DNA of 64,000 nt from an uncultured delta proteobacterium (GCA_963760795.1 CAVXEP010000004.1:1-64000), one strand, 5' to 3'; positions 1 through 64,000 are shown, counted from the first letter of the stretch. A program made the numbers and translations. The notes: generated from the letters alone by a model not told the origin.

Positions 1-62
1 ACTAACGCGAGTAATCCCAGCCAGCCAGCGAGACGACGCGATTTGAACGGTCGCAAGATCAT
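1..62 (-). CDS. 5' end of a secreted/membrane protein running off the window edge
   Basis: ATG at 62 preceded by GGGAGG; reads MILRPFKSRRLAGWLGLLAL, signal-peptide-like. Confidence 0.5.
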   Translation of the reverse strand, partial: MILRPFKSRRLAGWLGLLAL

Positions 63-203
63 TACCCGCCCTCCCTGATGGTGAATAATTCGACTGCATC
101 GTTCTTACAACAGTTAGCCTCAGGAAACCAAATCAATTCTCTTTGACAAAGGCGCGCCGATTGTAGCAACATCATCCGCAGCCAGATCAAGGAGGCTAAA
201 TCC

Positions 204-1217
204 ATGAGCAGCCACATAGTTTCCACGCCGACCCACGAACGCTGCGTGACATCCTACGCCGCGCGCACGCAGTACAAACCCGGCGTTGTCCATCCACCGC
301 ATATCAAAGTCAAAGACGCCATCGACATCCATTGCCACACCCATGAAGGCCAGCAAGATCCCTACGACCTGGCGCGACGCGCTTCCTTGGCCGAGATGAA
401 GGGCTTCCTGTTCAAAAGTATTCCCGGCGACGATCCGGTGCAGGCGACCCAAGCAGTTCAGGACGACGTCAATCGTTGGGCGGAAAAACAAGAAGGCGTC
501 AAACCGATCAGCTGCTGGTCAGCCTACGTCTGCGGCCGGCAAATGGCGCCGGTGACGGCAAAAATCGTCAGCGAGATGATCGACCGCGGTGTCAGCGCCA
601 TCTGGCTGCCGGTATTCACCCACGCCATCACCATGAGCACCGTCGGCACCTACGGCCGCTTCGTCCGCGGCCGCGAGAACGCCGGCTGGGTCGGCCCCAT
701 CGGTTGGGACGAAGCGATGAAAATCGGCCACTACGATCTCGACGCCGACGGCAAACTGAAACCGGAGATCCGCGACATTGTCCATCTCTGCGCCGACCGA
801 AACGTCGCGCTATTCTTCGGCCACGCCACCCACGCAGAGATTTACAAGCTCGCCGAGGAAGTGCAGAAAGCCGGCTTGAAACGCGCCGTCATCGACCATC
901 CCTTCAGCCCGTTTTTGAATGTCGGACCGGAGATGATGAAAGAAATCCGCGGCACCGGCGTGCTATTTAACTTCACCTGGGACGAACTTTCTCCGCTCCT
1001 AGGCGTCGACCCGCAGATCATGTACAACACCATCCGCGAAGTCGGCGTCGAGCATTTCACGCTTTCCAGCGATGCCGGCGAACCGCTGTTCCCCGACTCC
1101 GTCGAAGCCATGCGCCTGGTGCGCGGCTACATGGAAGCGTTTGGTTTGAATCAAGACGAGCTTTATACAGTTTGCACGAAGAATCCGGCGAAGGTGGTGG
1201 GGCTGGAGTTGCACTGA
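204..1217 (+). CDS. Amidohydrolase-like TIM-barrel protein (DUF6282-like)
   Basis: IDIHCH metal motif, GH, DHP and SSDAG motifs, C-terminal NPAKVVGL; AGGAGG RBS. Confidence 0.75.
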   Translation: MSSHIVSTPTHERCVTSYAARTQYKPGVVHPPHIKVKDAIDIHCHTHEGQQDPYDLARRASLAEMKGFLFKSIPGDDPVQATQAVQDDVNRWAEKQEGVKPISCWSAYVCGRQMAPVTAKIVSEMIDRGVSAIWLPVFTHAITMSTVGTYGRFVRGRENAGWVGPIGWDEAMKIGHYDLDADGKLKPEIRDIVHLCADRNVALFFGHATHAEIYKLAEEVQKAGLKRAVIDHPFSPFLNVGPEMMKEIRGTGVLFNFTWDELSPLLGVDPQIMYNTIREVGVEHFTLSSDAGEPLFPDSVEAMRLVRGYMEAFGLNQDELYTVCTKNPAKVVGLELH

Positions 1218-1231
1218 TCGAATAGTGAAGT

Positions 1232-1305
1232 TCGAGGATAGAGGATCGCGATAAGAGATTAGTGCCGTAAAAGTCTTTCGCTATCCTCGATCCTCCATCT
1301 TCGAT
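1232..1305. repeat. Inverted heptamer-repeat element (GAGGATA/GAGGATC ... ATCCTCG/ATCCTCC)
   Basis: tcgaggatagaggatcgcgat pairs with tcgctatcctcgatcctccatcttcgat; lies between convergent genes. Confidence 0.75.
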
Positions 1306-1317
1306 GCTCGATGAGTA

Positions 1318-2319
1318 TTATTTCAGCCCCAACTTATCGAACGTCCCATCCTTCTCCATCTCGTCGAGAAAACGGCGATCGATCAACTGCTCTGCTTTCA
1401 CTTGCTTTGCCCGCGGGTCGGTGCGGGCGATTTCGTCTAGGTTGGCTTGGATGGCGCCGGCCTTGATATCCAGCCGCGGCTCCAGGACTTTCAACTCGGC
1501 AGTGTAGGCCGCGTCGAAGACTTTGCGGTCGGTCAGGCCGATTTTTCTGCTGATCACTCTAAACGCCAGTTCACGGTCGCTGATCATGAGTTTCAATGAT
1601 TCGGCCATGACGTGCATGAACTGGCTGACGGCTTTTGGCCGTTTGGCGATTACCGAACGGAGCGTGACGAAACCGGTGGCCACGTAAGCCGGTCTAATCT
1701 CCCGGCCGTCGATGACATAGTTGAATCCTTGAAACGCCGCGCGGGTGTCCTGCGGCGTCGTCAGCGACGCGGCGTCAACCGCGCCCGTGCTCAAAGCGAG
1801 AAAGGTTTCCGGCGCGCCTCCGGTTTGGATCAAGTTGGCATCCTTGAGCGGATCGAGTCCCTTCTGACGCATGCCGTACATCGTGAAGTAATGCGAATTG
1901 CCGCCGATGCGGCCCACGCCGATCCGTTTCCCCTTCAAGTCTTCCGGCCGCTTGATCTCGGGCTTACCCATAAGACTATGGGTCAATACGTTCTTCACCG
2001 AGCCGATAAAAACGAAATCGGTATTGCCGCTGATATAGGCGCGAATCGGCCCCTCGCCGCCAACGATGGCGACGTTACCGCTGCCGCCGCTCATCGCCGC
2101 CGTGACGATGCCCGACGACGCGATGTAGACCAGCTGAAAATCGAGATCGTGTTTCGCGTAGAGCCGCGCCTCTTCGGCAAACCAAGGCAGCGCCATCGCC
2201 ACACTCGGCGCCGACTGCAGGCCGACGAGCCGTTCGGCGGCACGAGCGATGCCATACGAGCTAACGTGCAGTAGAAAAAACAGAACTAAACAGATGTATG
2301 AGACGATTGGATTCTTCAT
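1318..2319 (-). CDS. ABC substrate-binding protein, NMT1/THI5/SsuA-like
   Basis: Signal peptide; IKRPEDLKGKRIGV, GAVDAA, LIDRRFLDEME motifs. Confidence 0.85.
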   Translation of the reverse strand: MKNPIVSYICLVLFFLLHVSSYGIARAAERLVGLQSAPSVAMALPWFAEEARLYAKHDLDFQLVYIASSGIVTAAMSGGSGNVAIVGGEGPIRAYISGNTDFVFIGSVKNVLTHSLMGKPEIKRPEDLKGKRIGVGRIGGNSHYFTMYGMRQKGLDPLKDANLIQTGGAPETFLALSTGAVDAASLTTPQDTRAAFQGFNYVIDGREIRPAYVATGFVTLRSVIAKRPKAVSQFMHVMAESLKLMISDRELAFRVISRKIGLTDRKVFDAAYTAELKVLEPRLDIKAGAIQANLDEIARTDPRAKQVKAEQLIDRRFLDEMEKDGTFDKLGLK

Positions 2320-2421
2320 AAAAAGCGTTTTCCCCCGTGGCCGAGACTAACCGTTAACGACCGTTTCGCGCATGTGTTGGGTTCGAATTCTCACGGAAGC
2401 ACTCATCGTCGGCGCGACAGC

Positions 2422-2802
2422 TTACGGCAGTTGGAGCTTCGCCCGAACTACCGTTCGCACGTACTCAGCCGTTTTCATGGATTCTTGCGCTGCCGGCTGA
2501 TCCACTTAAGCACCGGGATATCGAGAGGCGACACCGAAGACGCTCAGTTTGGCCAGCGATTGTTTGTAAGGATTTAGCTCTGGGATCGATGCCGTGCTTG
2601 AATTCAGCAGAACGACGAGGTCGTGAGTTTTCCCAAACGAGATATTTTGCTCCTCCAGATACGCCTTGAGGTATTTTTCCGCGCACTGCTGTGCCAAGAA
2701 GCTCACGACATTCCAAACCGAGTCGACCGCGCTCATTTCCCGTTGCGCCACCTTCCAATCACCCTCCGCCTTCTCGATCCATTCCTGTGTTTCAGGCTTC
2801 AT
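2422..2802 (-). pseudogene. HEPN-domain protein (PF05168 type) interrupted by an in-frame TAA at 2506-2508
   Basis: MKPETQEWIEKAEGD...AQQCAEKYLKA...KTHDL...SRYPGA*VDQPAAQESMKTAEYVRTVVRAKLQLP*; the C-terminal helix continues in frame after the stop. Confidence 0.75.
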
Positions 2803-3175
2803 GGAGTACGACTCCCTGCGCCATGACGTCTGTGGCAAAAACCCCTCTGCGAGCCACGGACGCTTGCCACTCAGACGGCTTGACGACCAAGATATCCAAA
2901 GGAAAGGGATGATCGATGGCTGCCGAGATTCGAGCCGCGGCGTGAATCACTTGTTCCTCCGTATCCATGACGACCAACAAATCCACATCGCTATCGCGAG
3001 TCGGTTTTCCGTGAGCGTAGGAGCCAAATAAGATCATTTTCTGCGGCCGGAAGCGCGCGACGATCTGCTGCACAATCTTTTGGATATCCGCTGTCGTCGC
3101 GAGGTATTGAATCGCGCTCGTTGAGCTGGCACTTTCCACGCCACCGCTCGAAGGTCCATTTTTCGCGAGGGTCAT
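2792..3175 (-). CDS. Minimal nucleotidyltransferase (MNT) domain protein, HEPN partner
   Basis: ILFGSYAHG...DSDVDLLVV motif; overlaps the HEPN start by 11 nt; start codon uncertain. Confidence 0.85.
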   Translation of the reverse strand: MTLAKNGPSSGGVESASSTSAIQYLATTADIQKIVQQIVARFRPQKMILFGSYAHGKPTRDSDVDLLVVMDTEEQVIHAAARISAAIDHPFPLDILVVKPSEWQASVARRGVFATDVMAQGVVLHEA

Positions 3176-3267
3176 AATCGCTATCCTTAGACTTCGGCCG
3201 ATCTTAAGGCATACGACCGGAACTGACAACTACATTTGAATGTTGATGCCACAAGCTTTTTTACTTG

Positions 3268-4251
3268 TCATCTAATGACTTTATCCGCCCGCACCAACAC
3301 ATTCGGCGGGATCGTCAGGCCGATTTGCTTCGCCGCTTTGAGATTGACGATGAACTCGAACTTAATCGGCTGCTCCACGGGGAGATCGGCGGGTTTGGCG
3401 CCTTTCAAAATCTTGTCCACAAACGTGGCGGCGCGTCGGGCCAAGTCGCTATGGTTCACGCCGTAGGTCATCAGCCCGCCGTCTTCGACATAATCGCGCC
3501 CGGGATAAATCGCCGGGAGGCGGTTCTTTACCGCGAGGTCTGTAATCTGTGTTCGCTGAGAAGGAGCGACGGGGTTGCCCAGCATGAGGACCGCGCCCGC
3601 CCGCCCCTTGCGTGCGGCTCGGAATGCGGTCTCAATATCCTTGCCATCGAGTATGTCTAGATATTGAAGTTGCACCTTGAATGCCGCAGCGGCGAGTTCC
3701 ACTTCTTTCAACGATTCTGCGTTGCCCGGTCGCGTCGAAGTCCCAAAGACCGCCACACGAGAGAGTTTAGGAAGGATCTCCTTCAGAATCTCCAGTCGTT
3801 TTCCGCTTATCTCCGGGCCAAGAGTGGACAATCCAGTAATGTTCCCGCCCGGTCGTGACAGACTGGCGACGAAGCCGTTGGCAACGGGATCGGTATCCTG
3901 CGCCATGACAATGGGAATTGTAGAAGTTGCTTCCTTGGCGGCGCGGGTTGCTGTCCCACCGCCCGTGACGATCACGTCTACCTTGAGACGCACTAGCTCG
4001 GCCGCGAGCGCGGGGAGGCGATCGAGTTTTCCCTCCGCAGATCGCAATTCAATAACAATGTTTTTCCCCTCCACATACCCAAGCTCGCGTAGACCCTGCC
4101 GGAATGCCTCGGTGCGGGCCAAGTCACCGGAAGGGGTGGAACCAATTAGGTTTGCTATCCGGGGAATTTTCGTTGGCTGCTGCGCCTCGGCTAAATAAAC
4201 GGTAGTCAGAAAGCCAAGCGCCAGAACAAAGCGACCGAGATATTTAATCAT
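3268..4251 (-). CDS. ABC_sub_bind (PF04392-like) substrate-binding protein
   Basis: GLRELGYVEGKN, TIPIVM..DPV..G.VASL.RPGGNITG, PADLPVEQP.KFEF.VNLK motifs. Confidence 0.9.
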   Translation of the reverse strand: MIKYLGRFVLALGFLTTVYLAEAQQPTKIPRIANLIGSTPSGDLARTEAFRQGLRELGYVEGKNIVIELRSAEGKLDRLPALAAELVRLKVDVIVTGGGTATRAAKEATSTIPIVMAQDTDPVANGFVASLSRPGGNITGLSTLGPEISGKRLEILKEILPKLSRVAVFGTSTRPGNAESLKEVELAAAAFKVQLQYLDILDGKDIETAFRAARKGRAGAVLMLGNPVAPSQRTQITDLAVKNRLPAIYPGRDYVEDGGLMTYGVNHSDLARRAATFVDKILKGAKPADLPVEQPIKFEFIVNLKAAKQIGLTIPPNVLVRADKVIR

Positions 4252-4302
4252 GTCTTTCCCTCTTACCTTCGGTCCCGCGCCTCACTCCTCACCCTTCACT
4301 CC

Positions 4303-5289
4303 TTACCTCTTCGACAGCTGCTTGATAAACCCCGATGCTTCCATTTCCTGGACGAAGCTCGCATCGACAAAACTCTTGGGATCGGCCGCCGCGGCCTTGG
4401 GATTCTTCGGCGCCATATCGTCGAGTAAGGTTTTGATCCCTGCCGGATCGGCGTACGGAATATCGAGCAGAACCGACGTGTAGTTTTTGTAGGTTCTTTC
4501 CAATCCTTCCGGGTCGGTGAGCCGCGTGTACTTGCCGATGATCGCCTTGGTGCCTTCCTTGTCGGCTTTGACCAAATGCAGGGCCTCGGTCATCGCCCGA
4601 GCGAAGCGGCTCACCATCGGCCGCCGCGCTTTGATGGTCGCTTCTCGGACTACGACGCCGTTGCCATGCAGTGGAATTTTTAGAGTCGCCATGTTGACTA
4701 GATCGCGGAAGCCCAAGCGCTCGGCCTCCTTGATAAACGGCTCGTTCATGATCGTGAACTGAGTCTGTCCCTTTGAAATCGAGGCGAGCCGTTCGGGATT
4801 ACCCCCGGCGGGAACGATCTTCACGTCCTTATCCGGATCGATGCCCAAACGTTTGAGCGACAGCTTCATTCCCATGTCGGAGATGCTGCCGGCGCGATTG
4901 ACCGAACCGGTTTTACCGCGCAGCTGCTCGACCGTCGTGATGTTGGCGGCGCTGATGATGTGATCGATGAAGGTCGGGATGATCGATAGAATCATGACGA
5001 AATCGGCGCCGCCCAGGCGCGGATTGACGACATTAGGCGCGGAAGTAATGACGATGTCGAGATCGCCCGCCACCAGTGCCTGCATCGCCGGCGGCCCGGC
5101 GCCGAAGAAGATCAGCTCCGCGACCAATCCCTGCTTGGCGAACAGACCTTTGTCTTGCGCCACCCACAGCGGCGTATGCGACGCCGTCATCGCCGCCCAG
5201 CCGACGCGCACTTTCTCCTGGGCCGCGCTGAGCTGAACATTTAGCATCAAGACCGTAAACACGAGTAGCGTTCTAACAATTATCGACAT
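4303..5289 (-). CDS. NMT1/THI5-like SBP (tandem copy 1)
   Basis: Signal peptide, family motifs, 328 aa. Confidence 0.85.
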   Translation of the reverse strand: MSIIVRTLLVFTVLMLNVQLSAAQEKVRVGWAAMTASHTPLWVAQDKGLFAKQGLVAELIFFGAGPPAMQALVAGDLDIVITSAPNVVNPRLGGADFVMILSIIPTFIDHIISAANITTVEQLRGKTGSVNRAGSISDMGMKLSLKRLGIDPDKDVKIVPAGGNPERLASISKGQTQFTIMNEPFIKEAERLGFRDLVNMATLKIPLHGNGVVVREATIKARRPMVSRFARAMTEALHLVKADKEGTKAIIGKYTRLTDPEGLERTYKNYTSVLLDIPYADPAGIKTLLDDMAPKNPKAAAADPKSFVDASFVQEMEASGFIKQLSKR

Positions 5290-5414
5290 AACAGATACAC
5301 CTCGTAGAACTCAAAGATTTCACTACAGAAGCGCAGAGGCGCTCCAACGCTTGTTAAATGATGATGACTCTGGCGATTTTACTGTTGCACTGCCAGAAGC
5401 GTCTCTTTAACTAA

Positions 5415-6401
5415 TCACCTCTTCGACAGCTGCTTGATAAACCCCGACGATTCCATCTCCTGAACAAAACTTGCATCGACAAAATTCTTCGGATCGGCGG
5501 CAGCAGCCTTGGGGTTCTTCGGCGCCATGTCGTCGAGCAAAGTCTTGATGCCGACGGGATCGGCGTAGGGCACATCGAGAAGCGCCGCGCTATGATTCCT
5601 GTAAGTTCGCTCTAAACCGTCCGGGTCGCTGAGCCGGGTATACTTGGCGATAGCCGCCTTGGCCGCTTCTTTGTCGGCTTTCACCAGATGAATCGCTTCG
5701 GTCATCGCCCGCGCGAACCGGCTCACCATCGGCCGCCTGCTCTTGATGGTCGCTTCGCGAGTAACGACGCCGTTGATATGGAGAGAGATTTTCAACGGCG
5801 CCAGGTTGACCAGATCGCGGAAGCCGAGCCGCTCGGCCTCTTTGATAAACGGCTCATCCAAGATCGTGAACTGAGTGATGCCTCTTGAGATCGACGCCAA
5901 CCGCTCTGGATTGCCACCGACGGAGACAATCTTCACGTCCTTCTCCGGGTCGATGCCAAGACGTCTGAGCGCCAAGCGCAGTCCCATATCGGTGATGCTG
6001 CCGGCGCGATTGACCGAGCCTGACTTGCCTTTGAGTTGCTCCACCGACGTGATCGTCGGCGCGCTGATAATGTGATCAATGAAGGTCGGAACGATCGACA
6101 GGATCATCACCACATCGGCGCCGCCGAGGCGTGGGTTGACGACGTTGGGTGTGGAAGTCACGACCATGTCCAAATCGCCCGCCACCAAAGACTGCATGGC
6201 CGGCGGACCCGCGCCAAAAAAAATCGCCTCGGTGATTAATCCCTGCTTGGCGAAAAGTCCTTTCTCCAGCGCCACCCACAGTGGCGTATGCGCCGCCGAC
6301 ACCGCCGCCCAACCGACGCGGACCTTCTCCTGCGCCGCGCTGACCTGAAAGTTTAGAACCAAGAGCGAAAGTGTCAGTAGTGCTTTGATAAGGTTCGGCA
6401 T
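5415..6401 (-). CDS. NMT1/THI5-like SBP (tandem copy 2)
   Basis: Same length as and highly similar to 4303-5289; start MPNLIK after GAGG. Confidence 0.85.
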   Translation of the reverse strand: MPNLIKALLTLSLLVLNFQVSAAQEKVRVGWAAVSAAHTPLWVALEKGLFAKQGLITEAIFFGAGPPAMQSLVAGDLDMVVTSTPNVVNPRLGGADVVMILSIVPTFIDHIISAPTITSVEQLKGKSGSVNRAGSITDMGLRLALRRLGIDPEKDVKIVSVGGNPERLASISRGITQFTILDEPFIKEAERLGFRDLVNLAPLKISLHINGVVTREATIKSRRPMVSRFARAMTEAIHLVKADKEAAKAAIAKYTRLSDPDGLERTYRNHSAALLDVPYADPVGIKTLLDDMAPKNPKAAAADPKNFVDASFVQEMESSGFIKQLSKR

Positions 6402-6485
6402 GAAACACCTCGTGAAATTCAAAGATACACCGTGTGCGGATAGCGCATATTCTGATATCAGGCGATTGCCACGACGCCATCCCCA

Positions 6486-6560
6486 GGGCGTATGCCATAC
6501 GCCCCTACAACAGATTTCTGGTCTAAAGTTTTTTGCGCCCTTTGTATTCTTTGCGGCCAA
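6486..6560. repeat. Composite repeat: GGGCG..CGCCCCTAC REP-like hairpin plus TTTGCG..TTTGCGGCCA repeat
   Basis: gggcgtatgccatacgcccctac followed by tttttgcgccctttgtattctttgcggcca; same architecture as 62254-62330. Confidence 0.7.
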
Positions 6561-6598
6561 TCCGCTAAATCCGAATCTGCAGTCGGCCATAGCGTAAT

Positions 6599-7615
6599 TT
6601 ACTTACTGGAACCGAGCTTCTGAAAGAATCCCGCCTTCTCCAACGCCTCGACAAACGAGTTGTCATAGAAGTCGCGCGGATTGGCCTTTGCCGCCGCCGG
6701 ATACTCTTTCTCGTCGAGATAGCCGAACCAGGTCGAGAGCTGCTCCGGGCGGAGCGCCAGATGGGTCACGAAATATGGCGCGTAGAAATCGTAGGTATCG
6801 TCGATCACCTTGGCGTCTTCGGTCTGGGTGAACTTGCCGATGGCGCGTTTGGCCGCAGCCGGATCGCTCTTGGTCCGCGCCACGCCTTCGGCGATGCCCT
6901 TCAAGAACGCCGAGACCGTGTTGGGGTTTTCTTTGATGAACTTCTCGGTGAAGCCGTAGGCCAGGGGCAGACCGAGAATGTTTGCCTTGGCGATATCGAC
7001 CAGCATATTCAAACCGGCGTCCTTGGCCCTCAATGTCGTCGGCGCTGACAGAGCCCCAGCCGCCGCCTTGCCGCTAGCAATCGCCGTCAAAACCGCCGGC
7101 ACGCTCTGCATGTAAATCAGCTTGTAATCGGTATCGAAGTGGAGCCCCTGGCGCTTGAGCGCTTCTCTAGTGGCGATCTCCAGAACGGAACGGGGCGTCG
7201 TACCGGCAAGAGTCTTACCCTTCAGCTGTTGGACGTCGGTGATTTCTCTGGCTGCCCAGAGTTGAAAAACTAGTTGCAACATCGAGCTGCCAACCAGTTT
7301 GATCTTCGCCCCCTGCAACGAAGCGTTGACGAGATCGCCCGCCGCCACCGACATATCGGCGGAGCCCGAAACGACGGACTGCACCGAGAGCTGGGGATTG
7401 AGCTGCTGTAGCTTGACGTTGAGACCGTATTTCTTAAATAGTCCCGCGTCGCTGGCAACGAAGAGCGGCGTGAAGACACCGCTGGGCTGCGGATACGCGG
7501 CGACAATTTCTGATTTTTCTAGGGCGCCAGCTGCATCACTGGCGGGATGAGCCGGACTGGCCGTTAGAAACACAACGACAAGCAAAAGAAACGAGCGCCG
7601 CCAAAGCGTGAACAT
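6599..7615 (-). CDS. NMT1/THI5-like SBP
   Basis: Signal peptide, ITDVQQLKGK, FYDNSFVEALEKAGFF; GGAGGAGG RBS. Confidence 0.85.
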   Translation of the reverse strand: MFTLWRRSFLLLVVVFLTASPAHPASDAAGALEKSEIVAAYPQPSGVFTPLFVASDAGLFKKYGLNVKLQQLNPQLSVQSVVSGSADMSVAAGDLVNASLQGAKIKLVGSSMLQLVFQLWAAREITDVQQLKGKTLAGTTPRSVLEIATREALKRQGLHFDTDYKLIYMQSVPAVLTAIASGKAAAGALSAPTTLRAKDAGLNMLVDIAKANILGLPLAYGFTEKFIKENPNTVSAFLKGIAEGVARTKSDPAAAKRAIGKFTQTEDAKVIDDTYDFYAPYFVTHLALRPEQLSTWFGYLDEKEYPAAAKANPRDFYDNSFVEALEKAGFFQKLGSSK

Positions 7616-7665
7616 GAACCCTCCTCCTCGAAACGCACTATCCCGGACCGTATAGACGAATAGGG

Positions 7666-7795
7666 TCGATGATGGAGAATTGAAGATAGAAGATGGCGTT
7701 GGTCCGAAGGCGATCCTAGATCATCCATCCTCGATCCTCGACCCAATCCCCTTCCGACCCAACACTCCAACACGCCCTTACTCCAATGCGCCAAT
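7666..7795. repeat. ATCCTCG heptamer inverted element plus one arm of the octamer CCAACACT repeat
   Basis: tcgatgatggagaattgaagatagaagatgg ... ccatcctcgatcctcga, then ccaacactccaacacgcccttactcca. Confidence 0.65.
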
Positions 7796-7801
7796 GCCTT
7801 C

Positions 7802-8338
7802 CTACTTGGTAATCGCGTAGCAGTAAGAATCGCGCGGTTCCGGGCTCAGGTTCGGATGCACCGACCAGCGCTTGAGAATCCCTTCGCGCTCCATGCCGGC
7901 CTTCTCCATCACCCGTGCCGAAGCCTTGTTATCGATGTCACACACCGCCCACACGCGGAAGATTTCATTCTGCTTGAGCGCCCAGGCAATCAGCGTTTTG
8001 ACCGCTTCGGTCATGTAACCGCGCCCCCAATAGGCCCGCGCCAAGACAAAACCCAACTCCCATTTCTCGGCGTTCACCCTGGCGATGATCATGCCGATGA
8101 CCTCTTTGTCGTCCCGGGTCTCGATCACCCAGTGAAACGCTTTGGCGACATCCCAAGCCATCATGCACATGCGCATATACTCGCGCGTCTCCTCAAGGTT
8201 GCGATGGGCGCGCCAGCTGACGTATTTGATCACTTGCGGATCTTCCGCGTACTGGCGAAAAATCGCCTCAGCATCCGACAGTTTGGCTTTTCTTAATCGT
8301 AAGCGTTCGGTTTTAAATATCTTAGGTGGGTTTATCAC
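7802..8338 (-). CDS. GNAT N-acetyltransferase (RimJ/RimL-like)
   Basis: TERLRLR, YWGRGYMTEA, N.ASARVMEKAGM motifs. Confidence 0.9.
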   Translation of the reverse strand: MINPPKIFKTERLRLRKAKLSDAEAIFRQYAEDPQVIKYVSWRAHRNLEETREYMRMCMMAWDVAKAFHWVIETRDDKEVIGMIIARVNAEKWELGFVLARAYWGRGYMTEAVKTLIAWALKQNEIFRVWAVCDIDNKASARVMEKAGMEREGILKRWSVHPNLSPEPRDSYCYAITK

Positions 8339-8406
8339 TCTAGGAAGGTCCAGCGCGCATAATTTTCGACTTTAGGGTCACAAGGGAAAATATTCAAGAG
8401 TCGGGA

Positions 8407-8489
8407 AGGCAATGGGCAACAGGCACTACTTAATCGGAAGAAGAAACTCCTGAATCTTACTACTGCCTGTTGCCTATCGCCTGCTGCCT
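8407..8489. repeat. Inverted heptamer element (GGCAATG/GGCAACA ... CTGCCTG/TTGCCTA)
   Basis: aggcaatgggcaacaggca ... ctactgcctgttgcctatcgcctgctgcct. Confidence 0.65.
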
Positions 8490-8494
8490 TCTTC

Positions 8495-9571
8495 TCATTG
8501 CGGCGCGATGATCTGCTTCAACTTGGCGAGCAAGGCCGGCGGCGTCTTGAGCACGCCCAAGACGGTCTTTTCCAGCTCCTCGCCGGTGAGCGGCGCGATG
8601 TCGAGGTTGGCCCGTTCGGCGTCGGCCAGAAAACCAGGATCGCTCATGGTTGCGGTGAAGGCTTTGCGAAAAATCTGCACCCGCTCTTTTGGCGTGCCCG
8701 GCGCCATGACGAACGGCCTGGCGATGGACGCCAGATCATGGGCGCCGACTTGCAAGAGCTGGCGCGCTTCGTCGTTCTTGGCGTAGCTCACGGCCAGAGG
8801 CACCTTGAGCAACTCCGGGTGGGGCTTCGCCAGGGCTTGGAGAATGATGACGAACTCGCCGCTGTCGATTTGTTTCTTCCACAGCGAGCGAAAGCTTTCC
8901 CAGCCGGTGCACAACCCGGTCAGCTCGCCGCGCTCAATCGCCAGACGCATGTCGCCGGTGCTCTTGTAACCCAACACCAACTGCGCCGGCGCACCGATGG
9001 TCGCAGCGAGCAGCCTCGTCGTATCATGGCCGCCGGTGCCGGGCGCCGTGCCGCCCAAACGGGGCGGCGTCTTGGCCGCCAGCCATTTTTCCACGCTGTC
9101 GATACCCCCGGCCTTGGGAAAGCCGCAAACGATCTCGACCTTCGCCACTGCGCCGACATACTCAAACCGCGCCGCGTCGAAGCTAATCTCTTTCTGCCCC
9201 ATGGCTTGAAGCGGAAATAGCGAGCCGCTGAAGTGGCCAAGGGTCAAGCCGTCCGCTTTGGCGAGCCGATAAAGATGATTGGCGGACGCCAGACTGCCGG
9301 CCCCCGGCATGTTATCGACGACGAACGCCGGGTTGCCGGGAACATGCTTACCCATGTAACGGGCCACCGCGCGGGCGTAGAAATCATAGCCGCCGCCCGG
9401 CGCGTAGCCGACCACCAAGCGCACGGTCTTGCCGCGGTAGAATTCATGATTGCCGGCGAAGCCATGCGCCACCATGAACAACCCGCTAATGAGAATGAAG
9501 AGCCATCCCGCAAAGCGATGTTTCAAGAGAGCCGCCTCCCAAGCGAGAAAGTAGTCGTGAATTTGTAGCAC
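8495..9571 (-). CDS. Tripartite tricarboxylate transporter substrate-binding protein (TctC/Bug family)
   Basis: FYRGKTVRLVVGYAPGGGYDFYAR...NMPGAGS...RPFVMAPGTP; true start probably downstream of 9571. Confidence 0.85.
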   Translation of the reverse strand: MLQIHDYFLAWEAALLKHRFAGWLFILISGLFMVAHGFAGNHEFYRGKTVRLVVGYAPGGGYDFYARAVARYMGKHVPGNPAFVVDNMPGAGSLASANHLYRLAKADGLTLGHFSGSLFPLQAMGQKEISFDAARFEYVGAVAKVEIVCGFPKAGGIDSVEKWLAAKTPPRLGGTAPGTGGHDTTRLLAATIGAPAQLVLGYKSTGDMRLAIERGELTGLCTGWESFRSLWKKQIDSGEFVIILQALAKPHPELLKVPLAVSYAKNDEARQLLQVGAHDLASIARPFVMAPGTPKERVQIFRKAFTATMSDPGFLADAERANLDIAPLTGEELEKTVLGVLKTPPALLAKLKQIIAPQ

Positions 9572-9662
9572 AAACTACTGTTTACTCAACGCCGCCGGCG
9601 CCCGATGGAGCCGTGCTGCCGAACCAGCGGAATCATCGAGGAGACTTCCGAGGGAGAACACT

Positions 9663-10667
9663 TTACCGCGCGCTCAACTCCTTCACCGCCTCGCGCAGAT
9701 AACTTTGATCGACATACTTGGCCGCGCTCGGCACGGCGCCTTTGGACTGGGTCTGCTCCCAATAGATTTGCGTGACGTTTTGCAGGCCGTCGATGTTCAG
9801 ATCGCCTTCGGGGTGCCACGTCTTGGTCGACGTGTAGAATTCCCAGCCGCGCCGGGCGTGGTCGGGCTTGAGGTTCATTTCCTTGGCGAGATAGTCCGCC
9901 GCGGGCTCTTTGTTCTGGTGAATCCAGCGCATGGTTTGCGCCATGGCGCGCATGAAGCGGACGAGCACCGGCCGGTTTTTTTCCGCCCATGCCCGCTTGG
10001 TCGATAGCGCAGCCAGCTGATAGTTGGGAATCACGTCGACGAAACGACCGATTTCGTTAAAGCCCTGTTCTTCGGCAGCGTAATTCACCGGCAGCGACAG
10101 CGCCGCTGCGTCGATGGCACCGGCAACCAGCGCCGCGTAGGTCTGCGGCGTGCCGCCTATGACCAGCAGTTTGTAGTCCCGCGGGTATTCGAGCCCTTTC
10201 ACCTTGAGCACTTGGCGCAACGCGAAGGTGACGCCGGAAGTGAGGCTGATGGCGCCGAAAGTAGCGCCGCGCAGATCGTTGTAGGTTTTAAATTTCTTGG
10301 CGGCCATGATCGACTGGGTCAGGCCGTTTATGAGACCGCCGACGATCACCAGATCGAGCCCTTTCTCGATGGCCGCGATGGGCGCGTCAGACGCACTGCC
10401 GGCGATCTCCAAGGAGCCGCCGGCCAAGGCTTGAATGCCGACATCGGAAGCGCGAATCACCACCACGTCGACGTCAAGGTTCTGCTTGGCGAAAAAGCCC
10501 ATGCGCGAGGCGATCCAGAGTGGACCGTAGCCAAGTGTCTTGGTCGCCGAGCTGATGCGAAGTTTCGTACGCTCCTGGGCGCCGCTGTCGGACGCAATAA
10601 AAAAGCCCGTGACGATGGCGGCAATAAAAAAAAAGGGTTTCACCATCGGATGCTCCTTCGCGCGCAT
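9663..10667 (-). CDS. NMT1/THI5-like SBP
   Basis: Signal peptide, GAIDAAAL, YVDQSYLREA; start may be 10646. Confidence 0.85.
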   Translation of the reverse strand: MRAKEHPMVKPFFFIAAIVTGFFIASDSGAQERTKLRISSATKTLGYGPLWIASRMGFFAKQNLDVDVVVIRASDVGIQALAGGSLEIAGSASDAPIAAIEKGLDLVIVGGLINGLTQSIMAAKKFKTYNDLRGATFGAISLTSGVTFALRQVLKVKGLEYPRDYKLLVIGGTPQTYAALVAGAIDAAALSLPVNYAAEEQGFNEIGRFVDVIPNYQLAALSTKRAWAEKNRPVLVRFMRAMAQTMRWIHQNKEPAADYLAKEMNLKPDHARRGWEFYTSTKTWHPEGDLNIDGLQNVTQIYWEQTQSKGAVPSAAKYVDQSYLREAVKELSAR

Positions 10668-10919
10668 GGCACGCTTGCTTCAAGAAAAGTTAATCTAAAT
10701 AATTCATATTTCCATGTAACATTTTATAACCACGTTGATTTTATTAACAGAATATCCTCCGCGGCATCGCCGCAATCAAGCGTCGACCATCGCCTGCCCG
10801 ACCTCAACAAATTCTCTGTGCATGTTGCCGGGACTTCCTCTTCATCATGGCTCTATCTGTCACTTCAGTTGCGGCTGTGCTGCAATAAGTTCCTTGTGTG
10901 TAAATCCTCCGATGCCGGT

Positions 10920-12092
10920 TCACAGCGCGCGCAGCGCCTTGATAATATCCAGCCGCGCCGCGCGCACCGCGGGCAAAAAACCGCCGAGCAATCCCATTAG
11001 CAGAGAGAATCCCAAAGCCGTGGCAACGATCGACGGCGACAACGCGAAGGAGAAAGCCAGCTCGGAGAATGAGCCGAAGTTCAGCGTGGAGATCGAGAAA
11101 AACTGCAGCACCGAGGCAAACCCGAGCCCGACCAATCCGCCGGCGAGGGCGAGCGCCAATGATTCCAACAAGAATGCGATAAGAATACTGCGCCGGAAAA
11201 AACCGAGCGCCCGCAAGGTGCCAATTTCGGTCGTGCGGTTGGCCACCGAGCCGTACATGGTGATCATCGCGCCGATGGTCGAACCGGTGCTGAAAATTAC
11301 CGTAATGAAGATCCCGAGGATGCGAATAAATGTCGCCATCATCTCCGACTGTTCTTCGAAAAATTTCTTTTCACGCTTCCCGACGAAGTATTGCAGCCGA
11401 TTGTCACCCTCAAAAGCTCGGGTCACGCTGGCGAGATCGTCGGGATCTTTGAGCCGTACCGTGACGGTAGAAAAGGACGAGCGCCTAAATGCATCGGCGA
11501 TCTGATTCAAATCGCCCCACAGCTCGGAATCGAAGCCGCTGCCGGCCGCATCGAACAGCCCGACCACGGTCCAGACATCGCCGCCGAACTTGATCTTCTC
11601 GCCGATCTGCGCGCCGACGAAGCGCTTGGTGATGCCGGCGCCGGCGATCACTTCGCGGGCGCCCCAGTTGAACGTTCTACCCTCGGTGATTTTCACCTGC
11701 GGGCGCAACTGAAACGCCGGCGGTTCGACGCCGCGCACCGTGACATTGCTGATACCCGCGGCGCCGAGCTTGTTCAAATTGATGATCACCACGACTTCTT
11801 TCGAACTCATCGGCGTGCCGTCGGCGGCCTGGGCCACTTGCGGTAGATTGACGATGATCCCCGCCGCCTCGCGGTCCATGATGCTCATGATCTCGCTCAT
11901 GGCGGCCTTGCGCGCCACCAGCAAGTTGTCATCGGAGCCGGTGGAGCGCAAGGTCTTTTGCACGCCGTTGGCCATCATCAACACCGCGGTAAAGACAAAC
12001 ACCACCAGCGCGATGCCGATGATCGTGATCGCGGTGGTCAAGCGCCGCGACACCGAACTGCGGACAATATATTTCAAGGGCAATTGCATCAT
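10920..12092 (-). CDS. ABC exporter permease (FtsX/MacB family)
   Basis: RTTEIGTLRALGF motif, TM helices, PAVRAARLDIIKALR end. Confidence 0.9.
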   Translation of the reverse strand: MMQLPLKYIVRSSVSRRLTTAITIIGIALVVFVFTAVLMMANGVQKTLRSTGSDDNLLVARKAAMSEIMSIMDREAAGIIVNLPQVAQAADGTPMSSKEVVVIINLNKLGAAGISNVTVRGVEPPAFQLRPQVKITEGRTFNWGAREVIAGAGITKRFVGAQIGEKIKFGGDVWTVVGLFDAAGSGFDSELWGDLNQIADAFRRSSFSTVTVRLKDPDDLASVTRAFEGDNRLQYFVGKREKKFFEEQSEMMATFIRILGIFITVIFSTGSTIGAMITMYGSVANRTTEIGTLRALGFFRRSILIAFLLESLALALAGGLVGLGFASVLQFFSISTLNFGSFSELAFSFALSPSIVATALGFSLLMGLLGGFLPAVRAARLDIIKALRAL

Positions 12093-12185
12093 GAAACTAT
12101 GACTGAAGATTCTTCACCGCAATGGCGCGGAGTACGGTGTAGGGGCTGACTGTGCTCGGCGTCGCCGCGGTAAAATCCCCCTGTC

Positions 12186-13347
12186 TTATCCGACATGGCG
12201 CAGCCCTTCGACGATCCTTGTCGTCAGCACCCGTCGCAAAGGAATGATCGCCGCGAGCATGCCGACCACAAGGCCGGCGGCGCAACCGATCACCACGGTC
12301 TCCGGCTTTATATAAAACACCGGAAACCAACCTTTCGGTAGCGCGGATTCAAAACCTGCCACCGCCGGGAAAGTCACGCCCAGTCCCAACGCGCTGCCGA
12401 ACAGCGCGAGTAGGATCGATTCCCCGGCGATGAGAAAAAACAATTGGCCGCCGGTGAATCCGAGAGCTTTCAACACGGCGAACTCATGGGTGCGCTCGCG
12501 CGCTGACATGATCATGGTATTGCCAACCACGAGAAGAATGATGCCGATGATGACAAACGACATGATATTCATCGCGGTGATGATCGGCACTCGCCGACGA
12601 CAGAAAACTCTGCTGAAAAGCGCGTTCGGTTTCGGTCTTGGTTTCGGCGCGGGAGTTGGCGAACAGATTGTCGATTTCTTGAGAGATCCGCGCTGAACTA
12701 TCCGGATCGTCGATGCGCACGATATACCAGCCGATCTCGCCCGAACGGTGCGGCATTTCTTGCCTGACGCGCTCTTCCAAATACTTGTAATGAAACATCA
12801 TGGTCGTCGGGTCGGTGGTCTGGTCGCGCGGTTGATAGATACCGCGCACGACGAACTCCCACTGGCCGGGAAACACGTCGCCCTCGATGGGCATGATGTC
12901 GCCGAGCTTCAAGTTGTAGCGTTCGGCGATGTCGCTACCGATGATCGTCGCGTTGCGCTCACGCTTGAAGACTTCAAACTGCTCCGGCGGAACCAGGAAC
13001 TCCGAATAGACGTCGAAGAAGGTATCGGAATCAACTGCCAGACGAGCGAAGAACTGATTCTTATCGATGTAAACGCCGGAGAACCAGTTGGCGAAGGTGA
13101 CCTTGTTGACACCGGGAACCTGCGCGATGCGGTCACGATAGGCGAGCGGCAGCGGAAACACGAACGACACCGCGTGGCGCGTGATCAACCGGTTCGCCGC
13201 CGACGCTTCCACGCCGGCATACCAAGCGCTCACCACGGTCTGGAGTAAGGCGAATGCCATCACTGCCACACCGACGCCGACAATCGTCAGCAGGCCGCGC
13301 AGCTTATGGCGCAAAACATTGCGCAGCAAAAGTCTGAAAAGTTCCAT
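12186..13347 (-). CDS. ABC exporter permease (FtsX/MacB family), one frameshift near 12590
   Basis: ORFs 12484-13347 and 12186-12590 join if one base is removed; RERTHEFAVLKALGF. Confidence 0.8.
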
Positions 13348-13409
13348 GGCTACAGTTTAAAAGCAAGTATTAAAAAGTTAGAAGTTTTGAAACGACGCCT
13401 CATGCATCC

Positions 13410-13590
13410 GTCATACCGTTGAAAAACGGTATCCAGGTGGTTGATGGGTCTGGATTATGATTTCACATTGAACTTTCCCTGAGCATCCTGAGCCTGAGCG
13501 GAAGGATCGAGAGACTTCACCCGCTATCCTCCATCCTCGATCCTCCGCTTCCAGCAATCACTCCATCACTCCACTGCTCCACACCCCATC
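13410..13590. repeat. Cluster of palindromic repeats (GTCAT..ATCCAG hairpin, CCTGAGC units, ATCCTCG and CCATCACT arms)
   Basis: gtcataccgttgaaaaacggtatccag; cctgagcatcctgagcctgagcggaagga; atcctccatcctcgatcctc; atcactccatcactccactgctcca. Confidence 0.65.
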
Positions 13591-13595
13591 CTCCC

Positions 13596-14271
13596 CTACG
13601 CCAACTCCCCCTTCTCCAACTGACGCATGGCGCGAGCACGTTCGGCGGCGCGCGGATCGTGGGTGACCATGAGAATGGTTTTGTTCAGTTCGCGGTTGAG
13701 CCGTTCCATGCAGATTCAGCACTTCTTCGGCGGAAGCTTTGTCGAGATCGCCGGTGGGTTCGTCGGCCACCAGGATCGCCGGATCGGTGGCGATGGCGCG
13801 GGCGATCGCCACGCGCTGTTCCTGGCCGCCGGAGAGTTGGCGCGGATAGTGGTGCAGACGGTCGGCCAGGCCGACGACGGCGAGCGCCATCTCGGCGTGA
13901 GCACGCCGTGCTTTTTTCGCCAGCGGCGTCAGGATCAGCGGCAGCTCGACGTTCTCCAACGCGGTCAGCACGGGAATCAAATTGTAAAATTGAAAAATGA
14001 AGCCGACATTGCGCGAACGCCAGACCGCCAGTTCGGTCTCGCTCAGTTCCGTCACATCGATGCCGGCGATAAGAATTTTCCCTGAGGTCGGTTTGTCGAT
14101 GCCGGCAATCAGATTAAGCAGCGTCGTCTTACCCGAGCCCGATGGTCCCATGAAGGCGATAAATTCGCCTTCGGCGATCTCCAGATTGATGTCACGCAAA
14201 ACTGGAATCTCCAGACTGTCGCGCTGGTAGGATTTATAGAGATCTTGGACTTGGATGAGCGGAGCGGCCAT
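13596..14271 (-). CDS. ABC ATP-binding protein (LolD/MacB-like), frameshift near 13710
   Basis: [25 protein letters not shown]; the H-loop MVTHD and stop at 13596 lie in the shifted frame. Confidence 0.85.
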
Positions 14272-14283
14272 GGCGCGACGCGG

Positions 14284-15482
14284 CTATTTGGTCTTTTGCG
14301 TAACTTTGACGCCGTCTTTGAGTTCGCTCGTCGACCTTGCCGACGACTTTGTCGCCATCTTTCAGCCCGCTCGTGATTTCTAACAAGCCGGCGAGCTTCT
14401 GTCCCATGATCACCGGCACTTCGACGGCGCGCTCGTCGCGGATCTGATACACCACCGAGCGCTCGTTGCGGATCGCCACCGCTGCCGCCGGCACGGTGAG
14501 CACCGCTTTCGATTCGGCCACGCTGCTAGTCGCGCCAGCCGCGAGAAAGCGATATCTTCGCGCTCATCTCCGGCAAAACTTTCTGGTCGTACTGGCGGAA
14601 CTTGATCTTCACCAGCACCGTCGCCTTGGCGCGGTCGGCGGTGGGAACAATTTTCGTAACGTAACCGGGATAACGCTGCTGCGGATAGGCGTCCAAGGTG
14701 ATTTCGCAGGATTGTTCGGATTGACCCGCGTGATGTTGGCTTCGGAAACATCGGCGTCGACTTCCAAGGACGACATGTCGGCGATGGTCACCACCGCCGC
14801 CTTGGAACTGGCCGCCCCGGCCAAGGGCGCGACGATCTCGCCGACATCGGCGTTCTTTTTGAGCACCGTGCCGTCGAAGGGCGCGATGATGCGGGTGTTG
14901 TCCACCGCTACCTCCGCCTCTCTGAGACCGAACTTCGCCGAGTCGATGGTCGCCACCACGCGCTTGTAACGACCGTCGGCGATGTCGTACTCGGCCTGAG
15001 CGACCAGTTCCCGCTTAAGCAAAATGGCGCATGCGTTCCAGATTCTGCTTGGCATCGTTCAAGTCGGCTTCAGCCATGTGCAGATTTTCCCGCGCTCGAT
15101 CCCGCGCCGCCGCGACGTCGCTATCGTCAAGCCGAGCGATCACTTGGCCTTTCTTAACCTTGTCACCTTCATCGACGCCGAGATAGACCAGCGTGCCGGT
15201 GCCCTTTGACGCCACCGCCGCTTTGCGCCGCGCCACCACATAACCGCTCGCCGTGAGCACGGCGCTGGCCTGCGATGGCGAAGTCATCGAGGCTGTGGCG
15301 AGCTGAACTTCGATGCCGGGGTTAAAAATATCCTTGAGAAATAGCCCAGCCGCGACCACGGCGGCGATCGCCAACGACCAAACGATGAGTTTGCCGATAG
15401 AGCGAGACTTGCGCGGCGTTTGTGGGCCTGGAGACGACCGATCGATGCGCAGAGCTGATAGATCCGCGTCCTTGGTTGCCAT
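14284..15482 (-). CDS. Efflux periplasmic adaptor (MacA/HlyD-like), several frameshifts
   Basis: ASGYVVARR, V.EGD.VKKGQVIARLD, IIAPFDG, GLKDGDKVV spread over several frames. Confidence 0.75.
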
Positions 15483-15554
15483 GAGCTTCGAGTTTCAGCC
15501 TACGGTTAAATAACGGTTTTTCAAGACAGCCGTGAAATGTTAATTTTTCATGTC

Positions 15555-16304
15555 ATGGCTCAAACAACGACGTGGAATCCGACCAGCTACGCCGAAAACG
15601 CCCGCTTCGTGGCCGATCTCGGCGAGCCGCTGCTCGCGTTGCTCGACGGCAAACCCGGCGAAACCATTCTCGATCTCGGCTGCGGGGACGGCGCCCTGAC
15701 TGAAAAGATGGTCGCGTCAGGCTGCACAGTGTTCGGCTGCGATGCCAGCCTGGCGCAGCTTCAAGCCGCCCGCCAGCGCGGCATTCAAACTTTCGTAATG
15801 GATGGCCAGCAGCTCGGCTTGAAGCGCCGCTTCGACGCGGTCTTCACCAACGCGGCGCTGCACTGGATGAAACAAGCGGACAAAGTTGTCGAAGGCGTGG
15901 CCAGTTCACTAAAGTCCGCTGGCCGCTTCGTCGGCGAGTTCGGCGGCCAAGGCAATGTCGAAACCATCCGCCAAGCTCTGCACAGTGCCGTGCGAAAACA
16001 TGGCGTCGATCCATGGAGCATCGACCCTTGGTACTACGCCTCGCCGAAAGAGTATTCTGATCTGTTGAATCGCTATGGCTTTACGGTCAGCTACATCGAA
16101 TTGATCCCGCGCCCAACCAAACTGCCGGGAGATATTCTCGCTTGGCTCGGAGTCTTCGCCCAGCCGTTCACCAAATCCGTCACCGTAGGCGAAAGGGCGA
16201 AATTTCTCGCCGAAGTCCGTCACGAACTCGAATCTACATTGCACAAACCGGATGGCACTTGGTATGCGGACTATGTGAGGTTGAGGTTTAAAGCGATGCG
16301 ATAA
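15555..16304 (+). CDS. Class I SAM-dependent methyltransferase (Tam-like)
   Basis: ILDLGCGDG, FDAVFTNAALHW, ADYVRLRF. Confidence 0.9.
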   Translation: MAQTTTWNPTSYAENARFVADLGEPLLALLDGKPGETILDLGCGDGALTEKMVASGCTVFGCDASLAQLQAARQRGIQTFVMDGQQLGLKRRFDAVFTNAALHWMKQADKVVEGVASSLKSAGRFVGEFGGQGNVETIRQALHSAVRKHGVDPWSIDPWYYASPKEYSDLLNRYGFTVSYIELIPRPTKLPGDILAWLGVFAQPFTKSVTVGERAKFLAEVRHELESTLHKPDGTWYADYVRLRFKAMR

Positions 16305-16346
16305 GGTCGCGAGCTCTCCGAAAACGTTTTGCACGGCTTGAACGAG

Positions 16347-17081
16347 CTAAGGCTTAAATCCGCCATAAACAACCGTCGTCGTAAACTTCCAAAAGCAATC
16401 GACATCCTGAAACCCCGCTTCGCGCAGCCATGCCAGCTCCTCTTCGAGAATGCCGTTGTTGTGCGCTCCGTGATAGCTGCTCGGCGTCGCCGCTTTGGCC
16501 TCGGCGAGATTGGTTTTACCGCCGCTCGACTGCCTGACATAGCGATCGAGATATTCGTCCCGAGCTCTCCGATATCGCTCAGTTAAACTCTTGCTCGCGG
16601 CGCGGACGTTATCGCCGTTGATGAAACAGCCGCCGGCGCGCATCAAGACGAACAACTCTTTGAAGATTTCACGGCGCCGTTGGTTTTCCGTGAAATGATG
16701 CAGCGCCCGCGATGAAATCACCGCATCGAAATTTCCGTGCACCGACTTGAGCCAATCCCGAGACTCAAGCGATCCTTGAACAAAGTTCATGCGATCCTTC
16801 AAGTCAGGGCTTCTCTCTGGACCGAGCTGCAACATCGCCTCAGACGCATCCAGGCACACTGCCGTGGCATTGGGACGATCACGCAATACCGCGGCCGCCA
16901 GGGCGCCGAATCCCGCGCCGACATCCAACACTCGAATCGGCGCGTCAATCGGCTGCGGAATCATGCGCAGCACCATCGCCGTCTGGACATCGCGGATCGG
17001 CGCCTGCCAGCTGCCCTTGCTCGCCCAGTCTTCGATGAATTTCCTATCGCCCCATGTAGTTTGCCAGGTTGTCTCAGCCAT
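16347..17081 (-). CDS. Class I SAM-dependent methyltransferase
   Basis: VLDVGAGFG, FDAVISSRALHH, WLREAGF..VDCFWK. Confidence 0.85.
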   Translation of the reverse strand: MAETTWQTTWGDRKFIEDWASKGSWQAPIRDVQTAMVLRMIPQPIDAPIRVLDVGAGFGALAAAVLRDRPNATAVCLDASEAMLQLGPERSPDLKDRMNFVQGSLESRDWLKSVHGNFDAVISSRALHHFTENQRRREIFKELFVLMRAGGCFINGDNVRAASKSLTERYRRARDEYLDRYVRQSSGGKTNLAEAKAATPSSYHGAHNNGILEEELAWLREAGFQDVDCFWKFTTTVVYGGFKP

Positions 17082-17214
17082 TTTTCCCCCAAAATGAAAA
17101 TCTCTGCTCTTGCTATCCCGCCCTAGCCCGGCTGTCAATGAACTTGCTTAGTTAGCGTGGAATACTCAATGGATTGCTGCTAAAGGCTAGAAGAAAATTA
17201 GCAGTGGAGGGTTT

Positions 17215-17544
17215 ATGCAATTCTGTCGAATGTACACCGGCGACGACGGCAAGTCGCACTTTGAAGAATTGGATCAAACACAGGGCGGGAAGTTCTTCCT
17301 TTCGACCATCGTCGCCAAGGCGTTGGTTTTCAAGAACGATCAGAATCGCGACGATTTGCACGGTTGGCACAACGCACCGCGCCGCCAATGGTGCATCACG
17401 CTCTCTGGAACGGTCGACATTGGCATCGGCGACGGCACGGTAAAAACCTTCGGCCCCGGCGATGTCTTCCTCGCCGAAGATGTCACCGGCCAGGGTCATA
17501 CCGCGCTGCCGAAGAATTGGGTGCGAGCGTTTATTCATATTTAG
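17215..17544 (+). CDS. Cupin-fold protein
   Basis: YTGDDGKSHFE, WHNAPRRQ, GPGDVFLAEDVTGQGH; GGAGG RBS. Confidence 0.85.
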   Translation: MQFCRMYTGDDGKSHFEELDQTQGGKFFLSTIVAKALVFKNDQNRDDLHGWHNAPRRQWCITLSGTVDIGIGDGTVKTFGPGDVFLAEDVTGQGHTALPKNWVRAFIHI

Positions 17545-17892
17545 CGATGTTGCCTTGAAATGATTTTGGCAAACCCGGCAAATCCTATAGATGCAGCAGA
17601 CTCGCCACTTTACATCGTATGAGCACCGGCATCCGCGGACGACTCTAACTACGCGATGGAGAATTTCAATCCCCAAGGAAATTCCGGTATTCTGATCACC
17701 GGCTAGGCAGCCCGCCTGAAAATTCGGCAGGGCTTCTTCGCCAGTCTGGCACGGCCGAGCGAAAGCGTCGAGAAATCCTTCAATCGCGTCGCCAATTGCC
17801 TAGGTTTTCGATCTGACAACCGTTTGGCGTGTATATTGCCTATCGGAGTTATTAATGTTTTTAAGGAAGTGTTTCAGTGTTGATGGAGACCA

Positions 17893-18909
17893 TTGATGAA
17901 TGCCGCAACTTTTGTCCGTTACAGCGTAACCCTTCTGGCGTTGTCAGTTATTTTGCCGAGCCCACAGGCGATCGGTCAAGAGAAACTTCGCCTCGGCCTT
18001 AGTTCCATCGGCGCCACCAACGGCAGCATTTGGGCTGCCGAAGAAAAAGGACTTTTTCGAAAACATGGCGTCGACGTCGAGGTTATTTTCATCGGCGGCG
18101 GCGGCGCGCGAGTCGTCAGCTCCCTTCTCGCCGGGGATATCAACTTTTCGGTGGGTGGAGGTGAAGGCTCGATCCGCTCGCAGATGCGCGGTGCGGAAAC
18201 CGTGATCGCGTCATCCACGCTGACCAAAGGGCTGCAACGCATCCTCGCCAAGCCCGAGATCAAAACCTATCAAGATCTCAAAGGCCGCAAAATCGGCATC
18301 ACTCAATTCGGCTCGGCGGCCCATCTCGTGCTGGCGCTGATGCTCAAGAAATGGAATATGCGCCCCGATCAAGTGCAAACGCTTCAGGTCGGTTCGTCGC
18401 CGGCGCTGCTCGCCAGCCTCGATAAGGGAGGAATCGATGCCGCGGTTTTAACCTTACCGACGTTTTTTCTTGCCGAAGATAAGGGCTACCGCGTCGTCGG
18501 CGACCCGATGACCATGGATATCTACTATTTGCAAAACACTCTGGAGTCCACCCGCAGTTTCCTGCGCAAGAATCGCGATCAGGCGCTCAAATTCATGAGG
18601 GGCTACATTGAAGGCATCGCCTATTTCAAGAAGAACAAAAAGGAAAGTCTCGACATCATGGGCCGCAAACTGCGCATTCAATCGTCCCAGGAACGAGACG
18701 TGCGTTACCTGGAAATGTCATATAATCTGATGACCGCGGCCTACAGCGACGTTCCCTATCCATCCCTCCGTGCCGTCCAATCGATCGTCGATAAAATAGC
18801 CGAAGAGGATCCCAAGGTAAAAGAACGGGATGTCCGCTCCTTCGTCGATGACACGCTGGTCAAGGAACTTGAAGACAGCGGCTTTATCAAATCGCTCTAC
18901 GGCCGCTAG
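17893..18909 (+). CDS. NMT1/THI5-like SBP
   Basis: Signal peptide, DLKGRKIGITQFGS, FVDDTLVKELEDSGFI. Confidence 0.85.
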   Translation: MMNAATFVRYSVTLLALSVILPSPQAIGQEKLRLGLSSIGATNGSIWAAEEKGLFRKHGVDVEVIFIGGGGARVVSSLLAGDINFSVGGGEGSIRSQMRGAETVIASSTLTKGLQRILAKPEIKTYQDLKGRKIGITQFGSAAHLVLALMLKKWNMRPDQVQTLQVGSSPALLASLDKGGIDAAVLTLPTFFLAEDKGYRVVGDPMTMDIYYLQNTLESTRSFLRKNRDQALKFMRGYIEGIAYFKKNKKESLDIMGRKLRIQSSQERDVRYLEMSYNLMTAAYSDVPYPSLRAVQSIVDKIAEEDPKVKERDVRSFVDDTLVKELEDSGFIKSLYGR

Positions 18910-18918
18910 AAACCGCCG

Positions 18919-19722
18919 TTAGCGCAAAAACTCTCGTATCACTTCATGGGCTTTCACCGGATCGCTGGCGAAGTAGTTGTGCTTCTGCTTCGGCAGCATG
19001 ACAAATTTAGCGCCGGGAATTCCCTTGGCGAGAATATCCGATGACATGCGGTGCGTCATGACGACGTTGGGATCTCCTTCGTTCTCACCGACCAGAATCA
19101 GCGTCGGCATGCGAATGTCTTTCAGCCTGGCGCTGGTGTCATGTCCCTGGCGCGACAGCACATGGCGCAGGTAGAACTCCACCGGACAGATATTATCCAG
19201 GCGCTGGCGGAAAAACGCTTCTAGCCGCTCCGGTTGATCGCGCACGAAGTCAGCGGTGAAACCGACTTGAATCGTGTGCTCGCGCACATATCGCTCATAG
19301 CCCCACTCGATCATTTCCTGGCACATCTGCAACGGCAGCCCCGCGCCGCCGGGAAACGACGCGCCGGTGGAGGCGAGGATCAATTTTTTCACCCGCTGGG
19401 GATGATCTAAGGCGAGAAGCTGCGCCACCCGCCCGCCCATGGAGTGGCCGAGCACGATGGCGTCTTTGACATTCAAGTGGTCGAGCAGCGCCACGGCATC
19501 GTCGCAAAACATCCGCGTCGTATAATCGATGGTTGGCTTGCTCGACCGCCCCGTGCCGCGATAGTCGTGAATAATTGCCATGTGATCCTTGGCGAACTCC
19601 GGCACCTGATAAAGTTTCCAGATCTGCCCATCGCAAGCGGTCTCGCTGAAAAATACAAACGGCTGCCCTTGGCCGTGAGTTTCGTAATAAATCTCGGCGT
19701 CGTTGGTGCGTAGTGTCGGCAT
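18919..19722 (-). CDS. Alpha/beta hydrolase
   Basis: DYRGTGRS, GHSMGG nucleophile elbow, C-terminal His. Confidence 0.9.
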   Translation of the reverse strand: MPTLRTNDAEIYYETHGQGQPFVFFSETACDGQIWKLYQVPEFAKDHMAIIHDYRGTGRSSKPTIDYTTRMFCDDAVALLDHLNVKDAIVLGHSMGGRVAQLLALDHPQRVKKLILASTGASFPGGAGLPLQMCQEMIEWGYERYVREHTIQVGFTADFVRDQPERLEAFFRQRLDNICPVEFYLRHVLSRQGHDTSARLKDIRMPTLILVGENEGDPNVVMTHRMSSDILAKGIPGAKFVMLPKQKHNYFASDPVKAHEVIREFLR

Positions 19723-19758
19723 TTTATCTTTCTTTGCGCCTTTGCGAGAGAAGGTTTT

Positions 19759-20565
19759 TTAATCTTTGATAAACTCGCGAATCGTTTTGTGCGCCAGGCC
19801 GGGATTGCTGAAAAAATAACTATGCCGCTCGTTCGGCAACAGCACCAGCTTGGAGTTGGGGATCCCCTGCGCCAGGATTTCCGACGACATGCGATGATTG
19901 ATCTCGCTGGTCATGTTCTGGTCGCCGTCGCCGACCAGGATCAGCGTCGGCTGTTTGATGTCCGGCAAACGTTGACTGGTATCATGGCTCTGGCGCGCGA
20001 TCAGATGGCGCAGGTAAAACTCGACCGGACATAAATTTGTCATGCGGACTTTCAGGTAAGCTTCAATCTTCTCCGGATGTTCTTTGACGTAGTCGTCGGT
20101 CCAGCCCACCAGGATCGTGTGATCCCGTTCATACTTCTGGTAACCCCACTCGATCATTTCCTTGATGATCTTGAGCGGCAAACCCTTGGTCTGCGGATAA
20201 TGCGCGCCGGTGGAAGCGAGCACCAGCTTGTGCACCTTCTTGGGATGATCGAGGGCCATGAGTTGGGCGACTCGGCCGCCCATGGAGTGGCCGACGACGA
20301 TGGCATCTTCGGCTTTGAGATAATCCATCAACGCGATCACATCGTCGCAGAACATTTTGGTCGTATAATCGCTGGACGGCTTGCCCGACTGCCCGGTGCC
20401 CCGGTAGTCGAAGGTGATCACCCGGTGATCTTTGGAAAATTCGCCGACTTGATTGATCTTCCAGACCTCGCCGTCACAGGCGGTCTCGCTCAAAAACACC
20501 ATGGGCCGGCCGCTGCCATGTTCTTCGTAGTAAAGCTCGATGTCGTTTACTTTGACTTTGGGCAT
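19759..20565 (-). CDS. Alpha/beta hydrolase (tandem paralog)
   Basis: GHSMGG; shares SETACDG and ICPVEFYLRH-like motifs with 18919-19722. Confidence 0.9.
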   Translation of the reverse strand: MPKVKVNDIELYYEEHGSGRPMVFLSETACDGEVWKINQVGEFSKDHRVITFDYRGTGQSGKPSSDYTTKMFCDDVIALMDYLKAEDAIVVGHSMGGRVAQLMALDHPKKVHKLVLASTGAHYPQTKGLPLKIIKEMIEWGYQKYERDHTILVGWTDDYVKEHPEKIEAYLKVRMTNLCPVEFYLRHLIARQSHDTSQRLPDIKQPTLILVGDGDQNMTSEINHRMSSEILAQGIPNSKLVLLPNERHSYFFSNPGLAHKTIREFIKD

Positions 20566-20589
20566 CTGTTACCTCCGGATCGTGAGACT

Positions 20590-20645
20590 GTAGGGCAGGC
20601 CCCGTGCCTGCCCTCCGGACGGGCGACCACGGGGGGTCGCCCTAC
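20590..20645. repeat. GTAGGG-type REP doublet
   Basis: gtagggcaggccccgtgcctgccc ... gggcgaccacggggggtcgccctac. Confidence 0.8.
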
Positions 20646-20773
20646 GAAGAATCGAAACCGAACCGCATAAGTCTTTCTAGGCGATGATTATGCGAAGCCA
20701 ATTCGCTTGGCAAGAACTTTGAAGAATTTCTTGACGGCAACGCTCCGGGAAGCGATATGCCGTAGCAAGAATC

Positions 20774-21772
20774 ATGAAACATTTAATCGCCATTACGGCG
20801 CTGCTCGCGGCGGTGATCATGCCACCGCAAGCCCTCGCCCAAGAGCTGACCAAAGTCCCCTTCCCCTACGGCCCACTGGGCCTCAACAGCCTGCCCTTCA
20901 TCATCGCCAAGGACGCTCGGTTGTTCGAAAAACATGGCCTTGCCGTCGATATGGTTTACGTCGGCGCATCGGCAGTGATGGTGCAGTCAATGTTGTCGGG
21001 CTCGGCGCACTTGGCAGCCTTCGGCGGACCGGCGGTCATCACCAATGTCTTGAGCGGTGGCGACATCATCCAGATCGCCGCGCTGTTGCCCTACTTCACC
21101 CAGTCCGTCATGGTGCGCGCCGATATTCGCGACTTGCGCTCCCTGCAAGGCAAGAAGATCGGCATCACCCGGTTCGGTTCGGTCACCGACTTCGCGCTCA
21201 GAACTCTAGTGGAGCGAAATAATTTGAAAGACGTAAGCACGCTGCAGATGGGCGGCTTCCCGGAAGCGGTTGCCGCGCTCATCCGCGGCGCCATCGACGG
21301 CGCGGTGCTCTCGCCGCCGCACACCTTCCGTTTGCTCAAAGAGGGTTATCGCGAACTGGTGTCGCCAAAAGATTTGCGCGCTTTGGGCAGCGGATTCATA
21401 TCCCAGGGCATCGTCGCCAGACGATCCTACGCCGTAACGCACCGAGATTTGGTTGTGCGCCTGATCAAAGCCACCGTGGAAGCAACGAAGTTCGCCAGCG
21501 CCAATGAAGACTTCACCAAACGGCTGATCGGCAAATATCTCGGCATCACCGATGCGGAAGTATTGCGCCAAAGCTACAGTTACGTGACCGAGAATTTTGC
21601 CAAAGACCCATCGGTGCCGGAGAACGTCGTGCAATCGATGGTCCAACGCATGGCCCAATTGAACATGATCGATGCGAAAGCCGCGCAGTCCACGCCCACC
21701 AGCGCCTACTACGACAACTCTTTCGTCAACGAGCTCAAGCAATCCGGTTTCCTCGACAGCGTTTGGAAATAG
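20774..21772 (+). CDS. NMT1/THI5-like SBP
   Basis: Signal peptide, GKKIGITRFGSVT, YYDNSFVNELKQSGFL. Confidence 0.85.
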   Translation: MKHLIAITALLAAVIMPPQALAQELTKVPFPYGPLGLNSLPFIIAKDARLFEKHGLAVDMVYVGASAVMVQSMLSGSAHLAAFGGPAVITNVLSGGDIIQIAALLPYFTQSVMVRADIRDLRSLQGKKIGITRFGSVTDFALRTLVERNNLKDVSTLQMGGFPEAVAALIRGAIDGAVLSPPHTFRLLKEGYRELVSPKDLRALGSGFISQGIVARRSYAVTHRDLVVRLIKATVEATKFASANEDFTKRLIGKYLGITDAEVLRQSYSYVTENFAKDPSVPENVVQSMVQRMAQLNMIDAKAAQSTPTSAYYDNSFVNELKQSGFLDSVWK

Positions 21773-21864
21773 CGCGTAACAAACGAAGTTTTTCTCGTCG
21801 CTTCCCTTGACGCCCAACCGCGCTTTCTACTAGTTAAGAAGAGTGCATTCTGGAGACCGCTTCC

Positions 21865-21957
21865 GTCATTCCGGCGGAGGCCGGAATCCAGACTCCTTAG
21901 GCGCTGGCGAAAGTACCCATGAAACAAAGACTGGATGCCGGCCTGCGCCGGCATGAC
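21865..21957. repeat. GTCATTCC..GGAATCCAG palindromic doublet
   Basis: gtcattccggcggaggccggaatccag ... ctggatgccggcctgcgccggcatgac. Confidence 0.85.
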
Positions 21958-21994
21958 CGATCATAAATTCACCAGCAGGCGAGGAATTCAACCA

Positions 21995-23008
21995 TTGCGT
22001 CACTCAATTTCGAGCTTACTTCTAATTGTCGCCTTCCTCGGGACGATTCAACCCGCCGGCGCCCAGGAACGGCTGCGCGTCGGCCTGAGCTCGGTGAGCG
22101 CCACCCAGGGCGCCATGTGGGTCGCCGAAGAGCGCGGCTTGTTCAAAAAATACGGCATCGATCCCGAAGTGATCGTCATCGGCGGCGGCGCTTCCCGCGT
22201 TGTCAGCTCGCTGCTCGCCGGTGAAATTCAATTTTCCGTCGGCGGCGGCGATGCGGTGATTCGCGCCGCCTTAAAAGGCGGCGACACCGTGCTGGTCGTC
22301 TCGCCGCTAAAAACCGGCTTGCAGCGCTTGATGGTCCGCTCGGAGATCCGAACCCAGGCTGACTTGAAAGGCAAGAAGATCGGCGTCACCCGCTTCGGCT
22401 CGGCGTCGCACTGGGTGCTGCAAATGTTTCTGCGCAAATGGAACATGCGCAACGACGATGTTCAAATTCTCCAGTTAGGCTCGTCGCCGGCCAATCTCGC
22501 CAGTCTGGACAATCGCGCCATCGACGGCGCGGTGCTGACCCTGCCGACGTTTTTTGTCGCCGAAGAACGCGGCTACCGCCTGCTCGCCGATCCCGCCGAC
22601 CTGGATATCGTCTATTTGCAAAACTCCATCGACACCACGCGCAGTTATTTGAAGCGCAACCGCGATCAGGCGCTGCGCTTCGTCAAAGGCTACTGCGAAG
22701 GGATGGCCTTTTTTAGAAAGAACAAACGCGAGAGCGTCGCGATCATGCAAAAAAAGCTGCGCATCCAATCGGCCCAGGAAAAGGACGTCAAGTACTTGGA
22801 GAAGTCATATGACCTACTGGCGAGCAAGTTCTACAACCAAATCCCTTACGCGACGCCGAAAGCCGTCGACGCGACCCTCGACTTCGTCGCCATCGACGAA
22901 CCCAAAGCCAAAGGCGCCGACGCCAAGTTCTTTCTCGATGAGAGTCTCGTCCGTGAGCTCGAAACCGGCGGCTTTTTCAAAAATCTATATGAGAACGAAT
23001 ACCGGTAA
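21995..23008 (+). CDS. NMT1/THI5-like SBP, paralog of 17893-18909
   Basis: Shares the KLRIQS.QE.DV.YLE.SY segment; probable TTG start after GAGG. Confidence 0.8.
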   Translation: MRHSISSLLLIVAFLGTIQPAGAQERLRVGLSSVSATQGAMWVAEERGLFKKYGIDPEVIVIGGGASRVVSSLLAGEIQFSVGGGDAVIRAALKGGDTVLVVSPLKTGLQRLMVRSEIRTQADLKGKKIGVTRFGSASHWVLQMFLRKWNMRNDDVQILQLGSSPANLASLDNRAIDGAVLTLPTFFVAEERGYRLLADPADLDIVYLQNSIDTTRSYLKRNRDQALRFVKGYCEGMAFFRKNKRESVAIMQKKLRIQSAQEKDVKYLEKSYDLLASKFYNQIPYATPKAVDATLDFVAIDEPKAKGADAKFFLDESLVRELETGGFFKNLYENEYR

Positions 23009-23015
23009 GAACAAC

Positions 23016-23098
23016 GGAGTAGTGGAGTGTTGGAATAATGGAGTGATGGGCCCCGTCCCCACCCAATACTCCAGTACTCCAATACTCCATTACTCCAA
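23016..23098. repeat. Octamer inverted repeat element (GGAGTRNT)n ... (CCANTACT)n
   Basis: ggagtagtggagtgttggaataatggagtgatggg ... cccaatactccagtactccaatactccattactcca. Confidence 0.85.
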
Positions 23099-23117
23099 TT
23101 CCCCATAAGGAGACCGA

Positions 23118-23993
23118 ATGTCTGACTACAAAGAAATCATTTACGAGAAGAAACGCGGCGGCGTGCTGATTACATTGAATCGGCCCGAAGCGCTCAACGC
23201 CATTACCCGGCCGATGCTCAAAGAGTTTCACGACGCCTTGGACCAAGCCGAGGCCGATCCGGAGATCCGCGCCGTCGTTATCACCGGCGCCGGACGCGCC
23301 TTTAGTTCCGGTTTCGATCAGGCGCCCGGCAGCGGCCGGCGCCGCGATATCGAATGGCCCTACGGTATTCAGACCGGCATGAGCGCCGCCGATCTGATGA
23401 ACTACTGGTCCCACGACGACGTGAACCTGGTGCGCATTTTCGAGATGACCAAACCGGTGATCGGCGCGGTGCGCGGCTGGGCCATGGGCGGCGGCTGTTG
23501 GCTGGCCCTCTACACCCACATCACCATCGCCGCCGAAGACGCGGTCTTCGCCCAGCCCGAAGTGCGTCACGGCTCGAACACGACGTTCATGTGGACGCTG
23601 CTCGCCGGTTTCAAGAACGCCCTGCGCTACGGCCTGGTCGGCGACCATGTTGACGCCAAGGAAGCGCTGCGCATCGGCCTGGTCAACAAAGTCGTGCCGG
23701 TGGATGACTTGTTAGAAGAATGTTTCGCCATCGTCGAGCGCATCGCCCGCGTGCCGCCGGAAACGGTGAAGATCAATCTCGCCATCTCGACCATGGGTTT
23801 GCAGATGATGGGCCTGCGCGACGCCCTGCACATGGACGAAACCCTATCGATCCCGGCGCACATGATGCTCAACGAAGAGTTCCGCCGCCCGCTCGACGAA
23901 ACCCGCGCCAAGGAGGGCACCAAAGCTTATCTGCAAAAACGCGACGGCCCGTTTCAGCCCGAGCCGTTCGGTCCGAGGGCGAGGAAAAAGTGA
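23118..23993 (+). CDS. Enoyl-CoA hydratase/isomerase (crotonase) family protein 1
   Basis: ITLNRPEALNA, TGAGRAFSSGFD, KPVIGAV.G, A.EALRIGLVN. Confidence 0.9.
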   Translation: MSDYKEIIYEKKRGGVLITLNRPEALNAITRPMLKEFHDALDQAEADPEIRAVVITGAGRAFSSGFDQAPGSGRRRDIEWPYGIQTGMSAADLMNYWSHDDVNLVRIFEMTKPVIGAVRGWAMGGGCWLALYTHITIAAEDAVFAQPEVRHGSNTTFMWTLLAGFKNALRYGLVGDHVDAKEALRIGLVNKVVPVDDLLEECFAIVERIARVPPETVKINLAISTMGLQMMGLRDALHMDETLSIPAHMMLNEEFRRPLDETRAKEGTKAYLQKRDGPFQPEPFGPRARKK

Positions 23994-24050
23994 CAGTTGC
24001 CAGTGGTCAGCGATCAGTGGTCAGAGATCGGCAGAGTAAGACGGACAGCA

Positions 24051-25040
24051 GTGATTAAAAAAATCATTCTCATTACTCTATGCTCCCTGCTCCTTGCTCC
24101 TCGCTCTGGCGTCGTTGCGCAGCAGCCAGGGAAAATCTTCCGCATCGGTGTCCTGGATACAAGCACTGCGTCCAGCAGCTCGGTTAATTGGGACCAGTTT
24201 CGCCAAGAGTTGAACAGGCTCGGCTGGATCGAGGGGAAGAATTTCGCCATCGAGCATCGCTTTGCCGAGGGGAAAAATGAGCGCCTGGCCGAGTTAGCAG
24301 CGGACTTGGTTCGTCTTAAGGTGGATCTCATTGCGGTCTCGGAAACAACCCCAGCGTTAGCGGCCAAGAGCGCCACCACGACCATTCCCATCGTTTTCAC
24401 GAACGCTGGGGATCCCGTAGCTGCCGGTTTGGTTGCCAGTCTGGCTCGGCCGGGCGGCAATATCACGGGCTTGGCGAGTTTATCGACACAACTAAACACG
24501 AAAAGGTTAGAGGTCCTAAAGGACGCAGTGCCAAAGCTCGCTCACGTTGGTCTCCTAGTGCCGGAGGGACGCCCTGGTGGAACGGTCCTTCAATTGAAAG
24601 AGCTCAGACCTGCGGCCCTGGCACTGAAGCTAAAACTGGAGGAGATCGAGACTCAATTCGACGCCCACGGTTTAGAGAGCGCCTTTAAAACCGCAAAGCA
24701 GAAACGAGTAAACGCTATCATGACGACCGTCAATCGCAGTTTTCTCGTCGAAAGAAAGCGGATCGCCAACCTTGCAGTCAAGTTCCGCTTGCCGGCAATT
24801 TACGCTCAGAAGGAATTTGTCGATGAGGGCGGTCTAATGTCCTATGGCGCGGACTACAACGATCTGTTCCGCAAGGCCGCCCAATACGTCGACAAGATTC
24901 TCAAGGGAACCAAACCCGCCGATCTGCCGGTACAGCAGGCGACCAAGTTTGAATTTGTCATCAACCTTAAGGCAGCGAAACAAATTGGCCTGACGATGCC
25001 GCTCAGATTGCTGGAGCGGGCGAATCAGGTCATCAAGTGA
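24051..25040 (+). CDS. ABC_sub_bind SBP, array A copy 1
   Basis: Intact ORF with family motifs; probable GTG start. Confidence 0.9.
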   Translation: MIKKIILITLCSLLLAPRSGVVAQQPGKIFRIGVLDTSTASSSSVNWDQFRQELNRLGWIEGKNFAIEHRFAEGKNERLAELAADLVRLKVDLIAVSETTPALAAKSATTTIPIVFTNAGDPVAAGLVASLARPGGNITGLASLSTQLNTKRLEVLKDAVPKLAHVGLLVPEGRPGGTVLQLKELRPAALALKLKLEEIETQFDAHGLESAFKTAKQKRVNAIMTTVNRSFLVERKRIANLAVKFRLPAIYAQKEFVDEGGLMSYGADYNDLFRKAAQYVDKILKGTKPADLPVQQATKFEFVINLKAAKQIGLTMPLRLLERANQVIK

Positions 25041-25095
25041 GAAGGTGCGAGTGTCAAGTGTCGAGAGGTGAGTGGATCGAGGCAGAGAAAAAGAG

Positions 25096-26093
25096 ATGAA
25101 GAGAAAAATCACCGTCCTTACGCTTAGCGCCATGCTCTTTGCGCTTTGCGGTTCCGCCGACGCGCAGCAGGCGGGGAAAATCCTCCGTATCGGTTTCCTA
25201 GATGTAAGCACTGCTGCCGGTAGCGCGGTCCTCGTGGACGCGTTCCGGCAAGAGCTGAGCAAGCTTGGATGGATTGAGGGAAAGGATATTACCATCGAGT
25301 ACCGATTTGCCGAGATCAAAAGTCTGAGCGCCTGCCTGAGCTTGCGGCGGACTTGGTTCGTCTTAAGGTCGATCTGATCGTGACTTCATCGGGACGGGAG
25401 CGGCGTGGCGGCGAAGAAAGCAACCACTACCATTCCCATCGTGATGGCGAACGCTGGGGACCCCGTGGGTGAAGGTCTGGTTGCCAGTCTGGCGCGGCCC
25501 GGAGGCAATGTGACCGGGTTATCGAGTTTGACATTTGAATTAGCCACAAAAAGGCTAGAGATACTCAAGGACGCAATCCCCAAGCTCGCCCGAGTTGGAC
25601 TTCTTCGGCTGCCGGGAGGCGGCGGCATATCAGCCGACCTCCAAATGAAAGAGCTCAGGCCTGCGGCTGTGGCACTGAAGCTAAAATTGGAGGAGATCGA
25701 AACTCAACCCGACGCCAAAGGTTTAGAGAGCGCCTTTCAAATCGCAAAGCAGAAACAGGTGGGCGCGATCATGACGACCGGCCACTCGCCGCTTTTTCGC
25801 CGAAAGAAAGCGGATCGTCGAGCTTGCTGGCAAACATCGGTTGCCGGCTATCTTACTTTTCGAAAGAGTTTGTCGATGAGGGCGGCCTCATGTCCTACGG
25901 GGCGGACTTCGAGGATCTGTTCCGTAAGGCCGCCCACTACGTCGACAAGATCCTCAAAGGAACGAAACCGGCCGACCTGCCCGTACAGCAGGCGACCAAG
26001 TTTGAATTCGTGATAAACCTCAAGGCGGCGAAACAAATTGGCGTGACAATTCCACCTGACCTGCTGGCGCGGGCAAATCAGGTGATCAAGTGA
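25096..26093 (+). pseudogene. ABC_sub_bind SBP, array A copy 2 (several frameshifts)
   Basis: ORF fragments 25072-25377, 25405-26013 and 25824-26093 are collinear with copy 1; may be sequencing error. Confidence 0.75.
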
Positions 26094-26149
26094 GAAGGTG
26101 CGAGTGTCAAGTGTCGAGGGGCGAGTGGATCGAGGCAGAGTAGAAAGAC

Positions 26150-27144
26150 ATGAAGAGAAAAATCACCGTCCTTGCGCTTAGCGCCATGCTCTTCGCGCTT
26201 TGCGGTTCGGCTCGACGCGCAGCAGCCGGGGAAAATCTTCCGCGTCGGCTTCCTCGATCAAAGCACCGCTTCGGGCAGCGCGGTCCTCGTGAAGGGGTTC
26301 CTGCAAGAGCTGAGCAAGCTTGGATGGATTGAGGGGAAAAGTATCACCGTCGAGTACCGATTTGCCGAGCAAAAGCTTGAGCGTCTCCCTGAGCTTGCGG
26401 CGAACTTGGTTCGTCTTAAGGTTGATCTGATCGTGGTCACAGGGGACACCATCGGCGTTAGCGGCGAAGAACGCAGACTACTACCATCCCCATCGTGATG
26501 GCGGCCGCTGCGGACCCCGTGGGTGCAGGTTTGGTTGCCAGTCTGGCGCGGCCGGGAGGCAATGTCACCGGTTTCTCGAGTTTAGCGGTCGAGCTAAATA
26601 CCAAAAGGCTAGAGATACTCAAGGACGCAGTCCCTAAGCTCGTCCGAGTTGGACTTTTGCGGGTGTCGAGAGGCGGCATAGGACAAGACCTCCAAATGAA
26701 AGAGCTCAGACCTGCGGCTGTGGCACTGAAGCTAAAATTGGAGGAGATCGACACTCAACCCGACGCCAAAGGTTTAGAGAGCGCCTTTCAAACCGCAAAG
26801 CAGAAACAGGTGGGCGCGATTATGACGACCGCCAGTCGCCAATTTTTCGCCGAAAGAAAGCGGATCGTCGAGCTTGCCGAGCAAATACCGCTTGCCGGCT
26901 ATTTACTTCCAGAAGGAGTTTGTCGATGAGGGCGGTCTCATGTCCTACGGGGTGGACTACGATGACCTGTACCGCAAGGCCGCCCACTACGTCGACAAGA
27001 TTCTCAAGGGAACGAAACCTGCCGACCTGCCGGTACAGCAGGCGACGAAGTTTGAATTTGTCATTAACCTCAAGGCGGCGAAACAGATTGGCCATGACGA
27101 TTCCACCCGACGTGCTGGCGCGGGCGAATCGGGTGATCAAGTGA
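26150..27144 (+). pseudogene. ABC_sub_bind SBP, array A copy 3 (several frameshifts)
   Basis: Fragments collinear with and near-identical in DNA to copy 2; junction 26091-26208 repeats 25038-25154. Confidence 0.75.
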
Positions 27145-27187
27145 TTTGGATTAGATATTGCGATTTTGGATTAGGAGATAAGAGTCA

Positions 27188-27279
27188 TGGAGTAATGGAG
27201 TACTGGAGTGATGGGTTCCGATCCTAATTCCGGACAGACTCCAACACTCCATCTCGCAACTCCAACATCGGTACTCCAA
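27188..27279. repeat. Octamer GGAGTAAT inverted element
   Basis: tggagtaatggagtactggagtgatggg ... actccaacactcca..actcca..gtactcca. Confidence 0.8.
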
Positions 27280-27294
27280 TTCAAGGAATTAGCT

Positions 27295-29463
27295 ATGACT
27301 TCACAATCTATCACTTGGCGCGACCTCTCCCCGCTCATCGCACCCAAATCCGTCGCCATCGTCGGCGCGTCGCAGCGTGGCGCCGACGCCAACCTGGCGC
27401 GCGAACCGCGCGGCAACCGGGTGATCCGCAACTTGAAAACTTTTGGCTTCGAGGGCCGCATCGTCACGGTCAATCCGAAATATACCGAAGTCATGGGCTA
27501 TCCCTGTTATCCCGATGTCGCATCGATTCCCGAGCCGGTGGATTGCCTGGTCTCGGCTGTTCCCAATCGCCATGTGCCCGACCTGTTGGAATCGGCGGCC
27601 AAAGCCGGCGTGCGCGCGGCGGTGGTTTTTGCCGCCGGCTTCGGCGAAATCGGCGGCGAAGGCAAAGCGCGTCAGGCGCGCTTGGAAGCGTTGTCGAAGG
27701 AGCAGGGCTTTCTGATCTGCGGGCCGAACTGCTACGGCGTGTTGAACGTCTACGGCAAAGCGCCGCTGTTCGCGTCGACAATTCCTGCCGGCTTTCTCGC
27801 CGGCCCGGTGGCGCTGATCTCGCAAAGCGGCGGTCTGAGCACGACGATCGCCAACGCGCTTATGCTCAACCGCCACGTCGGTCTCAGCCATATCATCTCC
27901 TGCGGCAATCAAGCGGGGGCGACGCTGGAAGAATACATCAATTATTTTGTCGAAGACGACAACACCCGGGTCATCGCGGTATTCGCCGAGGGTTTCAAAC
28001 AACCGGAAAAACTTCTGCCGGTGGCGCACAAAGCCGCCCAACGCAACAAGCCGCTAATTATTTTGAAAGGCGGCCGCTCCGACGTTTCCAAACGCGCCGC
28101 CGCGACTCACTCAGGCTCCCTCGCCGGCGCGGCGGAAGTGGTCGACGCAGTCTTTCGCCAGGGCGGCATCGTATCGGTGCGCAGCATCAACGAGCTGATC
28201 GACAGCGTGAGCATTTTCTCCTGCGACGGCTTCGTCAAGAAATATCGCGGCGGCCGCGGCATCGGCGTGCTCAGCGGCTCGGGCGGCGAATGCACGCTGG
28301 TCTCCGACGCGGCATCGAATGCCGGCATAGAGGTTCCCGAGCTGACTGAAACGACCAAGGCGCAGCTGCAAGAGGCGGTTGCCGACTTCGGCAACATGAA
28401 TAATCCGCTGGACGGCACCGGCGCCATGTTCGACGACGATAGGATTTTTCCAAGGCTGTTGCAGGGCTTGGTCGACGATAGCAATATCGACTTCGTCACC
28501 ATCAACCTTGAGGCCAACGATCCCAGGCCGAAGGAGCTGAAGAGCGGCACGCGCTTTTCCGCGATCATCGAGAAAGCCGCGGCGAACAGCGACAAACCGA
28601 TCGCCATCTTCAGCTCCGTGGTCGGCGGCCCGGTGGACCCTGACATTCTATTGCCTTTGCGTAACGCGGGAGTGCCGCTCATGGAAGGCGCCGAATGCAC
28701 CACCGCCACGCTGCGCAATCTCGCCGATTATTTTGAATTTCAAAAATCCCGGCAAGCGAGCACCGCGACACCGGTAGCCGCGGCAACTCACGGCAAACTT
28801 CCGGCGGGAATTCTCGGCGCCGAAGCGGCCTTTCGCCTCTTCGAAGAATTCAAAATCCCCGTGGTGCCGACGGTGCTCACTCGCAGCGCCGACGAAGCGG
28901 CGGCGGCAGCGGACAAAATGGGCTACCCCGTGGTCTTGAAAATCGAGTCGGCCCAGATCACCCACAAGAGCGATGTCGGCGGTGTCGCGCTAAAACTCAC
29001 CAGCGCCGCGGAAGTGCGCGACGCATTTTCACGCATCATGAATCAAGTGGCGGCAAAGGTTCCGCAAGCCAAGCTCGATGGCGTTGTGGTTCAGCGGATG
29101 GCAGCTGAAGGCGTCGAGATGATCCTCGGCATCAAACGCGATCCGTTATTCGGTCCAGTCGTTCTATGCGGCTTGGGCGGCGTTCTCGTCGAAGTGCTCC
29201 AGGATGTCGCCATCGGCATCCCGCCATTGTCGAGACAACAAGCAAAAGATATGATCCAGCGGTTGCGCGGCGCCGCGATTCTCGGCGGCGTGCGCGGCAA
29301 ACCGCCCGCTGATGTTGACGCGCTGTGCGACGCCATCGTCGGCTTGGCGAATCTAGCGGTCAGTCTCGGCGATCAGTTGAATGGCGTAGACATCAATCCG
29401 TTGATCGTGTTAGCCAAAGGCCAAGGCGTGATCGCCGTCGACGCGCTGGTGGAGATTCAATGA
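27295..29463 (+). CDS. Acetate/acyl-CoA ligase (ADP-forming) family, fused CoA-binding and ATP-grasp domains
   Basis: PKSVAIVGAS, GPNCYG, SQSGG, AATHSGSLAG (phospho-His), NPLD, HKSDVGGV, DINPL. Confidence 0.9.
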   Translation: MTSQSITWRDLSPLIAPKSVAIVGASQRGADANLAREPRGNRVIRNLKTFGFEGRIVTVNPKYTEVMGYPCYPDVASIPEPVDCLVSAVPNRHVPDLLESAAKAGVRAAVVFAAGFGEIGGEGKARQARLEALSKEQGFLICGPNCYGVLNVYGKAPLFASTIPAGFLAGPVALISQSGGLSTTIANALMLNRHVGLSHIISCGNQAGATLEEYINYFVEDDNTRVIAVFAEGFKQPEKLLPVAHKAAQRNKPLIILKGGRSDVSKRAAATHSGSLAGAAEVVDAVFRQGGIVSVRSINELIDSVSIFSCDGFVKKYRGGRGIGVLSGSGGECTLVSDAASNAGIEVPELTETTKAQLQEAVADFGNMNNPLDGTGAMFDDDRIFPRLLQGLVDDSNIDFVTINLEANDPRPKELKSGTRFSAIIEKAAANSDKPIAIFSSVVGGPVDPDILLPLRNAGVPLMEGAECTTATLRNLADYFEFQKSRQASTATPVAAATHGKLPAGILGAEAAFRLFEEFKIPVVPTVLTRSADEAAAAADKMGYPVVLKIESAQITHKSDVGGVALKLTSAAEVRDAFSRIMNQVAAKVPQAKLDGVVVQRMAAEGVEMILGIKRDPLFGPVVLCGLGGVLVEVLQDVAIGIPPLSRQQAKDMIQRLRGAAILGGVRGKPPADVDALCDAIVGLANLAVSLGDQLNGVDINPLIVLAKGQGVIAVDALVEIQ

Positions 29464-29505
29464 GCATGCCTCCTACAATTTCGTATTTATCCCCTCTTCC
29501 GCTTA

Positions 29506-29735
29506 TCCCCCCCTTTGCAAAAGGGGGGCTAGGGGGGATTTTGAAAACTCGCACAGGAAAATCCCCCTCGATCCCCCTTTTTCAAAGGGGGAAGTGGAAT
29601 TCACCGTCACTGACAATCACCAAGCATCCGTCATTCCCGCGCAGGCGGGAACCCAGGTTTATTGCAGGCGAACCAAAGGCGAAGATGGATACCGGCCCCG
29701 GATCGAGTCCGGGGCAGGCTCTTCACCGGTATGAC
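29506..29735. repeat. CCCCCTTT..AAAGGGGG doublet followed by a GTCATTCCCGCG doublet with a nested insert
   Basis: ccccccctttgcaaaaggggggctaggggggattt ... aaatccccctcgatccccctttttcaaaggggg; gtcattcccgcgcaggcgggaacccag ... tggataccggc[cccggatcgagtccggggcaggc]tcttcaccggtatgac. Confidence 0.8.
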
Positions 29736-29761
29736 AGACGGGGATTCGGAGCGGAAGAGAA

Positions 29762-30750
29762 ATGAAACACATTGCTTCGCTGATCTTAATGGTCATTGGC
29801 GCGGTCGTCATCCGCCCCTGCCACTTGCCTGCCCAGTCCAAGCCACTCAAAGAACTCCGCGTTCCCTACGCCCTCGGCGGCTCCACCGGCTTTTTCTGGA
29901 TCGCGCACAAATCGGGGGCTTTTGAAAAATACGGCCTCAAAGTCCTGCCGATCTTCATGCGCGGCGGACGCGAGGCGGTGCAAGCGCTGATCTCGCGCGA
30001 CGTCTCCGTCATGCAGCAAGGAAGTTCCGGCGTCATCACGGCTTGGGCGCAGGGCGCTAAAGACTTGGTAGCCATCGGCGCCACCGGCAACAAGCTCGAT
30101 TACATCTTCGTCTCCACACCGGCGATCAAAAAACCTGCCGATTTGAAAGGCAAAAGGATCGCGATCAGCCAGCTCGGCGCCAGCACCGATTTCATCGCGC
30201 GCATCGCGCTACGCCAACTGGGACTTAGCGACAAAGAACGTGACGCTGGTCAGTCTCGGCGCTCAAGGCGAGCGTTGGGCCGCGCTCGCCGGCGGCCATG
30301 TCGATGCCTCGTTGTTTCAACCGCCGGTCACGCTGCGCGCTCGCAAATTGGGCATGCCGATTTGGATCGATTTTGCCAAAATCGATTATGAATACGTCAC
30401 CGCCGGACCGGTGACCACGCGCTCGTTTATCAAAGTCGGACCGTGAAACGGTGATGAACTTCATGCGCGGCTTGGCTGACGGTATGGAGTTTTACCGCGA
30501 TGATAGGAATAAAGAGACCGTGATCAAATACCTGGGCGAATTCTACCGCTCGACCAATACCGAAGAGCTGGAAGAAACCCGCCGCGTTTACAGCCAGGTT
30601 TCGTCCGGCTTGCCAGTCGTGACGATCAAAGCGATGGAAAACATGATCGCCAGCGACCGCGTGCTGTCGGCGGCGAATGTGAATCCAATGGACGTTCTCG
30701 ACCTGTCGTTTCTAAAACAGTTGGAGGAAGAGCGGAAAAATAAAAGATAG
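29762..30750 (+). CDS. NMT1/THI5-like SBP, frameshifts near 30238 and 30442
   Basis: Three collinear ORF pieces: IKKPADLKGKRIAIS / GHVDASL / VLDLSFLKQLEEE. Confidence 0.75.
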
Positions 30751-30841
30751 TTCCAATCGTTCCAAAAGTTCCAATGGTTCCAGTCGTTGGGTTTCGGAGT
30801 TAACCATTGGAACGATTGGAACCAAATCGAACATTTGGAAC
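30750..30841. repeat. Nonamer inverted element (GTTCCAANN)n ... (TTGGAACNN)n
   Basis: gttccaatcgttccaaaagttccaatggttccagtcgtt ... ttggaacgattggaacc..tttggaac. Confidence 0.8.
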
Positions 30842-30863
30842 ACAAACGACGAAGGAGTTTCGG

Positions 30864-31745
30864 ATGGCCGACTACAAAGAAATCTTATATGAGAAACAGC
30901 GCGGCGGCGCTTTGATCACGCTCAATCGCCCGGAGGCGATGAACGCCATCAGCCGCAGCATGATCAAGGAAATCCACCAAGCCCTCGATGACGTCGAGCA
31001 TGATCCGGAAGTGCGCGCCGTCGTGCTCACCGGCGCCGGCCGGGCATTTTCCGCCGGCATGGATCAGGGCAACGCGTCGGGGCGGCGGCGCGATCTGCAT
31101 TGGCCCTACGGCATCGTCACCGGTGAGACCGCCGCCAGTGTCATCGACTCCTGGCGCGCCGATCCGCGCAACTTCCGCCGCATGTGGGAGTTTGGCAAGC
31201 CGATCATCGGCGCAATCAACGGCTGGGCCATGGGCGCGGGCTCCTGGCTGACGCTGTTCACGCACATCACCATCGCGTCGGAGAGCGCGGTCTTTTCTCA
31301 ACCCGAAGTGCGCCATGGCTCGAACACGAGCTTCATGTGGACGCTGCTCGGCGGCTACAAGAACGCCCTGCGCTATGGCCTCACCGGCGACCACATCGAC
31401 GCCCAGGAAGCGCTGCGCATCGGTCTGGTGGTCAAAGTCGTGCCGCCGGATCAGCTGATCGACGAATGTTTCAAGATCGTCGAGCGGATTGCCCATGTGC
31501 CGCCGGAAACCGTCAAGATCAATTTACAAGTCGCCACCATGGGCCTCGACATGATGGGCTTGCGCGACGCCTTGACTTTGGACAATCAATTGTCCGCGCC
31601 GGCCCATGTCATGTTGCGCGAAGAGTTACGCAAGCCGCTCGACGACGCCCGCGCGAACAAAGGCATTCGCGAATATTTACAAATGCGCGACGGCCCGTTC
31701 CAACCGGAACCGTTCGGACCGCGGGCGAGGAGAAAAGCGGAGTAA
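30864..31745 (+). CDS. Crotonase family protein 2
   Basis: Close paralog of 23118-23993; AAGGAG RBS. Confidence 0.9.
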   Translation: MADYKEILYEKQRGGALITLNRPEAMNAISRSMIKEIHQALDDVEHDPEVRAVVLTGAGRAFSAGMDQGNASGRRRDLHWPYGIVTGETAASVIDSWRADPRNFRRMWEFGKPIIGAINGWAMGAGSWLTLFTHITIASESAVFSQPEVRHGSNTSFMWTLLGGYKNALRYGLTGDHIDAQEALRIGLVVKVVPPDQLIDECFKIVERIAHVPPETVKINLQVATMGLDMMGLRDALTLDNQLSAPAHVMLREELRKPLDDARANKGIREYLQMRDGPFQPEPFGPRARRKAE

Positions 31746-31821
31746 TGGAATATTGGAGTCGATGGAGTGATGGGTTCCAGACCCCCCAACACTCCAGTAC
31801 TCCATCACTCCAGTACTCCAA
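31739..31821. repeat. Octamer GGAGTAAT inverted element
   Basis: ggagtaatggaatattggagtcgatggagtgatggg ... cccaacactccagtactccatcactccagtactcca; the upstream gene's stop codon lies in the repeat. Confidence 0.85.
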
Positions 31822-31844
31822 CTAAGATTGAACAGGAGCACCAA

Positions 31845-32723
31845 ATGTCTAACTATCAAACGATTCTCTATCAGAAGCAACGCAAAGGCGTGCTCATCAC
31901 GCTCAACCGGCCCAATGCCTTGAACGCGATGAATCAGGAAATGATGAACGAGCTCGATGCGGCGTTGGCGGAGGCGGAGAAGGACGCGGAGATTCGCGCG
32001 GTCGTCATCACCGGCGCCGGCGGAGCGTTCTCCGTGGGCGAAGACATCAGCGGCGACGACGGTGAAACCGCCTGGCCCTATGGCATCCCCGCCAACACAT
32101 CGCTCAACGCGACCTACAATAAATTCCGCGACGCCGACCGCAAAGATATCCTGGGCCGCCAACTGCACCGCTGGCAGTATCCCAAGCCGATCGTCGGCGC
32201 GGTCAGCGGCTGGTGCCTCGGCGCGGCCTCCTGGCTCGCCCTCACCTGCCATGTGACCATCGCCGCCGATGACGCCGTGTTCGGCCAGCCCCAGGTGCGC
32301 CATGGCGCTAATACTGATTTTATTTGGATCGCGCTGGCCGGCTTCAAAAACGCCCTGCGCTACTCGCTCACCGGCGATCACGTCGATGCCCAGGAAGCGC
32401 TGCGCATCGGCCTGGTCAATCAGGTCGTGGCCAAGGACGAGTTGCTCGATACCTGTTTCAAGTTCGTCGAGCGCGTCGCTCTGGTACCGCCCGAGACCGT
32501 GAAAATCAACTTGCATATTTCGACCATGGGCCTGGAAATGATGGGTCTGCGCAAAGCCTGGACGTTGAATTCGGAATTGGCGGCGATGGCGCGCCTGACC
32601 AAGCGCGAGGAGTTCAACAAGCGCTTGGATGACGCCAGGAAAAGCGGCGGCCTGGCGGCGTTCCTGGAAGCGCGCGACGGCCCGTTTCAACCCGAGCCGT
32701 TCGGACCGAACGCGAAGAAATGA
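31845..32723 (+). CDS. Crotonase family protein 3
   Basis: Paralog with WPYGI and RDGPFQPEPFGP; AGGAG RBS. Confidence 0.9.
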   Translation: MSNYQTILYQKQRKGVLITLNRPNALNAMNQEMMNELDAALAEAEKDAEIRAVVITGAGGAFSVGEDISGDDGETAWPYGIPANTSLNATYNKFRDADRKDILGRQLHRWQYPKPIVGAVSGWCLGAASWLALTCHVTIAADDAVFGQPQVRHGANTDFIWIALAGFKNALRYSLTGDHVDAQEALRIGLVNQVVAKDELLDTCFKFVERVALVPPETVKINLHISTMGLEMMGLRKAWTLNSELAAMARLTKREEFNKRLDDARKSGGLAAFLEARDGPFQPEPFGPNAKK

Positions 32724-32727
32724 AGAA

Positions 32728-32836
32728 TTGGAGTGATGGAGTCACGAAAGATTGGAGTGATGGAGTAATGGAGTGGTGGAGTGATGGGCTCCGGACCAAC
32801 CCAATACTCCATTACTCCACCGCTCCATTACTCCAT
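32728..32836. repeat. Octamer GGAGTGAT inverted element between convergent genes
   Basis: ttggagtgatggagtaatggagtggtggagtgatggg ... cccaatactccattactccaccgctccattactcca. Confidence 0.85.
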
Positions 32837-32847
32837 TCTTCTGCTCT

Positions 32848-33891
32848 TCACCGTTTCGTCAACGCCCGAGTCGCCTGCGTCCAGCGATCCTCGGCTTTCT
32901 CGTACTCCGTGCTGGTCATGCCGCGTTCGGGATATTCGCGCTTGAATGCGTATTCTTTCCAGGCCACGCCGTAGCGAAACTGCTCCATCAGTTTTTGTCC
33001 TTCGGGACCGATGACGAAATCGGTAAACAGCAAGGCGGCATGGGGATGGGGCGCATTGGCAACGAGCGCCGATCCTCCGGCATTGGCGACCGCGACATCG
33101 AGCGGCACCCAATCCACCGGCGCGCCGCGCTCCTTCTTGACCGCCACTTGATTCTGAAACACCACCGGACCGCCACCCACTTCTCCGGCGGCGATGAGAT
33201 CGAGAAAGCCGGCGCTCGACGCTTTGAACAAGCGCACCTCCTGCGCGCGCAGGCGCTTGATGTATTCCTCGCCTTTGTATTTGACCATGGTGCCAATCAC
33301 GCGGCTGGTGGAGCTCTCGGTGGTGACGGCGATTTTCCCCTTCAGTTCCGGCCTTAAGAGATCTTGATAGTTTTTAGGAACTTCGCTTGGCGCGATCAGA
33401 CGGGTGTTATAACCGAAGCCCATGTACGCTTCACGGTCGGTCACCCAGAAAACCCGCCCACCGTCGGCTTTGCCTTTCGCTTCATCGGGAAACTTCGCCA
33501 GTTCCGGCGAGACATAGGCCTTGAGCAAGCCGCGATCGCGCAAGGCCATCAGCAGCCCCGGCGTGCTTTCCAGGGCATCGGCCACCGGGCGGCCGGCCTG
33601 CGCTTCGTTGATAATTCTTGGCGTCAGGTCATTGCTGCCGCCGCGAAACACATCCACCGCGATGTCCGGATATTTTCTTTTGAACGCGTCGACCATGTCT
33701 CGGTAGACACCGGAGAGCGAAGTGTACCAGACGACCTTGCCTTCGGCCTTGGCGCCGTCGAGGAGAATTTGCTGGCGGTCCGAACCCGTGTAAACCGCCA
33801 GCTCGTCCAACGTCCGCGGCTTTTTCGTCTGTCCATAACCTGACGAGACTGCCAAAACGGCTATTGTGAATCCGATGGCCAATATTTTCAT
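32848..33891 (-). CDS. Extracellular solute-binding protein (AfuA/thiamine-like)
   Basis: GAKAEGKVVWYTS, PKNYQDLL.P.LKGK, GAPVDW, APHPHAALLF. Confidence 0.85.
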   Translation of the reverse strand: MKILAIGFTIAVLAVSSGYGQTKKPRTLDELAVYTGSDRQQILLDGAKAEGKVVWYTSLSGVYRDMVDAFKRKYPDIAVDVFRGGSNDLTPRIINEAQAGRPVADALESTPGLLMALRDRGLLKAYVSPELAKFPDEAKGKADGGRVFWVTDREAYMGFGYNTRLIAPSEVPKNYQDLLRPELKGKIAVTTESSTSRVIGTMVKYKGEEYIKRLRAQEVRLFKASSAGFLDLIAAGEVGGGPVVFQNQVAVKKERGAPVDWVPLDVAVANAGGSALVANAPHPHAALLFTDFVIGPEGQKLMEQFRYGVAWKEYAFKREYPERGMTSTEYEKAEDRWTQATRALTKR

Positions 33892-34014
33892 ATGGTTGCT
33901 CCTCTGCTCCAAGGAGAACAGACAAACCGTTCACCTTCGTTTTCCCTGCTTCGCAGTTACCACGTTGGCGACAATACTGGCAAGCGCCACGGACAATTCA
34001 GCTTGAGACTTGCA

Positions 34015-34044
34015 TTGACAGCCACGCGCCAATCGGACTATACG
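34015..34044 (+). promoter_or_regulatory. Possible sigma70-type promoter upstream of the ThDP enzyme gene
   Basis: TTGACA, 18-nt spacer, TATACG. Confidence 0.4.
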
Positions 34045-34253
34045 GCAAGTAACATTTCGGCAGCAGCAACCAAGAAATCGTACCTTGAAGCGGATGCTTT
34101 CATCACGAAGGATAAGTCGGTTCGATTGCCGGGAGCGTAAGATAGTTCGCTCCTAGCTCGATTATCCGCAACCATCGACTGTGGTAGATCTTCGAGGTGA
34201 ACACAAACAAGCTGAACCTGGCAGATAACTCAACCTGAATAGGAGATCCCACC

Positions 34254-35909
34254 ATGCTTGGCGGCCATGCGGTAGCTCAATGTCTGCGCAACGAAGGCGT
34301 TAAACATATTTTCAGCGTGCCCGGCGAAAGTTACATCGCCGTCGTCGACGGACTGGTGAATTACCCCGAGATCAAACTGATCACCAACCGCCAGGAAGGC
34401 TGTGCGGCGTTTATGGCCGAAGGCTATGCCAAGGCCACGCGCACGCCCGGCGTCTGCATTGTCACCCGCGGTCCAGGCGCGACCAACGCGAGCATCGCCG
34501 TCCATAGCGCGAAATACGATTCGGCGCCGCTGGTGCTGTTGGTCGGCCAGGTCAGCCGCGCCGCGCGCGGACGCGAAGCCGGCCAAGAGATCGACTACGG
34601 ACGATTTTTCGGCAGCATCGCCAAGTGGGTCATCGAGATCAACGATCCCAAGCAGATCCCGCGCATCATGAGCCGGGCATTTCATATCGCGCGCACCGGC
34701 CGGCCCGGCCCGGTGGTGGTGGCGTTGCCGCGCGATGTAACGGAAACCGACACCGACATCGCCATGACCGAGCCGCTGCCGGCGATCAAGCCCAACGCCG
34801 ATCCGGCGGCCGTCGAAACTTTGATCGGGCGCATCAATGCGGCGCGTAAACCGGTGCTCCTGATCGGTTCGGGAACCCAGTATTCGCATGCGTGGCAAGA
34901 AGTCATCGACTTCGCCGAAAAGTTTCAGCTCCCCGTGCTGACATCCTACAAACGGCAGGACGCCTTCCCCAACAATCATCCGAACTACGCCGGCAATATG
35001 CTGACGTCGAACAAGTACGCGCAAAACCTCGCCTATGAAGAAAGCGATCTCTTGATCGTCCTCGGCAGCCGGCTCAGCCAGCAGAACACCGCCGGCTTTA
35101 CGTTTCCGCGGCCGGGCCGGCCGTTTGTTCACATCGACGCGGACGAAGAAAACATTGGCCAGAACTCACGCCCGGAGGTGGGCATCGTCGCCGATGCCAA
35201 ACAGCTGCTGCTCGCGGCATTGAAACATCCCGCGCCGCGCCCCAACGAGAGCCGCGCGTCGTGGATCGCCGAGCAGCACGCGGCGCAAAAGCAGTTCTGC
35301 ACGCCTAACGAGCGGCCGACAGCAAAAGTTTCCATGGAGCGGGTAATGATCGATTTAAAAGCCGCCATGCCCGCCGACGCGATCACCACCACCGATGCCG
35401 GCAGCTTCGGCCAATGGCAGCAGCGCTACCTCGAGTTCGATCATCCCGACTCCTACATCTCGCCCACCCTCGGCTGCATGGGACCGGGCGTGCCTTCAGC
35501 GGTGGCGGCCAAGCTGGCGCACCCTCAGCGCACGGTCATCGCCCATATCGGCGATGGCGGTTTTCTCATGACCGGCCAAGAGATGGCGACCGCCAAGCAA
35601 TATAACGCGCCGATCATCGCCATCGTCTACAACAACCAAGGTTACAACTCGATCCGCATGCACCAGGAAGCACAGTACCCCGGCCGCCAACATGGCGTCG
35701 CCCTGGAGAATCCCGACTTCGCCCTCATGGGCGAATCCTACGGCGCACTCGGATTGAAGGTGACGCGCGATGAAGAATTTTTGCCGGCATTCAAGAAAGC
35801 GCTGGCAGCCAATCGCTCGGCGCTAATCGAAGTGCAGACCGATTACGAATACGTGACGCCAAGTGCACGTTTGTCCGAGTTGGCTGGAAAGAAATTGGCG
35901 GGTGACTGA
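34254..35909 (+). CDS. Thiamine-diphosphate-dependent enzyme (acetolactate-synthase-like family)
   Basis: VPGES, RQEG, TRGPGATNA, GRPGPV, GDGGFLM...NN ThDP motif. Confidence 0.9.
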   Translation: MLGGHAVAQCLRNEGVKHIFSVPGESYIAVVDGLVNYPEIKLITNRQEGCAAFMAEGYAKATRTPGVCIVTRGPGATNASIAVHSAKYDSAPLVLLVGQVSRAARGREAGQEIDYGRFFGSIAKWVIEINDPKQIPRIMSRAFHIARTGRPGPVVVALPRDVTETDTDIAMTEPLPAIKPNADPAAVETLIGRINAARKPVLLIGSGTQYSHAWQEVIDFAEKFQLPVLTSYKRQDAFPNNHPNYAGNMLTSNKYAQNLAYEESDLLIVLGSRLSQQNTAGFTFPRPGRPFVHIDADEENIGQNSRPEVGIVADAKQLLLAALKHPAPRPNESRASWIAEQHAAQKQFCTPNERPTAKVSMERVMIDLKAAMPADAITTTDAGSFGQWQQRYLEFDHPDSYISPTLGCMGPGVPSAVAAKLAHPQRTVIAHIGDGGFLMTGQEMATAKQYNAPIIAIVYNNQGYNSIRMHQEAQYPGRQHGVALENPDFALMGESYGALGLKVTRDEEFLPAFKKALAANRSALIEVQTDYEYVTPSARLSELAGKKLAGD

Positions 35910-36070
35910 CAGAGGTCGTGAAGGGTGAGGCGTAAGGGGTGAGGCGTCAACATCCCCTCCCCCTCGCCATCCTCTTCAAACAAAAGAGAACTCTTGTGCC
36001 AACAACTTGTCTGTCATTCCGAACCTAGTGAGGGATCTCGCCCCTCAGTTGACTAAGAAAGCTACACTCC

Positions 36071-37072
36071 ATGCGATTCGCTTTTCGAGCGACGATTGTA
36101 ATTTTGCTTTGCCTTTGGGGTCGCCAGGCGGTGCACGCCCAGGACGACCTTGTCGCCAAGGCACAAAGCGAGCGCGAGTTGGTCGTCTACGGCACCGCGC
36201 TGGCCGGCCAGTTCGACAAATTCATCGAGCCCTTCAGACGGCGCTATCCGTTCATCAAGGCGCAATATTCCCGCACCACGGGCGAAGCGTTAACGACAAA
36301 AATCTTGCAAGAAGTTTCCGCCCGCCAGTTGAGCGCCGACGCGATCCTGATCAACAACTATACCCAGCGCATCTTCATGAAGAGAAACATCATCACCGCG
36401 TACCTGCCGCCCACCGCCAAGAATTTCCCGGCGGGCTTCGCCGACCAACAGGGCTACTGGTATGGTTTTTACCTGGTGCCCTATGCGATCACTTACAATA
36501 CCTCCCTGGTTTCCAAAGCCAACGCGCCGAAATCTTTCGATGATTTATTACTATCAAGATGGAAAGGGCAGATATCCCTCGAGCGCGAAGAGTATCTGGT
36601 GACCCAAGCGCATACCCAGTTCCTCGGCCAGCAGAAAGCCATCGACTATTTCAAGAAGCTGGCGCGCCAGGATCTGATCATGGTCAACGGCCACAGCAAA
36701 CAGGCGGTGCTGCTCACCGCCGGCGAATTTCCCATCATCGTCTACAGCGACATCGCCAGAACCGAGGAGTTGAAGCGCAAAGGCGCGCCGGTGGAATGGG
36801 TGCGCGCCGAGCCCCATGTCACGGTGTTAGTCACCGCGTCGATCACCCGCGAAGCGAAGCACCCGGCCGCGGCGCGGCTGTTCATGAATTATCTGGCTAG
36901 CGATGAAGGACAGAAAGCCGTGCTCGCCATGGACAAACCGCCGGCGCTGCCGAAGTTTCAGCCGGAATATCTGCGCGGGGTCAATTTATTTCCAGCGGAC
37001 TGGACGTTGTCGGATACCTTTGAGGAATACAACAAAACCTATCGGGAGATTTTTTGGGGCGGTAAGCATTAG
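36071..37072 (+). CDS. Extracellular solute-binding protein (AfuA-like)
   Basis: APKSFDDLL..RWKG, GAPVEW, AKHPAAARLFMNYL.S.EGQ. Confidence 0.85.
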   Translation: MRFAFRATIVILLCLWGRQAVHAQDDLVAKAQSERELVVYGTALAGQFDKFIEPFRRRYPFIKAQYSRTTGEALTTKILQEVSARQLSADAILINNYTQRIFMKRNIITAYLPPTAKNFPAGFADQQGYWYGFYLVPYAITYNTSLVSKANAPKSFDDLLLSRWKGQISLEREEYLVTQAHTQFLGQQKAIDYFKKLARQDLIMVNGHSKQAVLLTAGEFPIIVYSDIARTEELKRKGAPVEWVRAEPHVTVLVTASITREAKHPAAARLFMNYLASDEGQKAVLAMDKPPALPKFQPEYLRGVNLFPADWTLSDTFEEYNKTYREIFWGGKH

Positions 37073-37076
37073 ACCG

Positions 37077-37159
37077 TTCACCACGAAGGCACGAAGGACA
37101 CGAAGGTTTCGGAGGTATATTATTCCGAACTTCGTGATCTTCGTGTCCTTCGTGGTGAA
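37077..37159. repeat. CACGAAG nonamer inverted element
   Basis: ttcaccacgaaggcacgaaggacacgaag ... cttcgtgatcttcgtgtccttcgtggtgaa. Confidence 0.85.
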
Positions 37160-37204
37160 TCTAGCTTCGTACACTTGGCTTCCAGCGAAAAGGAGACTAA
37201 AACC

Positions 37205-38251
37205 ATGCAAGTTCTATACTTCATCCTCTTGGCTCTGTTACTTCTTCCATCCAGCGCCTGGGCGCAGGCGCGCAAGCCGTCGACCATCGCGGAACTGGTG
37301 ACCTACCGCGGCGCCGACCGCGAACAACTGCTTTACGCCGGCGCCAAGGCCGAAGGCAAAATCGTCTGGTACACTTCCCTCGCCGGCGATTCATACAAGG
37401 AATTGGTCAAGGCCTTTGAAACCAAATATGCCGGCGTCAAAGTCGATTCCTACCGCGCTCAGGGCGCGGACTTGGTGGTGCGCTTGGAAGAGGAAGGCAA
37501 AGCGCGGCGCAACATCGCCGACACCATCGAGACCACCGAGGGCAGCCTGATCTTCTTGCGCGACGGCAAACTGCTCCGCCCCTACGACTCGCCGCAGCTC
37601 GACCGCTATCCGGAAGACGGCAAGGAACGCGCCGATAAGAATCTCGTCTATTGGGCGCTCGCGCGCGAATCGTACATCGGCTTCACCTACAACAAGACGC
37701 TCGTGACAAAGGACGCGGTGCCAAAAAATTTCGACGGGCTGTTCCACCCGCAGCTCAAGGGCAAGTTGGGCATCAGCATCGGCCAGACCAGCGACAAGGT
37801 CATCGGCGCCATGATCAAAACCAAAGGCGAGGAGTTTGTCCGCAAACTCAAAGCCCAGGAGATGAAACTCTACTCCATCGACGCCCCCGCCCTGGTCAAT
37901 ACCATTACCACCGGCGAAATCGCCGGATCGCCGGCGATCTTTCAAACTCATACGCTGAGCGCCGCGTCGAAAGGCGCGCCGGTGGAATGGGTGCCCATGG
38001 ATCTGGTCCCGACCAACGTCGGCAGCGCCGCCATCGCCTTCAATCCGCCCCATCCGCACGGGGCGTTACTGATGGCTGACTTTCTTTTGAGCCCGGACGG
38101 TCAAGGCGTCTTGGAAAAACACTTTTACGGTAGCGGCGCCAAAGATCACGGTTTCAAGAAATGGCGTCCCGAGCATGGCCTGACGACGGATCAGTATGAA
38201 AAGGAGCTGCTCCGCTGGGACAAGCTGCTGCATTCGATTACGCGGAAATAA
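37205..38251 (+). CDS. Extracellular solute-binding protein, paralog of 32848-33891
   Basis: Y.G.DR.Q.L..GAKAEGK.VWYTSL shared; AGGAG RBS. Confidence 0.85.
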   Translation: MQVLYFILLALLLLPSSAWAQARKPSTIAELVTYRGADREQLLYAGAKAEGKIVWYTSLAGDSYKELVKAFETKYAGVKVDSYRAQGADLVVRLEEEGKARRNIADTIETTEGSLIFLRDGKLLRPYDSPQLDRYPEDGKERADKNLVYWALARESYIGFTYNKTLVTKDAVPKNFDGLFHPQLKGKLGISIGQTSDKVIGAMIKTKGEEFVRKLKAQEMKLYSIDAPALVNTITTGEIAGSPAIFQTHTLSAASKGAPVEWVPMDLVPTNVGSAAIAFNPPHPHGALLMADFLLSPDGQGVLEKHFYGSGAKDHGFKKWRPEHGLTTDQYEKELLRWDKLLHSITRK

Positions 38252-38259
38252 AGAAACTG

Positions 38260-38556
38260 TTCACCACGAAGGAAACGAAGATCACGAAGCTCGGATTGTT
38301 AATTTTCCCAACCCTTCGTGTCCTTCGTGGCTCCTTCGAAAATACAGGTGAGCGGATGATATCCACAACGAAGAGCCTCCGGAGTTTCCGTCATACCCGC
38401 GAAGGCGGGTATCCAGGCTACATTCGGCGCAGGATACAATACCTGGATTCCCGCGTGCGCGGGAATGACGAATCGAGGAGGGAAGCATGTTCCGGGAATG
38501 CGAACCATTTTCATGCTCTGTAGGCGAGCGCAAGCTTATGGACACTTCGTGGTGAG
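38260..38556. repeat. CACGAAG element carrying a ~214-bp insert that itself contains a GTCAT..CCCGCG doublet
   Basis: CTTCGTGG direct repeat at 38323-38330 and 38545-38552; inner gtcatacccgcgaaggcgggtatccag ... ctggattcccgcgtgcgcgggaatgac. Confidence 0.75.
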
Positions 38557-38586
38557 ATCTGAAATATTCAATTCTTAGGAGGTACA

Positions 38587-39672
38587 ATGAACAACCTGCG
38601 CATCATCGACGCCGACGGCCATGTCCAGGAACGCGATGCCAACTGGCAGGAGCTACTCGATCCGCCTTATCGCAAACATGCGCCGAGCATGGTGCAGTGC
38701 GCCGATGGCCGGACGCATTTATTGCTCGAAGGTAAGATCTGGGCCAAGCCGAGCGGCAAGGGCTGCGGCATCGGCACCGCGCCGATCACGCGCAAACCGC
38801 GCACAACCACCGGCATGTGGGATCCGCTGCAGCGCCTTAAAGACATGGACATGGAAGGCATCGACACTGCGGTCAACTTCGGCACGACGGTGTTTTTAAG
38901 TCTGCCGTTTCTCGAAGATCATGACTTCGCCTGCGCCATCGCCCATGGCTATAACACCTGGCTTGCTGAGTATTCCAAGACCAATCCGAAGCGCTTGAAG
39001 GGCGTTGCGCTGGTGGCCCAGCAGGAGCCGCTGGAGGCCGCCAAGGAACTCGAACGGTGCGTTAAGCAACTGGGCTTTGTCGCCGTCGCCGTTGCCGGCC
39101 ACTCCGCCGGCCGCAACCTCGATCATCCCGACCTCTATCCGTTCTACGCCAAAGCCGAGGAGCTCGGTGTGCCGGTCTGCGTTCATGTCGGTTCGGGCCG
39201 GCCGGCGGCGGCTGCCGAGCGCTTTGACAATCCCTATTTCGTGCATGCGACCACCCACGCCTTCGAGCAAATGATCGGCGTCATGTGCATCGTCGGCGGC
39301 GGCATTCTCGAACGCTATCCAAAGCTCAAAGTCGCGTTCCTCGAAGCCGGCGCCGGCTGGGTGCCCTACTGGATGGAGCGCTTGGACGAGCATTATGAAT
39401 ATATGTCGCCGGCGGTGCCGCTGATGAAAAAACCGCCCAGCGAATACATGAAGAGCGAGCAGGTTTATTATTCCTTCGAGCCGGACGAACAGACTTTGAA
39501 TTTCGTCATGGACTACATCGGCGACGACCGCCTGGTGTTCGCCTCGGACTACAATCACGGCGACAGCAAGTTTCCCCACACAGTGGCATCCGTGACCGGG
39601 CGGAAAAATATAACCGAGAGCCAGCTGAAAAAATTGATGTGCGACAATGCGGCGCGATTGTATAACATCTAA
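38587..39672 (+). CDS. Amidohydrolase family 2 protein
   Basis: IIDADGH, RLKDMD.EGID, LKVAFLEAGAGW, FASDYNH.D, NAARLY. Confidence 0.9.
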   Translation: MNNLRIIDADGHVQERDANWQELLDPPYRKHAPSMVQCADGRTHLLLEGKIWAKPSGKGCGIGTAPITRKPRTTTGMWDPLQRLKDMDMEGIDTAVNFGTTVFLSLPFLEDHDFACAIAHGYNTWLAEYSKTNPKRLKGVALVAQQEPLEAAKELERCVKQLGFVAVAVAGHSAGRNLDHPDLYPFYAKAEELGVPVCVHVGSGRPAAAAERFDNPYFVHATTHAFEQMIGVMCIVGGGILERYPKLKVAFLEAGAGWVPYWMERLDEHYEYMSPAVPLMKKPPSEYMKSEQVYYSFEPDEQTLNFVMDYIGDDRLVFASDYNHGDSKFPHTVASVTGRKNITESQLKKLMCDNAARLYNI

Positions 39673-39718
39673 GAAACCTAAGCAGTAAAGGTGAGGCGTA
39701 AGGCGCGGGAGTCTATCT

Positions 39719-40726
39719 ATGAAGCGCACACAGATTGGCAAAGTTTTGTGCTTGACCTTCGGCATCTTGCTCCTTGTGGTTTGCAACGCCGGTGCCCAGG
39801 ACAAACCGCTGAAAAAATTTCGCTGGGGCGTCACCTCGCTGTCGGCATCCCAATGGATTCCGTGGATCGCTAAAGACGTCAAGCTTTATGAAAAGCATGG
39901 CATGGAAGCCGAGCTGGTGCTGCTGCGCGGCTCGGGACAATCGGCGCAGGCGATTATCGGCAATAGCATTCTCGGCGCCCCATGCACATTGACGACGGTG
40001 ATGAGCGCCGACTTGAGCGGCGCCGACCTGGTCACGGTGGCGCACACGGTGGCAGGCGTGCAAAGCAAACTGCTTGTCAGGCCGGAGATCAAGAAGCCGG
40101 AGGATCTGCGCGGCAAGCGCATTGCGGTTTCGGGTTTCGGTTCCTTGGGAGATTTTCTCGAGCGCTATATCTTAAAAAAATACGGCATCGATCCCGTCCG
40201 CGACGTCGTCATGCTTTCCATCGGCAACCAACCGGACCGGATTCAAGCTTTATTCACCGGGCTCGTCGATGCCGCCGACCTGTCTCATCCCGCCGATATC
40301 CAAGCCGAGCGCAAAGGATATCGCATTCTCTGGGACGCCAAACAGGAAGTTGCCTACCCTTCCATGTCGATCGTCACCAGGCGTAAGTGGGTTAACGAAG
40401 ACCGAGATTCCGTCATGCGCATGGTCAAAGCCCATGTCGAAGCGATTCACTATCTCAAGACCAACAAAGAGCCGAGCATGAAGATCCTCGGTAAGTATCT
40501 CAAAACCAACGACCGCGAACTGCTCGAAAGTTCCTACGAGATCTATCGCAAGGACTTCATCTCGGTGCCGTACCCGATCACCCAAGGCTTACAGCCGACC
40601 TATGAGTACGTCGCAGCGCAGCGTCCGGAGATTTGGCAGCACAAACCGGAAGCGTTCATGGACACGAGCTTCATCGCCGAGCTGGAAAAGAGCGGCTTTA
40701 TAAAAGGTCTATCGAGCCCGCGCTGA
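39719..40726 (+). CDS. NMT1/THI5-like SBP
   Basis: IKKPEDLRGKRIAVS, FMDTSFIAELEKSGFI. Confidence 0.85.
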   Translation: MKRTQIGKVLCLTFGILLLVVCNAGAQDKPLKKFRWGVTSLSASQWIPWIAKDVKLYEKHGMEAELVLLRGSGQSAQAIIGNSILGAPCTLTTVMSADLSGADLVTVAHTVAGVQSKLLVRPEIKKPEDLRGKRIAVSGFGSLGDFLERYILKKYGIDPVRDVVMLSIGNQPDRIQALFTGLVDAADLSHPADIQAERKGYRILWDAKQEVAYPSMSIVTRRKWVNEDRDSVMRMVKAHVEAIHYLKTNKEPSMKILGKYLKTNDRELLESSYEIYRKDFISVPYPITQGLQPTYEYVAAQRPEIWQHKPEAFMDTSFIAELEKSGFIKGLSSPR

Positions 40727-40830
40727 GCGGCGTCGCGCCTGGGTACTGCGAAGATAACCTGAACCGCTCCAATAGCCCCGGCGTCGCTCGCCGCAGCCGG
40801 CGGTGACGCTCCTGCGCATCGCTGTCAAAC

Positions 40831-41808
40831 TCACTGCCCGAGTGCTTTGCGAGCCTCATCGAGATAACCGGTCGCCATGATGTCCTCAACCTTGGGTAAC
40901 GGCTTTTTCAATACGCCGTCCTCGGCCATCAGGTTCAAAATAGTCTGCACGCCTTTGACGCTGACTTCGCCGTTACGCGGCCAAATCTGCGTCTTGGTAT
41001 AGACTTCCCACGAGGCTGGAATGTATTTGCGCTCCAATTTCGTGATCGGCCCAAGCAGCTTAATCGCTTCGTCGCGGTTGTCGTGCAGCCATTGATAGGT
41101 GGACAAGAGCGCTTTCAAGTAGCGCAGCACCAAGCTGCGGTTCTTTTGCGCCCAGCCTTCGCGCACACCGATCGCCGACAGCTGATACTCGGGCAACACT
41201 TTGTAGGCATCGATGAGATTGCTCAAGCCCTGCTCGATGGCGATCAAGCTCAACGGCTGCGCCAACAACGCGGCATCGATCTGACCCGCCTGCAGCGCTT
41301 GATAGAGGCCGGCGGAGCCGTTGCCAATGGAGATCAAACTGTAGTCGCGCGGATAAATCACGCCGCGCTCCTTGAGCAACTGCTTCATCATCATAGTGCC
41401 GGCCGAGGTAAAGCCGGACATGCCGAGGCGCGCGCCGCCTTTCAAGTCTTCCGTGCGCTTGTGCTTGGCCAGAGCGATCAACGAATACGTCGTGCCGTTG
41501 AACGAACCGGCGATCATCTTGATTTCGCTGAAGCCTTGTTGACGCATGGTGAGCAGCAGATTGGGCGGCACATTGCCGAATTGGATTGAGTCCGACACCA
41601 GCGCTTGAACGATGTTTTCATTGCGGCTGATGACGATGATCTCGGGATAGAGCCCCTCGCGCTTGAAGAAGCCCTTCTCCTTGGCGACATACACCGGGGC
41701 GTAACCGAAAACGGTGCTAATGATGCCGATGCGGATGGTGTCATCCGCGCGCCCCACACCGGCGTGCAACAGCAACGACAACATCAGCAGCCATGAGATC
41801 TGCTTCAT
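40831..41808 (-). CDS. NMT1/THI5-like SBP
   Basis: Signal peptide, PVYVAKEKGFF, GQIDAALL. Confidence 0.85.
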   Translation of the reverse strand: MKQISWLLMLSLLLHAGVGRADDTIRIGIISTVFGYAPVYVAKEKGFFKREGLYPEIIVISRNENIVQALVSDSIQFGNVPPNLLLTMRQQGFSEIKMIAGSFNGTTYSLIALAKHKRTEDLKGGARLGMSGFTSAGTMMMKQLLKERGVIYPRDYSLISIGNGSAGLYQALQAGQIDAALLAQPLSLIAIEQGLSNLIDAYKVLPEYQLSAIGVREGWAQKNRSLVLRYLKALLSTYQWLHDNRDEAIKLLGPITKLERKYIPASWEVYTKTQIWPRNGEVSVKGVQTILNLMAEDGVLKKPLPKVEDIMATGYLDEARKALGQ

Positions 41809-41842
41809 GAAACCCCCAAAGTCTGGAGAAGAGTTAGATCCG

Positions 41843-43021
41843 CTATTTGATCGCTTCGGCTTTTTGCAGTTCGGCAATGCGCGCTTTGCTCAACCCGAGT
41901 ATCTCGCCAAACACCTGATCGTTATTGACGCCGATCCACGGCGCCGGCCGCGCCGCATCGGCTTGCGACAGCGATGGAATGCCGGGCAAGCCATGATGGG
42001 TAATTTTGCCCCAGGGTTGCGCCTCGGTTTCGACGATGTGTCCGCGCGCGCGCAGGTGAATGTCATGAAACAGATCTTCGCCGGAGGATGGAATCCCGGC
42101 CGCCACACCGGCTTCTTGCAGCAAACGAAAAGCTTGTTTTGCCGTATACTTGCGTGTCCACTCGGAAAGTTTTCGATCAAGCTCGACACGATGCTCCTTG
42201 CGGCCTGCTTTGCTGGCGAACTTGGCGTCGGCGGCCCAAGCAGATTTGCCGATTAAACTCGCCATGCTTTGCCATTCCTGCATCGCTGGCGCAAGCGATG
42301 ATGATCCAGTTGTCCTCGCCCGCGCATGGATAAACACCGTAAGGCGCGTAGGGTGCGCCGAGGATTTCTTCATAGCCCATGGCGTCCCACTCGTTGCCGT
42401 TGACCGTGTAGTCGAGAATCGCCGGCCCCATCATGGCGCCCTGGGCTTCGAGCATGCCGGCTTCGATGAACTGTCCTTTGCCGGTGCGCGCTTGGTATTC
42501 GAGCGCGGCGAGCACGCCGAGCGCCATGGTCACCGAGCCGACACGATCGGGCCAGGCGATCTTGCAGCGCGTCTCCATCGGCGAGTCGGGATAGCCCCAC
42601 AAGCCGCATGATGCCGGTGTAGGCCAAGCAGCTGCCAACCCCAAGCGACCCAGGTCTTGAGCGGCCCGGTCAAACCCCAACCCGGCATGACGGCTTGGAC
42701 GATGCCGGGATTGATCTGCTGCAAGACTTCGTAGGAAAACCCCAAACGCTCGACGACGCCGGAGCTAAAGTTATCGACGACGACATTTGATTTCGCGACC
42801 AGCTGTTTAAATAGTTCTTTGCCCTCGGCGTTACGCAGATTGAGCGTGGCGCCGAGCTTCGCCCGGTTCATGCAGGCGTGCACCGCCGCTTCGCGCTCCT
42901 TGCTCGGAATCGTGCCGGTCTCGATCTTGAGCACTTCCATGCCGTAGTACGCCAGCAACTCGGTACCCAAAGGCCCGGCATATTGCTGCGTCAGATCAGC
43001 CATACGCAAGCCCTTGAGCAT
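41843..43021 (-). CDS. Class III CoA-transferase (CaiB/BaiF), frameshifts near 42610 and 42280
   Basis: LKGLRMADLT, NRAK..LNLR, VVVDNFS.GV, WPD, RTGKGQ, APYGVYPC across three frames. Confidence 0.8.
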
Positions 43022-43034
43022 CGGCTCGCGGGCG

Positions 43035-44240
43035 TTATCTTTGCTCTATTTTCCCGCTGTTGGCAGGCAATTTCTCAAGTTCAAGTAAAATCTCGTTGCG
43101 ATGCTGATCGAGCGTCGGCGCCGGCCGGCGCACGCGCATCGGTGTCAGCGACAGACGCATGGGCGCGCCCGGTGCTTTATATTTGCCGATCACCGGATGA
43201 TCGAGCTCCTGGATCCAATGGCGCTCAACGTTTTGTTGACAATTGACAAATTGGCCGATGGTATTGAGCGGCGCGCCGGCGAGATGATGCGCCTGGGCCT
43301 GGTTGGCGAACTCTTCGGCGCCAAACTGGCCGATGAATTCGGCGAACGCCTGCGCCACTTGGTCGGAATGCTCGTCGCGATAGCGCGGGTTCTCCCACTC
43401 CGGCCCGGCCAGCGCTTTGCTGGTCATCCAATTCTGCGCGAACTCCTTCCACATATGCGGCATGTTGGTGGTGAAGTGGACGTAGCCGCCGTCTTTGCAG
43501 CGATAGATGTTGGTGCCGGCGCCGCCGTAAGCCTTGCCGCCGGGACGCCGCTCCAAGCGGTTCTCGCGCGAATAGCGCGCCACGCTGCCGCTGTTGCAAA
43601 AGGTCAGCGCCTCTTGCAGCGACATGTCGATGCGCTGCCCCGCTCCGGTAACGCGAGCATGGCGCACGGCGGCCAACCCGAGCAGCGCCGCCATCGTCCC
43701 CGCCACCTGATAGGCGAGATGGCTCGGTGCCGTGCATTGGCCTTTGGTGTTGTCGCCCTGGCCGTAGAGAAAGCCGCCGGTCGCGTTGGCGATGGCATCG
43801 CTGCCTTTGTAATGACGATAGGGCCCGGTGCGGCCAAACGGCGTGATCGAGACGATCGCCAACTGCGGCCAGCGCGCGTGCAACGAATCGTCGGTAAAGC
43901 CGAACTTTTCCAGGTATCCAAGCGGGGTGGCTTCGACTAAAAGATTCGCCGACGCCAGCAGCTTGGCGCATACTTCGCGATCCGCCTCGCGTTCGAGATC
44001 GAGCATGATGCTGCGCTTGTTGGCGTTGGCGTTGATGAACGTCAAGCTGCGCTCAGGATCTTCGATATTGCCGGCGAACGGCGGCAGCAGCCGATTCGGA
44101 TCGCCGCCGGTTGGCTCGATCTTAATCACGTCAGCGCCAAGATCGGCCAACTGCCGCGTCGCGTAGGATGCCGGAATATCGCCCAGCTCGATCACCCGCA
44201 GATGGCCGAGCGCGGTTTCGTCGTGATTCGTGTCTGCCAA
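43035..44240 (-). CDS. Class III CoA-transferase subunit
   Basis: LADLGADVIKIEP.GGD, NANKRSI.LDL, ITPFGRTGPY, TGAGQRID.S. Confidence 0.9.
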   Translation of the reverse strand: MADTNHDETALGHLRVIELGDIPASYATRQLADLGADVIKIEPTGGDPNRLLPPFAGNIEDPERSLTFINANANKRSIMLDLEREADREVCAKLLASANLLVEATPLGYLEKFGFTDDSLHARWPQLAIVSITPFGRTGPYRHYKGSDAIANATGGFLYGQGDNTKGQCTAPSHLAYQVAGTMAALLGLAAVRHARVTGAGQRIDMSLQEALTFCNSGSVARYSRENRLERRPGGKAYGGAGTNIYRCKDGGYVHFTTNMPHMWKEFAQNWMTSKALAGPEWENPRYRDEHSDQVAQAFAEFIGQFGAEEFANQAQAHHLAGAPLNTIGQFVNCQQNVERHWIQELDHPVIGKYKAPGAPMRLSLTPMRVRRPAPTLDQHRNEILLELEKLPANSGKIEQR

Positions 44241-44276
44241 AATTTTACCTCGCTGGTAGAAATGGGAAATACTTTC

Positions 44277-44358
44277 TCACCACGAAGGACACGAAGAGCA
44301 CGAAGTTCGGATTGCCAATCCTCCGAAACCTTCGTGTCCTTCGTGCCTTCGTGGTGAA
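44277..44358. repeat. CACGAAG nonamer inverted element
   Basis: tcaccacgaaggacacgaagagcacgaag ... cttcgtgtccttcgtgccttcgtggtgaa. Confidence 0.85.
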
Positions 44359-44371
44359 AGATCCGATTGGT

Positions 44372-45382
44372 TTACTTATTCAAATCCACCACAACTCTAC
44401 CGCGCACGCCGCCTTTGAGAATCTTTTCGATCTCGCCCTCCAGCCCTTCGAGGGAAACTTCTTTGACAATGCTCGACAGATCGACGCTCCATTCACCGGC
44501 AAGTTTGCTCCAGGCCATCTGGCGCGCGCGCATCGGGATCTCGACGGAATCGACGCCGAGCAGGCTGACACCGCGGAGAATAAATGGAAACACGTTGACG
44601 TTGAGATCGGCGGACATGGCATTGCCGCAGGCCGCCACCAGGCCGCCGTACTTCGCCGTCTTGAGCGCGGTGGCGAGAATGTTGCCGCCGACCGTGTCGA
44701 CGACACCGGCCCAACGGCCTTTTTGCAGCGGCCGACCGGACGTATCGTTGGCTTCTTCGCGCGAGATGATCGTCTTGGCGCCCAACTGGGTGAGAAACTC
44801 CTTCTCCTCCGCTTTCCCGGTTGCCGCGACGACGTTGAAGCCGAGCTTGGCGAGAATCGCCACGGCGAGACAACCGACACCGCCGGTGGCGCCGGTGACC
44901 AATACTTCCCCCGACTCTTTGGTCAACCCGCTGGCCATCAGTCGAATCAGACACAGTGCCGCCGTCAGACCCGCCGTGCCGTAACCCATGCTGTCGCGCA
45001 GCGACAGCGATTGCGGCACTTTGACCGCCCACAGCGCCGGCACGCTGATGTACTGGCCGAAGCCTCCCGAAGTATTCATGCCGAAATCGAATCCCGTCAC
45101 CGTCACCTGATCGCCGGCGGAGAACATTTGCGTCGTCGAAGTAGCGACCACACCCGCCGCGTCGATGCCCGGCGTATGCGGATACTTGCGCGTCACGCCT
45201 TTGTTGCCGCTCGCCGACAGCGCGTCTTTGTAGTTGAGCGACGAGTACTTCACTTCGATAATCAACTCGCCGGCCGGCAGATCGCCGAGCGCCTTTTGTC
45301 GAATCTCACGGACAAAGGTTTTCTCAGCCGTTTCGGAAACCACCATCGCTTTAAATGTTTGCGGTAAAGCCATCGATTGCAT
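44372..45382 (-). CDS. acuI: YhdH/AcuI-family NADPH oxidoreductase (putative acrylyl-CoA reductase)
   Basis: YSSLNYKDAL, PGIDAAG, GTAGLTA, VTGATGGVG, PFILRGVSLLGVDSV. Confidence 0.75.
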   Translation of the reverse strand: MQSMALPQTFKAMVVSETAEKTFVREIRQKALGDLPAGELIIEVKYSSLNYKDALSASGNKGVTRKYPHTPGIDAAGVVATSTTQMFSAGDQVTVTGFDFGMNTSGGFGQYISVPALWAVKVPQSLSLRDSMGYGTAGLTAALCLIRLMASGLTKESGEVLVTGATGGVGCLAVAILAKLGFNVVAATGKAEEKEFLTQLGAKTIISREEANDTSGRPLQKGRWAGVVDTVGGNILATALKTAKYGGLVAACGNAMSADLNVNVFPFILRGVSLLGVDSVEIPMRARQMAWSKLAGEWSVDLSSIVKEVSLEGLEGEIEKILKGGVRGRVVVDLNK

Positions 45383-45481
45383 TCGCTCCTTGGAAAATTG
45401 ATTACACCAGCGGTATCCAATCAACCGGCGAACTGTCAAGGGCTGGAAGCTCAATAGCCGCGCGCAGCCACTCCGAAACGG

Positions 45482-45560
45482 CTTGAGCGTTTTGAACTGT
45501 TGGCACGGCTTGAACCATTTCGTTCCATACGTTCCAAACGTTCAAGTGGTTCAAATCGTT
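45482..45560. repeat. TTGAAC/GTTCAA-GTTCCA inverted repeat element
   Basis: ttgagcgttttgaact..ttgaacc ... gttccatacgttccaaacgttcaagtggttcaaatcgtt. Confidence 0.7.
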
Positions 45561-45621
45561 GGATGACGCCGCTTGATTTGGTTATCGAATTCGTAGCATT
45601 GTCGGACTGGAGGATTGAACA

Positions 45622-46740
45622 ATGGCAGAGAAAAAAACTGGCGGTCTCGAAGGCGTCGTTGCCGGCAGCACCGCGATCTCGACAGTCGGCAAACAAGGTG
45701 TCGGTCTAACCTACCGCGGTTATTCCATCGAAGACTTGGCCGCCCATTCGACATTCGAAGATGTCGCTTACTTATTGATCTATGGCCAGCTGCCCACGGC
45801 GGACGAACTGGACGAATATAAAGCGCGCCTGCGCAATCTGCGCGGCCTGCCGGCGACGCTGAAAACCGTTTTGGAACAAATCCCCGCCAGCGCCCATCCG
45901 ATGGATGTCCTGCGCACCGGCTGTTCGATGCTGGGAACTCTGGAGCCGGAGAACGCCGGCCGCACCCAGGTCGCGGTGGCCAACCGGTTGACCGCCTGCT
46001 TCAGCGGCATGCTGCTCTACTGGCACCACTACGTCACCAGCGGCACGCGCATTCACACCGAAACCGACGACGCCGATACCGCCGGCCATTTTCTCAACCT
46101 GCTGCACGGCAAAAAGCCCAGCGATCTGCACCGCCGCGCCATCGATGCGTCGCTGATTCTCTACGCCGAGCATGAGTACAACGCGTCTACGTTTACCGCG
46201 CGGACCATCACCGCCACGCTGCCCGACTTCTATTCCGCCGTCGTCGGCGGCATCGGCGCCCTACGCGGCCCGCTGCATGGCGGCGCCAACGAAGCGGCCA
46301 TGGAGCTAATCGAGGAGTTCTCGTCGCCTGACAACGCCGAAAAGGGCATGATGCAAATGCTCGCGGCGAAGAAGTTGATCATGGGCTTCGGTCATCGCGT
46401 CTATAAGCACGCCGATCCGCGCTCGGACGTGATAAAGAACTGGTCAAAAAAGCTTGCCGAGGCCAACGGCGACATGACGCTCTACACCGTCTCCGAGCGC
46501 ATCGAACAGGTCATGCGGCGCGAAAAGAAGATGTTTCCCAATCTGGATTTCTACAGCGCCAGCGCCTATCGCTTTTGCGGCATCCCGACGGCGATGTTCA
46601 CGCCGCTTTTCGTGGTCTCGCGCATCACCGGCTGGGCGGCGCATATCATCGAGCAGCGCGCCGACAATCGCTTGATCCGCCCCAACGCCGATTACAACGG
46701 CCCCGCGCAGCGGCCCTTCGTGCCGGTCGAGAAAAGATAA
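45622..46740 (+). CDS. prpC: 2-methylcitrate synthase
   Basis: LTYRGY, HPMDVLRT, LYAEHEYNASTF, GPLHGGANE, MGFGH, PNLDFY, RLIRP; next to prpD and prpB. Confidence 0.9.
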   Translation: MAEKKTGGLEGVVAGSTAISTVGKQGVGLTYRGYSIEDLAAHSTFEDVAYLLIYGQLPTADELDEYKARLRNLRGLPATLKTVLEQIPASAHPMDVLRTGCSMLGTLEPENAGRTQVAVANRLTACFSGMLLYWHHYVTSGTRIHTETDDADTAGHFLNLLHGKKPSDLHRRAIDASLILYAEHEYNASTFTARTITATLPDFYSAVVGGIGALRGPLHGGANEAAMELIEEFSSPDNAEKGMMQMLAAKKLIMGFGHRVYKHADPRSDVIKNWSKKLAEANGDMTLYTVSERIEQVMRREKKMFPNLDFYSASAYRFCGIPTAMFTPLFVVSRITGWAAHIIEQRADNRLIRPNADYNGPAQRPFVPVEKR

Positions 46741-46745
46741 CCGCC

Positions 46746-46820
46746 GTTCAAGGTTCAAAGGTTCAAAAGTTCAAGGCCCCAGCCCCAACGTTGAACCCTT
46801 GAACGGTTGAACTTTTGAAC
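46746..46820. repeat. GTTCAA inverted repeat element
   Basis: gttcaaggttcaaaggttcaaaagttcaa ... ttgaacccttgaacggttgaacttttgaac. Confidence 0.8.
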
Positions 46821-46836
46821 GAAATTGAGTGAAACC

Positions 46837-48280
46837 ATGAGCGAAGCTGTTTCAAACATCCGTCCTGAACCGGACAAGATATTAACTGACCTTGCCGATT
46901 ACGCGACGAGTTACGTCGCCACCAGCCGCGAAGCCATCGACACGGCGCGTTATGATTTAATCGATACCTTGGGCTGCGGCTTGCTGGCGCTGCGCTTTCC
47001 CGAATGCGCCAAGCATCTCGGTCCGGTGGTTCCCGGCGCGACGTTGACCAACGGCGCCCGGGTGCCGGGCACCGATTGGCAGTTGGATCCCGTGCACGCG
47101 GCGTTTAACATCGGCGCGATGATCCGCTGGCTCGACTACAACGATACCTGGCTCGCCGCCGAGTGGGGCCATCCGTCGGACAACTTGGGCGGCATCCTCG
47201 CCCTCGCCGACTACCTCACCCGCGCCAAGCAAAAATCTTTCACCGTCGCCGACGTCTTGCAGGCGATGATCAAGGCCCATGAAATTCAAGGCATCCTGGC
47301 GTTGGAGAATAGCTACAACCGCGTCGGTCTCGATCACGTCCTGCTGGTCCGCGTCGCCACCAGCGCCATCGCCACGGCGATGCTCGGCGGCACGCACGGG
47401 ACAAATCGTCAGCGCGCTATCCAACGCCTGGACCGACGGCGGCGCCCTGCGCGTCTACCGCCATGCGCCCAACACCGGGCCAAGAAAATCCTGGGCCGCC
47501 GGCGACGCCACCAGCCGCGGCGTGCGCTTGGCGCTGATGGCGCGGCAAGGCGAGATGGGCTATCCGTCGGTGCTCACGGCCAAGAGCTGGGGCTACTATG
47601 ATGTCCTATTCAAAGGCAAGCCGTTCACCATGGGCCGGCCGCTGGGCTCCTACGTGATGGAAAATGTTTTGTTCAAAATTTCTTTCCCCGCCGAGTTTCA
47701 CGCCCAGACCGCCGTCGAGTGCGCCGTGCAGCTGCATGAGCAAGTGAAGCAGCGCCTCGACCAGATCGACAAAGTCATCATCACCACCCAAGAGTCGGCG
47801 ATCCGTATCATCGACAAGTCCGGACCATTGCACAATCCCGCCGACCGCGATCATTGCATCCAATACATGACCGCCATCGGCTTGATCTTCGGTGCACTCA
47901 CCGCCGATCACTACGAAGACAAGATCGCCCGCGATCCGCGCATCGATTCGTTACGCGAAAAGATGACCTGCGTCGAAGATCCGCGCTATACGAAGGAATA
48001 TCTCGACGCCGACAAGCGCTCCATCGCCAACGCCGTGCAAGTTTTCTTCAAAGACGGCAGCAGCACCGACAAAGTCGCCGTCGAATACCCCATCGGCCAC
48101 CGCCGCCGCCGCGCCGAAGGCATGCCGCTGTTGGTGAAAAAGTTCGAGGCTAATCTCGGCTCACGTTTCGCGCCAGAGCAGTGCCAAGCGATTATGAAAT
48201 TGTGCAACGATCCGAAATCACTCGATGCCACACCGGTAGACAAATTCACAGATATGTTCGCGACCGGATCAGCGAAATAA
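46837..48280 (+). CDS. prpD: 2-methylcitrate dehydratase, one frameshift near 47400
   Basis: [20 protein letters not shown], then [17 protein letters not shown] and [14 protein letters not shown] in the shifted frame. Confidence 0.9.
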
Positions 48281-48295
48281 ATGCCGACTTAATTA

Positions 48296-48376
48296 CCCTC
48301 GCCCTTTGGGAGAGGGAAGGGTGAGGGCAAATCCGATTCGGTCGCCCTCACCTCAATCCTCTCCCAGTGGGAGAGG
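48296..48376. repeat. CCCTCTCCC..GGGAGAGG / GGGTGAGGG palindromic doublet
   Basis: ccctcgccctttgggagagggaagggtgagggc ... gccctcacctcaatcctctcccagtgggagagg. Confidence 0.8.
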
Positions 48377-48405
48377 AGGTAAGATTCTGAAACCGGAGGA
48401 GACCC

Positions 48406-49287
48406 ATGAATCCAAGACAAACCCTCAAACAACTGCTAAAGCGCAACAAACTCCTCGTCGCTCCCGGCTGTTTCGACGGCCTATCCGCCCGGCTCGTCCA
48501 GGAAGCCGGCTTCGAAGCCGCCTACTTGAGCGGCGGCGCCGTCGCCCGCAGCATGGGGATTCCCGATATCGGCCTGGTGACGATGTCGGAATCGATCGAC
48601 CGCGCCGTGCAAGTCGTCGCCGCAATCAACATTCCGATCATCGCCGATGCCGACACCGGTTACGGCAATGCGGTCAATCTGGTGCGCAGCGTGCGCGAGT
48701 TCGAACGCGCCGGCGTCGCGGCGATCCATATCGAAGACCAGATCACGCCCAAACGCTGCGGCCACCTGGACGGCAAAGAAGTTATTTCGCTGTCCGAGAT
48801 GGCGAAAAAGCTCGAAGCGGCTCTGGCGACGCGCACCGATCCCGACTTCTGCATCATCGCCCGCACCGACGCCCGCGGCGTCAACGGCTTCGACGACGCG
48901 GTCAAACGCGCCAATGCGTTTGCCAAGTTGGGCGTCGACGCGATCTTTTTCGAAGCGCCACAGTCCGAAGATGAACTCGCCGAAATCCCCCAGCGGGTGC
49001 CAAACATCCCGCTCTTGGTCAACGTCTTCAAAGGCGGCAAGACGCCGATGCTGCCGATGGAACGGCTGGAACAAATGGGCTACCGCATCGCCATCTATCC
49101 GTCAGAAACCCAACGCGCCGCCATCCACGCCATGCGCACGGCGCTGAGCACGCTCAAACGCGAAGGCACGACGGAATCCATCGACGCAGCGCTGACGACA
49201 TTCAAAGACCGCGACAAAGTCGTCGGCCTGGACGATTGGAATAAGATCGAGCGGGACTATATGGCTGTGGAAACCGGCAAAGATTAA
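48406..49287 (+). CDS. prpB: 2-methylisocitrate lyase (ICL/PEP mutase family)
   Basis: DADTGYG, IEDQ..PKRCGH, IARTDA; operon context. Confidence 0.8.
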   Translation: MNPRQTLKQLLKRNKLLVAPGCFDGLSARLVQEAGFEAAYLSGGAVARSMGIPDIGLVTMSESIDRAVQVVAAINIPIIADADTGYGNAVNLVRSVREFERAGVAAIHIEDQITPKRCGHLDGKEVISLSEMAKKLEAALATRTDPDFCIIARTDARGVNGFDDAVKRANAFAKLGVDAIFFEAPQSEDELAEIPQRVPNIPLLVNVFKGGKTPMLPMERLEQMGYRIAIYPSETQRAAIHAMRTALSTLKREGTTESIDAALTTFKDRDKVVGLDDWNKIERDYMAVETGKD

Positions 49288-49290
49288 ACG

Positions 49291-49580
49291 ACCCTCGGCT
49301 CGAAGCCGAGGGAGTTTGTTGCGTTGACTCGAAGTCGACTTTCGCTTTTTCGTCTTTCCGCGAAAGCATGTCCTGAGCGATGCCGAAGGGCGGGAATCCA
49401 GGTGACCGACCGCGTCCGTCATCCGTTGAAAAACGGTATCCAGATTCTCGGGATGGGGATGGACCCCGGTTTTCACCGGGTGACGATAGCGCCGGCATGA
49501 CGGAACTCCCGTCGCCTTAAGCACGTCCTGAGCTTAGCCTGTGCTGAGCTTAACCGAAGGATCGAAGCAGCGAGGGATTT
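49291..49580. repeat. Dense cluster of nested palindromic repeats
   Basis: ccctcggctcgaagccgaggg; gtctttccgcgaaagc[..cctgagcgatgccgaagg]gcgggaatccag; gtcatccgttgaaaaacggtatccag; ggaccccggttttcaccgggtgac; cctgagcttagcctgtgctgagcttaaccgaagg. Confidence 0.7.
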
Positions 49581-49659
49581 CAACCATCCCCGAGCGGGAG
49601 ATTAACAATCGTCACAGCCGAGCGACTTGCCGATACTCCCTCAAACTGTCGCCTGTTGC

Positions 49660-50623
49660 CTATTTGATTACTTTATCCGCCTTCATCAACGTCCACTGCG
49701 GAATCGTCAGGCCAATTTGCTTCGCGGTCTTGAGATTGATCACAAAGTCAAATTTCGTCGGTTGCTCGACCGGCAGGTCGGCGGGTTTGGTACCTTTGAG
49801 TATTTTATCGACGAATGTCGCGGCGCGGCGAAAAATCGCAAGGTCGTTGGCGGAGTAGGACATCAGTCCGCCATTCTCGACCCAGTGCTGCCTTCGAACA
49901 TCGACGGCAGGCGGTGCTTGATGGCAAGATCGGCGATCCGCTTGAGTTACGAAAGAGCGGACTGTTGGTAATCGTGATGACGGCGCGCGCGTTGCCTTTG
50001 CGCGCGGCTTGGAATGCCCCTTCCAGGTCCGGGTCGCCCGGCCTCGCGCACTAATCGAGATCGACCCATATTCTTGAAACCAGCCACCGACACCGCCTCT
50101 TCCGCGTCCGCAGGATGCCGACGCGCGCTAACCGCGGCACCACCTCGGCAAGCAACTCCAGACGCTTTCCACTCAGCTCTCGCTGAAGCGTAGTGAGCCC
50201 GGTAACATTTCCACCGGGGTGCGCCAAGCTGTCGACCAACCCGGTCGCAACTGGGTCCACTTGAGTCACCATGACAATCGGGATCGTTTTGGTCGCCTGC
50301 TTAGCGGCGCGGATCGCTGACGAAGTGGCAGGACCAGGACATCGACCTTGAGTTGGATGAGCTCGGCAACCAGGCTTGGCACCGGCTCCGCCTTTCCGGC
50401 AGCGCCACGAAATTCGATGGCAAAGTTTTTACCCTCGATGTATCCCAGATCGCGCAGCCCTTGGCGCAACGCCGCGACGTATGGCCCTTGATTCGAAGCA
50501 TCGCCGGTTCCTGACAAGTAGCCGATGCGTGGGATCTTTGCTCTGATGGCTGAGCCTGGGCAAAAGTAGATGGTTCCCAGAACGACAGTCGTCACGCAGC
50601 CACAAACCGATTCTTCCCTTCAA
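49660..50623 (-). pseudogene. ABC_sub_bind SBP, array B distal copy, multiple frameshifts and a stop
   Basis: Fragments KIPRIGYL..GLRDLGYIEGKN / DPVATGLVDSLAHPGGNVTG / PADLPVEQPTKF. Confidence 0.75.
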
Positions 50624-50669
50624 CCTTTGCCTCCGTTCATTTTGCCGTTTGCCCTTTTTACTTTTGCCT

Positions 50670-51734
50670 TTACCGAATTACCTTTTTCGCCCGCGCCAGC
50701 ACATTCGGTGGGATCGTCACGCCGAGCTGTTTGGCGGTGACGAGATTAAACGCCAGCTCAACGTCATCGACGGTGTCGATTCTCAGCTCGGCCGGCGGCG
50801 TGCCACTGAGCACGCGCTGGACGTACTTCGCCGAGCGCCGGCCGATCTCGAAATAGCTCTGGCCGTAGCTCGCCAGCGCACCGCGCGCCACCACCACCTG
50901 ATCGTGAAACATCGTCGGCAGTCGCTTCGCCCGCGCCACTTCGACGATGCGCGGCGCTTGGCTCACCACCATGGGATCGGGCATATACAAGTAGGCGTCG
51001 AACTCGCCGGCCTTGAGCGCGTCGAGGGCGCCGTTTATTTCGTCGATCGATTTCACCTGGCGTTCGGCCAGCTTGATGTTCATGCGTTGCGCTTCCGCGC
51101 GCCCCAACTTGAACCCTTCGACGGCGATCGTGTTGCTGGGATCGTAAAAGGCCACGACCTGGCGCAGCTTGGGCAGAAACTCTTTGAGAATCTCCAAACG
51201 TTTGCCGGTGAGATCGCGCGCCAAATACTGAATGCCGGTGAGCCGCCCCCCCGGTTGGCCAAAGGATTTGGCGAAACCACTGGCGACCGGATCGCTGCCC
51301 ACCGCAAAGACGATGGGAATATTCTTGGTCGCTTTGAACGCGTCACCGGTAATCGGTGTCGTGTTGGTAAATATCAGCTTGACCTTTTCGCGCTCCAAGG
51401 TCTCGGCGACGCCTTGCGCCGACTTCAAATCGCCCTTGAGATCATGGACATCGAGGATGAACTGTTTGCCATCTTGCAGGCCCAACTCTTTCAACCCAGC
51501 GCGCAGGCCATCCACCAGCGTCGCAAAGACTTCGCCCAAGTGGATGACCCCGATGCGCTCAGGCTTCGCCGGCTGAGCCTCGACCAACGCCCCACCGAAA
51601 GCTAATGTCAAAGCGAGAGTGACAATCCCCACCCATTTTGCTCCGCGGGGAAGCCTTTGGTCTGCGGGGCCGCTTTTAGATTTCCGATTAGCTGAGGAAT
51701 AAGTCAAAAAAGGATTCAGCGATATTTCGTACAT
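50670..51734 (-). CDS. ABC_sub_bind SBP, array B (divergent member)
   Basis: GLKELG, IPIVFAVGSDPV.SG, TIPPNVLARA.KVIR. Confidence 0.85.
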   Translation of the reverse strand: MYEISLNPFLTYSSANRKSKSGPADQRLPRGAKWVGIVTLALTLAFGGALVEAQPAKPERIGVIHLGEVFATLVDGLRAGLKELGLQDGKQFILDVHDLKGDLKSAQGVAETLEREKVKLIFTNTTPITGDAFKATKNIPIVFAVGSDPVASGFAKSFGQPGGRLTGIQYLARDLTGKRLEILKEFLPKLRQVVAFYDPSNTIAVEGFKLGRAEAQRMNIKLAERQVKSIDEINGALDALKAGEFDAYLYMPDPMVVSQAPRIVEVARAKRLPTMFHDQVVVARGALASYGQSYFEIGRRSAKYVQRVLSGTPPAELRIDTVDDVELAFNLVTAKQLGVTIPPNVLARAKKVIR

Positions 51735-51770
51735 GAGTTTTTCCTCAATCCCCAATCCAAAATCTAAAAT

Positions 51771-52754
51771 TTATCTGATGACCCGATCCGCCCGCACCAG
51801 CACATTGGGCGGGATCGTCAGGCCGATCTGCTTGGCGGCTTTCAGGTTGACGATGAACTCGAACTTGATCGGCTGTTCCACGGGGAGATCGGCGGGCTTT
51901 GTGCCTTTTAGAATCTTATCCACATAGGTGGCGGCACGGCGAAACAAATCGGGAGTGTTAGTGCCGTAGTATATGAGGCCGCCGGCTTCCATAAATTCCG
52001 ATTGTGGGTATATCGCCGGGAGCCGGCTCGTTACCGCGAAATCTACCAGCTGTTTTCGGTGCGAAGTGAGTACTGCGTTCTCCAGCACTAGGACAGCATC
52101 AGCGCGCTCCTTGTTTGCGGCGCGGTATGCAGTCTCGATATCCTTGACATCTCGTACGTCTGAGTATTGAAGCTGCACAGCCAGTGCCCCAGCGGCGAGT
52201 TGCATCTCTTTTAACGCTTGTGCGTTGCCCGGATGGGTCGAGTTGCCGAACACCGCCACACGCGCGAGTCTCGGAATGATCTCCTTCAGAAGCTCCAGTT
52301 GCTTGCCGCTTATCTCCGGGTAGAGGGTAGACAATCCAGTAATGTTGCTGCCAGGCCGCGCAAGGCTGGCGACGAACCCGTTGCCGACAGGATCGTTATC
52401 AAACGCCATGACGATGGGAATCGCAATAGTTGCTGCCTTGGCGGCACGGGTCGATTGCGGACCACCCGAGACGATGAGGTCTACCTTGAGGCGCACTAAT
52501 TCAGCCGCAAGCGCGGCGATGCGATCAAGTTTTCCCTCTGCCGAACGCCACTCGACAACAACGTTCTTCCCTTCCACGTACCCAAGTTCGCGCAGACCCT
52601 GCAAGAAGGCCTCGATGCGGGTCGCGTTAGCGGAAAGGGAGGGCGTAGTCAAGTATCCGATCCGAGGGATTTTCGTCGGCTGCTGCGCTTCGGCGGCAAA
52701 GCACGGAGCAAGGAGTAACGAGCATAGAGCAAGGCCAACAATTTTGTTAGTCAA
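51771..52754 (-). CDS. ABC_sub_bind SBP, array B
   Basis: Family motifs; mature domain close to 3268-4251. Confidence 0.9.
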   Translation of the reverse strand: MTNKIVGLALCSLLLAPCFAAEAQQPTKIPRIGYLTTPSLSANATRIEAFLQGLRELGYVEGKNVVVEWRSAEGKLDRIAALAAELVRLKVDLIVSGGPQSTRAAKAATIAIPIVMAFDNDPVGNGFVASLARPGSNITGLSTLYPEISGKQLELLKEIIPRLARVAVFGNSTHPGNAQALKEMQLAAGALAVQLQYSDVRDVKDIETAYRAANKERADAVLVLENAVLTSHRKQLVDFAVTSRLPAIYPQSEFMEAGGLIYYGTNTPDLFRRAATYVDKILKGTKPADLPVEQPIKFEFIVNLKAAKQIGLTIPPNVLVRADRVIR

Positions 52755-52803
52755 GGCGTATTCCCTTCTTCGCTGACATCCGCCTGCTGATCTCTGACTT
52801 CTG

Positions 52804-53778
52804 TCATCGGATCACCCGATCCGCCCGCACCAGCACGTTGGGCGGGACCGTCAGGCCGATTTGTTTCGCCGCGTTAAGATTGATGACCAGCTCGAACTTT
52901 GTCGGCCGTTCCACGGGAATGTCCATCGGTTTGGTGCCTTTGAGAATCTTGTCGACGTGCACCGCAGCGCGGTGTGCCATCTCGGCCATGTTTGGACCGT
53001 AGGACATTAAACCGCCATCGGGAGCCCAGGAGCCCCAGTCGCCGACCAGCGGTATGCGACTCTTTGCCGCGTAATCCAAAATGCGTTGTCGTTGGAAATT
53101 AATAAGTCTTGACGAGACGACAATGAGGGCCTGAGATTTCGCCTTCGTGGCGGCATCGAATTGGCCGTCGAAGTCCTCGCCTCGCCGGACTTGCAGCGAT
53201 TGCAACCGTACTTTCATTGCCTGAGCCGCGCTTTGAATTTCACGAAACTCGGGATCGGCGTGATCGGGATTCCACAGCACCGCCACTCGAGAAATTCTCG
53301 GCGCGATTTCTTTTAATAGCTCCAATCTTTTCCCCGCCAATTCGTCGAGAATAAGCGTGATGCCGGTAATGTTGCCGCCAGGATGGGCCAGGCTGGCGAC
53401 AATCCCCGATTGCACCGGATCGTTGCTCACCCACATGACGATCGGAATCGTCTTGGTTGCTTTCTGCGCTGCCGGCACGACATCGCCGCCGAGGGCAAGA
53501 ATTACATCGGGATTGAGCCGCGCCAGTTCGGCGGCAACTTCCGTAAGCCGATCGGGTTTGCCGCCAGCGAAACGGTATTCCACCGATAGATTTTTCCCCT
53601 CAGTGTAACCGAGGTCGCGCATGTTTTGGCGAAAAGCTGCAACGTTCGGGTCGTTTTCCGGCGTGCTATAAAGGAGCACGCCTACGCGTGGTATTTTTGC
53701 CGGCTGTTGCGCCTGGGCAAATGAAACAGTTGTTAGAAATAAACCCGCCAGTAGCCTGATCGCCATTTTGTAATTCAT
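52804..53778 (-). CDS. ABC_sub_bind SBP, array B
   Basis: Family motifs, signal peptide AQAQQ. Confidence 0.9.
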   Translation of the reverse strand: MNYKMAIRLLAGLFLTTVSFAQAQQPAKIPRVGVLLYSTPENDPNVAAFRQNMRDLGYTEGKNLSVEYRFAGGKPDRLTEVAAELARLNPDVILALGGDVVPAAQKATKTIPIVMWVSNDPVQSGIVASLAHPGGNITGITLILDELAGKRLELLKEIAPRISRVAVLWNPDHADPEFREIQSAAQAMKVRLQSLQVRRGEDFDGQFDAATKAKSQALIVVSSRLINFQRQRILDYAAKSRIPLVGDWGSWAPDGGLMSYGPNMAEMAHRAAVHVDKILKGTKPMDIPVERPTKFELVINLNAAKQIGLTVPPNVLVRADRVIR

Positions 53779-53822
53779 GTCATGTCTCCGTTCATTTTGC
53801 TTTTTTCATTTTTACTTTTACC

Positions 53823-53921
53823 TTATCGAATCACCCGATCCGCCCGCACCAGCACATTCGGCGGGATCGTCAGGCCGATCTGCTTGGCGGTTTTCAGATT
53901 AATTATGAACTCGAATTTCGT
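53823..53921 (-). pseudogene. Orphan 3'-terminal remnant of an ABC_sub_bind gene (32 codons plus stop)
   Basis: [32 protein letters not shown]; unrelated upstream sequence with an in-frame TAA at 53952-53954 and no ATG/GTG/TTG between. Confidence 0.85.
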
Positions 53922-54000
53922 CTGACGATTAAGCCGGCTCAGATCAACTCGTTATGCACTGAGGAGACTACACTTCCGCCGTCTCCTCGGCTGTTATAAC

Positions 54001-54015
54001 GCAGGAGCAATGCCA
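54001..54015 (-). promoter_or_regulatory. Putative sigma54 -24/-12 promoter pointing into array B
   Basis: TGGCATTGCTCCTGC, i.e. GG-N10-GC spacing. Confidence 0.55.
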
Positions 54016-54109
54016 CAAGCGACTCATCCATTAGTATTCCTAGTAAGCTGAATTCACAAAGAAATTCTTTCACGGGACGATAGCACCGGGCGAGCGGAAA
54101 AGAACGACG

Positions 54110-54148
54110 AGTAGTCGTTTTGCTACTCGGTGTAGCAAAAATGCGACA
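54110..54148. promoter_or_regulatory. Two tandem 18-bp palindromic sites, candidate enhancer-binding-protein UAS
   Basis: AGTAGTCGTTTTGCTACT and TGTAGCAAAAATGCGACA, 21 bp apart, ~95-135 bp upstream of the sigma54-like motif. Confidence 0.5.
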
Positions 54149-54181
54149 CCCAACTTGGTCGGGCTAAGAAGAAGTTACTCC

Positions 54182-54360
54182 CGCCAAGGCGCAAAGACGC
54201 TAAGTGACAGGCCAGAGGCCTGTCATCCCGAGCGAATGCGAGGGATCTAATGCAGGATTTCTCTCTCCGTTCGAAATGACAACATTCACCCTTTGCGCCT
54301 TGCGCCTTTGCGAGAGATATTCCGATTTATTTTTGTGGCCTTTGCGTTCTTTGCGGCCAA
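54182..54360. repeat. CGCAAAG/CTTTGCG element with a nested TGTCATCCCGAGC..GAAATGACA element
   Basis: cgccaaggcgcaaagacgctaag [tgtcatcccgagcgaatgcgagggatct..gatttctctctccgttcgaaatgaca] ctttgcgccttgcgcctttgcg. Confidence 0.75.
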
Positions 54361-54380
54361 ATCTCCGAGTCCGATTCTCT

Positions 54381-56141
54381 TCATTGATTACGCCGCAACT
54401 CTGCGGTCGCCGCGCTGTCGAGCTCGAACCGCCGTCCGTCTTGCCGGATCGCCACGCCATAGTCGCGCCGCGCCGCTTCGACGGAAACGTAACCCGAACG
54501 GACATCGACCAGCACTTTCTCCGCCGGGCGCTCGAACGCGCTCCAGAATCCGCCGCCACCACCGGTTTCGATCGTGAAGCTGTCGCCGTTGTCGATTTCG
54601 CTGGGCTTGATTTTGCCCGTCGGAAAGGTCTCCACCGCGCCGTTGTTATGGCTGACGAAGATTTGATTCGCCAGCGCGTCTTTGCCGCCGTGCAAGCCCC
54701 AGGGCGCGCAGATCGTCCGCTCGACATGAGCGTGGATGGTCGCCGGGCGGCGCATGCGCACTTCGTTTGACACTCCCAGGCCGCCGCGAAACTTGCCTGC
54801 GCCGCCGGAGTCTTGGCGCAGCTCGCGATGCTCGACGATGATGGGATTTTTCGCTTCGGTGGCTTCCACCGGCGCGTTATGGGTGTCGCCGTCGTTGAGA
54901 CACACCGTCGCGTTCATGCCGTCTTCATCGTGCTTGGCGCCCCAGCCGCCGCCGGGATGGCCGATGTGGGACCAGAAAAAACGCCCGGTCTCGGCATCGA
55001 AGCCATGGGGATTGACCGTGCATAGATCGGCGTAGTGGCCGGCGATGGTGCGCTCGGGACAGGCCGGCGCGAGGGCGCGAAAAAGCGTATCGCACACGGT
55101 CATCGGCACGGTCATCCAGACCCGCACCGGCGCCGGCTTGACGGCGCTGATGACCCGGCCAAGGGGCAGTATAATTTTTAACGGCCGAAACGAACCATCG
55201 TTGATCGGCAGCAACATGGGCGTGGTAATGCACTTGAAAACCACTTCGGCAGCGGAGCGGCCCGCCGTGATACCCGAATTATAGTATCCCGCCACCTGCG
55301 GGCTCACATTGCTCAAGTCGATGGTCATCTCATCGTCTTTGACCTCGACGCGCACGCGGATCGGGATATGTTTGCCGAGATTGACGCCGTCGTCGTCCAT
55401 GAACGACTCGGCCTCATAGACGCCGTCGGGGATCTGGCGCACAGCCGCGCGGGCGAGTTTCTCGCTTTGTTGGTAAATCGACTGAATGCTGTCTTTGAAA
55501 ACCTTATTGCCGTAGCGCCGTAAGATATTCAGGACACGCCGCTCGCCGGTGCGGATCGATGCGAGCTGGGCGCGCATATCGCCCATGGCGCTTGCGGGCA
55601 CGCGCACGTTGGCCTTGATAATTGCGGTGATCTCGGGATTTTCCACGCCCTGGCGAAAATGCTTCACGAAAGGCATCTGCAACCCTTCGGAGAAAATATC
55701 CCGGGTCACCCCGCCTAGCTGCCCGCCGATATCCTGCCAGTGCGCCATCGACGAGGAGTACGCCACCAATTCGCCGTCGTGAAAAATCGGCAGCGTGTAG
55801 ATCATGTGGTTGAGATGGCTGCCCATGATGTAGCTGTCGTTGGTGAGCAAGATATCTCCGGGATGAATATTGTCTTTGCCCCAGTGAGCGATCTTCGCCT
55901 TGATCGCATCCGACAACCCACGGACAAACATCGGCAAGCCAAGGCCGATGGAAATGGTATTGCCATCAGCATCGAACAGTCCGACGGTGAAATCCTCAGC
56001 TTCGTAGATGATCGTGTGATACGCCGTGCGCATCAGGTTGGTTTTCATCTCGCCGGTGATCGCGACCAGCGCGCTACGGATCACCTCGGTCGTAAAAGCA
56101 TCAACCTCGCTACGCGAGGTATTCAAAATTAAAGATTCCAT
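54381..56141 (-). CDS. Hydantoinase B/oxoprolinase family protein
   Basis: PGDILLTND.Y..G.HLN, AHWQDIGG, SEGLQ, DSGGAGKFRGGLG, TGGGGG. Confidence 0.9.
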   Translation of the reverse strand: MESLILNTSRSEVDAFTTEVIRSALVAITGEMKTNLMRTAYHTIIYEAEDFTVGLFDADGNTISIGLGLPMFVRGLSDAIKAKIAHWGKDNIHPGDILLTNDSYIMGSHLNHMIYTLPIFHDGELVAYSSSMAHWQDIGGQLGGVTRDIFSEGLQMPFVKHFRQGVENPEITAIIKANVRVPASAMGDMRAQLASIRTGERRVLNILRRYGNKVFKDSIQSIYQQSEKLARAAVRQIPDGVYEAESFMDDDGVNLGKHIPIRVRVEVKDDEMTIDLSNVSPQVAGYYNSGITAGRSAAEVVFKCITTPMLLPINDGSFRPLKIILPLGRVISAVKPAPVRVWMTVPMTVCDTLFRALAPACPERTIAGHYADLCTVNPHGFDAETGRFFWSHIGHPGGGWGAKHDEDGMNATVCLNDGDTHNAPVEATEAKNPIIVEHRELRQDSGGAGKFRGGLGVSNEVRMRRPATIHAHVERTICAPWGLHGGKDALANQIFVSHNNGAVETFPTGKIKPSEIDNGDSFTIETGGGGGFWSAFERPAEKVLVDVRSGYVSVEAARRDYGVAIRQDGRRFELDSAATAELRRNQ

Positions 56142-56224
56142 ATTCCAAACTCGATTTGCGAAGTTGATCCTGCTCCGGCATGCGTAATCCGATAATTTGG
56201 AATCTGAAATTTGGAATCTGAAAT
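56134..56224. repeat. AATTTGG/AATCTGA heptamer inverted element
   Basis: agattccatattccaaa ... aatttggaatctgaaatttggaatctgaaat. Confidence 0.7.
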
Positions 56225-58282
56225 CATTCAGCCCCTCCCAGTTCCATCACCAGATGGCCATACTCATTCACCGTCACCCGATCCCCCGGCTCGACCACCG
56301 TCGTCGACGCCACCTCTTCGATGATCGCCGGGCCGTGGATGACGTTGCCTTGGAGTAATTGGTCGCGATCGAACACCGGCGCCGACATGGCACCGGCGGC
56401 ATCGAAGTTCACCGTGCGCTCGCCGCGTCGCGCCACGGCCGGCGGTGCTGCCTCTCCTTTGGCGATCTGCGGAAACACCGGCTTATTCAACCGGCCGATC
56501 GCCGACACGCGCAGGCTGACGATATCGGCGGACTCTTCCGGCGCGCTGTGGCTATAGCGCAAATCATGGGCTTCGTCGAAGCGCCGCTTCACTTCGGCGC
56601 GGGCGCGCTTCATCGCCGACGGCGGCGGGCATGCCGACGGCCACCGCATGTTCCTGGCCGACATAGCGCATGTCGGCGGCGCGTTCGAAGGCGATGCGAT
56701 CCAGGGCGATGCCGGAGTCGAGCAATGCCTTGCGGCCTTCGTCTTCCAATGCTTTGAACTGCGCTTCCAACTCGCTCATCGCCAAATCATCCAAGCGCTC
56801 GAACAGCGTCTGGACATAATCGCGGCGCAGGTCGGCCATGAGCATGCCGAGAGCTGAGAAATGACCCGGCGCTTGGGGAATGATGATCTTGCTGATGGAC
56901 AATTCCTTGGCAACCGAAGCCGAATGCAGCGGCCCGCCGCCGCCGTAGGCGACCAGTGTGAAGTCGCGCGGATCGAGACCGCGCTCCAGTGTCACATGGC
57001 GCACGGCGTTGGCCATCGCCGAGGTCGCCACTTGCAACATGCCGGCGGCGGCACGCTCCAGCGTGACGTTGAGCGGCTGGGCAAGTTTTTCGTTCAACGC
57101 CGCTTCCGCCGCGCCGCGATCGAGACGCATCTCGCCGCCAAGAAAGTTTTCCGGCGATAACCGCCCGAGAATCACGTTGGCGTCGGTCACCGTCGGTTCG
57201 CTGCCGCCGCGGCCATAGCTTGCCGGTCCCGGCTCGGCGCCGGCGCTCTTCGGCCCGACATGCAACCCGCCGCCTTCGTCGAGAAAAGCGATGCTGCCGC
57301 CGCCGGTGCCGACCTCGACGATGTCGAGGACTGGAATACGAATCGCCAAACCTTCGTTGTAGCCGCCGATAAAATAATCCGGCGACAGGCTCGGCTCGCC
57401 GCGCCGAATCACGCAGGCCTTGGCCGTCGTGCCGCCCATGTCGAAGGCGATGGCCGCTGCGAGATCGAGGGTCTCGCACAGCGCCATGGTGCCGACCACA
57501 CCGCCGGCCGGTCCCGACTCCATCATTTGAATGCATTGGCGGCGCGCCATCTCGACATCCGACAGGCCGCCGTTGGACTGCATGATCATCAAATTGCCGG
57601 CGAACTTGTTTTGCTTTAAGCGGCGCTCGAGATCGCCGAGATACTGGCTAACTATTGGGCCGACGTAGGCATTGGCCGCCACGGTGGAAGTGCGCTCGTA
57701 CTCGCGATACTCGCGCGACAGTTCATGCGACACGCTGACAAAGAGATTGGGCTCGGTTTCGAGCAGGATATCGCGCATGCGGATCTCATGCTCCGGCGCC
57801 CGATAGGAGTGTAAAAACAGCACCGCGACCGCTGCGAAACCTTCGTCCTTGATAATGCGCGCCACCGCGCGCGCCTCTTTTTCATCGAAGGGCGTGCGCA
57901 CCGAGCCGTCGGCGAGCATGCGCTCGGTCACTTCGAAAATATCTTCCCGCGCCACCAGCGGCCGGTGCTTGCGAAAGCGCGGGTTGAACGACTCCGGCCG
58001 GTTGATCCGGCCGATCTCGTACACATCGCGAAACCCTTTAGTCGTCACCAGCGCAGTCTTCGCGCCCTGGCGCTCGATGATCGCGTTGACGACCACGGTG
58101 GAGCCATGAATCAACGTCGTCATCTCGTCAAAGCGCACCGCCGCTTTGACCAAGCCATCGAGCACGCCCCGCGCCAGCTCCGCCGGCGTCGACAACGTCT
58201 TCGCCAACGACAGATCGCTTTTAGCCTCGTCGAATACCACCACGTCGGTAAACGTCCCGCCGATATCAACTGCTACGCGCAT
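56224..58282 (-). CDS. Hydantoinase A/oxoprolinase family protein, frameshift near 56600
   Basis: VDIGGTFTD, EYERTST, SGPAGG, DMGGTT, GTGGGSI, YGGGGPLH; C-terminal GPAIIEE..STTVV in the shifted frame. Confidence 0.85.
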
Positions 58283-58296
58283 TTCTTCGCTCCGCT

Positions 58297-58422
58297 CAGA
58301 ATTCCAAATTACACATTTCAAATTACAGAATTAAGTACTCAATCAGCATCCACAGATCGATCTACGCATCAGTCCCATTCACCACTCTGATAATCTGCAA
58401 TGTGGAATTTGGAATCTGTAAT
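58297..58422. repeat. AATTTGG heptamer inverted element
   Basis: aattccaaattacacatttcaaattacaga ... aatctgcaatgtggaatttggaatctgtaat. Confidence 0.65.
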
Positions 58423-58432
58423 CGCGCATGTA

Positions 58433-58787
58433 CTACCCGCACCGATGATTCGCCAGATATTCGCCCAGCCACTTGTTCCAGGCGAGATCGATCTGTTGCA
58501 ACGCCGCGGCATGAGCTTCGTCACCGCGGCTAATGTCGACCAGATGCGATGACCCGGAGATCGACCTCGGCGAGATGCGGATCGGCGCAAAAGTTATCGC
58601 GCACCACCACCGTACCTTCAGCTTCCAACTCGGCCAATGCCCGATCCATCTCCTCCTTACCGACGTTGAATCGCCGTAGCCCAGCCACCAGCTCGGTCGC
58701 AAAGCGCGCCTTCTTGCCACCAACCTTGAGAACATCGACGACGGCACTCTTCGCACTGGCTGTATCTACATTTGTCCGCGGGTTCAT
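58433..58787 (-). CDS. Small hypothetical protein (~117 aa), frameshift near 58545
   Basis: ORFs 58530-58787 and 58433-58756 join: ...LAELEAEG.VVVRDNFCADPHL...WNKWLGEYLANHRCG. Confidence 0.6.
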
Positions 58788-58805
58788 AGTTTAATTCCAG
58801 ATGGC

Positions 58806-58884
58806 AAATTCCATATTCCAAATTACCGGTCGAAGCAGAAACTCCGTGCAGCCAATTTGGAATCTGGAATATGGAATTTGTAAT
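58806..58884. repeat. AATTTGG heptamer inverted element
   Basis: aaattccatattccaaattac ... aatttggaatctggaatatggaatttgtaat. Confidence 0.75.
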
Positions 58885-59864
58885 TCACGGAATCTTATAC
58901 CCAAGCTCCTTCGCCACTTCCCTGGCGATCCGGTCGTCGGCAATCTCTTCGAAGGCGACCTTGCGGTCGGTGAACTGGCCGGCTGCTTGCAGAGATTTAA
59001 TAATAAGATCCATACCGTCGCGGGTCGGCACGCCGCTGCCGCTGACGGTCCTTTTCAGCGCCTCGAAGGTGTCATCGGCGGCCTCCTTGTCGACTTGCAA
59101 GTACTTCAAAATCATCGCCGTGGCTTTTTCCTTGGAGCGCAACACTTCTTGCTTGGCCAGCTGCATTGAACGCAGCACTCGCCGCACTTCATCGGGTCGG
59201 TTGCGAATCGTCGAGAGCATCGTCGTCAAACCGCCCAGCGGCATTTTCACTTTGGCGCCGACGTCGAGCACTTCACGGAATTTTTTGCGCTTGGCATAGA
59301 AATCGAACGGCGGGTTGAATATCCCCGCGTCGACCGTGCCGGTCTCCAGCGCCGGCAACTGCTGCGGCGCACCCAAGAACGACGTAGGCAAAATTTTTGG
59401 GATTCTCACCTGCCGCTTCAAGGGCAATCTGCAGCGCCACATGAGAAGTGCCGCCCAGACCGGTAATGCCAATCTTCTTGCCGCGCAGATCACGCAGACG
59501 ATTGAATCTCCGGCCGCGCCATTAAAGAATAAATCAGCTGATCCGACGCGAACCAGACGCCGCGCGACGGCATGCCGCGCAAGGTTGCGCTCACCGACGC
59601 CGGACCGACGCCGGAAAAGTATTGAATCTCATTGGCCATCAACGCCATGTTGCCGATCTGCGAGCGGATCTGGACGATCTCGACGTGCAGGCCATTCTCC
59701 TCGAAGATCTTCCACTGAATGCCGCCATACAGCGCCAGACAGCAAATGCCGCCGCTCGGATAGGCAATGCGCACGCGGGTCAGCTTTTCCTGCGCCGAGG
59801 CTGGTGTAACCAACCATGCGACGAAAATCACGGCGAGAGCAATGCGTTCGATAGCGATCTTCAT
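58885..59864 (-). CDS. NMT1/THI5-like SBP, frameshifts in 59360-59500
   Basis: N-terminal piece AQEKLTRVRIAYP and C-terminal piece GTVDAG..PP..IADDRIAREV. Confidence 0.7.
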
Positions 59865-60029
59865 GTTTGAGTTCCTCGTAAATCCCAACCTACACCTATC
59901 TCAGCACGAATGAAGCCGTCCCCACCGTCATGCCGGCATCCAGACTTTATCGTCACCCCGGTGAAAACCGGGGTCCATCTCTCCATCGGCTATATCATCT
60001 GAATGAGACATGGATTGTACTAATCATCT

Positions 60030-61026
60030 CTACCGGTACCGCTTGGCCATCTCGTCGAAAAACTTCTCGTTCTCTAATTCCTGCAACAAGCTCAAGTCGA
60101 CGAACTGTTCCGGCTTGGCGCGTTTTCGCCTGCGCCATCTGCGGTCCGGACATGTCGACAAGATTTTGAATGCCTTTCATGGTCGGATAAGGTTTCTTCG
60201 GCGTGCGCTTCAAATAATGCTGGTAGGAATAGTCGAGCACCTCGGCATCGTTGGTGCGCATGTACTTGGCCAAAGTTTTCACCGTCGCTGCTTTGTTGGC
60301 GAAAACAAAATAAATCCCTTCGACATACGCTTTGAGCGCCGACTTGACGCTGTTGCGATGGCTCTTGATGTAGCTGCGCGAGGTCGCCAAGCCGCTGCCC
60401 TGAACTTCGAAATCGAGATCCGCCATTTGAATGATTTCAACAAAGCCCGCCTTTAGAGCTTGCGGCACTTCTGATGGGTTGAAGAATGTCGCTTCGATTC
60501 TTCCGGCGCTCATCGCGGCGAGCCGTTCCGGCCCGGTGCCGGTCGGGACGAAGGTCACGTCCTTGTTGGGTTCCAGATTGAATTTCTTAAACAGAATCAG
60601 CGCGGCGTTATGCGTCGCCGAGCCGAAGCCGCTGATGCCAAAGCGTTTGCCCTTGAGCTGCTCCATGCGCGCCATCGTTCCCGGACGAGCCATCACGCTC
60701 TGATCGTAGGAGTTTTCCACCGCGCCGACGAGCACGATGTCGTGGCCCTGAAGATTAGCGACGATGACATTGCCGACGGTCATGAGCGGCGGATCGCCGC
60801 CGGTCAACGCCTGGATCGCCACCTGCCCGCCGCGCAGAAAGATCAGCTCGACATCGAGACCATATTTTTTAAACAACCCCTCATCCTTGGCGACCCAAAG
60901 CTGCGCCTGGCGCGAGCTGATCGAGGGATAGCCGACCCGGATCTTTTGCAGCGGCTGCGCCGAGGCAGGCATGACAAACCAACCCGTAAGCAAAAAAACG
61001 ATCGGCAGCGCCAAGTAAGGTTTCAT
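60030..61026 (-). CDS. NMT1/THI5-like SBP, frameshift near 60120
   Basis: MKPYL start after GAGG; C-terminus KPEQFVDLSLLQELENEKFF..* in the shifted frame. Confidence 0.8.
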
Positions 61027-61254
61027 AAGGTTATCCTCTGATGTATGCCATCGTTGCCGAACCGTCAAATGAGCGCAGCCTGGTACGCCACAGCTGCAAC
61101 CAAAAAAGAAGAATGGCCGCAAAGAACGCAAAGGGAGCAAAAAAGAAACGGGATTCGTAGGACGGGTTTGAAACCCGTCCTCCCCTCCGACCCTTTCGTG
61201 AGTTTCGTGCCTTTCGTGGTTAAACCTCCGAGAAAGTCCTAGTCGCGTCGTTAG

Positions 61255-61283
61255 TTGACAGCCTCACGCCACCCATGTTTACT
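61255..61283 (+). promoter_or_regulatory. Possible sigma70 promoter giving a leaderless transcript
   Basis: TTGACA-N17-TTTACT, with ATG 7 nt downstream and no Shine-Dalgarno. Confidence 0.4.
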
Positions 61284-61290
61284 GCCGCTC

Positions 61291-62242
61291 ATGTGGATCA
61301 AACTATCGATTCTCACACTCGTCCTGCTAGGTTACACCGACGCCGGCGTTTAGCCAATTGAAAAAGGTTCGCTTCTCGGTGGCGGCGCCGTCCATCGCTG
61401 AGATGCCGTTCCGCATCGCCCAGACCAAAGGCTTCTATCGCGACGAAGGACTCGATGTCGAGGTGATCTTCATTCGCGGCGCGGTGGGCATGCAGGCATT
61501 GCTCGGCGGTTCGGTGGATTTCACATCCGCTTCGGGCTCGACCATCGCCGCGGCGGTGCGCGGCATACCGGTCAAGCTGGTATTCACGGCGTCAGCCAAA
61601 CCGCAATTCGACATGGTCGCGCTGAAAGATATTCGCTCCATCGCCGACTTGAAAGGCAAATACGTCGGCATCTCGTCGCGCGGCGGCGCCATCGATCTGT
61701 TGACGCAATTGATGGTGCAAAAGCATGGCTTGGTGCCGAATAAAGATGTCACCAGCCTGGTCATCGGCGGCCAGGAAGACACTGTGCTGGCGCTGCGCAC
61801 CGGCCGCATCGCCGCGGCATTGTTGACGCCGCCGCGCCCGCTCATGTTGGCACGTGAAGGCTTCAACCGCATCGGCTACTCCGGCGACTACATGCCCACC
61901 TACCCGAGCGGCGGCATCGGCGTCACCGACGACACCATCAAGAACAAGCCCAATGAGCTGTACGCCTTCGTCAAAGGCAGCGTGCGCGGTTTGCAGTTTG
62001 CCCGCCAAAACCGCGCCGAGGGGAAAAAGATTCTAACCGACTACTTCGCCATCAAAGACCCGGCGCTCGCCGATCAGTTTTTCGAACTGTACCTGAGCCG
62101 CCTGCCGGTGAACGGTTCGGCCGACGAGGCCTGGATGAAGGGCGCCATCGAATTTACCCAGAAGAGCTTGGGCGACGCCGCCAAGGAGGCGGCGCCGCAT
62201 CAGGTTTTCGATTTTAGTTTCGTCAACAAAGCAGCTAGGTAG
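61291..62242 (+). CDS. NMT1/THI5-like SBP, frameshift near 61350 in the signal peptide
   Basis: MWIKLSILTLVLLG.. joins AFSQLKKVRFS; DIRSIADLKGK, VFDFSFV. Confidence 0.8.
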
Positions 62243-62362
62243 GCAAGTTAAGCGGGCGGGTTTGAAACTCGCCCCTACGAATCCCAATTCCTTTTTGCGC
62301 CCTTTGCGTTCTTTGCGGCCATTCTTCTTTCCACTTGCGGCTCCGCTGCGCTCGCATCGCTG

Positions 62363-63985
62363 CTAATGCAGGATCTGCTTGAAAAAGTCGTTGCCCTTAT
62401 CGTCGACTAAGATAAACGCCGGGAAGTCTTCCACTTCGATCTTGTAGACCGCTTCCATGCCGAGCTCGGGATACTCCAGCAACTCGACCTTCTTGATGTT
62501 CTCCTTGGCCAGGATCGCCGCCGGGCCGCCGATGGAGCCCAAATAAAATCCGCCATACTTCTTGCACGCGTCGGTGACCTGCTGGCTGCGGTTGCCTTTG
62601 GCGAGGGTGATCAGCGCCGCGCCGTTGGCCTGGAACAATTCAACGTAGGAATCCATGCGCCCGGCGGTGGTTGGGCCGAAGGAACCGGACGGCAAACCCG
62701 CCGGGGTCTTCGCCGGGCCGGCGTAGTAGATCGGATGATCTTTCAAATACTGCGGCAGCCCTTCGCCCTTGTCCAAACGTTCTTTCAGTTTGGCGTGGGC
62801 GATATCGCGGGCGACGATCATCGTGCCGTTCAGCGACAGTTGGGTGGTGACGGGATATTTCGACAGTTGCGCGATGATTTCTGGCATCGGCCGGTTGAGA
62901 TCGACCTTGACGACGTTGGCGACAAACTTGCCGCGATACTCTTCGGGAATCAGACGACCCGGCTCCTTTTCCAACTCCTCGAGCCAGATGCCATCCTTGT
63001 TGATCTTGGCTTTGACATTGCGGTCGGCGGAGCAGGACACGCCCATCCCCACCGGGCAGGACGCGCCATGGCGCGGCAAACGAATCACGCGCAAGTCGAG
63101 AGCAAAATATTTTCCACCGAACTGCGCGCCGTAGCCGGACTTGTACGCCTGCTGCAGCATGCGATCTTCGAACTCGGTATCGCGAAAGGCACGCCCATGG
63201 GCGTTGCCGGTGGTCGGCAGATGATCGAGATATCCGGTGGACGCCAGCTTGACGGTCTTCAAACAAGCTTCGGCCGAAGTGCCGCCGATGACGAAAACCA
63301 AATGATACGGCGGGCAGCCGGCAGTGCCCAAGGTCTGCATTTTTTCAGTGAGAAACTTCTCCAGGCTCGCCGGATTGAGCAGTGCTTTGGTCTCTTGATA
63401 CAGCATGGTCTTATTCGCCGAGCCGCCGCCCTTGGTGACGAAGAGAAAATTATACTCCATGCCGTCGGTGGCCATGAGATCGATTTGCGCCGGCAAGTTA
63501 GTGCCGGTGTCGACCTCATCCCACATATTGAGCGGCGCCGTCTGCGAGTAACGGAGATTCTCTTCGGTGTAGGTTTTATAAATCCCCTTGGCGATGTGCT
63601 CTTCGTCTTTCACGCCGGTCCACACCTGCTGGCCTTTTTTGCCGACGACAGTGGCCGTGCCGGTATCCTGGCAAAACGGCAGGATGCCCTTGGACGAAGT
63701 GTCGGCGTTGCGCAGCATCGCCAGCGCGACATAGCGGTCGTTTTGCGAGGCATCGGGATCTTTCAGGATCGCCGCGACTTTTTCCAGGTGCGCCGTGCGC
63801 AAGAGGAACGACACATCGCGGATCGCCACGTTGGCGAGATGGGTCAGCCCTTCGGGCGCGACTTTGAGAATATCCTTGCCCTCGAACTGGGTCACCGAGA
63901 CATGCTCTTTGGTGAGCAGACGGTATTTGGTGGTGTCTTTCCCCAGCGGCAACGGATCTTGGTACACGAATTCAGGAGTGGCCAT
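62363..63985 (-). CDS. fumA: Class I (Fe-S) fumarate hydratase, FumA/FumB family
   Basis: [63 protein letters not shown]. Confidence 0.9.
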
Positions 63986-64000
63986 GACGTTTTCTACCTC

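What the first reader, a model, noticed from the sequence alone, without database searches (positions are those of the whole stretch)
49660..54148. Cassette-like ABC_sub_bind array: promoter, orphan 3'-end copy, then four genes ending in the same sequence
Seen, reading the minus strand: two palindromic sites (54110-54148), a sigma54-like motif (54001-54015), a hairpin (53951-54001), a 99-nt gene-less copy of the family 3' end (53823-53921), then four leader-plus-SBP units. The 23-mer ACCCGATCCGCCCGCACCAGCAC is identical at 51781, 52814 and 53833, including synonymous positions, and a close variant occurs at ~3283, although the gene bodies differ strongly. The two distal genes carry more diverged ends, and the most distal gene is the most decayed. 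Inference: n genes with n+1 end motifs behind one promoter is what integration of gene circles at a conserved site would give, as in integrons. The 3' end may therefore act as a recombination or conversion site for a binding-protein repertoire. No recombinase is encoded in the window.
Basis: partly seen in the sequence, partly recalled or inferred. Interest (0 to 1): 0.78.

Follow-up and report, generated by a model that had tools for sequence, protein, structure and literature searches.

The report
Binding-protein gene array with leftover gene end
This is an ordinary though fast-changing row of duplicated nutrient-binding-protein genes behind one regulated promoter in an uncultured soil bacterium, and the gene-less "extra end" at its head is most likely the leftover of a lost gene, not the docking site of an integron-like cassette system.

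Summary
The sequence features are real. The 23-mer is exact at 51781, 52814 and 53833. A 32-36-codon gene-less PF04392 3' end lies at 53823-53933. A palindrome pair and a sigma-54-type motif lie upstream.

The integron reading is not supported.
- The same orphan, with the same left edge, sits at the head of the syntenic array in congener G003. In congeners G013 and G017 the same promoter runs directly into a full-length gene.
- Other orphans in the genome start at different codons.
- Rearrangement junctions between the G000 and G003 arrays lie at the genes' 5' ends.
- No tyrosine recombinase lies on this contig or next to any array examined.
- The 3' block does not fold better than shuffles as single-stranded DNA.

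Silent-site identity in the 3' block is raised among paralogs (0.636 against 0.297 expected). It is not raised between orthologs (41/157 against 399/1843 silent differences). This fits old gene conversion or recombination among some 50-100 paralogs, not a selected DNA site.

The array has 4 units here, 9 in G003 and about 24 in G013. It shares its upstream site and promoter with a locus on contig C25. That locus carries an NtrC-type regulator and a dCache sensor kinase.

Earlier notes of this scan describe similar arrays in other genomes.

The parts
54109..54140 (-). Two overlapping palindromes, TTTTGCTAC-N5-GTAGCAAAA and GAGTAG-N8-CTACTC. Probable binding site (UAS) for a sigma-54 activator.
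   Evidence: TGCTAC-N5-GTAGCA occurs exactly only twice in 6.58 Mb: here and at C25:166998, upstream of another PF04392 array. A 55-nt block is nearly identical between the two loci. The site is conserved in G003 and G013, and a variant is present in G017. Binding itself is inferred.
54048..54070 (-). Conserved A/T-rich box between the UAS and the promoter (AAAGAATTTCTTTGTGAATTCAG).
   Evidence: It is conserved in the window, G003 and G013. A role as a DNA-bending (IHF-type) site is inference only.
54001..54015 (-). Sigma-54-type -24/-12 motif TGGCATTGCTCCTGC.
   Evidence: The pattern TGG[CT]A[CT]-N5-[CT]TGC has 156 hits in the genome. Only 2 lie within 450 nt upstream of a PF04392 unit: this one and C25:167122. 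It is conserved in G003 and G013 and G017. No sigma-70-like site was found in 49300-54500 (0 found; shuffles gave 2.2 +/- 1.5). The TSS has not been mapped.
53950..54001 (-). Hairpin at the predicted 5' end of the transcript (core stem 53962-53988).
   Evidence: MFE -23.1 kcal/mol, z -1.99, with 11 of 200 shuffles folding as well. In G003 the stem is kept in 7 of 8 pairs, with changes on both sides at 3 pairs (read from the alignment). It is absent in G013.
53823..53933 (-). Orphan PF04392 3' end: the last ~32-36 codons plus the stop codon, with no start codon and no gene body.
   Evidence: It is present with the same left edge in G003 (L011:4568-4672). It is 83-87% identical to the G003 orphan and 90-92% identical to the 3' end of G003 gene A.
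53779..53822 (-). Spacer/leader of 'GCAAAAG' heptamer type before g1.
   Evidence: The same spacer type follows g3, the G003 orphan and G003 gene A. TRF finds a period 14 (two heptamers) at 53791-53819.
52804..53778 (-). g1, an intact PF04392 solute-binding protein of 324 aa with a signal peptide.
   Evidence: Pfam E 5.6e-49. The body is orthologous to G003 gene F (88-98% per 90-nt window). The leader is like that of G003 gene A.
51771..52754 (-). g2, an intact PF04392 protein of 327 aa.
   Evidence: Pfam E 3.2e-55. Its closest relative in the G003 array is the frame-broken unit E* (80-93%). Closest solved structures: 3lkv, 3lft and 6hni.
50670..51755 (-). g3, an intact PF04392 protein. The ORF is 361 aa from TTG 51755; an ATG lies at 51734.
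   Evidence: Pfam E 4e-55. The body is orthologous to G003 gene H (84-98%). The 5' leader is like that of G003 gene F.
49660..50623 (-). g4*, a frame-broken PF04392 unit in three frames with an internal gap.
   Evidence: HMM pieces cover positions 37-124, 126-202 and 229-355. Its ortholog I* in G003 is also in pieces. Applying the 7 single-base differences seen in public contigs merges positions 19-202 but leaves two breaks.

Best explanation
The region is a sigma-54-dependent operon of tandemly duplicated, exported PF04392 (TrpX-like) solute-binding-protein genes in an uncultured soil bacterium. Records of its close relatives are labelled Binatia or 'delta proteobacterium'.

The family has roughly 50-100 copies per genome but at most five matching permease pairs. 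It is a birth-and-death family of 'orphan' binding proteins.

The array is transcribed from a -24/-12 promoter. That promoter is probably activated from the upstream palindrome by the NtrC-type response regulator encoded at C25, which heads a sister array ending in a dCache sensor kinase.

The gene-less 3' end is the remnant of a former head gene, or of the 3' part of a neighbour carried along in a segmental duplication. It arose once, before the split from congener G003, and is now part of a ~210-nt 5' leader.

The array changes by RecA-type unequal recombination and gene conversion between paralogs. These events are anchored in the most conserved stretches: the signal-peptidase-site region at the 5' end and the last ~22 codons at the 3' end. 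That history, together with very strong protein conservation, explains the shared 23-mer.

Shown: anatomy, conservation, orphan inheritance, array turnover and the silent-site pattern.
Inferred: promoter activity, regulator identity, and the deletion and conversion events.
For: Family and copy number:
- PF04392 matches for g1-g3.
- 98 PF04392 matches in G000 and 70 in G003.
- Only 10 BPD_transp_2 matches in G000.

Promoter and regulator:
- The exact UAS palindrome occurs only at C4 and C25.
- Only 2 of 156 sigma-54-type motifs lie upstream of PF04392 units, and they are these two.
- The C25 site is flanked by a REC-Sigma54_activat-HTH_8 gene and followed by four units and a dCache_1-HAMP-GAF-HisKA-HATPase_c kinase.
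- UAS and promoter are conserved in G003, G013 and G017.
- No sigma-70-like site was found in 5.2 kb.

Orphan history:
- G003 has the orphan at the same edge.
- G013 and G017 have a gene directly after the promoter.
- A paralogous G003:C8 locus is 88.5% identical over 1103 nt to orphan+spacer+g1. There the '3' end' belongs to a whole, though frame-broken, gene.

Array turnover:
- 4, 9 and about 24 units in G000, G003 and G013.
- g1 pairs with F, g2 with E*, g3 with H and g4* with I*. The order of F and E is swapped and the leaders come from other units.

Silent sites:
- Paralog codon identity in the block is 0.636 against 0.297 expected. It is 0.38-0.40 in other highly conserved blocks.
- Across 8 reciprocal-best ortholog pairs, silent differences are 399/1843 (0.216) in the body and 41/157 (0.261) in the last 22 codons.
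Against: - No transcript data exist. The TSS, sigma-54 dependence and regulator binding are untested.
- Neither G013's nor G017's head gene can be shown to be the ortholog of the lost gene. The spacer after G013's head gene is unrelated to the spacer after the orphan. Deletion in place and duplication-plus-insertion of a '3' end + spacer + gene' segment therefore cannot be told apart.
- Silent identity among non-orthologous pairs is the same within and between G000 and G003 (0.526 vs 0.529; 0.576 vs 0.571). There is thus no sign of conversion since that split, and conversion is inferred only for older times.
- In 149 genes from 42 genome labels the block's excess codon identity (0.23) is the highest but is matched by one other 10-column block. 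The effect is modest, and kin are not independent.
- The window's orphan still encodes a perfect family consensus and is closer to a functional 3' end than to its positional ortholog. A neutral relic need not show that.
Confidence: 0.75

Rival explanations
1. Integron-like cassette system. The 3' block is a site-specific recombination site, and circular 'spacer + gene + block' units integrate at a gene-less block behind the promoter, giving n genes and n+1 blocks.
For: There is one promoter followed by a gene-less block. In total, 16 short orphan 3' ends were found with no family unit within 300 nt upstream: 5 in G000 and 11 in 77 loci of other genomes. Eleven of the 16 are followed within 200 nt by a full gene. 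Array content and order differ between congeners. Paralogs show raised silent identity in the block.
Against: - The orphan is inherited (same edge in G003), and two congeners have a whole gene in its place.
- Orphan edges differ between loci.
- The bodies of g1 and g3 moved without either flanking spacer. Their junctions lie at the 5' end.
- The block lies inside the reading frame and encodes the family's most conserved motif.
- The ssDNA folds of three blocks on both strands are not better than shuffles (z -0.18 to -1.58).
- None of 14 tyrosine-recombinase matches is on C4 or within about 10 kb of the arrays I examined.
- Orthologous blocks carry no extra silent constraint.
Confidence: 0.04
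2. The block plus spacer is a functional leader element, for example for mRNA stability, processing or translation of the next gene. An orphan copy is therefore kept by selection in front of a head gene.
For: Eleven of 16 short orphans sit directly upstream of a full gene. The window's orphan keeps the family consensus, and the orphan and spacer are 83-87% conserved with G003. Two 'GCAAAAG' leaders can pair with the signal-peptide coding region around the start codon.
Against: - G013 and G017 express their head gene without any orphan.
- The G003 orphan carries changes at conserved codons (P to L, VI to ET).
- The leader folds are not better than shuffles (z -0.89, +0.72, -1.40, -0.60).
- No Rfam family matches in 49300-54500 at E up to 1.
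- In tandem arrays any 5'-truncated relic keeps its downstream neighbour, so the layout needs no selection.
Confidence: 0.1
3. Assembly artefact: the orphan or the repeated 23-mer comes from mis-joined or collapsed paralog reads in a long-read metagenome assembly.
For: The assembly has consensus frame breaks. prpD in the window is split over two ORFs. Public contigs differ from the window by 7 listed single-base indels in g4*.
Against: An independently assembled congener (G003) has the same promoter-orphan-spacer-gene layout. The orphan's edges are not at a contig end. Short public contigs cover 53258-53788 and 53508-53813, up to the spacer (table 8).
Confidence: 0.02

Closest known systems
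Expanded 'orphan' periplasmic binding-protein families, such as the Bug/TctC family of Bordetella and Cupriavidus (recalled, not searched), and multi-SBP systems such as DppA1-5 of Pseudomonas aeruginosa (PMC4206461, search listing only)
   Same: There are many paralogous binding-protein genes per genome, far more than matching permeases: 98 PF04392 matches against 10 BPD_transp_2 matches. Many stand in tandem.
   Different: The Pfam family differs (PF04392, TrpX-like). Arrays reach about 24 units. This array is under sigma-54/NtrC-type control. It includes a gene-less 3' relic.
TrpX-type aromatic amino-acid binding proteins (NCBIfam NF041285; PDB 3lft, 3lkv, 6hni)
   Same: Same Pfam family and fold class. 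These are the best sequence matches among solved structures. PF04392 structures bind L-Trp, L-Tyr and L-Phe (PMC10443332, Table 1 passage read).
   Different: Scores of 126-142 bits lie far below the equivalog cut-off of 390. The ligands of g1-g3 are unknown, and no trpYZ-like permease is adjacent.
Integrons (IntI, attI, attC, Pc)
   Same: One promoter lies at the head, and same-strand units each end in a similar sequence.
   Different: There is no integrase. The repeated sequence is coding, not a folded attC. There is no fixed crossover point. The units are paralogs of one family rather than unrelated cassettes.
Binding-protein arrays beside sensor kinases, noted earlier by this scan in other genomes (e1-3096118, e1-757349, e1-753506), and SBP-dependent kinases such as LuxP-LuxQ named there
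   Same: The sister locus on C25 has the layout regulator - sigma-54 promoter - PF04392 units - dCache kinase. The window's array carries the same UAS and promoter.
   Different: The window's own array has no kinase or regulator gene beside it. It lies between hydantoinase A/B genes and methylcitrate-cycle genes. Signalling through the binding proteins is untested.
Silent-cassette gene-conversion systems (Neisseria pilE/pilS, Borrelia vls; recalled)
   Same: Promoterless partial copies sit next to expressed paralogs, and conserved flanking stretches can anchor conversion.
   Different: The orphans here hold only the conserved end, not variable sequence, so they cannot donate diversity. No sign of programmed conversion was found.

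Membership tests
Integron / attC cassette array | An integron-type tyrosine recombinase (IntI) beside the array | tested here: not met
   PF00589 search of the genome gave 14 matches. None is on contig C4 and none is next to the arrays on C4, C7, C13, C19 or C25. The genome is 89% complete, so absence is not proven.
Integron / attC cassette array | Each cassette ends in a non-coding imperfect inverted repeat (attC) that folds as single-stranded DNA | tested here: not met
   The repeated block is the last ~22 codons of the ORF. DNA folds of three blocks on both strands gave z -0.18 to -1.58, with 16-82 of 200 shuffles folding as well.
Integron / attC cassette array | Recombination at one fixed point, so cassette boundaries coincide | tested here: not met
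   Orphan left edges differ between loci. The junctions of g1 and g3 against G003 lie in the first ~100 nt of the genes.
Integron / attC cassette array | Circular cassette intermediates | tested here: inconclusive
   Only assembled contigs of four public runs could be laid. The joints have sides under 30 nt and come from paralogs or other organisms. No raw reads of this organism were on hand.
PF04392 ABC_sub_bind solute-binding proteins | Match to the Pfam model above its gathering score | tested here: met
   g1 scores 167 bits, g2 188 and g3 188, against a cut-off of 25.9.
TrpX equivalog (NF041285) | Score above the curated cut-off of 390 bits | tested here: not met
   Scores are 126-142 bits. 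These are family relatives, not equivalogs.
Sigma-54-dependent promoter with bEBP upstream site | GG-N10-GC (-24/-12) motif with an activator-type palindrome ~100 nt upstream | tested here: met
   TGGCATTGCTCCTGC lies at 54015-54001, with the palindrome 105-140 nt upstream. The same pair lies at C25 beside a Sigma54_activat gene. It is conserved in three congeners.
Sigma-54-dependent promoter with bEBP upstream site | Transcription start ~12 nt downstream of the motif, dependent on RpoN and the activator | not testable with these tools
   No RNA reads of this organism were available (no run holds half of the words, and all are kept as contigs).
Tandem paralog array evolving by unequal recombination and gene conversion | Copy number and order differ between close relatives, with mosaic units | tested here: met
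   There are 4, 9 and about 24 units. Painting shows body and leader of g1 and g3 derived from different G003 units, and a swapped F/E order.
Tandem paralog array evolving by unequal recombination and gene conversion | Paralogs more alike at silent sites than orthologous divergence predicts, locally | tested here: met
   Paralog identity in the block is 0.636 against 0.297 expected. Ortholog silent differences are 0.261 in the block against 0.216 in the body. No within-genome excess appears since the G000/G003 split, so the events are old.

The most novel reading that the evidence does not exclude
The two nucleotide-conserved anchors of the family are the AQQP..KIPRIG region at the 5' end and the last ~22 codons at the 3' end. 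Together with the heptamer-repeat spacers, they could be the working parts of a repertoire-shuffling system. In that system whole ligand-binding bodies would be swapped by homologous recombination between some 50-100 loci, and perhaps between soil species. Leaders, promoters and orphan ends would stay in place as landing pads. This would be a nutrient-sensing counterpart of pilE/pilS-type cassette conversion.

The evidence does not exclude it:
- Bodies have moved without their spacers.
- Orphan ends recur in front of full genes.
- The block is present at depth sums of 300-2300 in contigs of four soil metagenome runs, against 5-60 for the gene bodies.
- Period-7 repeats are about 8-fold enriched next to family units.
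Probability: 0.07. Interest if true: 0.75.

Novelty: new member of a known kind. Interest (0 to 1): 0.3.

Why it matters
As found, it matters modestly. It documents a very large and fast-turning family of orphan PF04392 binding proteins in uncultured Binatia-like soil bacteria. The same promoter heads arrays of 4 to about 24 units in congeners. It links one array to a two-component, sigma-54 system encoded elsewhere in the genome. That adds a regulon view to the scan's earlier notes that such arrays sit beside sensor kinases.

It also gives a worked example of how to tell a selected DNA site from shared ancestry or conversion: paralog silent identity is raised, ortholog silent divergence is not reduced.

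If the bolder reading were true, body swapping at fixed homology anchors would be a new way for bacteria to diversify what they sense or take up.

Tried and rejected
1. Public reads for circle or excision junctions. The look-up of sequencing runs found no run holding half of the words. The best share was 0.24, and all runs are kept as contigs. Read laying on X1, X4, X7 and X8 gave only short contigs of relatives and paralogs. The joints had sides under 30 nt and are uninformative. The lack of cover on 53928-54091 is no finding.

2. RNA families. No Rfam match in 49300-54500 at E up to 1.

3. Leader hairpins. Folds of the four spacer-plus-start regions were not better than shuffles.

4. attC-like ssDNA folds. 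Not better than shuffles.

5. Adjacency test for 3' identity among intact genes. Only 8 adjacent pairs were available, and missing blocks made the regression fail. I dropped it.

6. Homology of G013's head-gene spacer to the orphan's spacer. None found, so orthology of the lost gene could not be shown.

7. Hydantoinase-B loci of seven further congeners (L003, L005-L010). None had a PF04392 unit or promoter match within the 1.5-kb flanks. Longer stretches of G014 and G007 also had none. These are other hydantoinase loci.

8. Literature. Searches for 'PF04392'/'ABC_sub_bind' (6 papers), for Binatota/Binatia with binding-protein terms and for 'solute-binding protein' + 'gene conversion' + 'paralogs' + 'tandem' (1 unrelated paper) found nothing on such arrays or on a conserved 3' block. 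Supplements were not seen.

9. The scan's index by sequence found no look-alike window.

10. A reading of palindrome 2 as an intrinsic terminator of the hydantoinase genes. The scan found 9 terminator-like sites against 6.2 +/- 2.5 in shuffles, and the C25 copy has no T-run. I did not adopt it.


Full report
WHAT IS THERE

On the minus strand of window 49660-54148 lie three intact PF04392 (ABC_sub_bind) genes and one frame-broken unit.
- g1 52804-53778, g2 51771-52754 and g3 50670-51755 score E 1e-49 to 1e-55.
- g4* 49660-50623 is split into HMM pieces 37-124, 126-202 and 229-355.

Upstream of g1 lies a gene-less copy of the family's last 32-36 codons plus stop, at 53823-53933. Read, it has no in-frame ATG, GTG or TTG before its last ten codons.

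The 23-mer is exact at 51781, 52814 and 53833, and none of 100 shuffles gave any match. The copy claimed near 3283 is not within 3 mismatches. Read it has 4. In the whole genome the exact 23-mer occurs four times, three of them here.

Upstream again lie:
- two overlapping palindromes at 54109-54140;
- a -24/-12-type motif TGGCATTGCTCCTGC at 54015-54001;
- a hairpin with core stem 53962-53988, z -1.99, with 11 of 200 shuffles folding as well.

Upstream neighbours on the same strand are hydantoinase B and A. Downstream, and convergent, are methylcitrate-cycle genes.

THE FAMILY AND THE GENOME

The window is contig C4:1-64000 of a 6.58-Mb, 35-contig genome, 89% complete and 6% contaminated. Records that encode the closest relatives of g2 are soil metagenome bins labelled Binatia, 'delta proteobacterium', Syntrophobacteraceae and others.

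The genome has 98 PF04392 matches. With my own HMM, chaining pieces gave the following counts:
- 27 single-frame full units;
- 25 full units split over frames;
- 16 3'-only pieces;
- 8 5'-only pieces;
- 2 internal pieces.
Some rows in that list overlap one another.

These 'broken' counts must be read with care, because the assembly has consensus indel errors.
- prpD in this window is split over two ORFs.
- Public contigs differ from the window by seven listed single-base indels, all in g4*. Applying them merges HMM 19-202 but leaves two breaks.

Only 10 BPD_transp_2 permease matches exist in the genome. These are therefore 'orphan' binding proteins. g1-g3 are distant TrpX relatives, scoring 126-142 bits against a cut-off of 390. 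The nearest solved structures are 3lkv, 3lft and 6hni. Known PF04392 ligands are aromatic amino acids (PMC10443332, Table 1 passage).

THE PROMOTER IS REAL AND SHARED

The exact palindrome TGCTAC-N5-GTAGCA occurs only twice in the genome: here and at C25:166998. A 55-nt block around it is nearly identical at the two loci.

Of 156 genomic matches to TGG[CT]A[CT]-N5-[CT]TGC, only two lie within 450 nt upstream of a PF04392 unit. Both sit about 100-120 nt downstream of these palindromes.

At C25 the layout is as follows:
- a REC-Sigma54_activat-HTH_8 response-regulator gene immediately before the site;
- four PF04392 units after it;
- then an 803-aa dCache_1-HAMP-GAF-HisKA-HATPase_c kinase.

The palindrome, an A/T-rich box and the motif are conserved in congeners G003 and G013. 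G017 has a variant palindrome with TGGCACTGTTCCTGC. No sigma-70-like site was found in 49300-54500.

I infer that the window's array is a second operon under the C25 two-component system. This has not been shown. Earlier notes of this scan describe similar arrays beside sensor kinases in other genomes (e1-3096118, e1-757349, e1-753506). I checked only that such a kinase exists at C25.

THE ORPHAN IS AN INHERITED RELIC

Congener G003 is syntenic. It has hydantoinase B, the same UAS and promoter, and an orphan with the same left edge (L011:4568-4672). Nine units follow: A B C D E* F G H I*. The G003 orphan is in frame but has changes at conserved codons.

In G013 and G017 the same promoter runs directly into a full-length unit with no orphan. 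G013's array has about 24 units over 28 kb.

I could not prove that the head gene of G013 is the ortholog of the lost gene. Its downstream spacer is unrelated to the orphan's spacer.

A paralogous locus in G003 (C8) is 88.5% identical over 1103 nt to orphan+spacer+g1. There the '3' end' belongs to a whole, though frame-broken, gene. The orphan could therefore have arisen in either of two ways:
- deletion of a head gene's body in place;
- a segmental duplication that began inside a neighbour's 3' end.

Other orphans exist. Sixteen short 3'-only pieces have no family unit within 300 nt upstream: 5 in G000 and 11 in the 77 external loci. Eleven of the 16 are followed within 200 nt by a full gene. 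Their left edges differ: KFEF here, INLK at C19:329450, NTAKQ at C20:147300 and KPADLP at C31.

Short 5'-only relics are fewer. However, the 5' end is poorly conserved and short pieces of it are hard to detect, so I give the asymmetry little weight.

HOW THE ARRAY CHANGES

I painted the window against G003's array in 90-nt windows. The results were:
- g1 body matches F (88-98%);
- g2 matches E* (80-93%);
- g3 body matches H (84-98%);
- g4* matches I* (77-100%).

Three points stand out.
- F and E are in swapped order, and A-D and G are absent from the window.
- g1 carries the spacer and leader that precede A in G003.
- g3 carries the spacer and leader that precede F.

Two junctions therefore lie within the first ~100 nt of genes. 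The spacer between g1 and g2 has no counterpart in G003's array.

Spacers fall into a few recurring heptamer-repeat classes that do not travel with gene bodies. This is the pattern expected from homologous unequal recombination or long conversion tracts between paralogs. It is not the pattern of site-specific insertion at the 3' end.

THE SILENT-SITE QUESTION

In a codon alignment of 36 G000 genes, I measured codon identity at columns where both genes have the same amino acid.
- In most 12-column blocks it is 0.38-0.54.
- In the block [13 protein letters not shown] it is 0.636, against 0.297 expected from family codon usage.
- Other blocks with equal or higher amino-acid identity show 0.38-0.40.

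In 149 genes from 42 genome labels the excess holds within genomes (0.585-0.69) and between genomes (0.455-0.65), against 0.36-0.43 in the bodies of divergent pairs. Codon entropy is reduced by 0.61 bits in the block against 0.32 in other conserved columns (Mann-Whitney p 0.004; kin are not independent).

The whole gene also shows site-specific codons. By a second measure the block (0.23) is the highest but is equalled by one other 10-column block.

The ortholog comparison bears most directly on this question. In 8 reciprocal-best G000-G003 pairs of at least 80% identity (10 pairs were found; 2 below 80% were dropped), silent-codon differences are:
- 399/1843 = 0.216 in the body;
- 20/100 in the 14 codons before the block;
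- 41/157 = 0.261 in the last 22 codons.

Silent sites of the block are therefore not under extra constraint in a given copy. The raised paralog identity means instead that 3' ends share more recent ancestry than bodies. That points to conversion or recombination.

Non-orthologous pairs are equally alike within and between G000 and G003 (0.526 vs 0.529 and 0.576 vs 0.571). No homogenisation is visible since that split.

AGAINST AN INTEGRON-LIKE SYSTEM

- None of 14 tyrosine-recombinase matches is on C4 or beside the arrays I examined.
- The block is coding.
- Its ssDNA folds are not better than shuffles.
- Orphan edges vary between loci.
- The junctions I could map lie at 5' ends.

Public runs gave only contigs, and their joints are uninformative. 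What they do show is that the 3' blocks match very many contigs of soil metagenomes. Summed depth is 300-2300 in four of the five 3'-block bins (119 in the fifth, in run X1), against 5-60 in most body bins. This is in line with a huge family that shares the stretch.

VERDICT

The cassette/integron interpretation is not supported. The weaker idea that the 3' end is a preferred place of homologous exchange is compatible with the data.

The locus is a new member of a known kind: a tandem paralog array with a pseudogene relic, under sigma-54/two-component control. The scan has noted similar arrays before on other DNA.

Noticed in passing
G000:C25:165551-175200 (loci L012, L126): The sister locus has this layout: NtrC-type response regulator, the same palindrome and sigma-54-type motif, four PF04392 units (some frame-broken), then an 803-aa dCache_1-HAMP-GAF-HisKA-HATPase_c sensor kinase. 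A DASS-type symporter gene precedes the regulator.
   Followed up: partly
window 53779-53822, 52755-52803, 51756-51770 plus 51641-51755, 50624-50669; genome-wide: Spacers between units are built of degenerate heptamer repeats (GCAAAAG, ATTTTGG and CAGAAGT types). TRF finds 416 period-7 micro-arrays in the genome. Of these, 47 lie within 200 nt of a PF04392 unit, a zone covering 1.45% of the genome. The commonest unit is AAAATCC. Their role is unknown.
   Followed up: partly
window 54180-54380: The stretch between the hydantoinase B stop and the palindromes consists of dispersed repeats. They have well over 100 partial copies across the genome and high depth in soil-metagenome contigs. They look REP- or MITE-like and were not classified.
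   Followed up: no
window 46825-48280: prpD (2-methylcitrate dehydratase) is split over two overlapping ORFs. The Pfam N-terminal domain is matched only from position 168 in the second ORF.
   Followed up: no
G013:C3:805000-837000 (L013, L014): A single tandem array of about 24 PF04392 units spans 28 kb. It is bracketed by two hydantoinase-B paralogs (832651-834801 and 806173-807942). It holds an internal short 3'-only piece at L014:4785-4895.
   Followed up: partly
window 51630-51773 (minus strand) and G000:C19:329300-329450: Heptamer repeats in the spacer have inverted copies just inside the next gene, where they encode the Lys-rich part of the signal peptide (…NRKSKS…, …NPKSKIQK…). A long stem could therefore enclose the ribosome-binding site and start codon. 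The fold is not better than shuffles (z -1.40).
   Followed up: partly
G000: C13:250850, C14:6960, C19:126727, C25:182267, C7:134222: Several other PF04392 arrays or genes have a histidine-kinase gene within about 2-11 kb. This agrees with the scan's earlier notes that such arrays accompany sensor kinases.
   Followed up: no
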